The notes beneath the pieces were generated by a model. The model did no database searches. It was not told where the DNA came from and saw only the letters and a list, made by a program, of their open reading frames with translations. Source: Dehalococcoidia bacterium (GTDB taxonomy: Bacteria; Chloroflexota; Dehalococcoidia; DSTF01; WHTK01). From it: a stretch of 64,000 bases of DNA. The stretch lies in assembly GCA_965219205.1 (NCBI GenBank), contig CBDCMQ010000007.1, positions 227,594-291,593 on the forward strand. The letters run 5' to 3'. Position 1 is the first letter of the stretch, and the number at the start of each line of letters is the position of its first letter. Position numbers and translations under genes: made by a program. Positions 1 to 64,000 of this stretch are shown piece by piece.

Positions 1-306
1 AACCAATACCTCCTCAACTTCGCCGGAGCTACCAAACGTTAGACTCGATTGCTGAGTCGCCGGGGCGCGTCCGCTGGCCGAAATTGTGTCATTTAAGGTG
101 GTTTCGAAAGCAGGAATGTAAGCTGGAGCGGCCGGGGCCGGTTGATTAAGGTCTGTGACCGAGGCATACAGCTTGTACCCACCGAAGGCCGCTGCCAGCG
201 CAATGGCCACCAGGGCGAGAATTTCAAACGATGACGGACCTCGAGAAATCGACCTGCCTTGCAGCTGCAGGCGGCCATGACCTCCACCGGAAATTGACTG
301 ACTCAA
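1..306 (-). CDS. Efflux RND/MacA-HlyD-type periplasmic adaptor subunit, 5' part (runs off left edge)
   Basis: Not in ORF track. Manual translation from TTG at 306 (GAGGGAG upstream): N-terminal TM ILALVAIALAAAFGGY, then TLNDTISASGRAPATQQSSLTFGSSGEVEEVLV, typical of adaptor N-termini. Confidence 0.7.
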   Translation of the reverse strand, partial: MSQSISGGGHGRLQLQGRSISRGPSSFEILALVAIALAAAFGGYKLYASVTDLNQPAPAAPAYIPAFETTLNDTISASGRAPATQQSSLTFGSSGEVEEVLV

Positions 307-419
307 CGGCACTCTCCCTCGGGCGGATACTAGACTCCGTGGCGTGCGCAATTATCAAGAAAGGCTTAAACAATAGCAAAGAAGCAAAGGAGAGCAGACT
401 TGCAGGAGTTCTACCGCCA

Positions 420-815
420 ATGACCTTTGAGACAAAGCGACTGCCAACCTCGCCCGATGTACGCGCCCCGGACGGCTCAGATGTAAGGGTTCTGCTCGCG
501 CTCGAAGGCGGCAGCATGGCTCACTTTGAACTCCCGTCCGGCCTGATCTCTCAAGCGGTGGCTCACAAAACTGTCAGCGAAGTTTGGTACGTGGTGGGCG
601 GTCAGGGAGAAATGTGGCGCCGACTCGACGATCAGGAGGAAGTGGTCGACTTGGCACCAGGAATCTGCATTTCGATTCCGGCCGGTACTGCGTTTCAGTT
701 CCGCACAACTGGCCCTGATCCCATCAGTGCGATAGCAGTCACCATGCCTCCGTGGCCCGGTGAAACCGAAGCCTACGAGGTCACCGGCAAGTGGGTTGCC
801 AAGCTCAGCGAATAG
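420..815 (+). CDS. Cupin domain protein
   Basis: Cupin motifs AVAHKTVSEVWYVVGGQG and PGICISIPAGTAFQFR; start moved to ATG 420 (AGGAG upstream). Confidence 0.8.
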   Translation: MTFETKRLPTSPDVRAPDGSDVRVLLALEGGSMAHFELPSGLISQAVAHKTVSEVWYVVGGQGEMWRRLDDQEEVVDLAPGICISIPAGTAFQFRTTGPDPISAIAVTMPPWPGETEAYEVTGKWVAKLSE

Positions 816-944
816 CTAACACCGGCAATGCGCGTGACGCTTGCCGGGGGCTAAAAGGCGCCTTGCGTCTGCGAACAACCGGGCTTCGCCCGTTGAATGC
901 CGCTCTGCTAGTGCCCGATTAGCGCCTGGTAGAAGATGGTGTCT

Positions 945-1592
945 ATGCGAATTTTGGTGGGCACGAAAATCACTGACGCCGCGGCCGATTGGCGTGAAGC
1001 GCTGCCGGAGCAGCCAGTCGTTGTCGACCTCGGCGCTGGAGACGGTCGCTTCACCTACGAACAAGCAAAGCGCGATCCAAAGGCCCTTTTCGTGGGCGTC
1101 GATGCGGACGGCGATACGCTCTCTGAATACGCGTTCCGAGCGGCTCGCAAGCCTTCCCGCGGTGGCACTGGGAACGCAATCTTTGTCGTGGCCGCTGCCG
1201 AAGCCTTGCCGGAAGAACTGCTTGGCATAGCCAGCCTGGTTCGGGTTAATTTCCCCTGGGGCAGTCTGCTACGAGGTCTGGTGCTTCCCGAGCCCTCGAT
1301 CCTCAAGGCGGTGGCCGGCTTATCTAATCCTGGCGGGCGTTTTGAGTTCGTCATCTGTTACGACCCGGTCCACGATCTCGCCGGGCTCGGCGGAGAGACC
1401 CTGCCACCACTGGAGGAGGCGCGCATCGATAGTGCTTTGGCGCCGGCCTACGCCGAGGCCGGCCTTAGTTTGGAAGAAAAGCGGAGACTGAAGGTGAAAG
1501 AGGCGCTGGCGATACCGTCCACTTGGGGCAGACGCCTTCTCCACGGTCGCAACCGCAGCGTCTTTCTGATCCGCGGCAGCTTTCGAACTTGA
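945..1592 (+). CDS. 16S rRNA (adenine(1408)-N1)-methyltransferase, NpmA/KamB family
   Basis: DLGAGDGR SAM motif, GVD, RKPSRGG..N..FVVAAAEALP, NFPWGSLL, STWGRRL and GRNR all match the NpmA/KamB motifs; about 215 aa. Confidence 0.85.
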   Translation: MRILVGTKITDAAADWREALPEQPVVVDLGAGDGRFTYEQAKRDPKALFVGVDADGDTLSEYAFRAARKPSRGGTGNAIFVVAAAEALPEELLGIASLVRVNFPWGSLLRGLVLPEPSILKAVAGLSNPGGRFEFVICYDPVHDLAGLGGETLPPLEEARIDSALAPAYAEAGLSLEEKRRLKVKEALAIPSTWGRRLLHGRNRSVFLIRGSFRT

Positions 1593-1629
1593 ATTCGCCA
1601 CGAGGTCTTGGGTAATCGGCTAACCTTGC

Positions 1630-2385
1630 ATGGAACTACAAGAACAAGCCATGGAAACGGAGCCTCTAATGCTGACTGCGCGTAGCCTCCTCTTCGTCCC
1701 GGCTAACAACGAGGGAATGATCGATGAGGCCAAATCCGGCGCTGCCGACGTCATTGTCCTCGACCTGGAAAACTTTGTCCTGCCAGCGGAAAAGCCGGGT
1801 GCGCGGTCCACGATTAGATCCACCATCGAAAAGCTAAGTGCAGCGGGCAAAACTGTCCATGTGCGCATCAACCCTCTCGAATCCGGGCTGACGCAAGAGG
1901 ACTTGACCGCCGCCGTCGGGCCTGGTCTCGAGGGCATCGTCTTTCCCAAAACCGACGCGCCCCACCAGATTCGGGAACTGGATGTGATTATCCGTGAGCA
2001 GGAAATCCGCAAGGAAGTCCGCCCCGGAACCGCAGGGCTCTTTCCCCATCTTGGAAGCGCCAGCGGACTCCTGCGTTGTGAAGAGATCGCGCTCGCTTCA
2101 ACCCGTATTGCCGGAATTGCCCTGGATGTAGATGCGTACGCCGATGACGTTGGCATGCTGCGAACCAGCTCCGGCCACGAACTCGACTACGCTCGCAACG
2201 TTCTGACTCACTGTTGTGCCGCACATCAACTTTTGGCGCTCGACGCAGCCTTTTCAGACGTCAAGGACCTTGCTGGTCTGACGGAGGAAGCAATTCGCTC
2301 GCGTTCACTCGGTTTCAAGGGCAAGTACCTGATTCATGCGGAGCAAATTGACGCGGTAAATCGCGCCTTTTCGCGAACGTCCTAA
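1630..2385 (+). CDS. CoA ester lyase, HpcH/HpaI aldolase/citrate lyase beta (CitE-like)
   Basis: RSLLFVPAN, ADVIVLDLE, VRINP, FPK, GFKGKYLIH..QIDAVNRAF. Confidence 0.85.
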   Translation: MELQEQAMETEPLMLTARSLLFVPANNEGMIDEAKSGAADVIVLDLENFVLPAEKPGARSTIRSTIEKLSAAGKTVHVRINPLESGLTQEDLTAAVGPGLEGIVFPKTDAPHQIRELDVIIREQEIRKEVRPGTAGLFPHLGSASGLLRCEEIALASTRIAGIALDVDAYADDVGMLRTSSGHELDYARNVLTHCCAAHQLLALDAAFSDVKDLAGLTEEAIRSRSLGFKGKYLIHAEQIDAVNRAFSRTS

Positions 2386-2404
2386 CAGGCCGGCCGGCTA
2401 AGAG

Positions 2405-3424
2405 CTAAAAATGCGCCGCGAACCACTGATAGCGCTCGGGGGAGAGTTCCGCGAGCCTTGACGGGTCGCCAAAATACAGGGCGAAGCTGTTGGCGAAGTC
2501 CTCCAGAGGGTCTTCGCGAGAGAGAGAGCTCCAAAGCGGCTCGCCTTCGTAGGCGAATGAGACTCGAGCGTGATCGATCATCGAAATGACCTCTTCGGAC
2601 GGTGTCAGGACCTGCCAGCCTGCCATGACCATGAAGCTTTGCATCTCTGACCCGAGCAAGACACTGGCATAGTCGCCGGCCGGCGAATGCCTCAGGTTAT
2701 AGGCGTGGCCGAGCTCGTGCAGGATCGTCAGCACCGGTTGCCTGGGATACAGCACTACTTCATTCACATCGTCGTTTGTCGTGAAGTAGTTTGCCGGTCC
2801 GCCGTAAGGCTGGCTTCCCGTAGACGCAACACCTTCTGTACTCACGGTTATGTTTAGAATGCCGAGCTCACTGTTACCAAGCTGAGTCTTCACCGCCGAC
2901 GGAAGCAAGGCCAAGGCTTGCTCGACGTTGCTAAGAGTCACCAAATCCCAATCTTCGGCATCGATAAGCAAAACGAGCGAAGAAGCCTCTTCGACCGGTG
3001 CCAAAACCGGTGCGACTGGCACTTCAGCTGATTCCTGCGCGACGACTTCAAACCTGGGGACACTCCAGACCCCGCTAAAGCCTATTTCGAGCAGGCGCGG
3101 AACCAGGTCAGACGCAGCGCCGGATTCGGAGCTCGAGCCAGCTTCTACGACGAAGCCATTCTCTGATGCCGAGCCACTTCTGACGAAGGGTTGTCCGGCA
3201 GAGCCAGCCCTGCGCGCAGGGTCGCTCGCAGGCGTACGAATAATCTGAACGCTAGATGTTTCCGCGACCGCGTGGCCGGTCGGCTGGCGTGATTGAAATT
3301 CGACGCTCAGCGACCAAGGCGCCGCTAAGGGAAGGAAGATAAGGGCCACGAAGCCTGCAACCAAAGCGAGAAGCAAGCGGCGTGGGTGCGCCGGAACAGG
3401 CGACTGAGGAAGTCGAGCTAACAT
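2405..3424 (-). CDS. Secreted/membrane-anchored zinc metallopeptidase (HEXXH, ATLF/PPEP-like C-terminus)
   Basis: Hydrophobic N-terminus; ILHELGHAY; EDFANSFALYF...LSPERYQWF. Confidence 0.65.
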   Translation of the reverse strand: MLARLPQSPVPAHPRRLLLALVAGFVALIFLPLAAPWSLSVEFQSRQPTGHAVAETSSVQIIRTPASDPARRAGSAGQPFVRSGSASENGFVVEAGSSSESGAASDLVPRLLEIGFSGVWSVPRFEVVAQESAEVPVAPVLAPVEEASSLVLLIDAEDWDLVTLSNVEQALALLPSAVKTQLGNSELGILNITVSTEGVASTGSQPYGGPANYFTTNDDVNEVVLYPRQPVLTILHELGHAYNLRHSPAGDYASVLLGSEMQSFMVMAGWQVLTPSEEVISMIDHARVSFAYEGEPLWSSLSREDPLEDFANSFALYFGDPSRLAELSPERYQWFAAHF

Positions 3425-3477
3425 GCCAGCATCCTTGCTGCCTAGCCGCGCCTAAGCGCGTTTTAGCTGCCCATGAG

Positions 3478-3518
3478 GCTCAGACCAATCCTGGTCAAAG
3501 CTCGGACCGATCCTGGTC
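3478..3518. promoter_or_regulatory. Tandem palindromic operator-like repeats
   Basis: GCTCAGACCAATCCTGGTC (3478-3496) and GCTCGGACCGATCCTGGTC (3500-3518), 22-bp period, each containing GACC-N6-GGTC. Confidence 0.5.
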
Positions 3519-3526
3519 CTGATATA

Positions 3527-3554
3527 GAAAACGCCCGCCTTTCGCGGGCGTTTC
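3527..3554 (-). terminator. Intrinsic terminator downstream of folE
   Basis: GAAAACGCCCGC-CTTTC-GCGGGCGTTTC hairpin. Confidence 0.6.
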
Positions 3555-3590
3555 GTTGCTGTACTTCTCTCTTTATGCGATTTCGCTCGT

Positions 3591-4199
3591 CTAGCCACCG
3601 TTCCGAATCAGGCTCAAGAATTCCGATCGAGTACGTGCATCTGTCTTAAATCGTCCGAGCATGCAACTTGTTGTGGCCAGGCTGTTTTGCTTCTCGGCGC
3701 CGCGCATCATCATGCAGAGATGTTGCGCCTCCATTACTACCGCCACACCCTTCGGCTGCAAAATCTCCTCGATCGCCGTGGCAATCTCCGTCGTCAGGCG
3801 CTCTTGAACCTGGAGGCGCCGTGCATAGATATCAGCTATTCGAGCCAACTTGCTGAGGCCGACGATCTTGCCGTCTGGCAGATAGGCGATGTGACAGCGG
3901 CCAAAAAACGGCAGCAGATGATGTTCGCAGAGGCTGTAGACCTCAACGTCCTTCACGACCACCATTTCGTCATACTCAGCCTCGAAAAGCGCGCTACCGA
4001 CGACTTCCCGCGGATCGACATCATAACCCTGCATCAGAAAGGACAGGCTGTTAGCTACGCGAGCCGGCGTCTTAACCAGGCCGTCTCGATCTGGGTTTTC
4101 GCCAAGCTCTGCCAGCAAGGACCGGACCAATCCGGCCAGGATCGGAGAGGCGGCTTCATCAGTCTCAAAAAAATCGAGTTTGGTTTCTGGTTCCACCAT
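3591..4199 (-). CDS. folE: GTP cyclohydrolase I
   Basis: [43 protein letters not shown]. Confidence 0.97.
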
Positions 4200-4238
4200 T
4201 TGATTCTAACCCGCTTGTCTTGAAAATCAGGCTCGGCG

Positions 4239-4730
4239 CTACCAGCGCTCCTGATGGACCAACTCTTCCATCGGTAGCCGCTTGCGGCTTTCCAGCGGTG
4301 TTTCGTTTGCCGCCGGATAGCCAAACGCCACGGCGATAGCCACCCTATAGTCGTCTGGAATGCCGAGTGTCTCGCGGCTGAGGTCTTCGTCCTGCAGACC
4401 AACTGGGCAATTGATTATGCCTTCACTCCAGGCAGCAAGCATCATATTTTGCGCCACTCGGCCGACATCAAAATCACTGGCCCCTTGTTTGAGAGCTACG
4501 GCGACGCAAAGCGGCGCGTTGCGCAAAGGTTCACCACCCCGACCTGCTTCCGCCAGCTTCTGCCTGGTGGCTTGATCACGCACCGCGATCAAGCGGCATG
4601 GCTGGGAGTTACTGGAGCTTCCGGCCATACGGCCGGCCTGCAAGATTCGATTTACGGCGCCATCTTCGAGGCCACGGGAGTCATAATTGCGCCGGTCGCG
4701 CTTGGTCACTATCGTCTTGTAGGCGTTCAT
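4239..4730 (-). CDS. Nitroreductase family protein
   Basis: KRDRRNY, AGSSSNSQP, DVGRVAQNMMLAAWSEGI, VAFGYP. Confidence 0.88.
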   Translation of the reverse strand: MNAYKTIVTKRDRRNYDSRGLEDGAVNRILQAGRMAGSSSNSQPCRLIAVRDQATRQKLAEAGRGGEPLRNAPLCVAVALKQGASDFDVGRVAQNMMLAAWSEGIINCPVGLQDEDLSRETLGIPDDYRVAIAVAFGYPAANETPLESRKRLPMEELVHQERW

Positions 4731-4802
4731 CCAGCCCCCTTCTTGTCCCTGTCGATCAGGAGCCTAAACTGTACGAATCAAAGTACCGCATTCGGAGGCC
4801 AA

Positions 4803-5201
4803 ATGACCGAACTCTCCCAAGATGCTCAGACGCTGATCGACGAACCGCATCTTGCCCACTTCGTCACTTTAATGAAGGACGGATCACCCCAGGTATCACC
4901 GGTATGGGTTGACCACGACGGCACTCACATCCTGATCAACACGGCGGAAGGCCGCCAGAAGCCGCGAAACATTAGGCGCGATCGTCGTGTTGCCCTTTCC
5001 ATCGCTGACCACCAAAACAGCTTTCGCTACCTGCTCGTGCGCGGCAAGGTCGTCGAGATCACTACTGAAGGAGCCTGGGATCACATCCGCAAGCTAAATC
5101 TCAAGTACACCGGTTCGAGCGACTATCCGAAACACGATGGTCAGGTGCGGCTCCTGGTCAAGATTCTGCCGGAGCACGTCTTCTTCAGTCTCACCGGATA
5201 G
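4803..5201 (+). CDS. PPOX class F420-dependent oxidoreductase
   Basis: HFVTLMKDGSPQVSPVW, NTAEGRQKPRNIRRDRRVALSI; GGAGG before ATG 4803. Confidence 0.88.
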   Translation: MTELSQDAQTLIDEPHLAHFVTLMKDGSPQVSPVWVDHDGTHILINTAEGRQKPRNIRRDRRVALSIADHQNSFRYLLVRGKVVEITTEGAWDHIRKLNLKYTGSSDYPKHDGQVRLLVKILPEHVFFSLTG

Positions 5202-5268
5202 ACTCTGCCCGTACAGCCTTTGGATTTTTCGCAGGGCCGCCGCGTGACAATGGTAGAATTCAGGCTGG

Positions 5269-5342
5269 GCGGCCAAGGTGTTGTGGTGGCATGCGTCCCT
5301 CCCACGGATGAGGCGGGGGTTCAATTCCCCCTGGCCGCTCCA
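5269..5342 (+). tRNA. tRNA-Gly(CCC)
   Basis: Acceptor GCGGCCA/TGGCCGC, U73, CCA; anticodon arm CGTCC-CTCCCAC-GGATG; T arm GGGGG-TTCAATT-CCCCC; extended -10 TGGTAGAAT at 5251-5259. Confidence 0.92.
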
Positions 5343-5407
5343 GTCTTTTCTCAACCGCGCTGAATTTCGGCGCGGTCTTGCTTTCCTGGGCCGAGGCCCG
5401 CCTGACT

Positions 5408-6613
5408 ATGAACTCCAGTGACGAAGACGACGCCCAACCGCAGGAGCCGCTCAGCGGAGACAGCGAAGCGCCGGGCGCGCTGGAACCGCTTGAACCAGCA
5501 AAACGCCGCGCCGGCGGTCCGGTCGCGAGGCGGATCTATAGCACTGGCCGCGAGGACCTTGACCGTCTCGTCACTGAGACCCTAAAGAGCATCGAGTCAG
5601 GCGCGCCGGACGAAGAAGGCAAAGCCTCCACGATTCATCCAGCCATACTCGAGCTGGCGCGCGAAATGCTGACCTCTTCGCTTCGACTCGTGCTACAGGA
5701 CGCAACCAGGGCTGAATTAAAGCTGGTGAACGCGGCGCTAAAGGAATTCGCCTACTCTTTCCGAATTTTCGCCCCCTACAGCGACCTGCCGAAGGTCAGC
5801 ATTTTCGGCTCAGCCCGTGTCGCCCCCGGGGAACCCGCCTATCTCGCGGCGCGTGACTTCGCGATAGCCATTGCGGCCAAGGGCTGGATGGTAATAACTG
5901 GCGCCGGGCCCGGCATCATGGCCGCAGGGCACGAAGGCGCTGGCGCCAGTCAAAGTTTTGGGGCCAACATTCAGCTACCCGCCCTCAATCCGGCGAACGC
6001 GTACATCGCCAGCGACGACAAACTGATCAACTTCAAATACTTTTTCACCCGCAAAGTTACATTCCTCAAAGAATCTAACGCGTTCGTCCTTCTTCCCGGA
6101 GGTTGGGGCACCCTCGATGAGGCCTTTGAACTGCTCACGCTGATTCAAACCGGCAAGAGCGATCTCCATCCGGTCGTCCTCCTCGAACCTGAAGGCAGCA
6201 GCTATTGGCACCGATGGTTGGAATTCCTGCGAGAGGAGGTTCTGGCTCGCGGTTTCATCCTCGAGAGCGATCTGTCTCTGCTCTGCATCGCCAACAACGC
6301 CGCCGAAGCTGTCGACGAGATCGAGGCCTTCTACCGCAATTATCAATCCGCCCGTTTCGTGGGCGATCGGTTGATTCTACGGCTACAACGCGCGCCGGGC
6401 CCGGAAACGTTGACGTGGCTAAACCGTGAGTTTGCCGACCTCCTGGACGAGGGTTCTTTTGAGGTCATCGAGCCGACGTCGGCTGAGAGGCGCGACGAGG
6501 ACTCGCTCGACAGTGAACGTCTCGCGTTCTTTCCCAGGCATGCCTACGGTCGCTTGCGCCAACTGATCGATGTTTTGAATGGCTTACCAAGCCAGGAAAC
6601 TGGTTCGATCTAA
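5408..6613 (+). CDS. LOG family (TIGR00730) nucleotide phosphoribohydrolase
   Basis: VSIFGSAR, ITGAGPGIM, FKYFFTRK, LPGGWGTLDE. Confidence 0.9.
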   Translation: MNSSDEDDAQPQEPLSGDSEAPGALEPLEPAKRRAGGPVARRIYSTGREDLDRLVTETLKSIESGAPDEEGKASTIHPAILELAREMLTSSLRLVLQDATRAELKLVNAALKEFAYSFRIFAPYSDLPKVSIFGSARVAPGEPAYLAARDFAIAIAAKGWMVITGAGPGIMAAGHEGAGASQSFGANIQLPALNPANAYIASDDKLINFKYFFTRKVTFLKESNAFVLLPGGWGTLDEAFELLTLIQTGKSDLHPVVLLEPEGSSYWHRWLEFLREEVLARGFILESDLSLLCIANNAAEAVDEIEAFYRNYQSARFVGDRLILRLQRAPGPETLTWLNREFADLLDEGSFEVIEPTSAERRDEDSLDSERLAFFPRHAYGRLRQLIDVLNGLPSQETGSI

Positions 6614-7497
6614 TCTTCGGTCAGGCTTAGATTGCCTAACTTTTCCAGGGTTCTAACCAGTGCCTGGGTGCCCTCTTCTGCGCGGCCTTCAGCTTCTAAT
6701 GCCGTGAAGAGTTGGTGGACCAGCGAGGTTCCCGGCAAGGGTTGAGTGTTCTCGCGTGCGACCTCCAGCGCCAGTCTAAGATCCTTTTGTTGGTGCTGAA
6801 CCTTAAAGCCCGGGCGAAAGTCACGTTCTAGCATGCGCGGTGCCAGATTGGATAGCTGCCAAGAAGCCGCGGCGCCGTTCTTGACCGCTTCGAGCATTGT
6901 GCCGGGCGCAACGCCTGCTTTCTTGGCCAACATCAGTGACTCGCAGACGGCCAAGTTCGTCACGGACACCAAGACCTGATTGCAAAGTTTTACAGTCTGT
7001 CCGGAGCCGGAGGGGCCGCAATATGTAATCGTCTTGCCGAGTGCTTCGAAAAGCTCGCCGCAACGCTCGAAGACTGCCTGCTTACCGCCTACCATTATTG
7101 TCAGGGTTGCGTTTATCGCACCCGCCTCGCCGCCGCTCACCGGGGCATCCAACATCTCAATGGCCTTGGGCGCGTACGACGCCGCGACCGCTTGAGTCAC
7201 CGCAGGCGAGATTGTCGACATATCGATATGAATCAAGCCCGGCGCCGCCCCCTCGGCGATACCATCTTGGCCTAATGCAATCGCCTCAACATCTGGCGAG
7301 TCGCCGACCACCGTGAAAACAACTTCGTTTCGCTTCGCCACTTCGGCGGCGGATTCGGCCTCACTAGCACCAGCCTCGACCAGCGCGTCGATACCGGGCC
7401 GGCTGCGATTCCACACCGTGAGCTCATGACCAGCCTCGACCAGGTGTTTGGCCATAGGCCTGCCCATGATCCCCAAACCAATGAATCCCACTCTCAT
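6610..7497 (-). CDS. NAD(P)-dependent beta-hydroxyacid dehydrogenase (tartronate semialdehyde reductase-like)
   Basis: GFIGLGIMGRPMA, DAPVSGG, KLCNQ, KDLRLAL. Confidence 0.9.
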   Translation of the reverse strand: MRVGFIGLGIMGRPMAKHLVEAGHELTVWNRSRPGIDALVEAGASEAESAAEVAKRNEVVFTVVGDSPDVEAIALGQDGIAEGAAPGLIHIDMSTISPAVTQAVAASYAPKAIEMLDAPVSGGEAGAINATLTIMVGGKQAVFERCGELFEALGKTITYCGPSGSGQTVKLCNQVLVSVTNLAVCESLMLAKKAGVAPGTMLEAVKNGAAASWQLSNLAPRMLERDFRPGFKVQHQQKDLRLALEVARENTQPLPGTSLVHQLFTALEAEGRAEEGTQALVRTLEKLGNLSLTED

Positions 7498-7639
7498 CAC
7501 AGACCTCACTTTTCATCGCTGATCCTGCGCCTAGAGGCAGCTCGGAACTCGTCTCTGGGCACCGGAGAGGCCCAACGCGGCCGGTTTCTCGCCAACTGTC
7601 TAATTGCCAACTAAAGTGAAAACCTTCGAAGAAGCGCGA

Positions 7640-8791
7640 CTAGTAGGTCCGCCATAGCCACTGCTTCTCGAACGCGACTTTTGCCCAATGCCACATGATA
7701 CTCGGCTGCCTGAGTTCGATGCGCCGGTTAGTGGCGAGAAAGTTCCCCTGCGCCAGCGCCGCTGCTCCGGCTCCAACCTCAAGGAAGCATTTGCCCTCAC
7801 CCTTGTACAGGTCAGGCACGGGTCCGCCTCGAATCCGGAAGGCGATCTGCCTCGCGGCCGATCGTGCCTGGTCTTCGGCAAAGACGCCGGCTTTCGGCAG
7901 TTTCAGCCCAGCCGGCAGCGCTATGGATGTGATATCCCCGATCGCGAACACATTCTCGTGTTGTGTCTCCAAAGTCCCCGAATCGACAGGCACCCAGCCG
8001 GCAGAATCTGGGAGATCGGTTTCGCGAATCACCTCTGGAGCCTGATGTTCTGGTATGGCAATCAACAGATCGAAAGGTACCGGGTCTGCGCCTTGGAAAT
8101 TAGCCACGCGACCGCGGGAGTCCGCGCCTAGTAAATTGCGTCCGGTGTGCAGTTCGATGCCCTTATGTGCCAGCAAGCCAGAGATTTCCTCGCCGACCGC
8201 CGGCCCGGCGACCGCCATCGGACGCTCTTCCGGCGTATGAATTTCAATTTCAACTTTCTGGCGCATGCGGCGCGAATGGAAGTGATGCTCGATGAGCATG
8301 GCAGCCTCGTAAGGTGCCGCCGGACACTTAAATGGAACACCGGCAACCGAGATTACGACTTTGCCCCCAGAAAAGTAACGCAGACTGGCGGCAAGGCGCT
8401 CCGCCCCATCCAGCGTGAAGAAATTCTGGGCCGATTCCGCCAATCCCGGTTTCAGGTCGAGGGTTGTGTCTGCCCCCAAAGCCAGGATCAGGTAGTCATA
8501 TCGGATCTCGCGGCTGTCGGCACGAACCTGGCGGTTCTCAAGGTCGATCTCGCGAACCTCGGCGTTGACGAATTCCACCCCGTGGCGAGCAAGTTGGGCT
8601 CTCTTTCGGCTGATCGCATCTGCCCGGCGATCGCCCGTCATGACCCAAAGATAAGACGGGGGGAAAGTAGCCACGGGATCCCGATCGATTACGACGACTC
8701 GGCATTCCGAGCTCACTAATCGTTTCATCTCCCTGGCAGCGGCCACGCCGCCAATACCACACCCGAGGATTAAAACGGTGGATTCAGACAA
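7640..8791 (-). CDS. FAD-dependent oxidoreductase, sulfide:quinone oxidoreductase-like
   Basis: ILGCGIGG, KCPAAPYE, VFAIGD, LPKAGVFA, C-terminal KCF; TTG start 8791 after GGGAG. Confidence 0.82.
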   Translation of the reverse strand: MSESTVLILGCGIGGVAAAREMKRLVSSECRVVVIDRDPVATFPPSYLWVMTGDRRADAISRKRAQLARHGVEFVNAEVREIDLENRQVRADSREIRYDYLILALGADTTLDLKPGLAESAQNFFTLDGAERLAASLRYFSGGKVVISVAGVPFKCPAAPYEAAMLIEHHFHSRRMRQKVEIEIHTPEERPMAVAGPAVGEEISGLLAHKGIELHTGRNLLGADSRGRVANFQGADPVPFDLLIAIPEHQAPEVIRETDLPDSAGWVPVDSGTLETQHENVFAIGDITSIALPAGLKLPKAGVFAEDQARSAARQIAFRIRGGPVPDLYKGEGKCFLEVGAGAAALAQGNFLATNRRIELRQPSIMWHWAKVAFEKQWLWRTY

Positions 8792-8911
8792 ATTTGGCTC
8801 CCTAACGAGTCTAGCAGAGGCGATGCCCGGCCCCCGCCCTGACTGAGCCAGACGGCGGCCCGGGCATTCTGCTATCTTTGCTGAATTCCAGCGGCAATCG
8901 GGGAGGCGCAA

Positions 8912-9343
8912 ATGGCCGACGATGACCACAACCACGACGACGATGTCGGCCACCGGCACTTCTTTGGCGTTCTGCCTGTGTTCCTCGTCGATGACATCGT
9001 CCAAACCGTCGAATACTACCGTGACGTCCTGGGCTTCGAGGTCGACTTCCTGTACGGCACTCCGCCCGCCTACGCCAGCGTTTCGCGCGATGATGCGATC
9101 ATCAACTTCAGCCGTTCTGAACCGTCCGGTCGCCGCAATAGCATCACAAGCGCGGGAGCCGGTAACGGTACCGATGCTTACATCGTCGTCAGCGATGTGG
9201 ACGATGTTTTTGACGAAATCAAGTCTCATGGCGGCACAATCGTCACCAATATCGTCGCCCAGGAATACGGAATGCGTGAATTTCAGATCGAGGACTGCAA
9301 TCAATACCGTCTGGCTCTTGCCGAAGAAACCGACGAAATCTAA
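8912..9343 (+). CDS. VOC/glyoxalase/bleomycin-resistance family protein
   Basis: YYRDVLGF, YGMREFQIEDCNQYRL; GGGGAGG RBS. Confidence 0.88.
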   Translation: MADDDHNHDDDVGHRHFFGVLPVFLVDDIVQTVEYYRDVLGFEVDFLYGTPPAYASVSRDDAIINFSRSEPSGRRNSITSAGAGNGTDAYIVVSDVDDVFDEIKSHGGTIVTNIVAQEYGMREFQIEDCNQYRLALAEETDEI

Positions 9344-9369
9344 ACCGGTCTCGGGCAAACAAACAAACC

Positions 9370-9720
9370 ATGTGTGAGATTGAGCTGGTCGATCGTCAAT
9401 GCCAGGATTTGCCGGCTGGCACACCAGTGATGGATCCGGAAGCTGTGGAACAGCTCTTGCAGCGTGTCGATGGCTGGCAGGTGGGCGAGGGTGGCACTTC
9501 GATCAGACGAACTTACGTGTTCGCGGACTTCAGCTCGGCCATCCATTTCGTAAACCGGGTGGCGGATCTGGCGGAATCGGAACAGCACCACCCGGATATC
9601 CGGATTCACGCCTACCGCCGGGTTAGGTTGGAGTTTTCAACGTTCTCAATCCGCGGCTTATCCGAAAACGACTTCATCATGGCAGCGAAGACGAACCGCG
9701 TTTTGGCTGGACCATTTTAG
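9370..9720 (+). CDS. Pterin-4-alpha-carbinolamine dehydratase
   Basis: F..AIHFVNRVADLAESEQHHPDI, GLSENDFIMAAK. Confidence 0.9.
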   Translation: MCEIELVDRQCQDLPAGTPVMDPEAVEQLLQRVDGWQVGEGGTSIRRTYVFADFSSAIHFVNRVADLAESEQHHPDIRIHAYRRVRLEFSTFSIRGLSENDFIMAAKTNRVLAGPF

Positions 9721-9728
9721 ACACTGGG

Positions 9729-10955
9729 CTAAATCGCAGCGCCACCACCCGAGACAAGCGCCCGTCCGGTCAGACGATAGTAGTGTCGCTCCACTACCAA
9801 CATGTTGGCTTCAAGCCGGCCTTCGGTCCTAACCTTCGCCCGATTAGACTCAATTGCCGGTCGACGCAGTTGGGCGTCAGAAAGGGCGCGGCCCAACGCC
9901 GCGCTGAGACCAGCGACATCGCCTACTCGTACCCTCAATCCGTTTTCACCATCGCTGATGAACCCATCTTGGCTCGGCAGGTCACTTACTACTGGAAAGC
10001 AACCAGCCGCCATTGCTTCCATCGTGCTCACCGCTAAAGAATCCGAGGATGGCACGGAGACGTAGACGTGGGCCCGGGCCAGCGCGGCTTTGAGGTTCGG
10101 AGCATCCAGTGTGCCCAAGAACTGCACAGCGTCGCCTAGTTCAAGTTCGGACACCATCGATTCCAAAAGGGGGCGCTGACTGCCATCGTGGGCTAACAGC
10201 AGGCGCGCCTCCGGCAACCGCAACCGCAGCTGCGCGAACGCCCTCAGTATGAGATCGACGTTGTAAAGCGGCTCCATGGCTCGATTGCTAATGAGAGTTG
10301 GGGGCTGCTCGCTGGCGTCCGTGTCGTTTGCAGATACTGGCTCGGGCGCCAAGAAGAGATCGTCGACCCCCAATCGAACCAGCTGCACTCGTCCCGCTTT
10401 GACCCCCAGCGCCGAGGCCCGAGCCGCCAAAGCCGGATCGTTGGCGGTCACGAGGTCGGCTCTGCTCAGGGCCCACGCTGCAAGAAACCGGCCCAGGGGC
10501 TTAAAGGAATCCACCAGAAGATCTGATCCCCAGGTGCTTACCACGTACGGGTGAAACCCGCTCAAGGCGCCATAGAAGCCGTGCTCAACGGCGTAGTGGG
10601 CGTGGAAAATGTCCGGCGAAATTTCCCTCAGCTTCAGGCTCAATCCGGCGCGTAGATAGCGCAGGCCATGGGCCGGACGCTGCAGCGTCGGAGGTAGGCG
10701 AAGCGCCAAGGAACGAAAGCTCTCGATCGACTGGGAATTTTCCACGGAAGGTTTCAAGGTCGAAGGAGCGGCTCTGTCTTGTAGCGGGTGCACTGTTACG
10801 CCGGGCATTTTCGCCTGGGGCTGGTAGTAAGAAATCGCGTGAACATCGTGGCCGCGCTCGACAAACACTTGCAGCCAACGTCTCGCATGCGAGCCTTCGA
10901 AGTCGGCCAAGAAAGCAATCCTAAGAGGCGCACCGGGTAGCTCAGCCTGGTTCAT
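9729..10955 (-). CDS. Glycosyltransferase family 4
   Basis: DIFHAH, WGSDLL, EAMAAGCFPVVSD. Confidence 0.88.
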   Translation of the reverse strand: MNQAELPGAPLRIAFLADFEGSHARRWLQVFVERGHDVHAISYYQPQAKMPGVTVHPLQDRAAPSTLKPSVENSQSIESFRSLALRLPPTLQRPAHGLRYLRAGLSLKLREISPDIFHAHYAVEHGFYGALSGFHPYVVSTWGSDLLVDSFKPLGRFLAAWALSRADLVTANDPALAARASALGVKAGRVQLVRLGVDDLFLAPEPVSANDTDASEQPPTLISNRAMEPLYNVDLILRAFAQLRLRLPEARLLLAHDGSQRPLLESMVSELELGDAVQFLGTLDAPNLKAALARAHVYVSVPSSDSLAVSTMEAMAAGCFPVVSDLPSQDGFISDGENGLRVRVGDVAGLSAALGRALSDAQLRRPAIESNRAKVRTEGRLEANMLVVERHYYRLTGRALVSGGGAAI

Positions 10956-12328
10956 AGGCGGCCACCACCGCGAAATCGGTTCGAGACTAAAGGCAGGCCC
11001 CTTGCCATATCGATCAATGCCCTCTTGGCTATCCCGGCGTCTGCAGCTTGCGGAATCAGCGCTTCAATCAACGAGCCACCGGACAGCCGGCGGTAGGCTA
11101 CCACGGTCAAACCGAGACTGACTCCATATGCGAGGCTGGACGCCGCTGCCGCCCCAGGCACTTCGAATACTGGTATTAAGACAAGGTCAGCACCTATTGC
11201 GACGATCAACGTCGCCAGAGCAATCCAGGCATTGATCATCGGTTTTCCTCGACTGAATATATAGGCGGCAAGGACCTTGCTACCCGCGAGGGCAATAGTG
11301 CCGGGCAACAGCCAAAGAAAGGGCAAGACGGCGTCGTCAAAAGCCTCTCCGAAAATTGCTGGAATGACAAACGGTGAAACGGCCGCCGCGGCTAATGAGG
11401 CTACCGCAGTCACAAGCAGCGTGCCTCTGCAAATTAAGGGGGTCATGCGCTGCGCGTACTCTTCACCGCCAGCCGTCAGGTTTGTCAGCAGAACGATTGT
11501 TACCGAGTTGGCGATGAACCAAAGACCTTCACTAAGTGAAACACCGGTCGCGTACAGTCCTACAGCGCTGGCGTTGACAAACAACAGGACAAGATAGGAG
11601 TCCAGCCGCAAATTCAAGAGCTGAATCAGATTTCCCGCCTGAGCCTGGAGGCCAAAGCGCACCACCGGCGCCAATCGGCGCGGTGTCGCCAGGCGACGAG
11701 GCCACGATTGTGATCCGGCAAGGATGTAACCGAAGGCAACCGGCGGCAGAAATGCAAGACTCCAGGCGGAAATGGCGTTGGATATCGTTAGGTTTTCGAG
11801 AACCTCGACGGCACCAAGCGCCACCAGCACGGAGAGCGGCAGTGAAACCTCGAGCAGGTTCATTGCGCCAAAGCGGCCTTGAGCCCGCAATACTCCCTCC
11901 AAGATCCGGAACTGGATCACCGCGGGCACAGCCACCAGAAGGAGCCAGAAAGGAATATTTTCCCTATCCAACTGGTCGGTGAAAAAAAGTGCCGCGATCA
12001 GCACGCCGGCGCCGGTTAGGACGAGCCCGAGAAACGTGACACTGAGCCCGGCTTCCAGCGCCTGCGGCCCGCTAATTTCACGCCGTCCGACTAGAAAAAC
12101 AACGGCGGTGCCAATTCCGAAACTGAAAAATGCAAAGCCCAGGCTGACCGCGGCTTGATAAAGCGCGGTCAGCCCGCGTCCCTCGGTTCCTAATTCACGC
12201 GAGACTAATACAATCACGAGGAAACCCAGACCGTAAGCGACCACAGTGCTCAGGAAAACCAGGTTTACATTGAGAAGAAATCCGCCACCCACACCGCCGG
12301 GCGTGGGGTTTTGATCTGGGCTAGACAT
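10952..12328 (-). CDS. Wzx-like polysaccharide flippase
   Basis: Many TM segments, LNLRLD..LV...AVGLY, GAAAASSLAY; lies between two GTs. Confidence 0.82.
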   Translation of the reverse strand: MSSPDQNPTPGGVGGGFLLNVNLVFLSTVVAYGLGFLVIVLVSRELGTEGRGLTALYQAAVSLGFAFFSFGIGTAVVFLVGRREISGPQALEAGLSVTFLGLVLTGAGVLIAALFFTDQLDRENIPFWLLLVAVPAVIQFRILEGVLRAQGRFGAMNLLEVSLPLSVLVALGAVEVLENLTISNAISAWSLAFLPPVAFGYILAGSQSWPRRLATPRRLAPVVRFGLQAQAGNLIQLLNLRLDSYLVLLFVNASAVGLYATGVSLSEGLWFIANSVTIVLLTNLTAGGEEYAQRMTPLICRGTLLVTAVASLAAAAVSPFVIPAIFGEAFDDAVLPFLWLLPGTIALAGSKVLAAYIFSRGKPMINAWIALATLIVAIGADLVLIPVFEVPGAAAASSLAYGVSLGLTVVAYRRLSGGSLIEALIPQAADAGIAKRALIDMARGLPLVSNRFRGGGRL

Positions 12329-13595
12329 CAACTGAGCCGGCTGCATGCTGGGCGGCGAGCATCTCTTCGAGAGCCTCGCCTTCGGCCTCGATGCGCTCTC
12401 GCCAGCTCCAGAAATTGAGATTCGCGAACTTTAAGGCAGCCTCACTAAGCCTGGTCCGCCGATCTGCGTCGGCGGCGAGTTCCGCTAGAGATTTAGCGAT
12501 CGCCCGCGGGTCACCCGTAGGCAGCAGAACGCCGGTCTCATCGTTGAGGATCAGGTCCCGTGTATCACCAACATCCAATGTCAGAATGCAGCTGCCGCAG
12601 CGCATCGCCTCAAGCAGCGGGTTACCGACATTGGAAAGTTCATTTAGCGAAAGGAAGACATCGGCAGCCCAGAGATACTGCTGAACTTCTTCGTGCGGGA
12701 CTGCTCCAACGAATTTGACCTGGCTTTCGATATTGAGTGCCCGCGCCTGGAGCTCAAGGTTTACTCGCTCCTCTCCGTCTCCAACCGCCAAAAGGCGAGT
12801 ATTGAGGCCGCGTTGCAGCAAAATGGCGACCGCGTCTAAAGCTCGGTCGATGCGCTTCCAGCGCACCAGTCTCACCGCGGTTACCAGGACAAGATCGTCT
12901 CGGGGCAATCCGAGTCGAGCTCGGGCAGCTTCGGTCTCCTCGTCGCTCGCCGCGCGTAGCTCGTCCAAATCCAACCCATTGCGCCAAAACCTGACTTTCC
13001 CACGTGATCTTGGGTTGAGCCGCTCCAAAACCTGATCGCCCTCGGTGCCGTCGTTAGTCATTATGTACAGTTCTGCGGGCGCCCGCAGAGCCATGACTTC
13101 TTCGTACCTTCGAAGCAGACTTAGGCGACGCTCTAGAAAGCGACGCATGATCGTTCCCTGAAACCGCGCCACAAAAGGCCACCGGTGGCGTTCAAGCCGC
13201 GATGCGGCCAAGACGCCGTGGACCTCGTAGCCATACAAGAGGTCAAACTGCTGCTGGCTCGTCAATTGTCTGGCCTGGCGCGAAGCGAAAATCGGAAACA
13301 GGACGGCGAAAGCCAGCTTCTGCCCAAGCCTACGCAACGAAGCTGGCAGAGGCAGCCGCGTTGAAGCCGGGGCCGGCGAGTTAAACAAGTGATAGCGCAC
13401 GCCCGGAATCGGTGGTGGTGGTTGGAATGGCTGGCCAAACTGATGATTGGCACCAATCCTAGGGCCGACAAAATCGATGCTATGGCCGCGGCCGGCTAAG
13501 CCCTCCAGCGTCTTAAACAGCGAGGGTGCGCCACCTTGCCCGGAAAGGGCCCATACCTCGAGGCCGCTAATCATCAAAATGCGGATTTGAGCCAT
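12321..13595 (-). CDS. Glycosyltransferase family 4
   Basis: RLVRWKRID, VGDGEER, GNPLLEAMRCG. Confidence 0.88.
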   Translation of the reverse strand: MAQIRILMISGLEVWALSGQGGAPSLFKTLEGLAGRGHSIDFVGPRIGANHQFGQPFQPPPPIPGVRYHLFNSPAPASTRLPLPASLRRLGQKLAFAVLFPIFASRQARQLTSQQQFDLLYGYEVHGVLAASRLERHRWPFVARFQGTIMRRFLERRLSLLRRYEEVMALRAPAELYIMTNDGTEGDQVLERLNPRSRGKVRFWRNGLDLDELRAASDEETEAARARLGLPRDDLVLVTAVRLVRWKRIDRALDAVAILLQRGLNTRLLAVGDGEERVNLELQARALNIESQVKFVGAVPHEEVQQYLWAADVFLSLNELSNVGNPLLEAMRCGSCILTLDVGDTRDLILNDETGVLLPTGDPRAIAKSLAELAADADRRTRLSEAALKFANLNFWSWRERIEAEGEALEEMLAAQHAAGSVDV

Positions 13596-13684
13596 ATTTT
13601 CGAACTGCCTTACAGGCGCTATATACGCACGGCGTAACTTGAAGCATTGAGACTGGAATTCGTATCATACAAAGTCGGCAAGTT

Positions 13685-13761
13685 CGGGGTGTAGCTCAGC
13701 CAGGTAGAGCGCACGGTTCGGGACCGTGAGGCCGGCAGTTCAAATCTGCCCACCCCGACCA
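13685..13761 (+). tRNA. tRNA-Pro(CGG)
   Basis: CGGGGTG/CACCCCG acceptor, CACGG-TTCGGGA-CCGTG anticodon arm, GTTCAAATC, ACCA end. Confidence 0.96.
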
Positions 13762-13828
13762 ATCAGTCTGGGGAGCTTTCACCCGTCATCCGTATCGTGT
13801 TCCGAATTTAACTGAGGTGTCCAGACCC

Positions 13829-14680
13829 ATGGAAATGAATTCACAAGCTCGACGGGAAGAGGCGGCCCGCCTCAAGCGTCAGAGCGCCGATCAGGCGATC
13901 CAGTTGGCCCTTGAAGGAAAATGGGAGGAAGCAGTTACTCTCAATCGCTCTATGCTGACGACCCACCCGGCGGACGTGGACGCATGGAACCGCCAGGGCA
14001 AAGCCCTAAATGAACTCGGTCGCTACCGGGAAGCATACGAAGCCTATGGCAAATCCATTGATCTTGATCCGATCAACACGATAGCCAAGCGAAATCTTGA
14101 GCGTCTGTCAGCTCTTCAGGAAGTAGATCAGGCTGAAGGTATCGAGGGTTCGACAAAGGTTGCCCAAGACCTCTTTATAGAGGAAGTCGGCAAGTCCGGA
14201 GTCACAACCATAGAAGGAATGTCGCGGGAGACGCTTGCAGCCGTTACCGCGGGCGATGAAGTCTATCTAACACCAGCGGAGAGCCTGATCAACGTGGATA
14301 ACGCCCAGGGAGAGACAATCGGTACTGTAGAACCAAAGCTTGGTCTAAGGCTTCTACGCTTGATTGAAGGTGGCAACGGCTATGCGGCTGCCGTTAAGAG
14401 TGTTGCCGAAAACGACGCGGAGTTGATCATTAAGGAAACCTACAAGGATCCGAGCCAAACCCGGCTCTCCTTTCCAGCCGGGGGTCGCGAGGGTGTCAGG
14501 GCCTACAACAAGGAATCCCTGGCTCGCGTCTCTGATGATGACGATGACGAAATCATAGAGTCGGAGCCGGAGAACGAGGACTGGGACAGCGAAACCGAAG
14601 ATCCGGACGCGGCGAAGGCCTCTGCCCCGGTCGCGAATGTGATCGAGCCCGACGACAATGACGAGGATCCCGACGACTAG
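13829..14680 (+). CDS. Tetratricopeptide repeat protein with HIRAN-like middle domain and acidic tail
   Basis: TPR AWNRQGKALNELGRYREAYEAYGKSIDLDP; D/E-rich C-terminus. Confidence 0.78.
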   Translation: MEMNSQARREEAARLKRQSADQAIQLALEGKWEEAVTLNRSMLTTHPADVDAWNRQGKALNELGRYREAYEAYGKSIDLDPINTIAKRNLERLSALQEVDQAEGIEGSTKVAQDLFIEEVGKSGVTTIEGMSRETLAAVTAGDEVYLTPAESLINVDNAQGETIGTVEPKLGLRLLRLIEGGNGYAAAVKSVAENDAELIIKETYKDPSQTRLSFPAGGREGVRAYNKESLARVSDDDDDEIIESEPENEDWDSETEDPDAAKASAPVANVIEPDDNDEDPDD

Positions 14681-15371
14681 TGATCTGGGTTCGCTGCCGC
14701 GTATAGGTGTCTCCGGTTGGGATGCCATCGGCGGAGAGCGAAGCCAACTTTACTGCGATCGTGTGGTCGAAGCCGGCCTCGAGCCCGTGCTGCTGAGCAA
14801 GCCCGGCCAGAGCATGGATGAGTGTGCCGGCCTGATTCTGATCGGCGGCGTGGATGTTGATCCCTCTCTGTACGGTGAGGAACGCGGCCCTCACACTCAG
14901 GAGCCTGACCCGGGCCGGGATGCGTTTGAATCAGTGCTCCTGGCAGAAGCCATGGATCGCGACATTCCGACGCTGGCAATTTGCCGCGGCTTTCAGATCC
15001 TCAACGTACGCCTGGGAGGAGGCCTTCTCCAGCATGTTGAGGGATGGGGCCATGCGACCAAGCGTGATGAGGCAAGAAGTTCTAGTGACCATCAAGTCAG
15101 ATTTAGCGGCGTCCTCAGCGAAATTCTCGGCGCCACCGAGTCGGTGGTAAATTCCCGCCACCATCAAGGAGTAACCAACGATCGTCTTGCACCAGGGCTT
15201 GAGACGTTGGCGGTCTCCAGCGATGGCCTGGTTGAAGCGGCGCGCGAGAAAAATCAGCGTTGGTTGATCGGCGTTCAGTGGCACCCCGAAAGGTCCGAGT
15301 CGCGTCTGCGGGGCTTCGATACCCAGAGCCGCCGCCTGTTCGAATCCTTCGCCCAAGCCGCCGCGGTTTAA
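14658..15371 (+). CDS. Gamma-glutamyl-gamma-aminobutyrate hydrolase family (peptidase C26)
   Basis: GGVDVDPSLYG, AICRGFQ, VNSRHHQG, GVQWHPE; start uncertain. Confidence 0.88.
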   Translation: MTRIPTTSDLGSLPRIGVSGWDAIGGERSQLYCDRVVEAGLEPVLLSKPGQSMDECAGLILIGGVDVDPSLYGEERGPHTQEPDPGRDAFESVLLAEAMDRDIPTLAICRGFQILNVRLGGGLLQHVEGWGHATKRDEARSSSDHQVRFSGVLSEILGATESVVNSRHHQGVTNDRLAPGLETLAVSSDGLVEAAREKNQRWLIGVQWHPERSESRLRGFDTQSRRLFESFAQAAAV

Positions 15372-15510
15372 CTTCACAAGCGCCGAGATTTACGGCATCG
15401 CCGAGTCACTTTCCGAGCTCGAAATCGGGTCGGTATGGTATCATTGGTTAAGCAATTAACGCCCTCCACAGCCATCGCCTCCGGGCGGGGGCGCCCCCTG
15501 AGAGCAGTCC

Positions 15511-18069
15511 ATGACCACCTCCCCCATAGACGCCGGCAGCATCCGCCCGACGCGAATCGAAGAAGAGATGCGCACCGCGTACCTGGACTACGCGATGAGC
15601 GTCAACGTTTCCCGCGCCATCCCCGACGTCAGAGACGGACTTAAGCCCGTCCAGCGCCGCATCCTCTACGGTATGTCGGAGCTGAATCTTGCGGCCGGAA
15701 ACCCTTACAAGAAAAGTGCCAGCGTTATCGGAGAAGTCATGGGGAAATATCATCCCCATGGCGACGCGCCGATTTACGAAGCCCTAGTCCGCATGGCCCA
15801 AGAGTTTGCACTTCGCAATCCATTGGTGGACGGCCAAGGAAATTTTGGCAGCATCGACAATGACCCACCCGCCGCCATGCGCTATACCGAGGCCCGGCTT
15901 ACCGCGATAGCAAGCGAGATCCTCGCTGACCTGGAAAAGAATACCGTCGACTTTCAGCCAACATTCGACGACAGTCGCGAAGAACCCACTGTCCTGCCCG
16001 CACGAGTGCCAAACCTGCTGATCAACGGCGCTTCCGGAATCGGCGTGAGCTTGGCGACTAACATCCCACCCCACAACTTGGGCGAAGTCTGCGACGCAAT
16101 TATGTTGCTAATCGACGCACCCGAGAGCACAACTGACGAGCTTACGGAAATCGTCAGGGGGCCAGACTTCCCTACCGGCGGCATCATTTTCGGGCGCCAG
16201 GCGATCAGGCAAGCCTACAGCGATGGCCGTGGCCGCATCATTGTCAGAGCGAAGGCCCATGTCGAAGAATCGCCAAATGGCCGGGCTCAGATCATCGTCA
16301 CGGAGCTGCCGTTTCAGGTAAACAAGGCCGCCTTGGTCAGTCGCATAGCTGAGCTCGTAAAGGCACGCAAAATCGACGGAATTAGCGATCTTCGTGATGA
16401 GTCTGACCGCCAGGGTATGCGGATTGTCCTGGAGCTCGGGCGCGGCGGCCAGGCGCGGCCGGTTCTTAACGCCCTCTATAAGCACACCTCGATGCAGACA
16501 ACTTTCGCAGTTAACCTGCTCGCATTGGTCGACCGTGAACCCCGTACGATTCGCCTCAAATCGGCGCTAGAACACTTTATCGATTTCCGCCGCGAGGTAA
16601 TCCGCCGACGCAGCGAATTTGACCTAGCCAAAGCTAGAGAACGCGCTCACATTCTCGAGGGACTCCTAAAGGCCCTCGAAAACATGGATGCGATTATCAG
16701 CGCTATTCGCGAATCTGACTCCGCGGACGCGGCACGCACCCGATTGCAAGAAGCTCCCTTTGATTTGAGCGAACGCCAAGCGCAAGCGGTCCTCGATATG
16801 CAACTGCGCCGGCTCGCAGCGCTAGAGCGGCAAAAGATTGAAACCGAGTACGAGGAGCTGATTCAGCTGATAAGCGAACTCGAAGATCTGCTTGCGAACC
16901 GCCAAAAGGTTGACTTCCTAATCAAGTCCGAGTCGCAAGAAGTCAAGGAGAAGTACGGCAACGAGCGTCGTACCCAAATCATTGAGCAGGAAGTTGAAGA
17001 CTTCAGCGAGGAAGATCTTATTCCTCACCAGGAGACGGTAATTACCTTGACTCAAAAGGGTTACATAAAGCGGCTGCCCCTGGAAACATATCGGCCTCAG
17101 CGCCGCGGCGGCCGTGGAGTCAGCGGCATGGGTGTTCGCGAAGCAGATGGCATCCATCGACTCTTGATAGCGGACACTCACGACAGCGTCCTCTTCTTTA
17201 CCGATCGGGGGCGTGTGTTTCAACTTCCCGTGCACGAAATTCCTGACTCGTCAAGAACCGCCAGGGGAACGCCGATTGTTAACCTCATCGAGGTAGATGA
17301 AAAAGAAATCATCACCGCGGTTGTCACCACGACAACGTTTGACCAGGACTTCATGCTCCTGGCCACCCGAAAAGGTGAAGTCAAGAAAACGCCTTTGCGC
17401 GAATTCGCAACCGTCCGCCGCGCAGGACTAATCGCGATGGGCCTTGAGAAAGAAGACGAGCTAGTTTTTGCCCATCTCGCCCGGGACGAGGACGATACGG
17501 TACTCGTCGCCTCGCATGGCAAGGCGATCCGGTTCTCGGTTGAGACCCTGCGCTCTGCCTCACGCTCCAGCGGAGGCGTGCGCGGCATGCGACTCACCGC
17601 CGCCGGTGACGAAGTAGTGGCAATGGAGATCGTTGTTCCTGATGCCATGCTTCTGACCATTTCTGAGACTGGCCTGGGCAAAAGAACCTCTTTTGACGAG
17701 TACCCGCGGCACTCTCGAGGTGGTCAGGGTGTGGCCACGCACAACGTCACGGACCGGACCGGCCGTGTGGTTGCCGCCCGCGCCGTAACAGAGGATGAGG
17801 ACGTGATGACTATCTCCGAAAGCGGCATCGTTATGCGGACCTCCGTCCAGAGCATCGCCAAGGTGGGACGCTCAGCCCAGGGGGTTCATGTAATGAACGT
17901 TGGCGATGGCGATCGTGTAGCGTCGGTGGCGATAATTGATCTATCAAAACAGCCGCCGGGTGCGGATGATGAAATTGAAGAGGGCAACGGTAACACCGCT
18001 CCAACCCAAACGACTGATGGCCCGCCGGCTAAGGGTGGGAGCAACGGTCGCAAGGGACGGCGCCGCTAG
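15511..18069 (+). CDS. gyrA: DNA gyrase subunit A
   Basis: [22 protein letters not shown] (catalytic Tyr), GyrA box QRRGGRG, C-terminal pinwheel repeats. Confidence 0.98.
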
Positions 18070-18149
18070 CCACACGGGTTCAGCCCGGATTGACACTGCT
18101 CAGACCCCGTTCCTAGAATCAATCTGTCCAAAGGGCCGAAGGAGTCGTT

Positions 18150-18356
18150 ATGCGCAAAGAAATGATGGATATTCTCGCCTGCCCAGTTTGCAAAGGGCCG
18201 CTGACCTTGGCCGCAACCAAGGAGGATGGCGACGAGGTAATCGAAGGTTCGCTGCACTGCGCGAAATGCGATGAGACGTACCCAATCAGGGACTCCATCC
18301 CGAATCTTTTGCCGCCCGACTTGCGCGAAGCGATGGAGAGCGGCAGCACTTCGTGA
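18150..18356 (+). CDS. Trm112 family protein
   Basis: DILACPVCKGPL...CAKC..YPIRDSIPNLL; AAGGAG RBS. Confidence 0.9.
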   Translation: MRKEMMDILACPVCKGPLTLAATKEDGDEVIEGSLHCAKCDETYPIRDSIPNLLPPDLREAMESGSTS

Positions 18357-18577
18357 ACCGAGCGCAAACCACTGGCATCATCCTTATGGTTGGTGCCGCG
18401 CTGCAAATGTTTCTTTTCCTGATCGGCATCAGACGACGCAGCTACGCTGCTCTTGCTCTCCCGGTTATGGCAGCAATGACAACGCTTACGGCTCTGACCT
18501 TTTGGCTCGGCTTTACTATGCTGCGGTTAGAAGATGAGGATCCAGAAGTAGCGCCTAATAGGTCACCTGATGCTTGA
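18353..18577 (+). CDS. Small two-TM membrane protein
   Basis: GTGA overlap with upstream gene; two hydrophobic segments. Confidence 0.65.
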   Translation: MNRAQTTGIILMVGAALQMFLFLIGIRRRSYAALALPVMAAMTTLTALTFWLGFTMLRLEDEDPEVAPNRSPDA

Positions 18578-18588
18578 CGGCACGCCGG

Positions 18589-19104
18589 CTAGGATTCTTG
18601 TGCCTCGTCATACACCGGCCAATCTGATCCGGCGATTTGTCGCAGGCCACCGGTCTTGAGCTGACTCAAGAGCGTTGCCAGGGGCTCAGCAGTTGACGGA
18701 GATACCAGATCCGGCTCCAAATCCAGCAACGGCTGCAAGACGAAGGCGCGCTCGCGCAGACGTGGGTGTGGCAACGTGAGCTCGCTGGTTTCTATAATCG
18801 CATCGTTGTAGATCACGATGTCAAGGTCGATTGGTCGAGGTATCCAGTGCTCCTGGGAGTGACGGCCGATTGCCTTCTCGATTCGTTTCAAGTGGCGTAA
18901 CAAGAGATCTGGCGGCAGACCCGTGGTCACGCGGCAAGCAGCATTTAGGTAGTCGGGCGGCGGCGCCGGTTGCTGGGGCGGCGACTCATAAAGCGGCGAG
19001 AGCGCCTCGACTCGCACCAGAGGCTCCAGCATGCGCAGAGATAGCGCCAAGTTGGCCTGACGATTTCCCAGGTTTGACCCGATTGCCAGGTAAATACCGG
19101 ACAT
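18589..19104 (-). CDS. folK: 2-amino-4-hydroxy-6-hydroxymethyldihydropteridine diphosphokinase
   Basis: YLAIGSNLG, PRPIDLDI, LPHPRLRERAFVL. Confidence 0.96.
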   Translation of the reverse strand: MSGIYLAIGSNLGNRQANLALSLRMLEPLVRVEALSPLYESPPQQPAPPPDYLNAACRVTTGLPPDLLLRHLKRIEKAIGRHSQEHWIPRPIDLDIVIYNDAIIETSELTLPHPRLRERAFVLQPLLDLEPDLVSPSTAEPLATLLSQLKTGGLRQIAGSDWPVYDEAQES

Positions 19105-19937
19105 CAAACCTCGCCCCGAACGATAGCGTCAGTCATCCGGCTTACTTCGATCATCTCAGCCACGTCGTGTACTCGAATCATGTCGGCACCGTTCATGATC
19201 GCGACGGCGGTGGTGGCCGCCGTCCCCCAAATTCGTTCAGACTCTGAACGTTCGAGAACCGTTCCAATTGTTGACTTACGGGAGGTGCCAACTAGCAGAG
19301 GCAAGCCGATCCTACTGAGCTCGCCCAGCCGCCGCAGCATCTCCAAATTATGCTCCACGGACCAGCCGAACCCGAATCCAGGGTCGACAATGAGGTTCTC
19401 TGACCCCACGCCAGCCACGGCCGCGATCTCTTGGCTCGCTGCCAAGCCGGCGTTCACATCGCCAATCACGTCTTGAAATTGGCGACCGCGTTGGTTGTGC
19501 ATTATCACTGCAGGAACGTTTCGCTTCGCCGCCAAAACGGCGACCTCTGGATCGCGGCGAAATCCCCAAATGTCGTTGATCATGTCAGCGCCGGCATCGA
19601 GTGCCGCCTCAACAACCGGGGCACGGTAGCTGTCGATGCTCAGCGGCAAACTAGTGGCTCGAACAATCGCCTCGATCGCCGGCACAACGCGGTGCTTTTC
19701 TTCCTCAATGCTTAGTTCTTCGAAGCCGGGCTTTGTCGATTGCCCACCGACATCGATGAGGTCCGCGCCATCGTCGGCAAATCGGCGAGCCTGTTCGACG
19801 GCATCCGCTACCCTAGTTACGCCGTCGCCAGAAAAAGAGTCCGGCGAAAGGTTCAATACACCCATTAGGTAGGTCCGGCGACCCCACTCAAAGCGGCGTG
19901 ACCGCAGCGTCAAAATCCCGGCTGTCTTGCCAATCAT
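19104..19937 (-). CDS. folP: Dihydropteroate synthase
   Basis: MGVLNLSPDSFSGDG, DPGFGF, GTSRKS, IRVHDV. Confidence 0.97.
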   Translation of the reverse strand: MIGKTAGILTLRSRRFEWGRRTYLMGVLNLSPDSFSGDGVTRVADAVEQARRFADDGADLIDVGGQSTKPGFEELSIEEEKHRVVPAIEAIVRATSLPLSIDSYRAPVVEAALDAGADMINDIWGFRRDPEVAVLAAKRNVPAVIMHNQRGRQFQDVIGDVNAGLAASQEIAAVAGVGSENLIVDPGFGFGWSVEHNLEMLRRLGELSRIGLPLLVGTSRKSTIGTVLERSESERIWGTAATTAVAIMNGADMIRVHDVAEMIEVSRMTDAIVRGEV

Positions 19938-20093
19938 GAATTCATGTTAGCGACGTCCATGGCGCCGCACAAAGTGCATGCCAAATAATTCTGTCGGAGA
20001 TTTACTGTAACGCTAAGACGCCTTGACAATTCTCCCTGAGCCACACATAGTCGGTGCGAACTGCATCATCCTCGGATAGAAAGTGGCCTGCCT

Positions 20094-20723
20094 ATGGAAC
20101 GAATCCGTGGAGCGCCTGCGGGCACCGCTTACCCGATTCGACTGGAAATTGCCCGGCCTGAAAGCCAGTCACGGGTGACGAATTTCCCCTTCACCAGCGG
20201 GATTATCCGCGCGGTTCTGCTAGTACCACACCTGATCGTTCTTTACTTTCTGTCGATCGCCGCCACGATCGCTTATTTCTTCGCCAGCTTCGCCATTCTG
20301 TTCACGGGGCGCTATCCACCAGGGCTTTTCAAGTTTGCCGTGGGTGTAACGCGCTGGACAACCCATGTCTTCGCCTACTGGAGCCACCTACGCGACGATT
20401 ATCCGCCGTTTTCTGTGGAAGCTGGTTTACCCTATGTCTTACTCGCGGTCGACTACCCCGAACGCTCGAGCCGCCTACTGAACCTCCCTTGGGTGGGAAT
20501 CTTTATCAAACTAGTCCTTTTGATTCCGCATCTTATCGTCCTTAAGTTCCTTTTGCTGGCCGTTCTGCTCGTTACGTTGGTGGCCGAGTTCGGGATTCTT
20601 TTCACCGGGTCTTATCCGCAAGGTCCGCATAGCTTTGTTGTCGGTGTCGGACGCTGGTGGCTAAGAACAAACGCTTATTCCACGGCAATGACGGACCGTT
20701 ACCCACCGTTCAGCTTCAACTAG
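20094..20723 (+). CDS. DUF4389 domain membrane protein (two repeats)
   Basis: Repeated LLxPH...ILFTGxYP...VGVxRW...DxYPPFS. Confidence 0.82.
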   Translation: MERIRGAPAGTAYPIRLEIARPESQSRVTNFPFTSGIIRAVLLVPHLIVLYFLSIAATIAYFFASFAILFTGRYPPGLFKFAVGVTRWTTHVFAYWSHLRDDYPPFSVEAGLPYVLLAVDYPERSSRLLNLPWVGIFIKLVLLIPHLIVLKFLLLAVLLVTLVAEFGILFTGSYPQGPHSFVVGVGRWWLRTNAYSTAMTDRYPPFSFN

Positions 20724-20822
20724 TTCAGGTTGGCAGAGGCCGAATCGAAATAACCCGACCCGCCGCGGAGCTTACTGGCACCGATTTCGGCGCGAAATAG
20801 GATAAAAAGAATCGAGCACTTG

Positions 20823-21457
20823 ATGGAATCCACAGCAGTTCCACCGACACCAACGGTCTATCCAATAAGGCTGGAGATAGCGCGTCCCGACACACAGCGC
20901 CGTCTAACCAACTTCCCGCTATTCGTTGGCACCATTGTCCGGTTTGTCCTTCTTGCTCCAAGCGTTATTGTCCTCTTTTACTTGATTTATGGAGCCCTGA
21001 TTGGCTATCTAGCGGCAACGTTTGTCATCATGCTTCGGGGCCGCTATCCGAGGGGGATCTTTAAGATCCTAGTGGGTGTCCATCGGTGGGAAGCAAACAT
21101 AACCGCGTACTTCCTGCACCTGTTCGACGAATACCCGCCGCTGGACTTGGACCAGCGGCTGGACCGACCCCTTCAACTTGAGGTCGATTACCCTCAACAT
21201 CCATCCCGGTGGCTTAATGCACCCGGAATTGGCTTCGCCATAAAGGCGATCCTGCTCATTCCTCATTTTCTGGTGCTAAATGCCCTCTATTTTCTGGCCA
21301 GCGTCATTGTCCTGATTGGCCAGGTGGCGATACTTTTCAATCCAGTTTTCCACCCGGTCTGCATCAAATGACTGTCGGCTTTGTCCGCTGGGAACATCGC
21401 GTCACAGGTTACCTATTCGGACTAACAGACAAATACCCGCCGTTTAGCCTCTCCTGA
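20823..21457 (+). pseudogene. Second DUF4389 paralog, frameshifted near 21340
   Basis: The conserved tail FPPGLHQMTVGFVRWEHRVTGYLFGLTDKYPPFSLS* continues in another frame to TGA at 21457; may be an assembly error. Confidence 0.7.
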
Positions 21458-21494
21458 GGGGCTGATTCTCACAGGATGCTAAGCTGCAAGGGCC

Positions 21495-21668
21495 ATGTTC
21501 AGTTCGCGCGGGCTTCGTCTCAGCTTCATCGGGGCGCTTATCTTCTTCCTCAGCATGGTCTCATTGCTCGTTCTTCCCGCCGGACCAGCAATCATAGGAA
21601 TGAGCGTTGGCGGGGCAGCCATCTGTGGCGGTTTTATTTGGACGCTGCTCTCTCCTTACAGTTCCTGA
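21495..21668 (+). CDS. Small two-TM membrane protein (57 aa)
   Basis: Below the ORF-track cutoff: MFSSRGLRLSFIGALIFFLSMVSLLVLPAGPAIIGMSVGGAAICGGFIWTLLSPYSS. Confidence 0.5.
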   Translation: MFSSRGLRLSFIGALIFFLSMVSLLVLPAGPAIIGMSVGGAAICGGFIWTLLSPYSS

Positions 21669-21707
21669 GGCCGCGAGGAACGCCGGTGGCGAACAAACTC
21701 TGACTCG

Positions 21708-22748
21708 TTAGCGCGTCCAGTTGAACTGATCTACGAGTTGATTTGTGGCCGAAACCAGAGCGTCGTGCTCTTCGGCAACGAGATTTCGTTGGATTACGGT
21801 CGCATTGTACAGGTCAACCAGTGCGTTAAATTCCTGGGCAATGGAGTTAAAGTGTTCGCGCAGTTCGTCGTATTGAGCGAAGGCATCCGGGGGAAGCTCA
21901 CCGTCCGGATGAGCAGCGAGGATAGCGTCAATCTGGCTGCGCAAAGCATCGAGTTGAGCCTCAACAGCGGCGACTTCCTGACTCTCTGCTGATATCGTCG
22001 AATCAAGGCTAACTATCTGGGCAGCTAAGAATCGAATTCGGGATTGATTCGCGTCTATTTGCGCCTGGAGAGGCGCTCGCAGCGCCTTGACGCGCGCGTC
22101 TTCGTCATCATGGAATTGATCGTGACCTGCCTGGATTGCTAACTGCTCCTGATTCCAGAGGCTTTCGACCTCAATTTCCAGCGACTCACAGCTATCTGCG
22201 CTTGGTAGCGCGAGCATCTTTTGCCGAATTAGTTCCACGCCGGCGAAATTGATGTCTACATGGCGCTGTTCATGCGCGGCGACGTCCGCGGCAAACTTTT
22301 GCCAACTCAATGCGAGTTCCTCTGGGAGAAGGTCTTGCTCGGTATGGTTCGGCAAGATCACCCGGATATCGAGCGATATCCTCATCGGCCCAATTTGACA
22401 ACCCATTGAAGACGGCAAAGTCTCGAGGCTGTAAGCCCAAAGGGTGGCCGTGAGCCCGCTTGCCTTTTCCGTGTCGCTATGAGGGCCCGAAAGGGAGATC
22501 GATTCGAAAATGGCCGCCGTTGTCTGACCTTCGACCGAATAGTAAACAGTGGTCAGGCTCGTGTCTATCTGAATTCGTCCTGGCGACAGTGTCGTCGCTG
22601 TCGGACTCGGCGGTACCTCCGTGACGGCTGGACGCGGAGTCGGGGTCGGTTGGGTCGTGCCCTGCACGGCGCCCTGGCTGCAGCCAGCGACAACCAGCAC
22701 AAATGCCACGGCCAAGATGGGTTGGAGCTTGCCAGATAAATCGATCAC
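21708..22748 (-). CDS. Lipoprotein with DUF922-like putative Zn-protease domain and C-terminal coiled coil
   Basis: Lipobox VAGC; YYSVEG; HEQRHVDI; long heptad-rich tail. Confidence 0.7.
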   Translation of the reverse strand: MIDLSGKLQPILAVAFVLVVAGCSQGAVQGTTQPTPTPRPAVTEVPPSPTATTLSPGRIQIDTSLTTVYYSVEGQTTAAIFESISLSGPHSDTEKASGLTATLWAYSLETLPSSMGCQIGPMRISLDIRVILPNHTEQDLLPEELALSWQKFAADVAAHEQRHVDINFAGVELIRQKMLALPSADSCESLEIEVESLWNQEQLAIQAGHDQFHDDEDARVKALRAPLQAQIDANQSRIRFLAAQIVSLDSTISAESQEVAAVEAQLDALRSQIDAILAAHPDGELPPDAFAQYDELREHFNSIAQEFNALVDLYNATVIQRNLVAEEHDALVSATNQLVDQFNWTR

Positions 22749-22762
22749 GCTGTCTTAACAGG

Positions 22763-23863
22763 TTACGGTGTGCGAATCGGAATCGCCACGGTTTTCTCCA
22801 TGCTAAATGCTACCCGCCAATCCGGGCGGGCCGCGATTCCCATTACTTCGTAGGGGTGAGCAGATACGTCGATCTCTATTTGACACTCGGGGAGGCCCGG
22901 TCTGCCCGTCAATCGGGTATAAAGACGGTGATTGTTTCCCGTCGCTACGGCCTCATCTATCTGTACGTCCAAAATCGTGTCGAGGTTCTCTAACGGCCGG
23001 CCATGGCGCATGATGATCACATTCTCGGGACGTACACACAGTGCCGCCTCGTCACCCAAGTTCACGTCGGAATCGGCTCGGGCGCGACCACGAAACCAAG
23101 GAGTCTCAACTTCGACGAAATCCTCATTCTTTGAAACGACCGTACCTTGGAAGATGTTGCGAGAATCTAGCAGCTCTGCGACTCGGACCGATGCTGGTCT
23201 GCTAAAGACGTCCGATCGGGGCCCGAATTGCAATACGGCACCCTCATCGTAAATCGCAATCTGGTCAGCCATCGCGTAGGCCTCCTGCAAATCGTGGGTG
23301 ACAAACAGGGCCGCAAGGCCCAGACGCCGTTGAATTTGGCCAACTTCACGACGCAAAACGTCGCGAATCGAAGCATCGAGGGCGGTGAAGGGCTCGTCGA
23401 GCAACAGCATCCGCGGCCGAGCCGCCAATGCTCTTCCCAAGGCAACTCGCTGCTGCTGGCCGCCCGATGTTGACTGGGGTAAGCGCGACTCCAATCCTTT
23501 GAGTCCTAACAGCTCAATAAGCTCGGCGATTCGTTCCCGCGCCTGGTCACGAGGCCAATCCTGCAGAGCAAAGCCGATGTTTTCGGCGACGGAAAGATGA
23601 GGGAACAAAGCCAGATCCTGCACTACGTATCCCACGTTGCGCGACTGAGGCGGCAGGTGAAGGCTTTCTGCAGAGTCGTAAACCACACCCTCTGGCAATT
23701 CGATATGTCCGGCGTCAGGCGCTAGCAGTCCAGCGATGGCGCGCAAAGTCAGCGTCTTGCCGGACCCAGAAGGTCCAAGCAAAACCACCAGTTCATCTTG
23801 GGCCTCGAACCGGGGCCGGAGGAGAAAATCGCCAATCCGTCTCTCAAAATCTACCGAGAGCAC
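22763..23863 (-). CDS. modC: Molybdate ABC transporter ATP-binding protein
   Basis: GPSGSGKT, SGGQQQRVALGR, LLLDEPF; TOBE-like tail; GTG start after modB. Confidence 0.85.
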   Translation of the reverse strand: MLSVDFERRIGDFLLRPRFEAQDELVVLLGPSGSGKTLTLRAIAGLLAPDAGHIELPEGVVYDSAESLHLPPQSRNVGYVVQDLALFPHLSVAENIGFALQDWPRDQARERIAELIELLGLKGLESRLPQSTSGGQQQRVALGRALAARPRMLLLDEPFTALDASIRDVLRREVGQIQRRLGLAALFVTHDLQEAYAMADQIAIYDEGAVLQFGPRSDVFSRPASVRVAELLDSRNIFQGTVVSKNEDFVEVETPWFRGRARADSDVNLGDEAALCVRPENVIIMRHGRPLENLDTILDVQIDEAVATGNNHRLYTRLTGRPGLPECQIEIDVSAHPYEVMGIAARPDWRVAFSMEKTVAIPIRTP

Positions 23864-23865
23864 TT

Positions 23866-24705
23866 CTAAATCCCTCGCCGTGCTGCGGATCCCCCGACAA
23901 GGCGGAGAAGAATCAGCAGGGCTATACCGGCGAAAACGAGAATCACCGCCAGCGCTATCGCCAAGTCGATTGATCGGCCGGCATCGAAAACCCCGATTAT
24001 TGCAAGCGGCATCGTTTGGGTCCGTTCCGGAAAATTGCCAGCAAAGACCAAGGTTGCACCCAGCTCGCTGAGCGCCCGAGCCCAGCAAAGAATCGCCCCA
24101 GCAAGAACCGAAGGCCATGAAAGAGGAATCAAAATCTGCCGGAATATACGCAACGGGCTCGCTCCCAGCGTTGCGGCTACGCCCTCATACTCAGGTCTGA
24201 CATTCTCAAATCCAGCCTTCACCGTCCTGATATAAAACGGCGCTGCGACAAAGAGCTGAGCGAGGACCACCGCCGTCGTCGTAAAAGCAACGTCGATTCC
24301 CAGCGAGTCGAGCTCTCCTCCCAGTATCCCTCGCCGGCCAAAGGCCAGTAACAAGGCGACACCGGCGACAGTGGGAGGCAGGATCAGCGGTAGGTCAACT
24401 AACAAATCGACAATCGCTTTGCCAGGAAATCTTCCTCGCGCCAGGAGGTAGGCTACCGGAGTACCCAGCACGATAGCGAGAGCCAGGGCAATCGTGCTCG
24501 TCACTGCACTGAGCCACATCGCGTTAAGCACGAGACTTGAAGTGATATTCTCCGCCAACTCACCGCTGGCAAACGCCCGCCAAATCAGGGCCAAAATCGG
24601 TGTAACGACAAAGGCGATGAACAAGAACGCCAGGGGCATAAAGGCCCGATTCGTGTCCATGCCGGCACGCTTCCGGCCCGAGCCGCGGCGTTCTGCTCTA
24701 TTCAA
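23866..24705 (-). CDS. modB: Molybdate ABC transporter permease
   Basis: DLPLILPPTVAGVALL, WARALSELGAT..FAGN....TQTMPLAI. Confidence 0.9.
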   Translation of the reverse strand: MNRAERRGSGRKRAGMDTNRAFMPLAFLFIAFVVTPILALIWRAFASGELAENITSSLVLNAMWLSAVTSTIALALAIVLGTPVAYLLARGRFPGKAIVDLLVDLPLILPPTVAGVALLLAFGRRGILGGELDSLGIDVAFTTTAVVLAQLFVAAPFYIRTVKAGFENVRPEYEGVAATLGASPLRIFRQILIPLSWPSVLAGAILCWARALSELGATLVFAGNFPERTQTMPLAIIGVFDAGRSIDLAIALAVILVFAGIALLILLRLVGGSAARRGI

Positions 24706-25504
24706 CTGTCAAAAACCCATATGACTTCATTACGAGTTGGCCGGCGGCTGACAAGACAAAATCGAGAAACGCGCGCGCGCCGGACTCATTTCTGGCTCCC
24801 GCTACAAGGGCAATCGGATACTCGACGGTCAAGTTGAATCCGTCCGGAAGGGAAATTACTTTCAGGTCCGGTGCCAAATCGGGCGTGACGTCGGTGAAGT
24901 AGACGATCCCGGCATCTGCTTCTCCTAAAGCCACCTTGGCAGCAACCTGTTTCACATTGCTCTCCAGCGAAATCACATTGCGCAGGACATCGGCACTAAA
25001 ATCTCGACCATACGCCGTGCTACCGCTCATGGAAGTCAGCACCTGGCGGGTGTATGTGCCAACGGGAACCCTTTCGTTCGCCAGGATTATCCTCAGTCCA
25101 CCGCGGCCCAAATCCTCCGGGAACATGATCTGGGCCGGGTTGTCGACGGGAGTTATGATCACCAAAGTGCTGCGGGCGAAAATGATCTGCTCGGCCGACA
25201 CGACCCCTCTCTCCTGGGCAATTTGCATCTGTTCGACGTTAGCGCTGGCGAAAACATCTGCCCTTGCGCCCTGCTCGAGCTGAGTCCGCAAGGTCGGAGT
25301 GCCGGCGAAACTGAAGATCAGCTCAATTTCCGGGTGCTGTTCCTCAAACCGCACCGCGATATCCGTGAAAGCAGCCGACAACGATGCAGCCGCAAAGACA
25401 GTGATCTTGCCGTTCAACGCGTTGGGATCGTCAGGCGCGGAGGAACCACTGCCGCCACAAGCGCTGAAAACTGCGATCAGAGCGCAGACTGCGACAGCGT
25501 TCAC
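24698..25504 (-). CDS. modA: Molybdate ABC transporter substrate-binding lipoprotein
   Basis: FSAC lipobox, TVFAAASL, ADVFASAN, VPVGTY, GEADAGIVYFTD; start uncertain (25504-25561). Confidence 0.9.
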   Translation of the reverse strand: MNAVAVCALIAVFSACGGSGSSAPDDPNALNGKITVFAAASLSAAFTDIAVRFEEQHPEIELIFSFAGTPTLRTQLEQGARADVFASANVEQMQIAQERGVVSAEQIIFARSTLVIITPVDNPAQIMFPEDLGRGGLRIILANERVPVGTYTRQVLTSMSGSTAYGRDFSADVLRNVISLESNVKQVAAKVALGEADAGIVYFTDVTPDLAPDLKVISLPDGFNLTVEYPIALVAGARNESGARAFLDFVLSAAGQLVMKSYGFLTVE

Positions 25505-25520
25505 GGCCTTTGACAGGCCC

Positions 25521-26069
25521 TTAATTGCTGCTGGCATCCAGCGCGGCCAAACTACGGTCAAGCCATCCTCGAGTGGATAGGGCCGCCGAAGCCTTTGAGG
25601 CTAGAACAATTGCATCAAAGCTCGTGGATTCAAGACCTTGAGCCTCCCGAGTTATGTCCACAAAGTAGGCATCACAAACCTCAATCTGGGCCGCGATCAG
25701 ACTCCGCGCCAGGGCTGGTTGTTCGTCCAAGGCGAAGTACAGCTTGGCAAGAAAATCGTTGCGTACCTCGCGCATTCGGCTGACCGGACGTTGAAGCCAC
25801 CGCAAGAATTCCGCCTCGCCTTCGGCGGTGGTCGCGTAAATTGCCTTCGGCGGGTACTCAGTGCGGTCCCACTCGCCATCGATTAGCTCGAGACCAGAAA
25901 GCGATTTGAGGATGGCGTAAACCATAGCGGGCTCAACCGGGCATACGCGCCCGAGTCCGCTTCCAGCGACAAGCTGGCGCTGCAGGTCATAACCGTGCCC
26001 AGGCCGGCGGCGCAGCAGTCCCAAAATTCCATATTCACTGACTGTCAGAAAAGTCTTGGCTCGAGGCAT
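25521..26069 (-). CDS. PadR family transcriptional regulator
   Basis: ILGLL...HGYDL, VYAILKSL...ELI, Y.TT.EG. Confidence 0.88.
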   Translation of the reverse strand: MPRAKTFLTVSEYGILGLLRRRPGHGYDLQRQLVAGSGLGRVCPVEPAMVYAILKSLSGLELIDGEWDRTEYPPKAIYATTAEGEAEFLRWLQRPVSRMREVRNDFLAKLYFALDEQPALARSLIAAQIEVCDAYFVDITREAQGLESTSFDAIVLASKASAALSTRGWLDRSLAALDASSN

Positions 26070-26084
26070 TGCTCAGACCATGTT

Positions 26085-26101
26085 TAATCAATCATTGAGT
26101 A
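26085..26101. promoter_or_regulatory. Near-palindromic putative PadR operator
   Basis: TAATCAAT-C-ATTGAGTA, 15 bp upstream of the padR start. Confidence 0.5.
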
Positions 26102-26166
26102 TCGTCAAGCAAGCTGACTCCTGAGCTCTGACTAATGACGATCATTTGCGCGACCGCGGGACACTG

Positions 26167-26316
26167 CTAGCGCTGATACCGCCGATTTCGATCGCGTTTA
26201 CGTAGGTCGGTGGGGTCGTTGAGCGCCCTTCGGCCACTCAGCCAAATCAGCGCCGCTATTACAAAGCCAAAGTCCAGAGCGAAGAACACCAACACCACGA
26301 CCAGTTCGGTGGTCAC
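26167..26316 (-). CDS. Small single-TM protein (49 aa)
   Basis: GTG start after GGAG; MTTELVVVLVFFALDFGFVIAALIWLSGRR..., basic tail. Confidence 0.5.
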   Translation of the reverse strand: MTTELVVVLVFFALDFGFVIAALIWLSGRRALNDPTDLRKRDRNRRYQR

Positions 26317-26516
26317 GCTAGCTTCACTCCGTGGGTCATCAGCGAGTCCATGCTTGAGATCTGCCTCCCTGCCGATCGAAGCGCGTAAAACCTTAAACGC
26401 GAATCCCGGTGGCAGCGTTTCATCGGGCTCGCATTGCAGCTGGAATTGACATCGCCGTCCTGGGCCGGAATGATCGGTGAGTCGATCTGCATCCCGAAGC
26501 TTGACTAGGAGTCAGA

Positions 26517-27389
26517 ATGAAAATCGGTGCCGTGTTTCCCCAGACTGAAATCGGCAGTGACCCTGTCGGAATCCGCGACTATGCTCAGGCCGTTGAGGCG
26601 CTCGGTTTCGACCACCTGCTCGCCTTCGACCATGTTGTCGGTGCCGACCCGAACCGCCCGGGCGGCTGGGAAAGACCGTACGACAAGGACAGCATGTTCC
26701 ATGAACCAATGGTGCTGTTTGGCTATCTGGCCAGTCTAACCAAGCGAATCGGCCTGGTTAGCAACGTGATAATTCTGCCTCAACGGCAAACGGTTCTAGT
26801 CGCCAAGCAAGCCGCTGAAATCGACGTATTAAGCGGCGGCCGCCTCCGGTTGGGTGTTGGCATAGGTTGGAACCAAGTCGAATACGAAAGCCTCAATGAG
26901 GAGTTCACTGACCGCGGACGCCGGGTGGTCGAGCAAATGGCGGTCCTGCGGGCCCTTTGGACCAAGGATGTAGTCGACTTCAAGGGGCGGTGGCACAATA
27001 TCGATCTCGCCGGCATCAATCCGCTGCCAGTTCAAAGACCGATACCGATCTGGATCGGCGGCGGTGCCGACGCCGTTATCCGTCGCGTAGCCCGCCACGC
27101 CGACGGTTGGTTTCCCCAGTTCCCGCTCGACGAAAATGCCAAACCAACAATGGACCGACTTGATGCTTACATACGCGAAGCGGGCAGAGACCGATCCGAT
27201 GTCGGTATTGAAGCCCGTGTTGAATTTTCCCATCTGAATTGGGAGGAAATGGAAAGTGCGATGGAGAAGTGGCGTGAGCTGGGCGCCACTCACATCGGGA
27301 TCAATACGATGCGAGCCGACCTCAAAACGCCTGAAGATCACACCAAAGTCCTGACCCAGTTTCGGGAGCTGACCCGCAAATATACTTGA
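26517..27389 (+). CDS. LLM class F420-dependent oxidoreductase
   Basis: GFDHLLAFDHVVGA, LPQRQTVLVAKQAAEIDVLSGGRLRLGVGIGWN. Confidence 0.92.
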   Translation: MKIGAVFPQTEIGSDPVGIRDYAQAVEALGFDHLLAFDHVVGADPNRPGGWERPYDKDSMFHEPMVLFGYLASLTKRIGLVSNVIILPQRQTVLVAKQAAEIDVLSGGRLRLGVGIGWNQVEYESLNEEFTDRGRRVVEQMAVLRALWTKDVVDFKGRWHNIDLAGINPLPVQRPIPIWIGGGADAVIRRVARHADGWFPQFPLDENAKPTMDRLDAYIREAGRDRSDVGIEARVEFSHLNWEEMESAMEKWRELGATHIGINTMRADLKTPEDHTKVLTQFRELTRKYT

Positions 27390-27433
27390 AGAAGGCCGGC
27401 CATTCTGGCCTACTAGATTAGAGAGGTAATCCA

Positions 27434-27667
27434 ATGGGCAAAGAACAACTTCAAGCTCTGGCAAGAATCATCCAAGAGCAATCGGCAAAGGGACTTGGCA
27501 ACGCGGTTACGGGTTCCTGGACGATACGTTGGGACGGTGCGCGTGAGGTTTTTAGCTTCGACAAATGCGAGGACGGCTTTTACTGCGCCGAGCGGCCGGC
27601 CGTTGTCGACCTAGAAGGCCGCGTCCTCGACCCCGGCGGGCCGATCTTCGAGGAAACTCCAGAGTGA
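27434..27667 (+). CDS. Hypothetical protein (77 aa)
   Basis: GAGGT RBS; GTGA coupling to the next ORF. Confidence 0.65.
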   Translation: MGKEQLQALARIIQEQSAKGLGNAVTGSWTIRWDGAREVFSFDKCEDGFYCAERPAVVDLEGRVLDPGGPIFEETPE

Positions 27668-28458
27668 ACCCACGCCTGTTGGGCGCTGCTTTACAGCGCC
27701 TCGCCGGAAGCGACCGCATGGTGGTCTACGATGTAGCGCAGGACAGCGCCCCATCGCGAACCAATAGCACCACGCCTTTCGTCCGTGGAGGAGAGGCATG
27801 GTGGCGATTCATCGAGCGGCGCCGCGTCCTGGACGATGGACTTGATCTTAACCTGCTGATCTCGCTTCGCAGACTAAGCTCAGAAGAGAGACTGCTTGCG
27901 GTTGGATGGGGCACGGCTTTCGCCAACTCATTCCTCCTGGTGGAACCCAGTGACGTCTCGGTCAATTTCACCACTACATCCGGAGTGATCGAATTCGCAA
28001 CAGACCATGGCCTCGATAGGCCAGAAAAGCTGATTCGAACCGCCTACGGCGAGTGGGTTTACTGGGTTCGAGGCGACAATGGGGACCTCGAAAGTCGTGC
28101 GGCACAACTCGATGTAATCGACCCTGCTGCGACGATCTGGCAAACGATTTGGGACCAGCTGCAGCAAACTTTTGACGCTGCAGATTTCCTCTCCATCCTT
28201 ACCCTGCTGAACCTGCGCGAAGCCGAACTGTTCACCGGCGGCCGCGAAGTGGCCAGAGCGATTGTGCCCTTCCTCACCCGTCTGGGGATGCCGATTCTTT
28301 ACGATGCTCGGCACGTAATGCAAGGGATGCGTGAGCTAATCAATGCCGGACTTGCTTCAGCTCAGGACCCGCAAGAAAACCTGCGCACCTACCGTGGCCC
28401 CGGTGCGCCCCTACCGGAGGAAATAAGCGATGAGCGCTTAGCGCTCATGCTGCGCTAG
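27664..28458 (+). CDS. Hypothetical protein (264 aa)
   Basis: Long ORF filling the gap, GTG start overlapping the upstream stop. Confidence 0.7.
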   Translation: MNPRLLGAALQRLAGSDRMVVYDVAQDSAPSRTNSTTPFVRGGEAWWRFIERRRVLDDGLDLNLLISLRRLSSEERLLAVGWGTAFANSFLLVEPSDVSVNFTTTSGVIEFATDHGLDRPEKLIRTAYGEWVYWVRGDNGDLESRAAQLDVIDPAATIWQTIWDQLQQTFDAADFLSILTLLNLREAELFTGGREVARAIVPFLTRLGMPILYDARHVMQGMRELINAGLASAQDPQENLRTYRGPGAPLPEEISDERLALMLR

Positions 28459-28466
28459 AGACAAGC

Positions 28467-29333
28467 TCATGCTCCGCTAGGACCGAGCGAGCGCCTCCCC
28501 TTAAACGCCGATGCGACCAGGCCACGACGAGGAGAAAAGATGGCGACTGCCAGGAAAAGGCCTGTCGCCGTCAAAACTATCGTCCCTCCCGCGGCGAAGT
28601 CTGTGTGCCAGGAAATATACAAACCAATAACCCCTGAGGTGGCGCCGAGCAGAGCGCTAAGCGGCATCATGCGGTCCATATCGTCAACAAGAAGCCGAGC
28701 CGTCGCTGCCGGTGTTACAAACATCGCCAAAACCAGCACGTTGCCTACGGCTCGCAGGGAAACGACGATGGCTAGCGTAACCAGAATCAGCAATAACGTC
28801 TCCAGCCAAAAGACCGGAAGCCCCATTGCGGTCGCCATTTCACGATCGAACGAAGTCAGGATCAGGACGCGCCTCAACATGAACGCGAGAACCAATGCCA
28901 GCCCCCCAAAGCCCAGACTCAAGTAAATGTCAGTCGAAGTCACCGACAGCACGTCGCCAAATAGCAAGGCGGTCAAGTCTCGCGTGTAGCCCGGTGACAT
29001 ACTGATGAGCACGACACCAAGTGCGAAGGTCCCGGCAAAGACGACACCGATCGCCGTGTCCTCCCGTAAACGTCTGGTTAGCTTCAGGCTGCTAATCATC
29101 ATCGCCGTCAGAAGGCCGAACCCTGCGCCGCCGATGAAGAAGTTAATTTTGAGCAAGAAGGCGATCACCACTCCCGGGAAGACCGCATGTGAGATCGCGT
29201 CGCTGATGAACGCCAGACCGCGAATCACAACGAACGCACCGAGAAAGCCCGCCACGCTTCCGACAATCACGACTTCAAGTAATGCCATGCGCATGAAACG
29301 AAATGAAAGCGGGTCCAAGAGCCAGTCCAACAT
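28467..29333 (-). CDS. Mn/Zn/Fe ABC transporter permease
   Basis: DAISHAVFPG, EDTAIG, LLFGDVL. Confidence 0.92.
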   Translation of the reverse strand: MLDWLLDPLSFRFMRMALLEVVIVGSVAGFLGAFVVIRGLAFISDAISHAVFPGVVIAFLLKINFFIGGAGFGLLTAMMISSLKLTRRLREDTAIGVVFAGTFALGVVLISMSPGYTRDLTALLFGDVLSVTSTDIYLSLGFGGLALVLAFMLRRVLILTSFDREMATAMGLPVFWLETLLLILVTLAIVVSLRAVGNVLVLAMFVTPAATARLLVDDMDRMMPLSALLGATSGVIGLYISWHTDFAAGGTIVLTATGLFLAVAIFSPRRGLVASAFKGRRSLGPSGA

Positions 29334-29341
29334 CTCAGCTC

Positions 29342-30172
29342 TCAGTCCCTAGATTCGTGGTGATGAGCATCCTCCAAGATGTGATCGAAGTGCTCCTCGC
29401 CATGCATCAGATGCAGATGCGTGCCATAAGCATCGCTGAGTACACTCTCAGTCAGCGTTTCTCGCATGGGGCCGAAGGCAACCAATCGCTGGTTTAGCAC
29501 ACAAACCGTGTCGCAGTTCGCTGCGGCCTGGTTTAGATCGTGAGTGGCCATGATCACTGTCCGACCCTCGTCCCTCATAGTGCCGAGGATTTCCAGAAAC
29601 ACGTCCTGCGTTTGCGGATCGACTCCGGTCATGGGTTCATCCACCAAGACAACGCTCCCTCCTTGGGCCAATGTCCTGGCGAAAAGCACTCGCTGCTGCT
29701 GACCAAAGGACAACTCGCCGAGCGGCGACCGCCGCAATTCGGCCAAACCGACACGTTCTAAAGCGCTTTCAGCAGTCTCTTTGTCTTCCGTTGATGGCGC
29801 TCGCAACCAGCCGGCGTGGCGAAGCCTGCCCATGAGCACGACATCGAGGGCGCGCAATGGCAAGTCTAGCTCAAGATCCTTGCGTTGGGGAAGGTAAGCG
29901 AACTGTTTGCGTGCCTCAGCCGGGGACCTTCCGCCGATTTCGATTTGTCCCGATTCCAGGTCCAAAACTCCCAAAATAGCTCGCAGTAGTGTGGTTTTAC
30001 CGGAGCCGTTGGGCCCGATCAGCCCGACGAATGAGCCACTATCGATTAGGCAACTGATGTCGATGAGCGCCGGATGCTCTCCTAGGAGAACAGCAGCTCT
30101 TTCGATCTTGATCACCGGAGCGGCGCCGATTGGCGCATCGTTCGAGTTCGCCCGAATCCCCAGGATTGCCAT
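29342..30172 (-). CDS. Mn/Zn/Fe ABC transporter ATP-binding protein
   Basis: GPNGSGKTT, LSFGQQQR, DEP, His-rich tail. Confidence 0.92.
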   Translation of the reverse strand: MAILGIRANSNDAPIGAAPVIKIERAAVLLGEHPALIDISCLIDSGSFVGLIGPNGSGKTTLLRAILGVLDLESGQIEIGGRSPAEARKQFAYLPQRKDLELDLPLRALDVVLMGRLRHAGWLRAPSTEDKETAESALERVGLAELRRSPLGELSFGQQQRVLFARTLAQGGSVVLVDEPMTGVDPQTQDVFLEILGTMRDEGRTVIMATHDLNQAAANCDTVCVLNQRLVAFGPMRETLTESVLSDAYGTHLHLMHGEEHFDHILEDAHHHESRD

Positions 30173-30256
30173 AACAGATACTTTATCTCAAACAGAACCG
30201 GCGACGCGACCTCCGTTCGGCTTGAAAGCGAGCTCTCGGACTATAATCGAGACATC

Positions 30257-31030
30257 GTGATAAGCAACGCTCGCTATGTGAATGGAATGCCGGAGCGGTC
30301 GTGGCCGGCGGACCAGGCTGACATTCTTGACTTGTTGGCAGACGCGGAACCAGTCGAAGCGGCGATCTTGGCTGCCGGCTCCAATTATGTCTACTTGTTG
30401 ACGCTACGTGACGCGTCCGCCGGCGATGGCTACGCCGTGTATAAGCCGAAGCACGGCGAGGCCCCCTTATCGGACTTCCCCGACGGCACCCTTTACAAGC
30501 GCGAATATGCTTCCTATCTGGTGAGCGAAGCCCTTGGTTGGGGCCTGGTGCCGCCAACAGTTATCCGAGAGGCAGAATTGCCACCGGGCGTCGGCGCGGT
30601 TCAACTATTTATCGTTCATGATCCATCGCAGCACTACTTCACGCTGCGCGAGGACCACGCGGAAGAAATGAAACGTGTGGCGGTATTCGACTGGCTAACA
30701 AACAACGCCGATCGTAAAGGTGGGCATTGCCTTCTGGCCGCTGATCAGCGCCTTTGGTTCATCGATCAGGGGCTCACCTTCCACCAGGATGAGAAGCTCC
30801 GCACCGTAATTTGGGATTTTCAGGGTCAACCGGTCCCAACACGGCTTGCCAGCGAGGTAGCTAACTTTGGCAATCGGCTCCGGGAGGACGAAAATCTTCG
30901 TTCTCAGCTACTCGAGCTTATCAGCGACGCTGAGTTTAGCGCGCTGAAGGAACGTGCGGAACTAATTAGCCACAATGGGATGTTCCCGCCACCTCCCGCC
31001 ACGCGACCATACCCCTGGCCAATTATCTAG
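30257..31030 (+). CDS. SCO1664 family PI3/4-kinase-like protein
   Basis: GSNY, AVYKP..GE.PLSDFPDGTL..RE, NNADRKGGH, IDQGLTFH. Confidence 0.85.
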   Translation: MISNARYVNGMPERSWPADQADILDLLADAEPVEAAILAAGSNYVYLLTLRDASAGDGYAVYKPKHGEAPLSDFPDGTLYKREYASYLVSEALGWGLVPPTVIREAELPPGVGAVQLFIVHDPSQHYFTLREDHAEEMKRVAVFDWLTNNADRKGGHCLLAADQRLWFIDQGLTFHQDEKLRTVIWDFQGQPVPTRLASEVANFGNRLREDENLRSQLLELISDAEFSALKERAELISHNGMFPPPPATRPYPWPII

Positions 31031-31058
31031 TTCAGGCCGGCGATAAGGACTGTTAAGT

Positions 31059-31577
31059 CTAGGCCTCGCCCCAGACGCGCCTCAGCGCTTCTTTTCGCAC
31101 ATCTTCCCGCACTCCGGCGATCCGGAAGCCGAGATCGCGGACCGTGACAAGAGTTTCAACCACCTGATCGGCCTTGGGTCCTCGCAGGGCAGAGTCAAAA
31201 TCCTTTGAGATGTCGAGTGCCAGGCCGATCGCTTCTTCGGCAATCTTCTGGCCGTCGGGGGTTAGGCCAACCCACACAACCCGCCGGTCCTGCCGATCGC
31301 GGGTCCGCGTAATCAGCTCACGATCCTCAAGCCGGTTGAGGAGACCGCTGACGCTGTGGGTTTCCTGAAGCAGCAGGGCTGCCAGCATTGACGGCGTGAT
31401 TTTCTCTTTAGCGTAGTAGACAAGCGCCAAAATTCGCTGCTGAGCCACGCTGAGCTTGAGATGGGCTAGCCGCTTCTCCAAGCCCCTTTGCGCCACGTTC
31501 GCCGCGTCGATTAGCGTCATGAGCGGCATGGTCTCCGAACGCACAGAGTCCTTCGTCAAGTTCGTCAAGTTTGTCAT
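31059..31577 (-). CDS. MarR family transcriptional regulator
   Basis: LLNRLEDRELITR...DRRVVWVGLTPDG; GAGGAGG RBS before ATG 31577. Confidence 0.88.
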   Translation of the reverse strand: MTNLTNLTKDSVRSETMPLMTLIDAANVAQRGLEKRLAHLKLSVAQQRILALVYYAKEKITPSMLAALLLQETHSVSGLLNRLEDRELITRTRDRQDRRVVWVGLTPDGQKIAEEAIGLALDISKDFDSALRGPKADQVVETLVTVRDLGFRIAGVREDVRKEALRRVWGEA

Positions 31578-31692
31578 CTTCGTCCTCCTCTGCAATTGGA
31601 TCGAATATATCGATCAGCTTTCGAGTGGATTACTCGCTTAAGCACCAAACCTCATCCGATGGTAGCGGCCCATCCGTTAAAGCACAATATTC

Positions 31693-32809
31693 TGTACTCG
31701 TCCAGTAGATGCCGGACACTTACCTCCTCTCGGTGAATGCTAGCAGCCACTCTTGCGGCGTTAGATGGCCAAGGGCCCGATGGGGCCGGTAAGTGTTGTA
31801 ACGCTGCTCCTGTTGGAGCAGCTGGGTTCTCAGTTGGCTGAGCGAGTCGGGTGGGTCAACCAACTGGTAAAGCTCCTCTTTGTGGGTGCGCTGGGCTCGT
31901 TCCAGGCAGCCGTTGAGCTTGGGGGAGCGTGGTGGCAGCACAAAAAGCCGCAGCCCCTTCTGCTCACAGGCGGCCTCAAACTCGGCCCTGAACTCAGAGC
32001 CACCGTCCACCTGGATCGCCTTCACCGGACCCGGCATACGCTCGATGACCGTATCGAGGAAGTCGCGCGCCGTGCCGGCGGTAGCGCGGCCGTAGACACC
32101 CAAGACGTCCCAGCGGCTGACAATATCACGCGCCGAGAAGTGCTTGTAGGCATGGGTAATACCGGTCCAGCGCACGTCGGCGCTGTCCACCTGAACCAGA
32201 TCTCCCGGCGCCTTGACGACGTAGTCTTTGGGCTTACGCACGGCATAGGGCCGCACCTGAGGCCGAGAGACGATGCAAGGGTCCTTCAGACTCGCAGGCC
32301 CCAGTTTGCCTTGGCGTCTGAGCCGGCTGAGGATGCGGCCCACCATCGAGACCGAGATAGTGACCCCTTGGCGTCTGAGGATCGGCTGTAGCTTGTCTTT
32401 GCCCCAGACGAGATTGTCTTGGCGCAGGCGTAGCACCGCTGCTTCGAACTCTAGGCTCCAAGTCGGCTTGCGGACCTGGTGGGCCTATGGCTGCGGTCTT
32501 CCAGACCCCGCGGACCCTGGAGCCGGTAGCACTCTAGCCACTGGTAAAGGGTTGAGCGGCTGCGTCCAAAGCGTCTTGCCGTCAGACTCACCTTCTCGCC
32601 GTGATCCTTGTGCCACTCAACAGCCCTGAGGCGCGCCTTCGCCTCACGTGATAGTCGTGGCTCCTCCCTGCCTTCCTGCGCTCCCTCTGGGAGGAGACGA
32701 GCCAGGGTTGGACCGCCTGGGATGATCGACCCGTACGTCTGCATTGGGACTCCGTATCGTCCCCGCCTTCTCATCATTGTCGTGTACGGCATCTTTCTGA
32801 ACGAGATCA
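31693..32809 (-). mobile_element. IS481-family insertion sequence, copy 1 (1117 bp, frameshifted transposase)
   Basis: Imperfect terminal IRs TGTACTCGTCCAGTAGATGCCGGACAC / TGATCTCGTTCAGAAAGATGCCGTACAC; 5-bp TSD TATTC (31688-31692, 32810-32814); near-identical to 56637-57754. Confidence 0.92.
31720..32744 (-). pseudogene. DDE transposase with 1-bp deletion near 32480
   Basis: GGCC-CACC here versus GGCCACACC in copy 2 splits the ORF. Confidence 0.8.
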
Positions 32810-33008
32810 TATTCTATGCACAACATGAAGAATCCATAGGGGAGGCTTGAGAAATTCGTGCCCAATCTGGTCATATTTACTTCGTGAGTAATTTAGGCCC
32901 ATTTCGGCCGTATCCCCTGTGAGAAATCTTTCTGGTATACTCCATCCGGCGCAGCCGAAAGCCCGGGCGACGAGAGAAGGAGAACCCCGGCAAAGGTCGG
33001 GGTAAATT

Positions 33009-34307
33009 ATGCCCGCAACAGTTGTTATCGGCGGTCAGTGGGGTGACGAGGGCAAAGGCCGGATTGTCGATCTTCTGGCTCGAGATGCCAGCCTTATTGC
33101 CCGCTACTCGGCAGGAAACAACGCCGGCCACACAATTATCAATCACTTGGGCCTGTTCGCGTTACACCTGGTCCCGGCGGGCATTTTTTACCCAGAGAAA
33201 ACCTGTTTGATCGGCAGCGGCGTCGCCATCGACCCGAAGGTTCTGATCGATGAAATCGCATCGCTCGAATCAAGCAATGTCAGCACCGAGCGTCTCCTGG
33301 TTAGCGATCGTGCCCACGTGATAATGCCGTACCACCCACTGATCGACCAGCTGGATGAGAAACTGCGAGGCGGGGCAGCCGTCGGTACGACCGGTCGTGG
33401 CGTAGGCCCGGCGTTTGTCGATAAGGTTGGCCGAATGGGCATTCGGATGGGCGACCTAGTAAACCCAACCGCATTTCGTGAGCGGCTCAGCTTCATACTT
33501 CCGTACAAAAACGCGGCCCTAGCAAAGCTCTACGATAGTGAGCCCTTGTCTTTTGATCAGGTGTACTCATCCTACGGCGAGTTCGCCAGCCAGTTGGCGC
33601 CGCGGGTCGCGGACACTTCGAACATCGCCCGGGAGGCGTTGGCTCGGGGAGAAAGCATGTTGTTGGAAGGTGCGCAGGGAGCGCTGCTGGACCTTGATGC
33701 CGGAACTTATGATTACGTTACCTCCTCGGTTCCGTCCTCAACCGCGCCGGGCGCCGCTATCGGAGCCGGTATAGGACCAGCCGATATCGTCAAGGTCGTC
33801 GGTGTCTACAAAGCCTACATGACCAGAGTCGGCAATGGCCCAATGCCAACCGAGCTGGTCGACGATGAGGCGGGGCAGATCCTGCGCCTCCACGGCCCAC
33901 GCCCAGAGGTCGGCACAACGACCGGCCGGCCTCGCCGCACCGGCTGGTTCGACGCCGTGGTCTCGCGTTACTCCGCATCGATAAACAGCGTCAGCTCGGT
34001 GGCGCTAACTCGCCTTGACGTCTTGGACCCATTTCCTTCAATCCAAGTCTGCGTCGGTTACAAAATTGACGGCCAATTGGTAGACACTCCACCGGCAAGC
34101 ATCTCGGCCTTCGCGAATGCCCAACCGCAGTTCGAGGAAATGCCGGGGTGGGAGGACGACAGCACTGAGGCACGAAGGTTCGAGGATCTGCCCGAGAACG
34201 CCCAGCGTTATGTGAAGCGGATCCAGGAGCTAATTGGCAAACCAATCGAGATCGTCTCGGTTGGGCCAGAACGCGAACAGGTCATCCTAGTCGATCGTCC
34301 CATCTAG
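33009..34307 (+). CDS. purA: Adenylosuccinate synthetase
   Basis: QWGDEGKG, GNNAGHT, GTTGRGVGP, EGAQG, TTTGRPRR. Confidence 0.98.
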   Translation: MPATVVIGGQWGDEGKGRIVDLLARDASLIARYSAGNNAGHTIINHLGLFALHLVPAGIFYPEKTCLIGSGVAIDPKVLIDEIASLESSNVSTERLLVSDRAHVIMPYHPLIDQLDEKLRGGAAVGTTGRGVGPAFVDKVGRMGIRMGDLVNPTAFRERLSFILPYKNAALAKLYDSEPLSFDQVYSSYGEFASQLAPRVADTSNIAREALARGESMLLEGAQGALLDLDAGTYDYVTSSVPSSTAPGAAIGAGIGPADIVKVVGVYKAYMTRVGNGPMPTELVDDEAGQILRLHGPRPEVGTTTGRPRRTGWFDAVVSRYSASINSVSSVALTRLDVLDPFPSIQVCVGYKIDGQLVDTPPASISAFANAQPQFEEMPGWEDDSTEARRFEDLPENAQRYVKRIQELIGKPIEIVSVGPEREQVILVDRPI

Positions 34308-34422
34308 CACCTTCCCAACGATACGGGCGCAAGCCGATCTCCTCCGGAAAGTGTCTGAGATTCACGTTGCGCACGATTTGGCCGTGGAATCAGCCTGCAG
34401 CCTGCTTCATACTGAAGTCCAA

Positions 34423-34944
34423 ATGGCAGAACAAGACGTTCCGGACTACCTGATACCCGACCTCGATCTGATCATCGTCGGCATCAATCCTGGTTTGCGA
34501 TCGGGAGCCGCTGGGCACCACTACGCATTTCCCGGCAACCATTTTTGGAGCTTACTGTATGAATCGGGCCTGATACCTGAACCGCTCACACCCCAGGAAG
34601 ATCATCGTGTCCTCGATTTCGGCATTGGGCTAACCAACCTTGTCCACCGCACCTCGCGGTCAGCTGGCGATCTTAGCCGCGCTGAGCTCGCCGCCGGTGC
34701 TGATGAGCTCAGGTCCCGCCTTGTCTCACTGCGGCCTCGAATAGTTTGCTTCAATGGCATGGGCATCTACTCCGCATTTTCAGGCCAGAAGAAGGCCCCT
34801 CTCGGGCTCCAGGAAGAGCCATTTCAGGGAATCAAGCTATTCGTTACGCCTTCTTCTAGCGGCCGTACGGCCGCCTATCAGCGCGACGTAAAGCTGCGTT
34901 GCTATCGTGAGCTCAGGGCTTTGGTTGATGAACCCCGATTATGA
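34423..34944 (+). CDS. mug: Mismatch-specific uracil-DNA glycosylase (MUG/TDG family)
   Basis: VGINPG, HYAFPGNHFW, GLTNLV, PSSSG. Confidence 0.88.
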   Translation: MAEQDVPDYLIPDLDLIIVGINPGLRSGAAGHHYAFPGNHFWSLLYESGLIPEPLTPQEDHRVLDFGIGLTNLVHRTSRSAGDLSRAELAAGADELRSRLVSLRPRIVCFNGMGIYSAFSGQKKAPLGLQEEPFQGIKLFVTPSSSGRTAAYQRDVKLRCYRELRALVDEPRL

Positions 34945-35168
34945 ATCGCAGTATTCGACAGAGTTGCCTGACACCTTTTTATCTTTCTGAATGCCGCCAA
35001 TGGCGGCGCGCCTTGCCGGGAGCGTCGGCAGTGTACTCTGCCTTCGGGGTTAGCGGGCGCAGAGCGGTCGCGCGTTGCCCTATTCGGACGAAGGTGTGAT
35101 AGTTGGGTGGCGTTGGCTGAGTCCATATTCAAGCGCCACGCACCAGCGCTCTAGAAGCGCACCGAGAA

Positions 35169-35717
35169 GTGACAATGACGGTAGAACCCCAGTCTAACCA
35201 AGACCCCCCGGCACCGGGGGTCACACGCCCCGAATCGATTCTTTCCGAGCGCCTCGAGGAATTTCTTGGACGGCTGGCCGACGGGACATCGCCGAACGCC
35301 GGAACATTTTGCTCTTTCTGCTACAACCCGCTGCCCCGTGACTTCAAGAGCTGTGACCACTGTGGCCAGGACCTCGGAAAGCGCTCAGCCATCAAGGCAT
35401 TGCCCGGCGCGGTGCTGGAGATGTATCGGCGAAAACTGCGTAGCGAGAGCCTGATTGTCAACTCTTTCGCCTACCTCGGCTTGTTTCTCGGTTTGGCGCT
35501 CTACCTCGGCCTGGTGGCGATCAATGTCCTCTACTTGGACAAGGCGCTCTGGTTCTTTGTTGTTGCCACCGTGATTTTCTTGGTTGCAAGCCGCATGTTT
35601 GCCGGCCTGTTTGGCGGCTACATCGGTGACGAACTCGGTTATCGCGTAGCAAATCGCCACCTAGCTGAGGACTGGACCGCGCATCTCAGTCAGCGTGAAG
35701 CAGAACGCGATTCGTAA
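35169..35717 (+). CDS. Zinc-ribbon membrane protein
   Basis: CSFC...CDHC followed by two TM helices. Confidence 0.7.
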   Translation: MTMTVEPQSNQDPPAPGVTRPESILSERLEEFLGRLADGTSPNAGTFCSFCYNPLPRDFKSCDHCGQDLGKRSAIKALPGAVLEMYRRKLRSESLIVNSFAYLGLFLGLALYLGLVAINVLYLDKALWFFVVATVIFLVASRMFAGLFGGYIGDELGYRVANRHLAEDWTAHLSQREAERDS

Positions 35718-35738
35718 ACCTCGTCCTAAAGGGTGGCG

Positions 35739-36653
35739 CTACACGCCGACTGGCAAGTCAATCTTCTGACGGCGAACTTCCGCCATAAGTTTGGCCGATG
35801 AATCCTGGTCCAAGTCATAAAGCGGCAAGCGTAGACCACCAACGTTGAAGCCTACTTGGTTGAGAGCGTGTTTGACAGGAATTGGGTTCGGGGCAGTGGT
35901 CATCAAAGCTGTCATCAAGGGCAGCAACCTTCGGTGAGTTGCGGCCGCTTCTGCGTTCCTGCCGGCAAAAAAATCCTCGATCAGCTGCTTCATCTGCCGG
36001 CCGATCAGGTGGGAGCAGACACAGATTACGCCATAACCTCCGACGGAGAGCAGCGGCAACGTGACTTGGTCATCCCCACTCCACACGGGAAATTCCGGGC
36101 CGGCCTCAGCCACGATTTTGCTCACTGAATCGAGGTTGCCACTGGCCTCCTTGACTCCAACTATGTTTGGAATCGCGGCGGCACGAATAATCGTTTCCGG
36201 CAGCATGTTCACAGCGGTGCGCCCCGGGATGTTGTAAAGAACACCCGGAATTTCCACCGCCGCCGCTATGGCCTCGAAGTGGCGAAATAGCCCCTCCTGG
36301 GTCGGCTTGCTGTAGTACGGCACCGTCAGCAGTAGCCCATCGACACCCACCGCCTCTGCTTCGCGTGACAAATTGATGCTTTCCCGTGTGTCATAGGTGC
36401 TGGTTCCGGCAAGGACTGTCCCATCGTCGCCCACGGCTTCCTTTACCGCCCTAAAGAGGTCAAGCTTTTCCTGGTGCGCCAGAGTGGGCGCCTCGCCCGT
36501 GGTACCGGAAACGATGAAACCCTCGCTGCCTGAATCAAGTAGAGTCCGGGCCAACTTTTGCGCCTGTGCGTGGTCAACCCTGTCGTCGGCTGTGAATGGC
36601 GTGACCAGCGCTGTAAGCAGCCGGCCAAATTTTGGCGTCCCAGGCATCTGCAC
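35739..36653 (-). CDS. dapA: 4-hydroxy-tetrahydrodipicolinate synthase
   Basis: GTTGE, PYYSKP, YNIPGRT, GVKEASG, NPIPVK. Confidence 0.96.
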   Translation of the reverse strand: MQMPGTPKFGRLLTALVTPFTADDRVDHAQAQKLARTLLDSGSEGFIVSGTTGEAPTLAHQEKLDLFRAVKEAVGDDGTVLAGTSTYDTRESINLSREAEAVGVDGLLLTVPYYSKPTQEGLFRHFEAIAAAVEIPGVLYNIPGRTAVNMLPETIIRAAAIPNIVGVKEASGNLDSVSKIVAEAGPEFPVWSGDDQVTLPLLSVGGYGVICVCSHLIGRQMKQLIEDFFAGRNAEAAATHRRLLPLMTALMTTAPNPIPVKHALNQVGFNVGGLRLPLYDLDQDSSAKLMAEVRRQKIDLPVGV

Positions 36654-36839
36654 CCTCCTGAGCTTTTTTCTGATGGCGTGATGACTGCCGCGGCAGATCA
36701 GACGTAGGCTGAGGCCTGATTTAAAGACAGTCCAGTTCCTTTCTCCTCATTTCGCGACCGGGAAAAAACGCTGACACCAACACCCAGATTCCTGCAAGTA
36801 TAGGCCCTGAACAAACCCATTTGCCGGAAGAAAGGTCGA

Positions 36840-37856
36840 TTAAATTAGCTTACGGCTGATTAACTCTTCGGCGATCTGCAATGCGTTGAGCGCTGCACCT
36901 TTGCGGAGGTTATCGCCGACCGTCCAGAAGGCAATGCCATTCGGGTGAGAAATGTCCCGCCGAATACGCCCGACAAACACGGGGTCCTGACCGGCAGCCT
37001 CCCAAGGCTGGGGATAAACACCGGTCTTGGGGTCGTCCTGGACGACGACTCCCGGCGCTTCGCGGAGCAAGTCAGCGAACTCCTCCGCTGCCATTGGATT
37101 TGTCAGCTCAGCAAAAACAGCGGCAGCGTGGGAGACGAAAACGGGCACCCGCACACAGGTCGCCGTAATGGCGATTGACGGATCGTGCATTATCTTGTGC
37201 GTCTCGTTGACCAGCTTCATCTCTTCACTGGTGTAGTCATCGTCCTTCCAAGAGCCAATCTCGGGGATCAAATTGAAGGCAATCTGGTGGGGATAGACGT
37301 CGGGTTCGGCCCTCCCACCCTCGAGCACCTTGCGGGACATCGACTCTAGCTCTTTGACGGCCGGACCGCCGGTGCCCGACACCGATTGGTAGGTGGCAGC
37401 TACGATCCGCTTCACCGGATTGGCCTTGTGCACCGGCCACAAAGGCATGACTACGGGCGTTGTCGCACAGTTCGGCGTAGCAATAATGCCCTTATGCTGC
37501 TCAACATCGTCCGGGTTAATTTCGGGCACAACCAGCGGCACCTCAGGATCCATGCGCCAGGCGCCGGTCTTGTCGATAACGATAGCGGCGGCCTTTACGG
37601 CGCTGGGCGAGTACTCGCGCGAGACCTCGTCCGGCACGGCGTTGAAGACAAGATCGCTGCCCGCGAAACAATCATGAGTTAAAGCCTCAACCTCAATATC
37701 TTGCTCACCAAAACGGATCTTCTTGCCCGCGGAGCGTGGTGAGGCAATCAGCCGTAGCGAGCCGAGCGGGAACTGACGCGTGGCGAGGATACGCAGTAAT
37801 TCTTCACCCACGATCCCCGTGGCCCCAACGATAGCGACGTTATAGGCTTTCGCCAT
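36840..37856 (-). CDS. asd: Aspartate-semialdehyde dehydrogenase
   Basis: VGATGIVG, PNCAT, TYQSVSGTG, TCVRVPV, DNLRKGAALNALQIAE. Confidence 0.97.
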   Translation of the reverse strand: MAKAYNVAIVGATGIVGEELLRILATRQFPLGSLRLIASPRSAGKKIRFGEQDIEVEALTHDCFAGSDLVFNAVPDEVSREYSPSAVKAAAIVIDKTGAWRMDPEVPLVVPEINPDDVEQHKGIIATPNCATTPVVMPLWPVHKANPVKRIVAATYQSVSGTGGPAVKELESMSRKVLEGGRAEPDVYPHQIAFNLIPEIGSWKDDDYTSEEMKLVNETHKIMHDPSIAITATCVRVPVFVSHAAAVFAELTNPMAAEEFADLLREAPGVVVQDDPKTGVYPQPWEAAGQDPVFVGRIRRDISHPNGIAFWTVGDNLRKGAALNALQIAEELISRKLI

Positions 37857-38014
37857 CACAACACCCTTTGATCTGAAATCCGTGTCAAGATTTGTCTGAT
37901 CATAACGGCTCGGAATACGCGTGGGCAAACTTCGGCCCACCAGTTCCAGCCGTATTCCTGGATTCGAACTTGTGCGGTGACAATGGGCCTGGACCACCTC
38001 ACTCTCGAGACGGC

Positions 38015-38320
38015 TTATTCCACGACCCCACGAAAACAGCCGACCATGTGCGGATACTCCCAAGTTGCGTGGTAGTGATACATTTCACGCCGCTCGCGAT
38101 CCCAAGCGACGATGTGCGAATGGCGGTGGCATTCATCCAAACGGCCATTTCGTAGTGTCACACCATCCACTCCTTGGTGGCCAACCAAATCCGTCCAATG
38201 CGTATCCCACCAATTCAGAGTGCACACCGGTTACTTGCTCAAGACAAGGGGCAATGGAGTAGTGATGGTATTCGCCGGTTTGCTCAGGGTGGCCGGCCTC
38301 CTCTAGAAAGTGATCATGGA
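38015..38320 (-). pseudogene. Remnant of YHYH-domain protein
   Basis: GHPEQTGEYHHYSIAPCL...HSELVGYALDGFG, then a frameshift into LDECHRHSH...MYHYHATWEYPHMVGCFRG. Confidence 0.6.
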
Positions 38321-38414
38321 TCAAATTTGAACCTCTGAGCCCGGAAACGGCAAGCAAGGCAAGGTCTAAGCCCTAGCGTTAGACCGTTTCACTTACTAAA
38401 ATCGACGAGATCGA

Positions 38415-38735
38415 ATGGCAACGGGGGATTTGATGACTGCGGCCGTGGGCAAGCGTTACGTTGCGGCTTCTGGAGCCGAGATAATTATTACCAAGGGGAG
38501 TTCCGGTAGTCTCAGCGATGGTGACGAGCCCCTGAGCGTCAAGGACGAGACAAATCCCTTGCCGGCGAACTCGGCTGTCGCCCGAAAAGAGCCTGTGCTT
38601 CAGCTGGGCAAGCGCTACAGGTCAGCAGACGGCGAAGTTGAGTTGCTGGTAATCAAGCCCGGAGTCTGCGACTTGCGGTACGATGGTGAACCTATGCATC
38701 TTCTTAGTCCAAAGATTTTGCCCTCCGCAGACTGA
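38415..38735 (+). CDS. Small hypothetical protein with internal duplication
   Basis: GKRYVAASGAEIIITKG..GSLS..DEPL and GKRYRSADGEVELLVIKPG..DL...GEPM. Confidence 0.7.
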   Translation: MATGDLMTAAVGKRYVAASGAEIIITKGSSGSLSDGDEPLSVKDETNPLPANSAVARKEPVLQLGKRYRSADGEVELLVIKPGVCDLRYDGEPMHLLSPKILPSAD

Positions 38736-38815
38736 CCCGCAGACAGCATAGGTCGCCGGCGAAACCGAGACTCGTCCCCCAGGATTTGATTGGAAGCGGG
38801 GCTACACCCGGTCTG

Positions 38816-39391
38816 TCAGCCTGATTGGGACTGAGCTTTCTCCTTGTGGCGCTCCAGGACAAAGACGTCTACCGACTCCACGTACTCACGCCGAAACGCC
38901 GCGTAATACGTGCGCAACATCTGGTTCATCTCCCGCTGTGGCACAATGCGGCGTTCAAATTCGGAGTCCTCGGGAAAGTCCGCGATACCTCCGACCTCGA
39001 CACCATACATGACCTGGTATGTGGTGGTTCCAGCCTCCTCAGTTTTTGAGTGGGTCGTGGCGCGACAGCGGAAGTGCCCAAGGTGGGTCGCCTTTGGCTC
39101 AAGAATCCCCGCCTGAGCGAGAGCAACCCGCTCAATCGCCTCTTCGGCATCTTCAGCTTCGCCAACTTCACCCTCTGGCAGCCACAGGCGGCCCTCCCGC
39201 CAGGCAAGAACCGGGCGGTCGCCACGATAAGGAGCCAGCGTTACTTTGGTTACCACAGCGTCCGCCGGTAGTTCCGACTTCTCCCAAAGAGCCCAAATCT
39301 CGTCGCCAAAGTGCTTGTCCGTGTAACCTGTCAAACCGTGGACTTTGGGCGGCGGCATATTTTGCGGGTTGAAGTTGTCCATTTCAGACAT
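38816..39391 (-). CDS. Degenerate NUDIX-fold-like protein
   Basis: WLPEGEVGEAEDAEEAIERVALAQAGI resembles a degenerate Nudix box; GGGAG RBS. Confidence 0.55.
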   Translation of the reverse strand: MSEMDNFNPQNMPPPKVHGLTGYTDKHFGDEIWALWEKSELPADAVVTKVTLAPYRGDRPVLAWREGRLWLPEGEVGEAEDAEEAIERVALAQAGILEPKATHLGHFRCRATTHSKTEEAGTTTYQVMYGVEVGGIADFPEDSEFERRIVPQREMNQMLRTYYAAFRREYVESVDVFVLERHKEKAQSQSG

Positions 39392-39674
39392 AAGTGAACT
39401 CCCGGTAAATTACAAAATAATCTGGAGTTAAGGCCGCCGGGCTAGCGCGACATGAATACTTTACCGCTTTTCAACGCCAGCGGGTATGGCGGCTCGCTGC
39501 CCTGACCGACAGCCCCGCTTTTCAAGGAAACCTATCGGCAAAGATCGTGCAGTAAAAGACTGGAACTAAAACTAGTCAATGGCTGGCTGCAGGCTCCGAC
39601 GCGATAACAGCCAAGTAAGGTAGCGGACAGGTCTGGGCTGTACAACTCGGGCGAGGAGATTTGTCCCCTCCGGT

Positions 39675-40883
39675 CTAGAGTCTTCCCTGAGGCTGAGGGG
39701 CATTTTCCTGATATTGGGCCCAGTTGTCCGCCGCCATATACTCTGCCCAACAGCGATACATCCAGAGTTGGGTATGCTCGGTCATTTTGGCATCGATACG
39801 CGGTGGCTGACCCTCGTCCTGAATGATCTCGCCCTGACCCAGGTTCATGGCGTAATGATAGGGATATTTGCGACCGATTTGACCCTCGGCTCCCGTAGTG
39901 CAATCCATCCAGTTCTCACCATCCTCGAGACCAAAGAATCCGGCGGCACCCAAGTGGTGATTCTGGCGGAGATGCGTATTGCTCTTCTTATCCTCGTCCC
40001 AATCAGCGCCATAGAAGCTGAATCGCCAAAGTTCGGTGCTGTGCGATCCCTTCGGCATACGCATCTCGATTTCGCTGCCATTGAAAAACAGGTTGGGGAA
40101 CAAGCTCCTGGCTGAATTCTCCATCGCGCAATGACCGAATTCGGACAGGTAGATCGCCCGCACCGGGTTTGGGTCCTGGTTGGGGTTTGGCGGCGGACCG
40201 TATTGGACGCCGCCCATTTTCGGCGAAGCGTGAGTTATGCCCACGTGATAAAAATCCCAGTTGTTGTCGTGCGCCAGCTTCCAATTCGCTGGAAGCACGT
40301 ATTTTGACACGCCTCCCCAGGCGACCATGTCACCCTGGTCGGCGAAGGCATCTATTCCCAGGCGGCCGGCTCCATCGAGAAAGTCATTGAGACTCGGCGC
40401 CTCCGGGTCCATGTTGGCGAAGATTAAGCCCCGATAGCTATCGACCTGCGCCGCCGTGATCAATCCCCAGCTCTCGCGATCGAGCTCTTCGTGGTAAACC
40501 TCTTTGAAGCCGGGGACACCGACAAGGGCGCCTTGCAAGTCATAGGTCCAACCGTGATAGGTGCACATGAAAGAGGTGGCGTGACCCTCCTCAGCCCGGC
40601 AGATGGCGTTGCCGCGGTGGCGGCAGGAGTTGATCAAGACTTGAGCCCGGCCATCATTATCGCGAACGCAAATCACGCGATCCTCACCGATCAGGCTCAT
40701 GAAAAAGTCGCCTGGATTGGGGATCTGAGAATCATGGCAGATGAAGTTCCAGGTCCTGGCAAAGATCCGTTCCAGCTCAAGTTGGTAAATCGTTTCGTCA
40801 GCAAAAATCTGACGGGCAACGAGGCCGGCGTCCTTATCGACAAAGCCGCGGAAGTCTGACGCCTGGGGAACTTCAAGGGTCAT
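39675..40883 (-). CDS. Aromatic ring-hydroxylating Rieske oxygenase, alpha subunit
   Basis: Rieske CRHRG...CTYHGW; mononuclear Fe site NWK..DFYHVGITH...EDGENW. Confidence 0.92.
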   Translation of the reverse strand: MTLEVPQASDFRGFVDKDAGLVARQIFADETIYQLELERIFARTWNFICHDSQIPNPGDFFMSLIGEDRVICVRDNDGRAQVLINSCRHRGNAICRAEEGHATSFMCTYHGWTYDLQGALVGVPGFKEVYHEELDRESWGLITAAQVDSYRGLIFANMDPEAPSLNDFLDGAGRLGIDAFADQGDMVAWGGVSKYVLPANWKLAHDNNWDFYHVGITHASPKMGGVQYGPPPNPNQDPNPVRAIYLSEFGHCAMENSARSLFPNLFFNGSEIEMRMPKGSHSTELWRFSFYGADWDEDKKSNTHLRQNHHLGAAGFFGLEDGENWMDCTTGAEGQIGRKYPYHYAMNLGQGEIIQDEGQPPRIDAKMTEHTQLWMYRCWAEYMAADNWAQYQENAPQPQGRL

Positions 40884-41399
40884 GTGCTACTCCTGAGATT
40901 CGGTGCAGAGCAAGAACCAGCGTCACACGCGGTCCAGAACTGGTTGACAGGTCAAGGAGCAGTCTGGCCAGGTGACTCCAGGTTGTCAAGGAAGGATAGA
41001 TGAGCAAGGAACAGGACCCGCGAAGTGTCCATGGGCGATGGATAGCTACACCAAGCTGGTACCAGCGAAGCGAAACGACCATCCCTGGCTCCCGACGGCA
41101 ACGCTGAAGGTTTGGCCGCGGGGTATTCAGCCGGATACAGGGACCGGGATGCCGAAGGAACGGCCCCCAGCGGCGTCCGAGTGCGTAGAGTGATATTGGA
41201 GACCGATCTGGGTTGCGAAGCCGTCAGCATGCCCCCGGCTCTCACCGTCACCAGGCCCGACGAGGTAAGCGCCACCGGCAGTAGCCACCAGAATGGCGAC
41301 TGCGAAGAAACCCAGAATCATATGCATCGGTCTCACAAGCCCAAATAGTAAATAGTAAATGGGCAACAATCTTTGTCAATGCAGTCACATTGAGCGAAT

Positions 41400-41648
41400 A
41401 TGAATCGGCCAAGCTTTATATATCGGAGAATGCACTTCCGGCCTGACGTAATTGAGAATGTGCTGTGCCTTTCCCCAAATCGCCACGTATTGCTGGATAC
41501 GGGCTCCATCTTTATCAGCGATGATTTTGATGTCATCGAAACGGAAGCCGGCAAAAGAGTCGCGATCCTACGTTCTAGCCCTACGCATCAATTATCGGTA
41601 ACCGCTTTAGTCTTTAAAGAACAAATCCCACGGATTGAGGAAGGGTGA
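41400..41648 (+). CDS. Hypothetical protein in low-GC patch
   Basis: 82-aa ORF in an AT-richer stretch next to the tRNA 3' end; no recognisable motif. Confidence 0.3.
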   Translation: MNRPSFIYRRMHFRPDVIENVLCLSPNRHVLLDTGSIFISDDFDVIETEAGKRVAILRSSPTHQLSVTALVFKEQIPRIEEG

Positions 41649-41741
41649 ATGACTTGCCAATCCGGTTTGCGAAAGGGATGCAATTGCTCAAATACCTAAT
41701 GAACATCGGGGGCGTTAGGGCCACATTTAGATTCAAAAATC

Positions 41742-41819
41742 TGGTCGGGGTGCGCAGATTCGAACTGCGGGCCTCATGGTCCCAAACCAAGCGCTCTGAC
41801 CTGACTGAGCTACACCCCG
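41742..41819 (-). tRNA. tRNA-Pro(TGG)
   Basis: Reverse complement CGGGGTGTAGCTCAGTCAGGTCAGAGCGCTTGGTTTGGGACCATGAGGCCCGCAGTTCGAATCTGCGCACCCCGACCA. Confidence 0.95.
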
Positions 41820-41832
41820 GTGCTATCGGTTT

Positions 41833-42213
41833 TTAGTCTACACGCTGTGTGCAGCTAGGGCAGTCCCAGCTCTCGCTGTGACTAAATTCGCAGCTCCGGC
41901 AGTCCCAGCTGGTTGCGGGATCTAGCCAGCGCCGAGCGGTTGGATCCCAATGTCTGTGCTCGTGCTCAAGCTCGATTGGCCCGTGGCAGCGCGGGCACTC
42001 ACCGCTCAACAGGGTCTCGAGACGCCGCTCTTTCAGATGGCTCGATAGGACGAGGGCTGTGCCAGAAAAAGCCACCGCCAAGCCCAGGATGCCGCCGGCC
42101 TCAGACGAAAGCAGCCGCGAACCGATCACGAACGCCGCGAAGCCCAAAGCTCCCGCGGCCAGCCCCGAAAGCGCCATTTCCAGGCCTCGACTAAGGTTGG
42201 TCATTGGCCTCAA
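41833..42213 (-). CDS. Two-TM membrane protein with Cys-rich C-terminal zinc ribbons
   Basis: Two hydrophobic helices, then CPRC, CRSC, CPSC. Confidence 0.65.
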   Translation of the reverse strand: MRPMTNLSRGLEMALSGLAAGALGFAAFVIGSRLLSSEAGGILGLAVAFSGTALVLSSHLKERRLETLLSGECPRCHGPIELEHEHRHWDPTARRWLDPATSWDCRSCEFSHSESWDCPSCTQRVD

Positions 42214-42216
42214 TGT

Positions 42217-43167
42217 CTACTCCCGGCGGCCGGCGCCACAAATCTCGGCAATGTTGGCCACCGAATTCTCAGCGGAGTAGCTCTCGATGCCGTCCAGCAC
42301 TTCGATCGGCGCCAGCGGGTTGGCGAAAGTCGCGGTGCCGACCTGCACGGCGCAGGCACCGGCGAGGATGAACTCGAGTGCATCGCGCGCCGTGCTGATC
42401 CCGCCGCAGCCAATTACGGGAACCTCCACCGCCCCTGCTACCTGGTAGACCTGGCGCAAGGCAACCGGCTTCAAGGCAGGGCCAGACAGGCCGGCAAAGG
42501 TGCGAGCAATGACTGGCTGGCGGCTTTCAAGGTCAACCGCCATGGCCTGTAGGGTGTTGCCAACACAGAGCGAGTCGGCACCTGCCTCGACCACCGCCCG
42601 CGCCACAACTCTGGGGTCGGCGACATTGGGTGTCAGCTTGACGATCAGCGGCAGCGTAGTTGCTCGTACAACGGCGCGGGTTACGGCAGCGGCAGTTTCC
42701 GGATCCTGGCCAAACTCCATGCCGCCGCGCTGCGCGTTCGGGCTGCTGATATTCAGCTCAACTCCGGCCAGACCATCGACATCTTCGAGCCTCGACGCCA
42801 TCTCAGCGTATTCCTCGGGAGTCGAGCCGATAATGCTCACGACGACGGGAACCTTCCAGGTCGCGTAAACCGGAGCCAAATCTCGCAGCAGGGCACTTAC
42901 GCCAACGTTCTGCATCGAAATGGCGTTGAGCATGCCACCCGGCGTCTCGGCAATACGCGGCGGTGGCGCACCGCGTTGCGGTGTCAGAGTGGTTGTTTTG
43001 GTGACGATACCGCCGAGACGCTGAATATCGAACACCTTGGCATACTCAAGACCGTATGAAAACGTCCCCGACGCCACCATCACCGGATTTGGCAACACCA
43101 GACTTCGTTTCGCCCCCGGCGCCAAATCGACGGCCAGGTCCGTGGCCGGAGAGCCGGATTCAATCAC
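42217..43167 (-). CDS. pyrD: Dihydroorotate dehydrogenase (class 1B catalytic subunit)
   Basis: NPVMVASGT, GMLNAI, ELNISSPN, VKLTPN, GLSGPALKP, VQVGTA; GTG start 43167. Confidence 0.93.
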   Translation of the reverse strand: MIESGSPATDLAVDLAPGAKRSLVLPNPVMVASGTFSYGLEYAKVFDIQRLGGIVTKTTTLTPQRGAPPPRIAETPGGMLNAISMQNVGVSALLRDLAPVYATWKVPVVVSIIGSTPEEYAEMASRLEDVDGLAGVELNISSPNAQRGGMEFGQDPETAAAVTRAVVRATTLPLIVKLTPNVADPRVVARAVVEAGADSLCVGNTLQAMAVDLESRQPVIARTFAGLSGPALKPVALRQVYQVAGAVEVPVIGCGGISTARDALEFILAGACAVQVGTATFANPLAPIEVLDGIESYSAENSVANIAEICGAGRRE

Positions 43168-43243
43168 GAGGTCATTATATAGGTTGAAGCTTGCTATTCT
43201 GGAGCGCACGCCACGCCCGAGACGCGTTCCAGTGCGATGAGAA

Positions 43244-43275
43244 GAGGCCCCTCTCGCGAGGGGCCTCTGAAAAAC
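43244..43275. terminator. Strong hairpin between the small Zn-protein gene and pyrD
   Basis: AGAGGCCCCTC-TCGC-GAGGGGCCTCT. Confidence 0.6.
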
Positions 43276-43302
43276 CACGTACTTCGGCCGCGGCGCCGGT
43301 CG

Positions 43303-43557
43303 CTATTCGTCAGCCTGAGGCGTTGCCGCCGGCACTGCCGGCCGGTTGCCGCCACTCATCTTGCCGATGCTGCGCATCGGGTCACCTTCCCACATTGAAT
43401 CCCCAGCCGAGTTACGAAATTCGCGGACCTCGTCGCAAACCTTACAGTGGCCAAAACTGGTTGCTCCGTGAGGACTTTCAATTACCCAGTGGTGCCGGCA
43501 GGTTGGCTCCTGCGGCTCCTCTACGGGATCGAGTTCTTCTACTATTGTCTGAGTCAT
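43303..43557 (-). CDS. Small putative zinc-binding protein (84 aa)
   Basis: CRHHWVIESPHGATSFGHCKVCDEVREFRNS; GGAGGTG RBS before ATG 43557. Confidence 0.75.
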   Translation of the reverse strand: MTQTIVEELDPVEEPQEPTCRHHWVIESPHGATSFGHCKVCDEVREFRNSAGDSMWEGDPMRSIGKMSGGNRPAVPAATPQADE

Positions 43558-43775
43558 TCCCCACCTCCTATATCCATGTTCCACCGCCACTCTTACTAGT
43601 TCATACGTTCCCCGTGCAGTATTGGATCGTCTGTAGCCAACTAAATTTACAAGGGGGTAGCGCGTGGTCAAGGTTTTTAAGTAAAATACCTTAGAACCAT
43701 TATTAAAGGATGTTAATCATTTCCAAATAAACGAACACTCCCTATAATCGGGATGGTGGGCTCCAGTACTTAGTT

Positions 43776-44453
43776 ATCCAGACGACCAAGCAGCAACTCC
43801 TAATCCTTCTCAAGAGATCCGGCAAGATCAGCGTTGAACAGGCCGCTTTGGACTTGTCCATCGCTTCGATGACGGCACGCCGGCACCTGGTTGACCTTGA
43901 GCGAGACGGACTCATTCTTGCCGCCAAGGCCAAGCGTTCCACCGGTCGCCCGCATCACGTCTACTCTTTGACGCCAAAGGGCGAGCAAATATTCCCTCGC
44001 CGCTATGACGTCCTGGCTCAAATCCTTCTGGAAGAAATTGGCTCGCTGGACCCCGACGATATTTCTGCCCTCAGTTCGGAGCAAAAACAATCTCTGCTTA
44101 TCCTCCGAACCGCCGATCGTCTCGCGGCGCGCTACGAATTTCCCGTCGAGGGTCGTTCCTTGCAGGAACGGGGCGAGGCCGTGACGGATATTCTTCACCT
44201 CATCGGTGGATTCGCCGAGTGGCACAACACAAGCGCTGGCCTTGAAATACGCGACCACAACTGTGTGTTCGCTAGCCTCGCGCCGCACAAAGAGGACGGC
44301 GAATGCGAATGGCACGTGCGCCTGCTCACTCAGTTGCTAAAATGGCCAGTGCGGCACGAACCGGCAGGGAGCGATGGGGCTGAGTGCTGTCGATACTTAA
44401 TTGATGCGAATGCCGCTGGCATCATGGGTGAAGGGATGAGGCCGAATGCCTGA
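43776..44453 (+). CDS. SufR-like HTH transcriptional regulator (probable ATC start)
   Basis: wHTH TKQQLLILLK...ARRHLVDLERDGLI...GRPHHVYSLT..G...FPRRY; C-terminal Cys HNC..C..CC. Confidence 0.8.
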   Translation: MQTTKQQLLILLKRSGKISVEQAALDLSIASMTARRHLVDLERDGLILAAKAKRSTGRPHHVYSLTPKGEQIFPRRYDVLAQILLEEIGSLDPDDISALSSEQKQSLLILRTADRLAARYEFPVEGRSLQERGEAVTDILHLIGGFAEWHNTSAGLEIRDHNCVFASLAPHKEDGECEWHVRLLTQLLKWPVRHEPAGSDGAECCRYLIDANAAGIMGEGMRPNA

Positions 44454-45513
44454 AAGCATCAACGAGAGCGCGGTCATGAGTGCGCTGGGTCAGATCGAGG
44501 ACCCGGAAATCCACCGTGACATTATTTCTCTCAACATGGTCAGGGATCTGAGCATCGAAGGCTCCAGCGTTTCGATGACCCTGGTTCTGACCACGCCTGC
44601 CTGTCCGTTGAGTGGGCCGTTCAAGGAATCGGTGGAATCTGCTCTTCTGGCCGTGCCTGGTGTCACCGAAGTAAATGTTGCGATGGATGCTGAGGTGCGC
44701 GCTCACCGTGGCGCAGCCGAACGCAAGCCAGTAGAAGGCGTCAAGAACATAATCGCGGTCGCATCCAACAAAGGCGGCGTTGGCAAGTCGACGGTCGCCA
44801 CGAACCTCGCGGTCGGTCTAGCCGCACGCGGCGCCAAAGTTGGTCTGCTTGATGCTGACATTACCGGTCCCAATATCCCGACCATGATGGGTTTTGAGGC
44901 CGGCTTCATGAACGGCGAATCGGGCGGCCTCAAGCCTCAGGACAAGTTCGGGGTCCGGGTCTGCTCGCTCGGCTTCGCCCTGCCAAAGGGCACACCCGTA
45001 GTGTGGCGCGGTCCGATGATTGGTACCGCGGTACGCGACTTTTTGCATAACATCCCGTGGGGCGAACTTGACTACCTGATTGTAGACCTCCCACCTGGTA
45101 CATCAGACGCATCGATGAGCATGGTCCAAGAAGCACCAATCGCCGGCGCGGTAATCATAAGTACGCCTCAAACGGTCGCGCTCGAAGACGCGACGAAAGC
45201 GGTTGCAATGTTCGATAAAATGCAGGTGCCTGTGTTTGGCGTCGTGGAGAACATGAGCTACTTCATTGCACCGGACACGGGAAATCGCTACGAAATATTC
45301 GGGCACGGGGGTGCGATGGCTGCAGCCGAGGAGTTGGGCCTCGAATTTCTCGGTGAGATCCCGCTCGATCAAGCCACACGAGAGGCCAGCGACCAGGGCG
45401 CACCTGTGGTGGCCAGCGCGCCCGGGTCAACTACCGGACTTGCCTTCCTGACCCTAGCGGAAAAAGTTGCAGCACGCTGCAGCATCCAGAGTTTTATTGA
45501 GGAGACTACGTAA
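44446..45513 (+). CDS. mrp: Mrp/ApbC iron-sulfur cluster carrier ATPase
   Basis: DUF59 (DPE, LTTPACPL), NKGGVGKST, WRGPM, DLPPGTSD, VENMSYF. Confidence 0.95.
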   Translation: MPESINESAVMSALGQIEDPEIHRDIISLNMVRDLSIEGSSVSMTLVLTTPACPLSGPFKESVESALLAVPGVTEVNVAMDAEVRAHRGAAERKPVEGVKNIIAVASNKGGVGKSTVATNLAVGLAARGAKVGLLDADITGPNIPTMMGFEAGFMNGESGGLKPQDKFGVRVCSLGFALPKGTPVVWRGPMIGTAVRDFLHNIPWGELDYLIVDLPPGTSDASMSMVQEAPIAGAVIISTPQTVALEDATKAVAMFDKMQVPVFGVVENMSYFIAPDTGNRYEIFGHGGAMAAAEELGLEFLGEIPLDQATREASDQGAPVVASAPGSTTGLAFLTLAEKVAARCSIQSFIEETT

Positions 45514-46788
45514 CTGTCTGAATGGCTATCTTTCCTGAATCGATCTAACAAAACCTCCGACTCAGCGGGCGAAGCGCCGGCCGAGACGGAACCAAAGCCA
45601 CGTCGAGGACGTGCGCGACGCGGCACAACCGCCGCATCTGAAGCGTCGACAGAAGAAAAAACCCCTACGGAGGCCGCGGCCATCGCCGAACCCGAGGCCG
45701 ACCCCGCCCAAGCGGCTGAGACACCAAAGCCACGGGCCCCACGACGTTCGCCGCGGGCTCCACGTCAAACCGCGGATAAGGCGGTCGAGGAGGCCACGAC
45801 GCCGAAGTCATCCCGAGCGGCAACGGCCAGCGAGCCCGAGGCATCGACTGCTGCCGCCCCGGCGCCGCGCCGCAGCCCAAGGTCTCGCTCCACCGCAGCT
45901 CCGGCAGAGAAAGTCCAGTCCGAGCCCGAACCGCCGTCTACGGATTCCGCGGCGCAGTCGGAGCCACCGTCTGAAGGCGAGACTTCAGCCGGTGAGCGCC
46001 GTCCGCCCAGCGGCGGATCTCGGACACGAGGCCGCGGTCCCCGTAGAGGCTCCGAAACCGCGCGCCCGCAGACAGCACCACCGCGAACTGGTGAGACTGC
46101 TCAGCCTAGAAGTCAACCAGCTTCACAGCCACGCGGCAACGGCCAGGCGCCTCGCGGCGGCAGTGTTGAATCTCTTATCGCCCGCCAAAACGTTCTGTTT
46201 GAGGAGTTCACAAACCAGCAGGCACAGACACTGCGCGATTTGCAGCGCTCGATTGGTGCGGCTGGCGGCGGCTCTGGGCCGGGCGTCAGCGCCGTAGGCC
46301 TGCCTAAGGTCGGGATCTTCCTCGACGTTCCCAACCTGATTTATGCCGCCGAGCTGGTCGGGGCTCGAGTCCACTTTGGCAAACTGCTTGATTACCTAAC
46401 CGAGGGCCGCCAACTCGTGCGTGCTACTGCTTACGCGCCGATTACCGACGACCCAGCCACTCGTTTCGAATCACAACGTTTCGTCGCCCCAGTAGTCAAT
46501 CAGGGCTACAAGGTAGTCACCAAACCTTGGAAGCGATTCGCCGACGGCGGGATGAAGGCAAACTTCGATATTGAGTTGGCGGTGGATATCATGACCATGT
46601 CTGATCGCCTTGACATCGTCGTCCTAATGTCAGGCGACGGCGATTTCCGCCGCGCGGTCGAGTTGGTTGAGAGCAAAGGAGTACGAGTTGAAGTTGTCGC
46701 CTTCGCCGCCAGCACCGCCATGGAGCTACGCGTCGTCGCAGACTCCTTCACTGACCTTAGCTCGATTCTAAACCTGGTTGGCGAATGA
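45514..46788 (+). CDS. NYN (LabA/DUF88) domain protein with long disordered N-terminus (probable CTG start, 424 aa)
   Basis: Frame open from CTG 45514 (GGAG 9 nt upstream); IFLDVPNL, KANFDIELAVD, SGDGDF, GVRVEV, ADSFTDL. Confidence 0.8.
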   Translation: MSEWLSFLNRSNKTSDSAGEAPAETEPKPRRGRARRGTTAASEASTEEKTPTEAAAIAEPEADPAQAAETPKPRAPRRSPRAPRQTADKAVEEATTPKSSRAATASEPEASTAAAPAPRRSPRSRSTAAPAEKVQSEPEPPSTDSAAQSEPPSEGETSAGERRPPSGGSRTRGRGPRRGSETARPQTAPPRTGETAQPRSQPASQPRGNGQAPRGGSVESLIARQNVLFEEFTNQQAQTLRDLQRSIGAAGGGSGPGVSAVGLPKVGIFLDVPNLIYAAELVGARVHFGKLLDYLTEGRQLVRATAYAPITDDPATRFESQRFVAPVVNQGYKVVTKPWKRFADGGMKANFDIELAVDIMTMSDRLDIVVLMSGDGDFRRAVELVESKGVRVEVVAFAASTAMELRVVADSFTDLSSILNLVGE

Positions 46789-46807
46789 TCCGAAAGCTGA
46801 TCATCAA

Positions 46808-46845
46808 GAAAGAGGGTGGCCTGTTCGCCACCCTCTTTCTTTTTA
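46808..46845 (+). terminator. Intrinsic (likely bidirectional) terminator
   Basis: GAAAGAGGGTGGC-CTGTTC-GCCACCCTCTTTC-TTTTT between convergent genes. Confidence 0.8.
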
Positions 46846-46865
46846 CTTCCGAGTTTTTGGCCTGG

Positions 46866-47294
46866 TTAGAGCTCGCCGCGATTGGCGCGGGCAACAAACG
46901 ACTCCAGACTTAGAATGCTCAGCTTCTCCTCATGACGCAGAAACGGCAACAGGCCGTCGGTAAAAAAGTCGCGTAAGGACCAGCTTGGCCCGCCAAGCAC
47001 AAGGTAAGCCCGAGCGTAGCGCCCGGGCTCTTGTAAGACCGCATCGATCAAGCACAACGCCTCATAGGGTACTTTTTGCTCAGCCGTTCCCGAAACTTGC
47101 TGCCACTTAAGCGATATCAGAAAACCGACCTGCTCCTGGTCGTAAGCCACCATATCTACGATGTGCTTTCCGCCACCCAGCCTCTCACCGATCTCGACCT
47201 GACGAAAATACTCATATCCGCCGCGTTCGATCGCTGGCAGAACCATCTGCTCCATGACAGCGCCGGTCTTGGTATCTCGGCGGCTGACGGTCAC
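46866..47294 (-). CDS. PD-(D/E)XK nuclease, putative restriction endonuclease
   Basis: E...VD...ISLKWQQVSGTAEQKVPYE; coupled to the MTase by GTGA overlap. Confidence 0.72.
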   Translation of the reverse strand: MTVSRRDTKTGAVMEQMVLPAIERGGYEYFRQVEIGERLGGGKHIVDMVAYDQEQVGFLISLKWQQVSGTAEQKVPYEALCLIDAVLQEPGRYARAYLVLGGPSWSLRDFFTDGLLPFLRHEEKLSILSLESFVARANRGEL

Positions 47295-48148
47295 GCCATT
47301 CCTCGAGTTGCGATTACTTCATTGGCCTTGGTTCGATCGCCGTTGCAGCTGATCATCCGAGGCGCCTCCATGATAGTAAGGTCGAAACCCAAACTTCCGT
47401 AAAGGTCCTTTATGCGGCCCGTGGCTTGGTTCGAAAGAACCACCGGTCCCCGGTGCCTCGCCAGCCACTCCGCCAGGCGAACTTGCTCCTGCCACTTGAA
47501 ACTTTCTTTGCTGTACTGAGTGAACTCGACGTCATACGGCGGATCGGCATAGATGAAATCGGTTGGTTCCAGGACGAGGGTTTCGAAATCACCAGTCTGA
47601 AACTCCCAATAGGCGAATTGGGCTTGATATGGACCGAAATCGCGCAGGTAATTGATCGTGCGGTGACGTCCGAACGGCACGTTGAACTGGCCACTACGAT
47701 TGAACCGGCAAAGGCCGTTGTAGCAGGTACGGTTCAGGTAATAGAACAGCTCTGCAGCTTCTTGGGTCTTTGCCATTCCTCGAGCGATCAGTTGGTTGAA
47801 GCGGTCTCGATGCCCGTAGTAAAGCGCTGCGTCATTCGCCATTTCGATTTCAGGCGTCAGGCCGCGGCCTAACCAGCGAAAGAAATTTATGTTGTGAGGG
47901 TTGAGGTCGTTGAGTAGCGCCCGTTCGGGCATCAGTCCGAGAGTCACCGCTAAGCCGCCGCAGAGCGGCTCCACGAGCCGGCGATCTGCGTTGGCATTCC
48001 AAAGCTGGCGCAAATGAGGAACCAGCCAGCGCTTACCGCCAGCCCATTTCAGCGGCGGCCGCAACGGCTGCTGCCGCACCAGATCTCTTTCGGGAACTGC
48101 AATAGAAACCAACAGATCAATAGTAAAGCGCTTTAGCGCATATGACAA
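47291..48148 (-). CDS. Dam-family DNA adenine methyltransferase
   Basis: LKWAGGK, EPLCGG, YLNRTCYNGLCRFN..G.FNVPFG, YADPPY; true start may be about 70 bp downstream. Confidence 0.92.
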   Translation of the reverse strand: MSYALKRFTIDLLVSIAVPERDLVRQQPLRPPLKWAGGKRWLVPHLRQLWNANADRRLVEPLCGGLAVTLGLMPERALLNDLNPHNINFFRWLGRGLTPEIEMANDAALYYGHRDRFNQLIARGMAKTQEAAELFYYLNRTCYNGLCRFNRSGQFNVPFGRHRTINYLRDFGPYQAQFAYWEFQTGDFETLVLEPTDFIYADPPYDVEFTQYSKESFKWQEQVRLAEWLARHRGPVVLSNQATGRIKDLYGSLGFDLTIMEAPRMISCNGDRTKANEVIATRGMA

Positions 48149-48184
48149 TGAGATCTAGACAAAAGCGGAACTAGCCCGCTGCTG

Positions 48185-49018
48185 TTACCAGATCTCCCGC
48201 AGTTCAAAGCGTGGCCCATCCTTACAGACGAGACGCGTGTTGCCACGCTTGTCAAAGACAGCGCAGCCGTAGCAGATCCCGGTGCCGCAGCCCATCGGTG
48301 ACTCTAGCAGAGCCTGCACGCTTTTCCGGCGTCGAGCCCTTTGACCGCCCTCGTGCTCGAGCAGCAGTTGACCTAGCGCCTCGAACATGGGTTTCGGGCC
48401 GCAGGTGAAGACCTGGTCGGACCAGGCAAAGTAATCGAGAAACACGTCGGTTACCAGCCCTTGGTGCCCAACTGAGCCGTCTTGCGTGGTCACAAGCATT
48501 TCGACTTCGGTCGGCACCTGATCGGTTGGAAAGATGCCGTCTTGGTTACGCGCGCCATCGATGAGCGACACGCTCTTGCCTTTGGCCACGGCTTCGTCCG
48601 CGAGCCATAACAATGGTGCAATACCAATGCCGCCGCCAACCAGAAGCAGGTTTTGGCCGGCGCTTCGTAACGAGAACCCACGACCCAACGGCCCCCAGGC
48701 AAAGACCTCATCGCCCGGGTTGCGATCTGCGAGCCATGAGGTGCCGCGCCCGACCACATCGTAAAGAATCGAGAACTCGGTGCCGTTTCTGCCCTCGCGC
48801 AGCCGGTGATAACTCATCGCTCGGGGCAACAGGGGATCGTCAGCCAGGGAGGCACCGCTAAACGGCACGCCCGCTTCGTGGAGGCGGTCGGTGCAACGCA
48901 GCATGAGGAACTGACCGGGGGCCGCACCGCGCAGCAGGTCGGGTCCGTCAAACCAGGTGATGTAGGTATTGCCATAGAGGCGTGTGTTTTCGATTACGCG
49001 GGCGAAGGCCGTCTTCAC
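48185..49018 (-). CDS. pyrK: Dihydroorotate dehydrogenase electron transfer subunit
   Basis: PGQFLM, GPLGRGF, GGGIGIAPL, CGPKPM, MGCGTGICYGC...VCKDGPRF; start uncertain. Confidence 0.92.
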   Translation of the reverse strand: MKTAFARVIENTRLYGNTYITWFDGPDLLRGAAPGQFLMLRCTDRLHEAGVPFSGASLADDPLLPRAMSYHRLREGRNGTEFSILYDVVGRGTSWLADRNPGDEVFAWGPLGRGFSLRSAGQNLLLVGGGIGIAPLLWLADEAVAKGKSVSLIDGARNQDGIFPTDQVPTEVEMLVTTQDGSVGHQGLVTDVFLDYFAWSDQVFTCGPKPMFEALGQLLLEHEGGQRARRRKSVQALLESPMGCGTGICYGCAVFDKRGNTRLVCKDGPRFELREIW

Positions 49019-49052
49019 CCGCGGAACGACCAGCAGCAAGTTAGGTGAACAC

Positions 49053-52000
49053 TCATGCTTGCACCTTGCGGTAGTCGCTCACCGGCCGAACGTCGAACGC
49101 CTGAGACCCAGCCAGGAGGGCTTCGGTAGCGGCTCGCGCGGTATCGATCGACGTGAAACAGGGGATCCTGCGCTCCGCCGCCGCCCGGCGAATTTGAAAG
49201 CCATCCTGCAGTGTGGATGAGCGGCCACCTTCGGGCGTGTTGATCACGCAATCAACCAGCCCATCCTCAATGATGTCCAGAACGTTTGGATGGCCCTCAT
49301 CCAGCCTCTTGGTCACCGCTTCAACCGGAATGCCCAAGGCGGAAATCTCCGCGGCCGTGCCTTCAGTGGCATAAAGCCTGTAGCCAGCCTCGTGCAGATT
49401 GCGAATTACGGGAATTGCGTCCGGTTTCGACCGGTCTGAGAGAGAGAGAAGCGCGCCGCCGGTCGCGGGCAGAGCAAGCTCGGAGGCCATTAAGGCCTTG
49501 GACAGCGCCGCGGGAAAAGTCCGATCAACCCCCATCACCTCGCCAGTGGACTTCATTTCCGGCCCCAGGTAAGTGTCGACGCCGATCAGCTTCGCCATTG
49601 AAAATACCGGCGCTTTAACTGCGACGAGCGGTTGGCTAGGCCAGAGCCCGCCGTCATAGCCCTGTTCCTTCAGCGTCTGGCCCAAAGAGCACTTAACCGC
49701 TAGACGAACCATCGGCACGCCTGTCACTTTGGACAAGAAAGGTACCGTGCGGCTCGCTCTAGGGTTGACCTCGAGAACGTAGACGCCAGACTCACCACCC
49801 TCATTCATGATCACGTACTGAATGTTCAACAGGCCGCGCGCCTCCATGCCCAGGCCTATTCGGCGGGTGTAGTCGACGATCAGCTCGATCTCTGCTTGAG
49901 TCAGCCCGATGCTCGGGTAAACGGCAACCGAATCGCCGGAATGTACGCCGGCTCGTTCGATGTGCTCCATGATCCCCGGTATCAGCACGTCTTCGCCATC
50001 ACAGATAGCGTCCACTTCGACTTCTTTTCCCTCAAGATATTTGTCAATGAGCACCGGCTTGCCTTCGGCCAACTCCAGGGCGGGTGCCATATAGCGAATC
50101 AACTCTGTGGCATTCTGGACGATCTCCATCGCCCGGCCGCCTAGCACGTAGCTTGGACGTACCAACGCCGGATAGCCGATTTGTTGAGCAACCGCCAGGG
50201 CTTCCTCGATCGTTCTCACTCCAGCCCCGGGCGGCTGTGGGATTCCCTGCTTGTTGAGAAAGTCTTCGAATCGCCGCCGGTCCTCTGCCATATCGATGGT
50301 TTCGTAGCTGGAGCCAACGATCTGACGTCCGGTGCGGTAGAGAGGCTCAGAGAGACTTACCGCCGTTTGGCCACCGAACTGAACGATAGTGCCCGGTCCG
50401 ACGCCATCCGCGTTCTCTTCGTTGTGCAAGATTTCCCGCAATGACTCCTCATCCAGCGGCTCGAAATACAGCCGGTCAGATGTGTCAAAATCGGTCGAGA
50501 CCGTTTCAGGGTTCGAGTTGGCGATCAGCGCTTTGTAGCCTGCTTCCTGCAGCGCCCAAACAGCGTGAACCGACGCGTAATCGAATTCGATGCCCTGTCC
50601 GATGCGGATCGGCCCTGAGCCGATCACCAGAACTTTGCGCTCACCGATCGGCGGAGCCTCGTTCTCTTGTTCGTAGCTGCTATAGAAGTAGGGTGTCACC
50701 GCGTCGAATTCCGCGGCACAGGTATCAACCATCTTGTACACCGGTCGCAAATCATACTGCTTGCGTAGATCACGAACCTGCTCGGGGAGCATGTCCGCCA
50801 AAGTCCCGATCTGTGGGTCTGAGAATCCCTTGCGCTTGGCCTCGCGTAGCAGATCACGGCTCATCGGCTCCGACAGGAGGCGCTGCTCCATCCGGATGAT
50901 GTTTTGCAGCCGGTCCAGGAACCAAGGATCGATGCCGGTCTCTCGGGCGATTTCCATTGTCCCCGAGCCGCGGCGCAGGGCAGCCATTATGGTCCAGAGA
51001 CGCTCATCGGTTGCATCCATCGGTTGCGCGCCGACCTCACCAGACCGTTTCGGGTCCTCCCACAGCAGGCTGCGTCCGCCGTTTTCCAGGCCACGAACCG
51101 CCTTCAGCAGCGCCGCTTCAAAGCTCCGATCGATCGCCATCACTTCGCCCGTGGCCTTCATCTGTGTGCCAATCTGCCGGTCGCCGAACGGGAACTTATC
51201 AAAAGGCCAGCGCGGAATTTTCACAACACAGTAATCCAGCGTTGGCTCGAAGGCCGCCGTTGTTCGCGCGGTCACGGCGTTGGCAATCTCATCCAACCGC
51301 CGGCCGACCGCGATCTTGGCGGCAACTCGGGCTATCGGATATCCGGTCGCCTTACTTGCCAGGGCTGAACTGCGCGAAACGCGCGGGTTAACTTCGATGA
51401 CGTTATAGGGCGACGTATCAAGTCTTTCGCCAATTTCCGCTGGGTCACCGTCCGGCCAGGCCCAGGGCACCACATCGGGCCGTGGAGCCAGCGAAAATTG
51501 AATGTTGCAGCCGCCCTCAATGCCAAGCGCACGGATAATTTTCAGGGCCGCCGTCCGCAGCATCTGATATTCCTTGTCCGTCAGGGTCTGACTCGGCGCA
51601 ACCACGATGCTGTCACCCGTGTGGACCCCCATTGGGTCCAGGTTTTCCATGTTGCAGACGGTGACGCAGTTGTCGGCGCCGTCGCGCATCACCTCGTACT
51701 CGATTTCCTTCCAGCCCAGCAGGCTTCGCTCTACAAGAACCTGGCTAATAGGGCTGGCGGCGAGGCCGCTATTGACAACGTGCTCATACTCCTCCTGTGT
51801 GTGAGCAACACCACCGCCTGTACCACCCAGGGTGTAGGCGGGGCGAATGACCAGCGGCAGGCCGAACCGCTGCATCACCGCTTTGCCCTGTTCCAACGAA
51901 GTCACCGTCTCCGACTCCGGCACCGGTTCGTCGATCTCCGCGAGCAGATTCTTGAACAGCTCTCGGTCCTCCGCCGTGCGGATTGTCTCCAGGGGCGTGC

Positions 52001-52340
52001 CGAGCATCCGGACGTCGTAGCGCGCCAAAACCCCCGCATCGGCTAGGGCTACTGCCAGGTTTAGACCCGTCTGTCCGCCGAGGGTCGGAAGCAGTCCATT
52101 GGGCCGTTCTCGTTCAATAATTCGCTCGACGACATCAACGGTTAGTGGCTCGATGTAAACCACATCCGCGATTCCTTCGTCGGTCATGATTGTTGCCGGA
52201 TTTGAGTTGACCAGGACTGTGGTCACGCCCTCTTCTCGCAACGCCCGGCAAGCCTGAGAACCCGAGTAATCGAACTCCGCCGCCTGGCCGATGACGATCG
52301 GGCCGCTGCCGAGAATAAGAACCTTGGCCGGCTTATTCAT
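49053..52340 (-). CDS. carB: Carbamoyl-phosphate synthase large subunit
   Basis: [17 protein letters not shown], duplicated ATP-grasp domains, MGS domain. Confidence 0.98.
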
Positions 52341-53473
52341 GCTTGCTGGGGCTCCGCGGCCAACATTTCCACGAAGCGCTCAAAGATGTACATGTTGTCC
52401 AGCGGGCCCGGCGCAGCCTCAGAATGGTATTGAATTGTTAGCAGCGGCGCCTCCCGACCCAAGAGCCCTTCAACCGTTCCGTCATTCAAATGTACGTGAC
52501 TCACGTCAACGCTGGCCGGCAACCCTTCTCGATCCACCGCATAACCGTGGTTTTGCGCCGTTATGTGCACCTGGCCCGTCTCAATATCCTTCACTGGATG
52601 ATTGGCGCCGCGGTGGCCGAATTTCAGCTTATAGGTCCGGCCACCCAGTGCTAAGGCTGTGACTTGGTGGCCGAGACAGATACCAAGCAGCGGCAAACGG
52701 CCGATCAGCCCAGCAACTGTCTCGGTTGCGTAATCTAGCAAAGCCGGATCTCCCGGACCTGGCGACAAGACGATTCCATCGGGTTTGAAATCGAGAATCG
52801 CCTGCGCCGATGCTCGAGCCGGCACCGCCGTGACGTCGCAGCCAAGACGCTCCAACGAACGCATGATGTTGTACTTCACGCCAAGGTCCATCACGACAAC
52901 TCGATATCGCGGTGGCCCCTCCGGCGGTTTCGAATACACGCCTTCGATCGGCCAGTGAAAAGGCTCGGCGGCGCTAACCGTCGGGACCAAATCGACTGCG
53001 CCATAACGGGTCGCTTCCTGAAGCTGGCTCAGGGCGGCGTCTATTGAATCATCCTGTACCAGGGCACCCATCATCACGCCGGCGACCCGCAAGCGCCGGG
53101 TCAGTGAGCGGGTATCAATCTCAGCGATTCCCGGCACGCCGCGCTCGCGCAGGTACGAGTCCAGCGAACCGGCCATCAGCCGGTGACTGGGCGCCTCACA
53201 GGCTTCGCGCACAATGAACGCGTTGACCTGAACTCGCGAGGACTCGTCGTCTCGCCGGTTGGTGCCATAGTTTCCCTGGATCGGGTACGTCATTGTCAGC
53301 ATTTGGCCGGCATAGGACGGATCGGTTAGGGCCTCTTGGTAGCCGGTCATTGACGTATTGAAGACCACCTCACCGGTTGCCGGGACCCGAGCACCCAACG
53401 CTTGGCCCTGATAAACCGTGCCATCTTCGAGCACAAGGAACGCCTTCTCAGGCAACGCTTGCCTCCATCCCAC
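52337..53473 (-). CDS. carA: Carbamoyl-phosphate synthase small subunit
   Basis: [34 protein letters not shown]. Confidence 0.98.
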
Positions 53474-53506
53474 AAATCATGACCAGTATCACCAGCCGAT
53501 TCGGTT

Positions 53507-54838
53507 TCACGCCGAAGAATCCCCGAGTTCGAAAACAACCTTGCCGGCATAGATTGTGGCAACGACTTGCCCACGCAGCTCACGACCACCCAGCGGCGTA
53601 TTCTTTCCTTTGGATGCGAACGTTTCCGGCTGAACCGTCCAGGCACGCTCGCGATCGATCAGAGCAATGTCTGCCGGAGCCCCGACCGTCAGCGACCCCA
53701 ACCCCGGGAGATTTCGGTCCAAACCCAGAGCGCGCACCGCACCCACGGTCAGGGCCTCAATGACCCGCTCAAAAGCCAGCGAGCCGTCAGCAACGGCTCG
53801 CAGTGACAGGCCTAGCGCTGTTTCCAGCATTGTGACGCCGAAGAGAGCGTCATCAAACTCACGGAGCTTGTCCTCAACCGCGTGCGGCGCGTGATCGGTC
53901 GCGATCGCATCGATGACGCCATCGCGCAAGGCAGTTACACAGGCCTCCACGTCCCGCTTGGCCCGCAACGGCGGGTACATCTTGGCGTTGGTTTCATAGG
54001 CGAGCATGTCATGCCCTTCTCGGTGCATGACGGCTTCGTGAGTCAAAGTTAGGTGGTGAGGTGTCACCTCAGAAGTGACTGGAACCCCGTCGGCCTTGGC
54101 TTTTCGCACTAGGTCCACACCACCAGCAGTGCTGATGTGGGCAATGTGGACATGGGCGCCTGTCTGCTTTGCCAGGGTTAAGTCACGGGCAATCATGCTA
54201 TCTTCCGAAGCTGACGGAATGCCTTCAAGACCAAGACGAGTCGAAACCCAGCCTTCGTGCATCACCCCGCCCGCCATAGCTGGGGTCTCGCAGTGATCGA
54301 TGACCGGAATACCCAAGCCACCAGCGTATTCCAGGGCTCGGCGCATTATTGAAGCATCGGCTACCGGGGATCCGTCATCGCTAAAGGCAACACATCCGGT
54401 TTCGGCCAATTCGCCCATTTCAGCGAGTGCCTTGCCGGCACGGCCTTTAGTGACGCAGCCGATCGGCAAGACCCTCACCGTCCCACCCGTCACGGCCTGG
54501 CTCAAAACGAATTCAACCGCCGCGCGACTGTCCAGCGCGGGCTCAGTGTTTGGCATGCAACACAGCGTCGTGAAACCACCGCATGCCGCCGCACGCGTGC
54601 CGGTCTCAACAGTTTCTTCGTACTCAAGCCCGGGCTCGCGCAGATGAGTATGCAGGTCGACAAAGCCGGGCGTGAGGACTAGGCCGCTCGCATCCCACAC
54701 ACGGGCGTTTCCCGCCTCGATATCCTTGCCAACGGCGGCGATTCGATCATCCTCTACGAAGACCGTGCCGCCGGTTAGGTCAATACCGTTGGCGGGGTCG
54801 AGTACACGGGCACCGTGAATCAATAGGCGATCAGCCAT
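53507..54838 (-). CDS. pyrC: Dihydroorotase
   Basis: DLHTHLREPG, MPNTEP, ATDHAPH, SKGKNTP. Confidence 0.96.
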   Translation of the reverse strand: MADRLLIHGARVLDPANGIDLTGGTVFVEDDRIAAVGKDIEAGNARVWDASGLVLTPGFVDLHTHLREPGLEYEETVETGTRAAACGGFTTLCCMPNTEPALDSRAAVEFVLSQAVTGGTVRVLPIGCVTKGRAGKALAEMGELAETGCVAFSDDGSPVADASIMRRALEYAGGLGIPVIDHCETPAMAGGVMHEGWVSTRLGLEGIPSASEDSMIARDLTLAKQTGAHVHIAHISTAGGVDLVRKAKADGVPVTSEVTPHHLTLTHEAVMHREGHDMLAYETNAKMYPPLRAKRDVEACVTALRDGVIDAIATDHAPHAVEDKLREFDDALFGVTMLETALGLSLRAVADGSLAFERVIEALTVGAVRALGLDRNLPGLGSLTVGAPADIALIDRERAWTVQPETFASKGKNTPLGGRELRGQVVATIYAGKVVFELGDSSA

Positions 54839-54880
54839 TACCAAGATCCTTATCTCGCGACACGTCCAAGTTTCTCGGAC

Positions 54881-55906
54881 TCACTTGCTGCCTCGCATCA
54901 AATAGAGCAGCGCCATGCGTACGGCGACGCCGTTTGTAACCTGCTCCTCGATCACGGAGGCGGCGCCATGCGCCACCGACCTGGATATTTCGACTCCCTC
55001 GTTCATCGGACCGGGATGCAGAACTGGGGCGCCGGCATTAGCGCGAGTGAGGCGCTCCTCGTTGACCTGGTAAAGCCGTGAGTACTCCCGCAGGCTCGGC
55101 AGCAATCCACCGGCCATTCGCTCCTGTTGTAGGCGCAAGGTCATCACCGCGTCGGCTCCTTCGATCGCCCGGTCCAAAACGGTGTCGATTTCAACCGGGG
55201 GCAGCGCGTCGGGCTCTTCTTTGGTTCCCAAATCCGCGGGCAAGAGAGTTGGCGGCGCGCATACGACGAGCTTCGCGCCCAATTTGGTCAGCCCCCAGAT
55301 ATCTGACCTGGCAACCCTGCTATGAGCGACGTCGCCGACAATGACGATTCGTTTGCCACGCAGATCCCCAACCCGGCTGCGCAACGTGTAGATATCCAAC
55401 AAACCCTGGGTGGGATGAGCATGCCAGCCGTCACCGGCGTTGATCACGCGCGCATCCGAATTAGCAGCCGCCAGGTAGGGCGCTCCCGACATCGAATGCC
55501 TCATTACCAGGATATGGGCGCCTATCGCTTTCAAGGTCCGAACCGTGTCGATCAGCGACTCACCTTTCTCGACACTCGACCCGGAAGAAGTGAGGTTGAT
55601 GACGTCGGCTCCGAGCACTTTGCCTGCCAGCTCAAAAGAGGCACGAGTTCGGGTCGACGCCTCGTAGAACAGCGTCAGTATTGTCGTGCCGCGCAGCGCC
55701 GGCGCCCGCGGCACATCACGGGCCAGGATCTCCTTCATCGCCTCGGTCGTCTCCAGGACCAAATCAATCTCGTCAATCTCGAAGTCGTCCAGGTCCAGGA
55801 CATGCCGCCGCTTCCAGCCGCGGACCGGGGCCGTGACTGGAACCGGTGTGTCCGGGGCGGCACCCGGTGTCTTGGTTTCAGATTCATCGACACGAGGACT
55901 GCTCAC
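54881..55906 (-). CDS. pyrB: Aspartate carbamoyltransferase catalytic subunit
   Basis: [33 protein letters not shown]. Confidence 0.97.
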
Positions 55907-56448
55907 GGCGCTTCCTCCTCCGGTTGGATCACGACTTCGTCGCGTCCATCCGTCTCTTCAAGCCGAACCTGCACTTTGTCGCTACGCGCCGTCGGCAAAT
56001 TTTTGCCTACGTAGTCGGCGCGTATCGGTAGTTCGCGATGGCCCCGGTCCACAAGCACAGCAAACTCGATGCGCTCTGGACGTCCCAGATCAACTAGCGC
56101 GTCGAGTGCTGCCCGCACGGATCTGCCTGTGAACAGCACATCATCAACCAAGATCGTCCGTTTGCCGCTCACATCCCGCGGCAGCTCGCTCGGGGCGATC
56201 TGGACACTGGTACCTCGAGTGCTTAGGTCATCTCGATAGAGGCCGATATCAAGCGCCCCAACTGGCACACTCTCGCCTTCAAACTGCTCTATTGCGGCTG
56301 CCAGGCGTCTGGCTAAGGGAACGCCCCGCGTGCGCAGGCCAATCATCACCAGGTTGTCCGTGCCGCGGTTGGCTTCGACGATTTCATGCGCCAGGCGCAC
56401 GATTGCTCGCCGCATGTCCTCTGCTGTCAGCAGGACTCGCTCAGGCAT
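55903..56448 (-). CDS. pyrR: Pyr operon attenuation regulator / uracil phosphoribosyltransferase
   Basis: [42 protein letters not shown]. Confidence 0.97.
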
Positions 56449-56570
56449 AAAAAAAGGGCCCTCCGTCTAATTGACGTTGGCCCAGCCGCTGACCGCCGTT
56501 TGGCACGCGTGAAGAAATCAACACGTTTATTTCCCTTTCCGGACTCGCTGGACCGGGCTTAAAAGGTTAG
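56449..56570 (-). promoter_or_regulatory. PyrR-binding attenuator leader
   Basis: Minus strand CCTTTTAAG-CCCGGTCCAGCGAGTCCGG-AAAGGG binding loop, then GGGCC..CGTC-AATTA-GACG..GGCCC-T7 terminator; extended -10 TGCTATAAT at 56580-56588. Confidence 0.8.
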
Positions 56571-56636
56571 CTTCTGCAAATTATAGCAGCCGAACCACGG
56601 TGGTGAAAGTGAAGACGAATACCAAAATCCAGCGGC

Positions 56637-57754
56637 TGATCTCGTTCAGAAAGATGCCGTACACGACAATGATGAGAAGGCGGGGACGATACGGAGTCCC
56701 AATGCAGACGTACGGGTCGATCATCCCAGGCGGTCCAACCCTGGCTCGTCTCCTCCCAGAGGGAGCGCAGGAAGGCAGGGAGGAGCCACGACTATCACGT
56801 GAGGCGAAGGCGCGCCTCAGGGCTGTTGAGTGGCACAAGGATCACGGCGAGAAGGTGAGTCTGACGGCAAGACGCTTTGGACGCAGCCGCTCAACCCTTT
56901 ACCAGTGGCTAGAGTGCTACCGGCTCCAGGGTCCGCGGGGTCTGCAAGACCGCAGCCATAGGCCACACCAGGTCCGCAAGCCGACTTGGAGCCTAGAGTT
57001 CGAAGCAGCGGTGCTACGCCTGCGCCAAGACAATCCCGTCTGGGGCAAAGACAAGCTACAGCCGATCCTCAGACGCCAAGGGGTCACTATCTCGGTCTCG
57101 ATGGTGGGCCGCATCCTCAGCCGGCTCAGACGCCAAGGCAAACTGGGGCCTGCGAGTCTGAAGGACCCTTGCATCGTCTCTCGGCCTCAGGTGCGGCCCT
57201 ATGCCGTGCGTAAGCCCAAAGACTACGTCGTCAAGGCGCCGGGAGATCTGGTTCAGGTGGACAGCGCCGACGTGCGCTGGACCGGTATTACCCATGCCTA
57301 CAAGCACTTCTCGGCGCGTGATATTGTCAGCCGCTGGGACGTCTTGGGTGTCTACGGCCGCGCTACCGCCGGCACGGCGCGCGACTTCCTCGATACGGTC
57401 ATCGAGCGTATGCCGGGTCCGGTGAAGGCGATCCAGGTGGACGGTGGCTCTGAGTTCAGGGCCGAGTTTGAGGCCGCCTGTGAGCAGAAGGGGCTGCGGC
57501 TTTTTGTGCTGCCACCACGCTCCCCCAAGCTCAACGGCTGCCTGGAACGAGCCCAGCGCACCCACAAAGAGGAGCTTTACCAGTTGGTTGACCCACCCGA
57601 CTCGCCCAGCCAACTGAGAACCCAGCTGCTCCAACAGGAGCAGCGTTACAACACTTACCGGCCCCATCAGGCCCTTGGCCATCTAACGCCGCAAGAGTGG
57701 CTGCTAGCATTCACCGAGAGGAGGTAAGTGTCCGGCATCTACTGGACGAGTACA
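56637..57754 (+). mobile_element. IS481-family insertion sequence, copy 2 (1118 bp, intact)
   Basis: Same IRs as copy 1; 5-bp TSD GCGGC (56632-56636, 57755-57759). Confidence 0.93.
56702..57727 (+). CDS. IS481-family DDE transposase
   Basis: N-terminal HTH (RFGRSRSTLYQW), VQVD, QVDGGSEF, PKLNGCLER, YNTYRPHQAL; GGAG before ATG 56702. Confidence 0.9.
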   Translation: MQTYGSIIPGGPTLARLLPEGAQEGREEPRLSREAKARLRAVEWHKDHGEKVSLTARRFGRSRSTLYQWLECYRLQGPRGLQDRSHRPHQVRKPTWSLEFEAAVLRLRQDNPVWGKDKLQPILRRQGVTISVSMVGRILSRLRRQGKLGPASLKDPCIVSRPQVRPYAVRKPKDYVVKAPGDLVQVDSADVRWTGITHAYKHFSARDIVSRWDVLGVYGRATAGTARDFLDTVIERMPGPVKAIQVDGGSEFRAEFEAACEQKGLRLFVLPPRSPKLNGCLERAQRTHKEELYQLVDPPDSPSQLRTQLLQQEQRYNTYRPHQALGHLTPQEWLLAFTERR

Positions 57755-57841
57755 GCGGCGTGCGCCGACGGGTTGAAAGCGCTAGAGTGCGAGTGCGTTC
57801 TGAGGGCCTTTTCGATCAATCCAAAACCACGGAGGAGAGCT

Positions 57842-59134
57842 ATGGCGGTTGATATCGCAGATATCCGCGCAATCGTTGATCGTCAGGAGGATTGGCGCGG
57901 CCGCAAGACGATCAATCTGATTGCCAGCGAAAACGCCCAGAGCCCGGCGGTGCGCTCGATCCAGAACTCTGATTTCATGGCGCGTTACGCCGAAGGCCAT
58001 CCCAACAAGGACCAAGAGGTCAACCGCTACTACCAGGGCACGCGTTACATAGACGAGATCGAAAACATGGCACAAGCTGAACTGCTGGGTCTAACAGCAG
58101 GCCGCCAGGCCGATGTTAGGCCGATCAGCGGCAACGCGGCCAATACGGCAATCGCCCTCGGGTATCTTCGAGGCGGCGACTCGGTGATCGTCAACTCCAC
58201 ACCGGCAGGCGGCCACATCAGTCACGGAACCGTCGGTGTCATCGGCCGCCGAATCCAGAACCGCGGTGCGTCCCTAAACCTTGATGCGCCGAAGCACATC
58301 CCTCTGCACTTTTTCCCTTTGGCCGAAGACAACTATCACCTGGACGTTCAGAAAAGCATCGACTTGATCGAGCAAGTTTCACCGCGACTGGTTGTTCTTG
58401 GCAAAAGCCTCTTCCTCTTTCCTGAGCCTGTAAAGGAACTCTCAGAAGTCTGCAGCGAGCGGGAAATTCCGATTCTCTACGATGCGGCGCACGTTTTCGG
58501 CCTGATTTGCGGCGATCAGTTCCAGGATCCGTTGCGCGAAGGAGCAACCTGGATGACTGCCAGTACCCACAAAACATTTCCTGGTCCTCAGCGAGGCATA
58601 ATCGTCTCAAACCTGGACGAACGAGACGCTGCAAAGTATTGGCCCGCCGCCGACCGCGGCGTCTTCCCCGGTTCTTCTAGCAACCACCATCTTCACACGC
58701 TGCCCGCGCTTCTCGTGGCGTTCCGAGAGATGCGCGAGCACGCGACAACTTACGCGGCGCAGATTGTCCGGAATGCCCAGGCCCTGGGTTTGGCGCTCGA
58801 AGACGAAGGCGTGGCGGTGGAGGCGCGTGAATTTGGCTACACCAAAAGTCATCAGCTCGCGGTCAACGTCAGCGAATTCGGCAGCGGAGTGACGGCTGCC
58901 CAACGGCTTGAGGACAACGACATAATCGTCAACTACAACATGCTGCCGCTGGACACCGATCCGCGTAATCCTTCTGGCCTGCGAATCGGGGTTCCGGAGA
59001 TGACGCGCTATGGTATGCGCGAAACCGACATGTCAGGCTTGGCCGAACTCATGGCCGCCGCGATCAAGGGGCAGACGGTCAAGAGCGAGGTCAACGCGCT
59101 GCGTCAGTCATTCACCGAGCTGCAGTACGTTTAG
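57842..59134 (+). CDS. glyA: Serine hydroxymethyltransferase (archaeal-like)
   Basis: INLIASEN, YAEG, GGHISH, YDAAH, STHKTFPGPQRG, SGLRIG; GGAGG RBS. Confidence 0.93.
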   Translation: MAVDIADIRAIVDRQEDWRGRKTINLIASENAQSPAVRSIQNSDFMARYAEGHPNKDQEVNRYYQGTRYIDEIENMAQAELLGLTAGRQADVRPISGNAANTAIALGYLRGGDSVIVNSTPAGGHISHGTVGVIGRRIQNRGASLNLDAPKHIPLHFFPLAEDNYHLDVQKSIDLIEQVSPRLVVLGKSLFLFPEPVKELSEVCSEREIPILYDAAHVFGLICGDQFQDPLREGATWMTASTHKTFPGPQRGIIVSNLDERDAAKYWPAADRGVFPGSSSNHHLHTLPALLVAFREMREHATTYAAQIVRNAQALGLALEDEGVAVEAREFGYTKSHQLAVNVSEFGSGVTAAQRLEDNDIIVNYNMLPLDTDPRNPSGLRIGVPEMTRYGMRETDMSGLAELMAAAIKGQTVKSEVNALRQSFTELQYV

Positions 59135-59197
59135 GTCGAACTTGTTCAGCAGGGTGAGCCCAGGGCCGTAGGCGCAATCACTTGCCACTAGGGAATC

Positions 59198-59227
59198 AAA
59201 AGGGACTCCTCACGGAATCCCTTTTTG
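59198..59227. terminator. Bidirectional terminator between convergent glyA and reductase genes
   Basis: AAAAGGGACTCC-TCAC-GGAATCCCTTTTT. Confidence 0.75.
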
Positions 59228-59246
59228 TTGGACCAATAACCCAGGC

Positions 59247-61082
59247 CTAGACCGCGCCGGCCTCCCGCAGCAGCGGCACCTCTCCTGCCGCGCACTCGCC
59301 CTCGCCGCGAATCACTTCAAACAGATCGGTGTGACCCCAGTCCATGTACATTTCGGCCTCGTCCGCCAAGGAGCCCACCCACTTGAACTCCTCAAGAGGC
59401 TCCTCAAAGTGCTTGGGACCGACTCGCTCAATGTAAGCGTCAAACGATTCGTCATCCGCCAGCCGCTCGGCTTGATAAACCTCGAAAATGCGATCTATCG
59501 CTTCATGAGACTTCTTGGCCAAAACTCGGGTAACGCGAGTAGCGTACTTGTCGCCGTTCAGGTGGCCGCCGACAAACAGGTCGTAGCAAGGTACTTCCAG
59601 TTTGCCAACCTTGTATGAAGATCCTTGCAAACCAATGCCTGCCATATTGTGCTGACCACAACCATTCGGGCAGCCGCTGATTTTGACGTTTACTTTCTGG
59701 ACCTCAGGATCGGAGTAATCGTAGGCAATCATCTTTTCGCGCATCGAATAGCCAGCCTGGTTGGAGGACGTAATTGCCAGCTTGCAGCTATCGGCACCGG
59801 GACAGGCCACGACATCAGCAACCATGTTGGCATCCGGCTCGCCGAAACCGATGTCTGTCAGCTGGCGATGCAGTTCTTCCAAGGATTCCGGCCGAACATT
59901 ACGGAGAATTAGATTCTGGTTCTGATCGGTCCGGGCGTGGCCGCCGGAGAAAGTCCGCATGACTTGGGCCAACTGCCTAAATTGCGAAGTAACGATATTG
60001 CCCATCGGCACCGTCAAAGAAACAGCGAACAAACCTTCTTGTCTCTGTGAGCGTACGTTGGTTCGGCGCCAGCGCTCGTAGCCTGGAGCGTTTTCACCCT
60101 TGGCCGCCACTATGCCGCCTGGTTCTTCGAGCGCCATTTCTTTGAGCGCCTGGACGTCGATCGGCTCCTTGGCCCACTCCTTGGCAAGTTCATCGTTGAC
60201 CTTGGCTTGGAATTCCTCCAGGCCGATCTTGTTTACTAAGAACTTGATTCGGGCCTTGTTGAGGTTCTTGCGCAACAGACCCGGCAGGTCACCTTCGCGA
60301 TCGAAAACTCTCAGAATTGCCTCGGAAACTTTGATGAATTCTCCGTCATCAGCCTTGGCGAAGTCCCAGATCACATCGGCCTTCCGCGGCATCGTCGATG
60401 TTCCACCGCCGACCCGAATCTCGAAGCCGAGGACCTCTTTGCCCGTCGCGTCCGTTTGCTTCTTGGAAATAAAGCCAATGTCGTGATATGACGTCCCGGC
60501 GCAATCGCTGGCACAGGACGAAAAAGCGCTTTTGAACTTTCGCGGCAGGCGCTGACAGATTGGGTTACGCAACATGTTGCGCGCGTAGGCCGTCAAGTAT
60601 GGCGTCGCATCGAACTCTTCGTCCTGACAGACGCCGGCGAAAGGGCATCCAGTGACGTTCCGCACCGTGTGGGCACAGGCCTCGCGCGTGGACAATCCGG
60701 TCTCGCCGATTACGCGCATCACTTCAGCCGTATCATCGAGATTTACGAAATGAAACTGGAAATTCTCACGTGTCGTAATGTGTCCGCGCCCGAGCCCGGA
60801 GTAGGTTTCTGACACTTCGGCAAAGGAATCCATTTGATCAGCGGTCACGCCACCGTACGGCAGCTTGATTCGCATCATTTGGTTGTCTTCCTGGCGTTGG
60901 CCGTAGACGCCTCGTGAAAGCCGAAAAAGCTGGAAACCGGTTGGGTCCTCGTCACCGATCCGGAACTTCTTCGCCCGCGCCTCGAACTCGTCGATCTCTT
61001 CGGCGATTACGGGCAGGATGAACCCTGGCTTTATCTCCTCGGGCACCTTTGGGTGTCGAACGCTTCCATTCTCCCGGACCAT
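59247..61082 (-). CDS. Ferredoxin-dependent sulfite/nitrite reductase (siroheme hemoprotein)
   Basis: GVYGQRQ, HITTRENFQFH, LPRKFK, ACPGADSC, ISGCPNGCGQH. Confidence 0.9.
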   Translation of the reverse strand: MVRENGSVRHPKVPEEIKPGFILPVIAEEIDEFEARAKKFRIGDEDPTGFQLFRLSRGVYGQRQEDNQMMRIKLPYGGVTADQMDSFAEVSETYSGLGRGHITTRENFQFHFVNLDDTAEVMRVIGETGLSTREACAHTVRNVTGCPFAGVCQDEEFDATPYLTAYARNMLRNPICQRLPRKFKSAFSSCASDCAGTSYHDIGFISKKQTDATGKEVLGFEIRVGGGTSTMPRKADVIWDFAKADDGEFIKVSEAILRVFDREGDLPGLLRKNLNKARIKFLVNKIGLEEFQAKVNDELAKEWAKEPIDVQALKEMALEEPGGIVAAKGENAPGYERWRRTNVRSQRQEGLFAVSLTVPMGNIVTSQFRQLAQVMRTFSGGHARTDQNQNLILRNVRPESLEELHRQLTDIGFGEPDANMVADVVACPGADSCKLAITSSNQAGYSMREKMIAYDYSDPEVQKVNVKISGCPNGCGQHNMAGIGLQGSSYKVGKLEVPCYDLFVGGHLNGDKYATRVTRVLAKKSHEAIDRIFEVYQAERLADDESFDAYIERVGPKHFEEPLEEFKWVGSLADEAEMYMDWGHTDLFEVIRGEGECAAGEVPLLREAGAV

Positions 61083-61331
61083 GGTTATCGTCCCTTCGAT
61101 TAAAGTGGACTAAGTTAACCAACGATGTAGACAATCTAGTTTGCACAGTCAATATTGTCAATAATCGGTGACTCTAGCCTACTACTGGGCTCCCTGCTCC
61201 GTCCAGCGATCCATCGATTTACTGAGATCGCGAAGTAACGACCTACATAAGCCAGATCGAGATTAGCGCGACGAGGCGGCGCAAGATCAGGGCAGTTTCC
61301 CCTCATTCTTGAGCACGATAGCATTGGCCGC

Positions 61332-62576
61332 ATGACCGCGGCCGGCCAAGACCAGAAACCGTTCACAATCCGCTCCCTGACCTTTAGCGTCTACCTGCCC
61401 AGTTTTCTCTTTGCCATCGGCCAAGGCGCGATCTTTCCGATTGTGCCGCTCTTTGCCAAGGACCTGGGCGCCTCCTTGGCTATCGCCGGCCTGATCGTCG
61501 CGGTTCGCGGCATTGGTATCCTGCTGATGGATTTACCGGGCGGTATCTTCGTCGCCCGCTTCGGTGAGAAGGCTGGCATGCTCGCGGGGACTACCCTGGT
61601 CGCAGTTGCTGCTGCGGCCGCGGCCTTCAGCCCCTCACCAATCGTGCTGGGAGTTTTAATGCTGATCATGGGCGGCGGCTGGTCATTCTGGCAGCTCTCT
61701 CGCCTCTCATACGTCAGTCAGATTGTGCCCAACGAACAACGCGGCCGGGCCATCGCCCTGCTCGGCGGCGTTTCCCGTGGCGGGACCATCGTAGGCCCTA
61801 TACTCGGCGGCCTCGTCGGCAGCGCCTTTGGCCTCGAATTCGCACTTCACATTCAGGCTTTAGCCGCAGCCGCCACTGCTGCAATGGTTTTTCTAGTCGT
61901 CAAGCGGACCTGGCCCGCTGAGCGAATGCCAACCGACAGTATCAGCGGGCGCTTGCTTACTGCAGTGATGGAGCACCGGCGGGTTCTGCTGACAACCGGC
62001 GTGCCGATTATCGCTTTGGCGGTAATGCGCCAAGGACGTCAAATATTCATTCCGCTGTGGGGCGACGAACTGGAATTGGAAGTTGCCACTATCGGCTTCG
62101 TATTCGGCCTCTCGTCCTTCGTGGACACGGCCATGTTCTACCCGGTCGGCGTTACGATGGATAAGTGGGGCCGTAAGTTTACAGCCGTACCTAGCCTGGT
62201 ACTGCTGGCCTTCGGTCTGCTACTCCTGCCCTTGGCAGGCGACCTTTACAGTTTCGTCGCCATCGCTCTGCTTACCGGGCTAGGAAACGGTTTCAGCTCC
62301 GGCATCGTTCAGACTCTTGGCTCGGATCTTGCCCCGGCCCGCGGCCGGGCTGAGTTTCTGGGCGTTTGGCGGTTGATCTCCGATGTCGGCAACGCTGGTG
62401 GGCCGCTGACCATTAGCCTGATCACGGGTTTCGCCAGCCTCGCAGCCGCGTCTGTCGCCAGCGGCGGGCTCGGCCTAGCCGGCGCCTTTTTAATGCTGGT
62501 CTTTGTCAAGGAAACGCTAAAGCGCGGGCCTCGCTATGCTACAGACCCGCCAGCTAAGAGCCCTGATTCCATCTGA
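61332..62576 (+). CDS. MFS transporter
   Basis: About 12 TM segments, motif A-like ARFGEK and DKWGRK. Confidence 0.9.
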   Translation: MTAAGQDQKPFTIRSLTFSVYLPSFLFAIGQGAIFPIVPLFAKDLGASLAIAGLIVAVRGIGILLMDLPGGIFVARFGEKAGMLAGTTLVAVAAAAAAFSPSPIVLGVLMLIMGGGWSFWQLSRLSYVSQIVPNEQRGRAIALLGGVSRGGTIVGPILGGLVGSAFGLEFALHIQALAAAATAAMVFLVVKRTWPAERMPTDSISGRLLTAVMEHRRVLLTTGVPIIALAVMRQGRQIFIPLWGDELELEVATIGFVFGLSSFVDTAMFYPVGVTMDKWGRKFTAVPSLVLLAFGLLLLPLAGDLYSFVAIALLTGLGNGFSSGIVQTLGSDLAPARGRAEFLGVWRLISDVGNAGGPLTISLITGFASLAAASVASGGLGLAGAFLMLVFVKETLKRGPRYATDPPAKSPDSI

Positions 62577-62587
62577 TGATCACCCGG

Positions 62588-63575
62588 TTAGGGCAGCCGG
62601 TTGAACCAGACGAGCCCCAGTCCGCCCGCGATCAGCGAGATGATCAGTGCCACGCCGGTTAGGGCAAATGTGACCTCGGTCTCTTCGTCCCCGAAGTCCC
62701 TTTCGAGAGCTAATTCATCGTAGATCTGCTACAAGTCGGCGCCATCCTGGGCATTGAAGTAACGCCCACCTGTGAGTTCGGCCACATCTCGCAGAATGGC
62801 CTCATCCAGCCTCGTAAAAACCGACCTTCCGCGAATTTGCAGCACGACACCCTGGGGCGTGCCGATGCCAATCGTGTAAATTTTTACGCCGGCCTGCTGA
62901 GCCTCGACAGCAAACTGTTCCGGAGGCGGACCCAAAGTGCTCTGACCGTCTGAAATCACAACAATACTCGCCGGCGGCAGGTTGGCCAGCTCCGTGGCCG
63001 CCGCCGGTGGGGCGCCGGGAACTGGCGGCGCCTGGTCGCCCTCCGCGTAAATCGCGTCAAGGGCGACCTGCAAGCCGCCACCCATGTTCGTTCCGCGCTC
63101 CGTTTGCAGCCGATCGACCGCGGTGAGGGCTAGCTTTCTGTCTCGATCTGGGGGAGCCACCAGCGCGCCAAAATCACTAAATGAAACTATGCCGATTTTT
63201 ACGCCGGCGGGCTGGTTTTCGATGAAATCCCTGACGGCTGCCTTCGTCGCTTCAAGCCGGTCTGGTTGAACGTCTTGCGCCTGCATCGATCCTGAAACGT
63301 CGATCGCCAAAATTATTGTGCCGGTGTTTACCAGAACCGGGATCGTGGCCATGGGACGAGACAACGCAACGATCATCAGGGTGAGAGCCGTCAAATACAG
63401 CACTGCTGGAATATGGCGCTTGATCCCGGGACCCTTCCCTACCGCGTCTTTCAAGAGAGAAACGATGGCATAACGCAGCGCGTCACGCCGCCGGCGTTTC
63501 TGCATCCAGACGTAGCCAGGCGATGGCCGGCACCAGGGCGAGCAAAAACAGCGCCTCCGGCCAGGTAAACGTCAT
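62588..63575 (-). pseudogene. vWA domain membrane protein (BatA-like) with frameshift (~63520) and in-frame TAG (62729-62731)
   Basis: MTFTWPEAL start at 63575; MIDAS DVSGS; frame continues past the TAG as QIYDEL...GLGLVWFNRLP* to 62588. Confidence 0.75.
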
Positions 63576-64000
63576 CCGGCCACTACCCGGCCGGTAGCCC
63601 GCCGGTGGGCGTCGCGCCTCAGGTGGGCGAACTTGCTAATGTCCCGGACCATGTCTCCGTCTGTGTTGAGCCTGAGCAGGTCCACGCCTCGTTGCGCGAA
63701 TGTACGGCTTAGCCGCCGGTTGCGTTGCTCGACCAGCGCCTGGAAGCGGGACTGAAAGCCGCGATCGCGTGTGTCAACGTAGACCTGCTCGCGGGTCTCC
63801 GCATCTTCGAACACTAGTGGCCCGAGTTCCGGCAACTCCGTCTCGCGGGGGTCGGCAAGCCAGACTGAGAGCACCTCATGGCGCTCGGCAAGACGAGTAA
63901 GATGCCCTTCCCGGCCCGGCGGCGCGAAGAAGTCCGAGACGACAATGACTAGCGATCTACGTCTGATTGCGCCGGCAACCCGGTTGAGAGTCGCGGCGAA
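63572..64000 (-). CDS. DUF58 domain protein, 3' part
   Basis: RRRSLVIVVSDFF, RHEVL..W..DPRETELP..G....DAET; typical MoxR-DUF58-vWA arrangement. Confidence 0.85.
   Translation of the reverse strand, partial: FAATLNRVAGAIRRRSLVIVVSDFFAPPGREGHLTRLAERHEVLSVWLADPRETELPELGPLVFEDAETREQVYVDTRDRGFQSRFQALVEQRNRRLSRTFAQRGVDLLRLNTDGDMVRDISKFAHLRRDAHRRATGRVVAG

Follow-up and report, generated by a model that had tools for sequence, protein, structure and literature searches.

We found that a 64,000-nucleotide stretch of chromosomal DNA from an uncultured Dehalococcoidia bacterium, which we refer to as the window, carries an intact gene for a SAM-dependent methyltransferase of the Kam/NpmA family. In our reading, to which we assign a probability of roughly three in four, the gene is resident and vertically inherited, and its product most likely methylates N1 of A1408 in 16S rRNA (m1A1408), giving aminoglycoside tolerance. 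This reading is directly supported by family membership, by the fold, by the conservation of functional residues, by the presence of the target adenine, by residency in the lineage and by purifying selection. An original prediction, made from the letters of the window, had proposed a chromosomal NpmA/KamB-type methyltransferase in a Chloroflexota-like genome. Its observation is confirmed and its interpretation is partly supported, and the host is indeed a Chloroflexota (Dehalococcoidia) MAG, with a genome of 2.98 Mb that is 87.8% complete. A search of this genome found the methyltransferase gene as a single copy. The gene caller placed the start at the second Met (945), and its predicted protein (P0002, 215 aa) is 100% identical to the corresponding translation. 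An in-frame ATG at 936 adds three residues upstream to give 218 aa; residue numbers used here count from 936, and the alignments to the NpmA and KamB models start at residue 4, which is the second Met.

The family assignment rests on profile, pairwise and structural comparisons. The Pfam NpmA model (PF24675) matched residues 6-213 over model positions 2-211 of 214 with 193.3 bits (E = 4.4e-57), against a cut-off of 60, and a phmmer search of PDB chains matched ten m1A1408 methyltransferase sequences with E = 3.8e-42 to 1e-23. The AlphaFold2 model (mean pLDDT 95.8, pTM 0.92) places a predicted N-terminal beta-hairpin (E5-8, E11-14) ahead of a class I core, the fold of the family being defined by a class I methyltransferase with an N-terminal beta-hairpin and beta5/6 and beta6/7 linkers. 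When this model was compared with solved structures using Foldseek, ranks 1-19 were all m1A1408 enzymes (CacKam, NpmA, NpmB1, Kmr, KamB and UncKam) with TM 0.76-0.90 and 28-38% identity, whereas the hits after rank 19 were generic class I methyltransferases with TM of at most 0.60. Kinship with TrmB, the tRNA (guanine46-N7) methyltransferase, had been named beforehand as the outcome that would speak against the assignment. TrmB-type models reached no better than E of about 1e-6, and this over the SAM-binding motif of the N-terminus, a class I feature common to the two proteins. The Pfam TrmB model (PF02390) scored 26.8 bits over residues 26-80, covering 51 of its 173 profile positions, the NCBIfam TrmB models gave 26 and 25 bits against 132 and 113, and TrmB chains in the PDB were matched with E = 0.0016 or worse; a TrmB identity was therefore rejected.

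We wondered how the protein relates to the named enzymes of the family. The NCBIfam models of NpmB (NF040634), WarA (NF051863), KamB (NF000363) and NpmA (NF000030) gave 146, 139, 123 and 112 bits against cut-offs of 460, 305, 350 and 470, respectively. As judged from these scores, the protein is none of NpmA, NpmB, KamB and WarA. Because the scores lie far under every named-enzyme cut-off, any function is carried over to it across 28-38% identity. The best match among solved structures is NpmB1 (PDB 7EHF; phmmer E = 3.8e-42, 147 bits, residues 26-213), which also corresponds to the best-scoring NCBIfam model (145.8 bits) and superposes with TM 0.81-0.85 at 38% identity; the two proteins are alike in motif I, FPWGSLL, TWG.RL and a basic KP..GG linker. 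NpmB1 is an acquired enzyme of clinical E. coli according to a reference title in PMC12406665, whereas the gene studied here is chromosomal and syntenic in Dehalococcoidia. NpmA itself (PDB 3MTE and 3P2E; 30S complex 4OX9) matches in fold, with TM 0.90 at 35% identity, a shared N-terminal hairpin and a similar length (215-219 aa), but its R153, N38 and L196 are not kept. Reported carriers of npmA are Tn7734/ICE Tn7740 in C. difficile and plasmid pARS3 (PMC12271512), whereas the Dehalococcoidia gene lies on no recognisable mobile element.

The remaining likenesses are to KamB and WarA and to chromosomal enzymes from other settings. KamB (PDB 3MQ2; TM 0.87, 34% identity) is described as providing a tobramycin producer with its self-resistance (PMC4705659), and WarA comes from Nocardia wallacei. 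Kmr of Sorangium cellulosum (PDB 4RWZ, 4RX1) and CacKam of Catenulispora acidiphila (4X1O, 5BW4) reach TM 0.77-0.90 and UncKam of an uncultured bacterium (7JLZ) reaches TM 0.76-0.81; like the protein described here, these three are chromosomal in bacteria that are not clinical pathogens, and they share 28-37% identity with it. CacKam is an instructive precedent, being a previously uncharacterised protein of a non-pathogen that conferred a kanamycin MIC of >1024 ug/ml in E. coli (PMC4705659, Table 1). It differs by a longer N-terminus and by an extended beta6/7 linker that is held by CacKam R43 and R73.

The original prediction held that producers and a few pathogens are the main known sources of such enzymes, which is contradicted by the databases: the family comprises 702 clusters at 50% identity (E <= 1e-10), and at JGI the label '16S rRNA (adenine(1408)-N(1))-methyltransferase' is already attached to most close homologues. 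Since these clusters and labels already exist, the family assignment is not new. The accompanying suggestion of a possibly undescribed reservoir lineage holds in so far as the lineage is uncharacterised, and the literature search gave no title on the NpmA/Kam family in Chloroflexota among the matches listed. Ten family representatives that had been guessed by length and score to be named enzymes reached 108-179 bits, far under the cut-offs of the named models, and cluster look-ups of ten family representatives returned almost no names.

We then asked how the gene is distributed among relatives. A match was present in 19 of the 20 other genomes of the host's family (f1), comprising 14 intact full-length copies, two copies with one in-frame TGA and three that are split or partial. 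The five interrupted or partial copies (G011, G020, G016, G018 and G019) may reflect MAG assembly error or may mean that the gene is dispensable. Within the genus, 16 of 17 other genomes carry the gene; its absence from the remaining one (G001) is uninformative because that genome is 83% complete and also lacks the downstream HpcH neighbour. A comparison of synteny in relatives had been proposed as a check, and linkage to this HpcH gene proved to be kept in 10 of 11 relatives: the two genes adjoin in nine of the 11 loci and lie 1.4 kb apart in a tenth (G019). In a family tree built without the named enzymes the f1 sequences form one clade (SH-aLRT 97). The composition is host-like, as already noted in the original prediction for GC content, with a GC of 0.617 for the gene and a mean of 0.586 for ORFs (z 1.26), a GC3 z of 0.21 and a codon-usage fit that ranks 15th of 44 ORFs. 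All five orthologue pairs gave dN/dS of 0.10-0.45, and the gene is under purifying selection. A tblastn search of 72,556 plasmids gave no match at E <= 1e-5. The gene is thus an old chromosomal resident of an uncultured Dehalococcoidia lineage and not a mobile resistance cassette, and the chromosomal, resident character originally proposed is borne out by the f1 distribution, the HpcH linkage and the host-like composition. These data add to a growing picture in which most NpmA/Kam 'resistance' enzymes are encoded by chromosomal genes that uncultured environmental bacteria have had for a long time, and do not travel on mobile elements.

The same distribution invites a different view of what the gene is for, namely that m1A1408 is a constitutive housekeeping mark of the decoding centre, serving translation or ribosome assembly, with aminoglycoside insensitivity as a by-product. 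We consider this possible but rather unlikely. Three Dehalococcoidia families have the gene almost throughout, namely f1 (19/20), f4 (9/10, or 8/9 when genome G274 is left out of the count) and f26 (17/17), and each of them forms its own clade. The gene is under purifying selection, and it lies among ordinary genes of metabolism, none of those beside it being a further resistance gene. Near-fixation would, however, equally be expected of a long-standing protective gene in places where aminoglycoside producers live. Moreover, the gene was not found in most other families sampled: 261 of 301 sampled Dehalococcoidia genomes gave no match, including all of f10 (0/17) and f24 (0/12), and the modification is therefore not required by Dehalococcoidia as a class. 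The interrupted or partial copies, which make up five of the 19 in f1, also speak against an indispensable mark, as does the report that methyltransferases of this kind cost E. coli fitness, producer enzymes less so (PMC12406665). Extended to the whole family, the housekeeping view would make Kam primarily an ancient family of rRNA-modification enzymes, with m1A1408 constitutive in whole Dehalococcoidia families and with the clinical and producer enzymes as recruits; we regard this wider proposal as tentative and on balance doubtful. If housekeeping were the true role, the intrinsic insensitivity of these lineages would extend to much of the aminoglycoside class. The lineage is one in which it can be asked whether m1A1408 is a normal, constitutive feature of ribosomes.

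Returning to a resident methyltransferase that gives tolerance, we inspected the residues on which its activity would depend (Table 1). The motifs named in the original prediction were all found in the translation of 936-1592 on the plus strand: DLGAGDG (31-37), GVD (54-56), KPSRGG (72-77), N80, FVVAAAEALP (83-92), FPWGSL (106-111), STWGRRL (195-201) and GRNR (204-207).

Table 1. Positions in the window of the methyltransferase gene, its functional elements and its neighbours.
Feature	Position	Strand	Remarks
NpmA/Kam-family methyltransferase CDS	945..1592	+	215 aa + stop, intact ORF
Motif I DLGAGDG, SAM-binding loop	1026..1046	+	Residues 31-37; D31 = NpmA D30
D56 = NpmA D55, SAM ribose contact	1101..1103	+	D in 104/110 family rows
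beta2/3 linker AFRAARKPSRGGTGN	1131..1175	+	Residues 66-80; predicted basic docking surface on 16S rRNA
E89 = NpmA E88, SAM adenosine pocket	1200..1202	+	E in 90/110 family rows, 11/12 f1
FPWGSL	1251..1268	+	Residues 106-111; F106/W108 = NpmA F105/W107, putatively one wall of the A1408 channel
beta6/7 linker STWGRRLLHGRNR	1518..1556	+	Residues 195-207; S195, W197, R207 = same NpmA positions
HpcH/HpaI aldolase / citrate-lyase-beta-like gene	1630..2385	+	37 nt downstream; Pfam PF03328, 145.8 bits
Cupin-domain gene, upstream	231..815	+	Pfam PF07883

At all invariant or near-invariant columns of two family alignments (110 rows and 80 rows), the protein carries the consensus residue. Pairwise alignment with NpmA gave identical counterparts for D31, D56, E89 and F106 (NpmA D30, D55, E88 and F105) as well as for W108, S195, W197 and R207 (NpmA W107, S195, W197 and R207). 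All 12 f1 sequences have the same catalytic residues, save for E89, which is kept in 11. In the 110-row alignment D31 is conserved in 107 rows, G33 and G35 in 109 each, P107 and W108 in all 110, W197 in 108 and R207 in 87; W108 and W197 are also invariant in 80 of 80 rows of the second alignment, and W197 and R207 are both kept in 12 of 12 f1 sequences. Roles for these positions come from the characterised enzymes. NpmA D55 contacts the SAM ribose, F105 and W107 have a role in the A1408 channel, and the two universally conserved Trp residues, W107 and W197, line this channel (PMC12340973). NpmA W197 is described as the second Trp wall and R207 as the Arg that holds the phosphate of the flipped A1408 (PMC4705659). 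The CacKam equivalents of D31, D56, E89, W108, S195 and W197 are each essential (PMC4705659, Table 1).

R68, R71, K72 and R75 of the beta2/3 linker align with four of the five Lys of the NpmA stretch for which a role in 16S rRNA docking is described (PMC4705659), and all 12 f1 sequences retain these basic residues; G76, G77 and N80 of the same linker are nearly invariant across the family alignments. The beta6/7 linker holds R199, R200 and R205 in addition. In the beta5/6 linker, NpmA E146 and R153 support R207 and contact rRNA; R153 aligns with E154 and E146, conservatively, with D147. The alignment is unreliable there, because no column of this linker is conserved across the family (110 rows). 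Equivalents in the beta5/6 linker are reported not to be assignable even between solved members (PMC4705659). NpmA N38 and L196, which belong to the SAM methionine pocket (PMC12340973), are replaced by F39 and T196. Conserved residues are further reported to contribute differently to activity among family members (PMC4705659), which we count against our preferred explanation.

The substrate adenine is present in the host. Its single detected 16S gene (L014) reads ACACACCGCCCGT-C-A-C at the decoding centre, where we take the adenine to be A1408 by numbering from the universal 1392-1406 primer site. By analogy with NpmA, the basic beta2/3 linker would dock the enzyme on the assembled 30S subunit, A1408 of helix 44 would be flipped out between W108 and W197, R207 would grip the phosphate of the flipped nucleotide, and the methyl group of SAM would end up on N1 of A1408. 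Aminoglycosides of the kanamycin, neomycin and apramycin type bind poorly to ribosomes with m1A1408, and this Dehalococcoidia lineage would be expected to be intrinsically tolerant of such drugs when other microbes produce them. Catalytic activity, target site, expression and drug phenotype are all inferred here. In particular, this protein may be expected to confer resistance to kanamycin, neomycin and apramycin by comparison with characterised homologues (PMC4705659), for which m1A1408 is reported to protect against particular drugs within each class: kanamycin (not gentamicin), neomycin and apramycin (PMC4705659). The 'pan-aminoglycoside resistance' of the original prediction is not supported to that breadth. 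If the protein is active, studies of 30S recognition would gain one more distant member of the family, with 28-38% identity to the solved enzymes.

A family member at this distance could have drifted to another substrate, such as a different rRNA or tRNA adenine, with no relation to A1408. The 28-38% identity to characterised enzymes, the scores below all named-enzyme cut-offs and the loss of the beta5/6-linker R153 would fit such a drift. Yet the parts that give NpmA its specificity for the 30S subunit and A1408 have been retained, namely both channel Trp, the counterpart of R207, the basic beta2/3 linker and the N-terminal hairpin. Furthermore, no Kam-fold enzyme with a different target appears among the PDB titles or in the excerpts of the family literature. 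We therefore regard a changed substrate as improbable. Nor is the gene likely to be a decaying or inactive relic, which we judge to be more improbable still: some orthologues are split or stop-bearing, as listed above for f1, but the copy in the window is intact, has kept all functional residues and shows dN/dS of 0.10-0.20 against its two closest orthologues.

The short gap to the downstream HpcH gene held no terminator-like site in a terminator scan, and the two genes are probably transcribed together. A sigma-70 scan, whose consensus may not fit Chloroflexota promoters, gave no plus-strand promoter-like site upstream of the gene; the one site that it returned, where 0.8 were expected, is on the minus strand. 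No leader or riboswitch was found upstream of the gene, an Rfam scan of positions 1-6000 of the window giving a tRNA-Gly as the only hit above threshold. Among the loci of 11 relatives, the upstream cupin gene is shared with the closest one alone (L003, genome G012). A search of this genome, at its 87.8% completeness, gave no DUF371, a domain that other lineages carry in fusion with the methyltransferase.

A mobile origin would be suggested by an IS1595-family transposase gene that is located shortly beyond the edge of the window, some 2.6 kb upstream of the methyltransferase gene (L035:9516-10349), and that together with a truncated DNA-methylase fragment spans L035:8183-10349. The original remark that no IS is adjacent thus holds inside the window and has to be qualified beyond it, where the element is present without bracketing the gene. 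That this element brought in a recently acquired resistance gene appears extremely improbable. The transposase is the only copy on its contig, and because the four other matches in the genome (35-58% identity) are on other contigs, nothing brackets the methyltransferase gene. Three genes intervene between the two, the nearest of which, the N-terminus of an HlyD-like gene and the cupin gene, are syntenic in G012. In addition, the gene has orthologues across the genus that are followed by the same neighbour, the composition is host-like and no plasmid match was obtained. For surveillance, npmA-like metagenomic hits of 30-40% identity in Chloroflexota of soil or sediment would accordingly be better read as native, low-mobility genes than as clinical spread.

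A role in self-resistance of an aminoglycoside producer, as for KamB in Streptoalloteichus tenebrarius, has the classical family members in its favour, these being producer self-resistance genes (PMC4705659), but is scarcely credible here, since the genome has only 2.98 Mb and since, as the original prediction had noted and in contrast to a producer gene such as KamB, no aminoglycoside biosynthesis genes (aminocyclitol or sugar-aminotransferase) were found among the 26 flanking proteins scanned in the 25-kb neighbourhood, from about 12 kb upstream to 13 kb downstream.

As a separate observation, the glycosyltransferase and polysaccharide-export genes at positions 9729-13595 of the window look like a cell-envelope cluster.

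The open frame under study (see table) encodes a member of the NpmA/Kam family of m1A1408 16S rRNA methyltransferases. Of its 218 codons, those from the second ATG at 945 onwards give a 215-aa protein that is identical (100%) to the public gene-caller prediction P0002, and the NpmA and KamB profile models start aligning at this same ATG. The Pfam family PF24675 (NpmA; 16S rRNA adenine1408-N1 methyltransferase) matched over model positions 2-211 of 214 and scored 193.3 bits (E = 4.4e-57), where the gathering score is 60; at the sequence level this match is beyond chance. In contrast, the TrmB-type PF02390 recognised the N-terminal SAM motif only (26.8 bits) and the NCBIfam TrmB models reached about 25 bits, far under their cut-offs of 113-132; the comparison with TrmB and other methyltransferases thus favours the NpmA assignment. 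A phmmer search against all PDB chains returned ten m1A1408 methyltransferase sequences (7EHF, 4RWZ, 3MTE, 3P2E, 3PB3, 3MQ2, 5BW5, 4X1O, 5BW4 and 7JLZ; E = 3.8e-42 to 1e-23), followed by a TrmB chain at E = 0.0016. An AlphaFold2 model computed from an 80-sequence family alignment (mean pLDDT 95.8, pTM 0.92) shows an N-terminal two-strand hairpin preceding the class I core. Foldseek against the PDB placed m1A1408 enzymes at ranks 1-19 (by entry title CacKam, NpmA, NpmB1, Kmr, KamB and UncKam; TM 0.76-0.90, identity 28-38%) and generic small-molecule methyltransferases below (TM <= 0.60). Pfam, PDB and fold matches therefore agree with the NpmA/KamB type named in the original prediction, and the protein has all family-defining features that can be tested in silico.

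Features in the window and its fetched upstream flank (L035), and one locus in a relative's genome (G005)
Feature	Location	Strand
Methyltransferase ORF	window 936..1592	+
HpcH/HpaI aldolase / citrate-lyase-beta-like (HpcH) gene	window 1630..2385	+
Nitroreductase ORF	window 4239-4730	-
PNPOx-like ORF	window 4449-5201	+
tRNA-Gly(CCC) gene	window 5269-5342	+
Two group-1 glycosyltransferase genes either side of a polysaccharide-biosynthesis (flippase-type) exporter gene	window 9729-13595	-
tRNA-Pro(CGG) gene	window 13685-13761	+
Segment with transposase gene and DNA-methylase fragment	L035:8183-10349	
IS1595-family transposase gene (DDE_Tnp_IS1595 + zinc ribbon)	L035:9516-10349	-
Second methyltransferase locus in G005	G005:C1:915652-916291	

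All motifs singled out originally (DLGAGDG, GVD, KPSRGG..N..FVVAAAEALP, FPWGSL, STWGRRL and GRNR) are present in the translation. We aligned the query with 109 full-length representatives of 195-270 aa, drawn from the 150 best 50%-identity cluster representatives after dropping the 41 outside this length range. At every invariant or near-invariant column of these 110 rows the query carries the consensus residue. G33, G35, P107, W108 and W197 (numbered from the ATG at 936) are invariant in an 80-row alignment, with which the 110-row result agrees, and at least 90% of the 80 rows keep D31, G37, A44, D56, G76, G77, N80, P92, L95, L111, L156, P157, G176 and L201. In a residue-by-residue alignment with NpmA, whose PDB chain has three extra N-terminal residues, D31, D56, E89, F106, W108, S195, W197 and R207 correspond to NpmA D30, D55, E88, F105, W107, S195, W197 and R207, respectively. 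NpmA W107 and W197 are described as universally conserved in m1A1408 methyltransferases and as sandwiching the flipped A1408, F105 as an additional contact to it, and D55, E88 and S195 as lining the SAM pocket (PMC12340973). NpmA R207 is reported to hold the phosphate of A1408, and docking onto a 16S tertiary surface is ascribed to the basic beta2/3 linker (PMC4705659). The proposed SAM-binding aspartates (D31/D56), stacking tryptophans (W108/W197) and arginine (R207) are thus found in alignment with their NpmA counterparts, and the beta2/3 linker has Arg or Lys at four of the five NpmA Lys positions (R68, R71, K72, R75). The beta5/6 linker, site of the NpmA E146 and R153 equivalents, shows no conservation anywhere across the family alignment, and such equivalents are described as not assignable even between solved members (PMC4705659). 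Unlike NpmA, the protein has D147 for E146, E154 for R153, and F39 and T196 for N38 and L196. The target adenine is present: the sole 16S rRNA gene detected in the source genome reads ...ACACACCGCCCGT-C-A-C..., the last three of which we take to be C1407-A1408-C1409, numbering from the universal 1392-1406 primer site.

Most likely, the enzyme works like NpmA, KamB, Kmr, CacKam and NpmB1, by an NpmA-like mechanism. The basic beta2/3 linker would dock it onto the mature 30S subunit, A1408 would be flipped out between W108 and W197 and stabilised by R207, and the methyl group would move from SAM to N1 of A1408. If expressed and specific for this site, such catalysis would be expected to give the m1A1408 phenotype, described as resistance to kanamycin, neomycin and apramycin and not necessarily to gentamicin (PMC4705659). 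Because the effect of m1A1408 is reported to differ strongly from drug to drug (PMC12391297), the term 'pan-aminoglycoside' is too strong for a homologue whose drug phenotype is a prediction.

The gene is single-copy in the source genome (2.98 Mb, 9 contigs, 87.8% complete). A protein search of 40 relatives' genomes found matches in 19 of the 20 other genomes of its family (f1) and in 16 of 17 of the same genus. Fourteen of the 19 are intact and full-length, two have one in-frame TGA (G018, G019), and three are split or partial (G011, G016, G020). The one genome lacking a match (G001, 83% complete) also lacks the neighbouring HpcH gene, so the region is likely unassembled there. The HpcH gene lies immediately 3' of the methyltransferase gene in 9 of 11 relatives' loci; in G019 it follows at a distance of 1.4 kb with the strand unchanged, giving linkage in 10 of 11, and in G003 it is unlinked. 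Composition is host-like, as predicted (GC 0.617 vs an ORF mean of 0.586, z 1.26; GC3 z 0.21; codon fit rank 15 of 44 ORFs). Five orthologue pairs gave dN/dS of 0.10, 0.20, 0.17, 0.45 and 0.25 (Nei-Gojobori), ratios that are rough for the three pairs with dS of 1.3-1.6. D31, D56, P107, W108, W197 and R207 are invariant in all 12 f1 sequences and E89 in 11. No plasmid copy was found at E <= 1e-5 among 72,556 plasmid records (tblastn), which together with host composition and conserved linkage led us to reject an acquired gene. In the same-genus genome G005, the second locus shows three overlapping fragmentary matches alongside the intact copy on contig C4 and probably represents a duplicate that has decayed or picked up a frameshift.

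The Pfam scans of the surroundings took in 26 flanking proteins and reached about 12 kb upstream and about 13 kb downstream. They include ABC transporters, MacB/FtsX and HlyD-type efflux parts, a cupin, the HpcH-type lyase, a weak M12-peptidase-like protein, GTP cyclohydrolase I, a nitroreductase, a PNPOx-like protein, a LOG-family protein, a 3-hydroxyisobutyrate-dehydrogenase-like protein and a flavoprotein. As originally noted, aminoglycoside biosynthesis genes are missing: no aminocyclitol biosynthesis gene was seen among the 26, and we discarded a producer self-resistance gene on this ground. The glycosyltransferase and exporter cluster probably serves cell-envelope glycans, unrelated to aminoglycosides. 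No integrase was seen among the scanned ORFs near the two tRNA genes. In the coordinates given, the nitroreductase and PNPOx-like ORFs share about 280 nt. Within the long PNPOx-like ORF the domain begins only at residue 124, so that its true start is probably downstream and the overlap likely a longest-ORF artefact.

The claim that no insertion element is adjacent holds within the window and fails just beyond it, where, about 2.6 kb 5' of the methyltransferase gene, we found the IS1595 transposase gene together with a truncated N6/N4 DNA-methylase fragment. Since this transposase gene is the sole copy on the contig (four other matches in the genome, on C9 and C3, have 35-58% identity), the methyltransferase gene lacks the flanking pair of copies that a composite transposon would have. 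Of the genes between the element and the methyltransferase, the two that could be tested, the cupin gene and the HlyD-like gene (N-terminus), are syntenic in the relative G012. The segment holding the element (on contig C7, some 1.65-3.8 kb ahead of the start of the window) sits between the HlyD-like membrane-fusion gene and same-strand MacB/FtsX and ABC-ATPase genes, an arrangement that looks as though the insertion had interrupted a MacAB-type efflux operon. For the ABC ATPase, the ORF matches only the middle of its Pfam profile.

Across 301 evenly drawn Dehalococcoidia genomes, PF24675 gave matches above the Pfam cut-off in 40, concentrated in few families: 3/3 genomes of f1, 17/17 of f26 and 9/10 of f4 (8/9 without the unpublished G274), with 2/17 in f20, 0/17 in f10 and 0/12 in f24. 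A quick maximum-likelihood tree (IQ-TREE, LG+G4, SH-aLRT support only) was built from 141 rows, namely the query, 11 f1 orthologues, 20 other Dehalococcoidia copies (5 of the 17 from f26; the two f20 copies and G274 left out) and the 109 representatives, without the 41 short or long ones. Every genome family formed its own clade (SH-aLRT f1 97, f4 96, f26 98, f34 87), so that vertical descent within families appears well supported. The family clades do not group as sisters, and support is below 80 on 63 of the 138 inner branches; the families may have inherited a single ancestral copy or may have acquired the gene separately long ago. Copies from f6, f34 and f42 (L024-L028) start at the core SAM domain right after a stop codon and, like the 190-position WarA model, are without the N-terminal beta-hairpin; the stops inside their matches arise from the Pfam model extending upstream of the gene start, and the genes are not broken. 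All eight f4 sequences (L015-L023) have Pro at the R207 position and Arg at position 204. The phosphate-holding Arg of this clade may thus lie elsewhere in the beta6/7 linker, a placement also discussed for KamB (PMC4705659).

The role could be protection against other bacteria's aminoglycosides or a constitutive modification of the decoding centre, and near-fixation within families is compatible with both. We consider it rather unlikely that whole uncultured lineages carry m1A1408 as a constitutive native modification. Two observations speak against an essential role: most of the Dehalococcoidia families sampled gave no match, and five f1 copies are interrupted or partial.

By its scores against the NCBIfam models for NpmB (146 bits, cut-off 460), WarA (139, 305), KamB (123, 350) and NpmA (112, 470), the protein is none of these named enzymes, and all solved members lie about equally far from it (28-38% identity, Foldseek). 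Among 1.84 billion library representatives, the family counts 1010 clusters at 50% identity with E <= 1e-3, 702 with E <= 1e-10 and 65 with E <= 1e-30, and is, judged from these sequences, large and deeply branched. Given this number of clusters, and given that ten representatives guessed as possible named enzymes each reached just 108-179 bits with the models of those enzymes, the named resistance enzymes make up a few tips of a large environmental family. The original prediction was thus right about family, residency and Chloroflexota host, and wrong in its premise that such enzymes are mainly known from producers and a few pathogens. The finding is real and correctly identified, in a family already known and auto-annotated: the JGI pipeline already gives the name of this enzyme to most of the close homologues, and an earlier solved member, UncKam, comes from an uncultured bacterium (PDB 7JLZ title). 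Chromosomal members in non-producers have been characterised before, including Kmr, CacKam and what one report calls 'four previously uncharacterized' enzymes (PMC4705659). No paper on the family in Chloroflexota/Dehalococcoidia was among the matches listed in a literature search pairing both.

In 6 of 10 longer representatives scanned, all from other organisms (P0124, P0127, P0139, P0148, P0163, P0199), DUF371 (PF04027) is fused to the C-terminus of the NpmA-family domain. DUF371 occurred only in archaea among the control genomes and was not found in the source genome; its recurrent fusion suggests a functional partner of A1408 methyltransferases. In P0144, from another organism, the NpmA-family domain is fused with a GNAT acetyltransferase domain (Acetyltransf_3), which could join methylation of the target and acetylation of the drug in one two-in-one defence against aminoglycosides.
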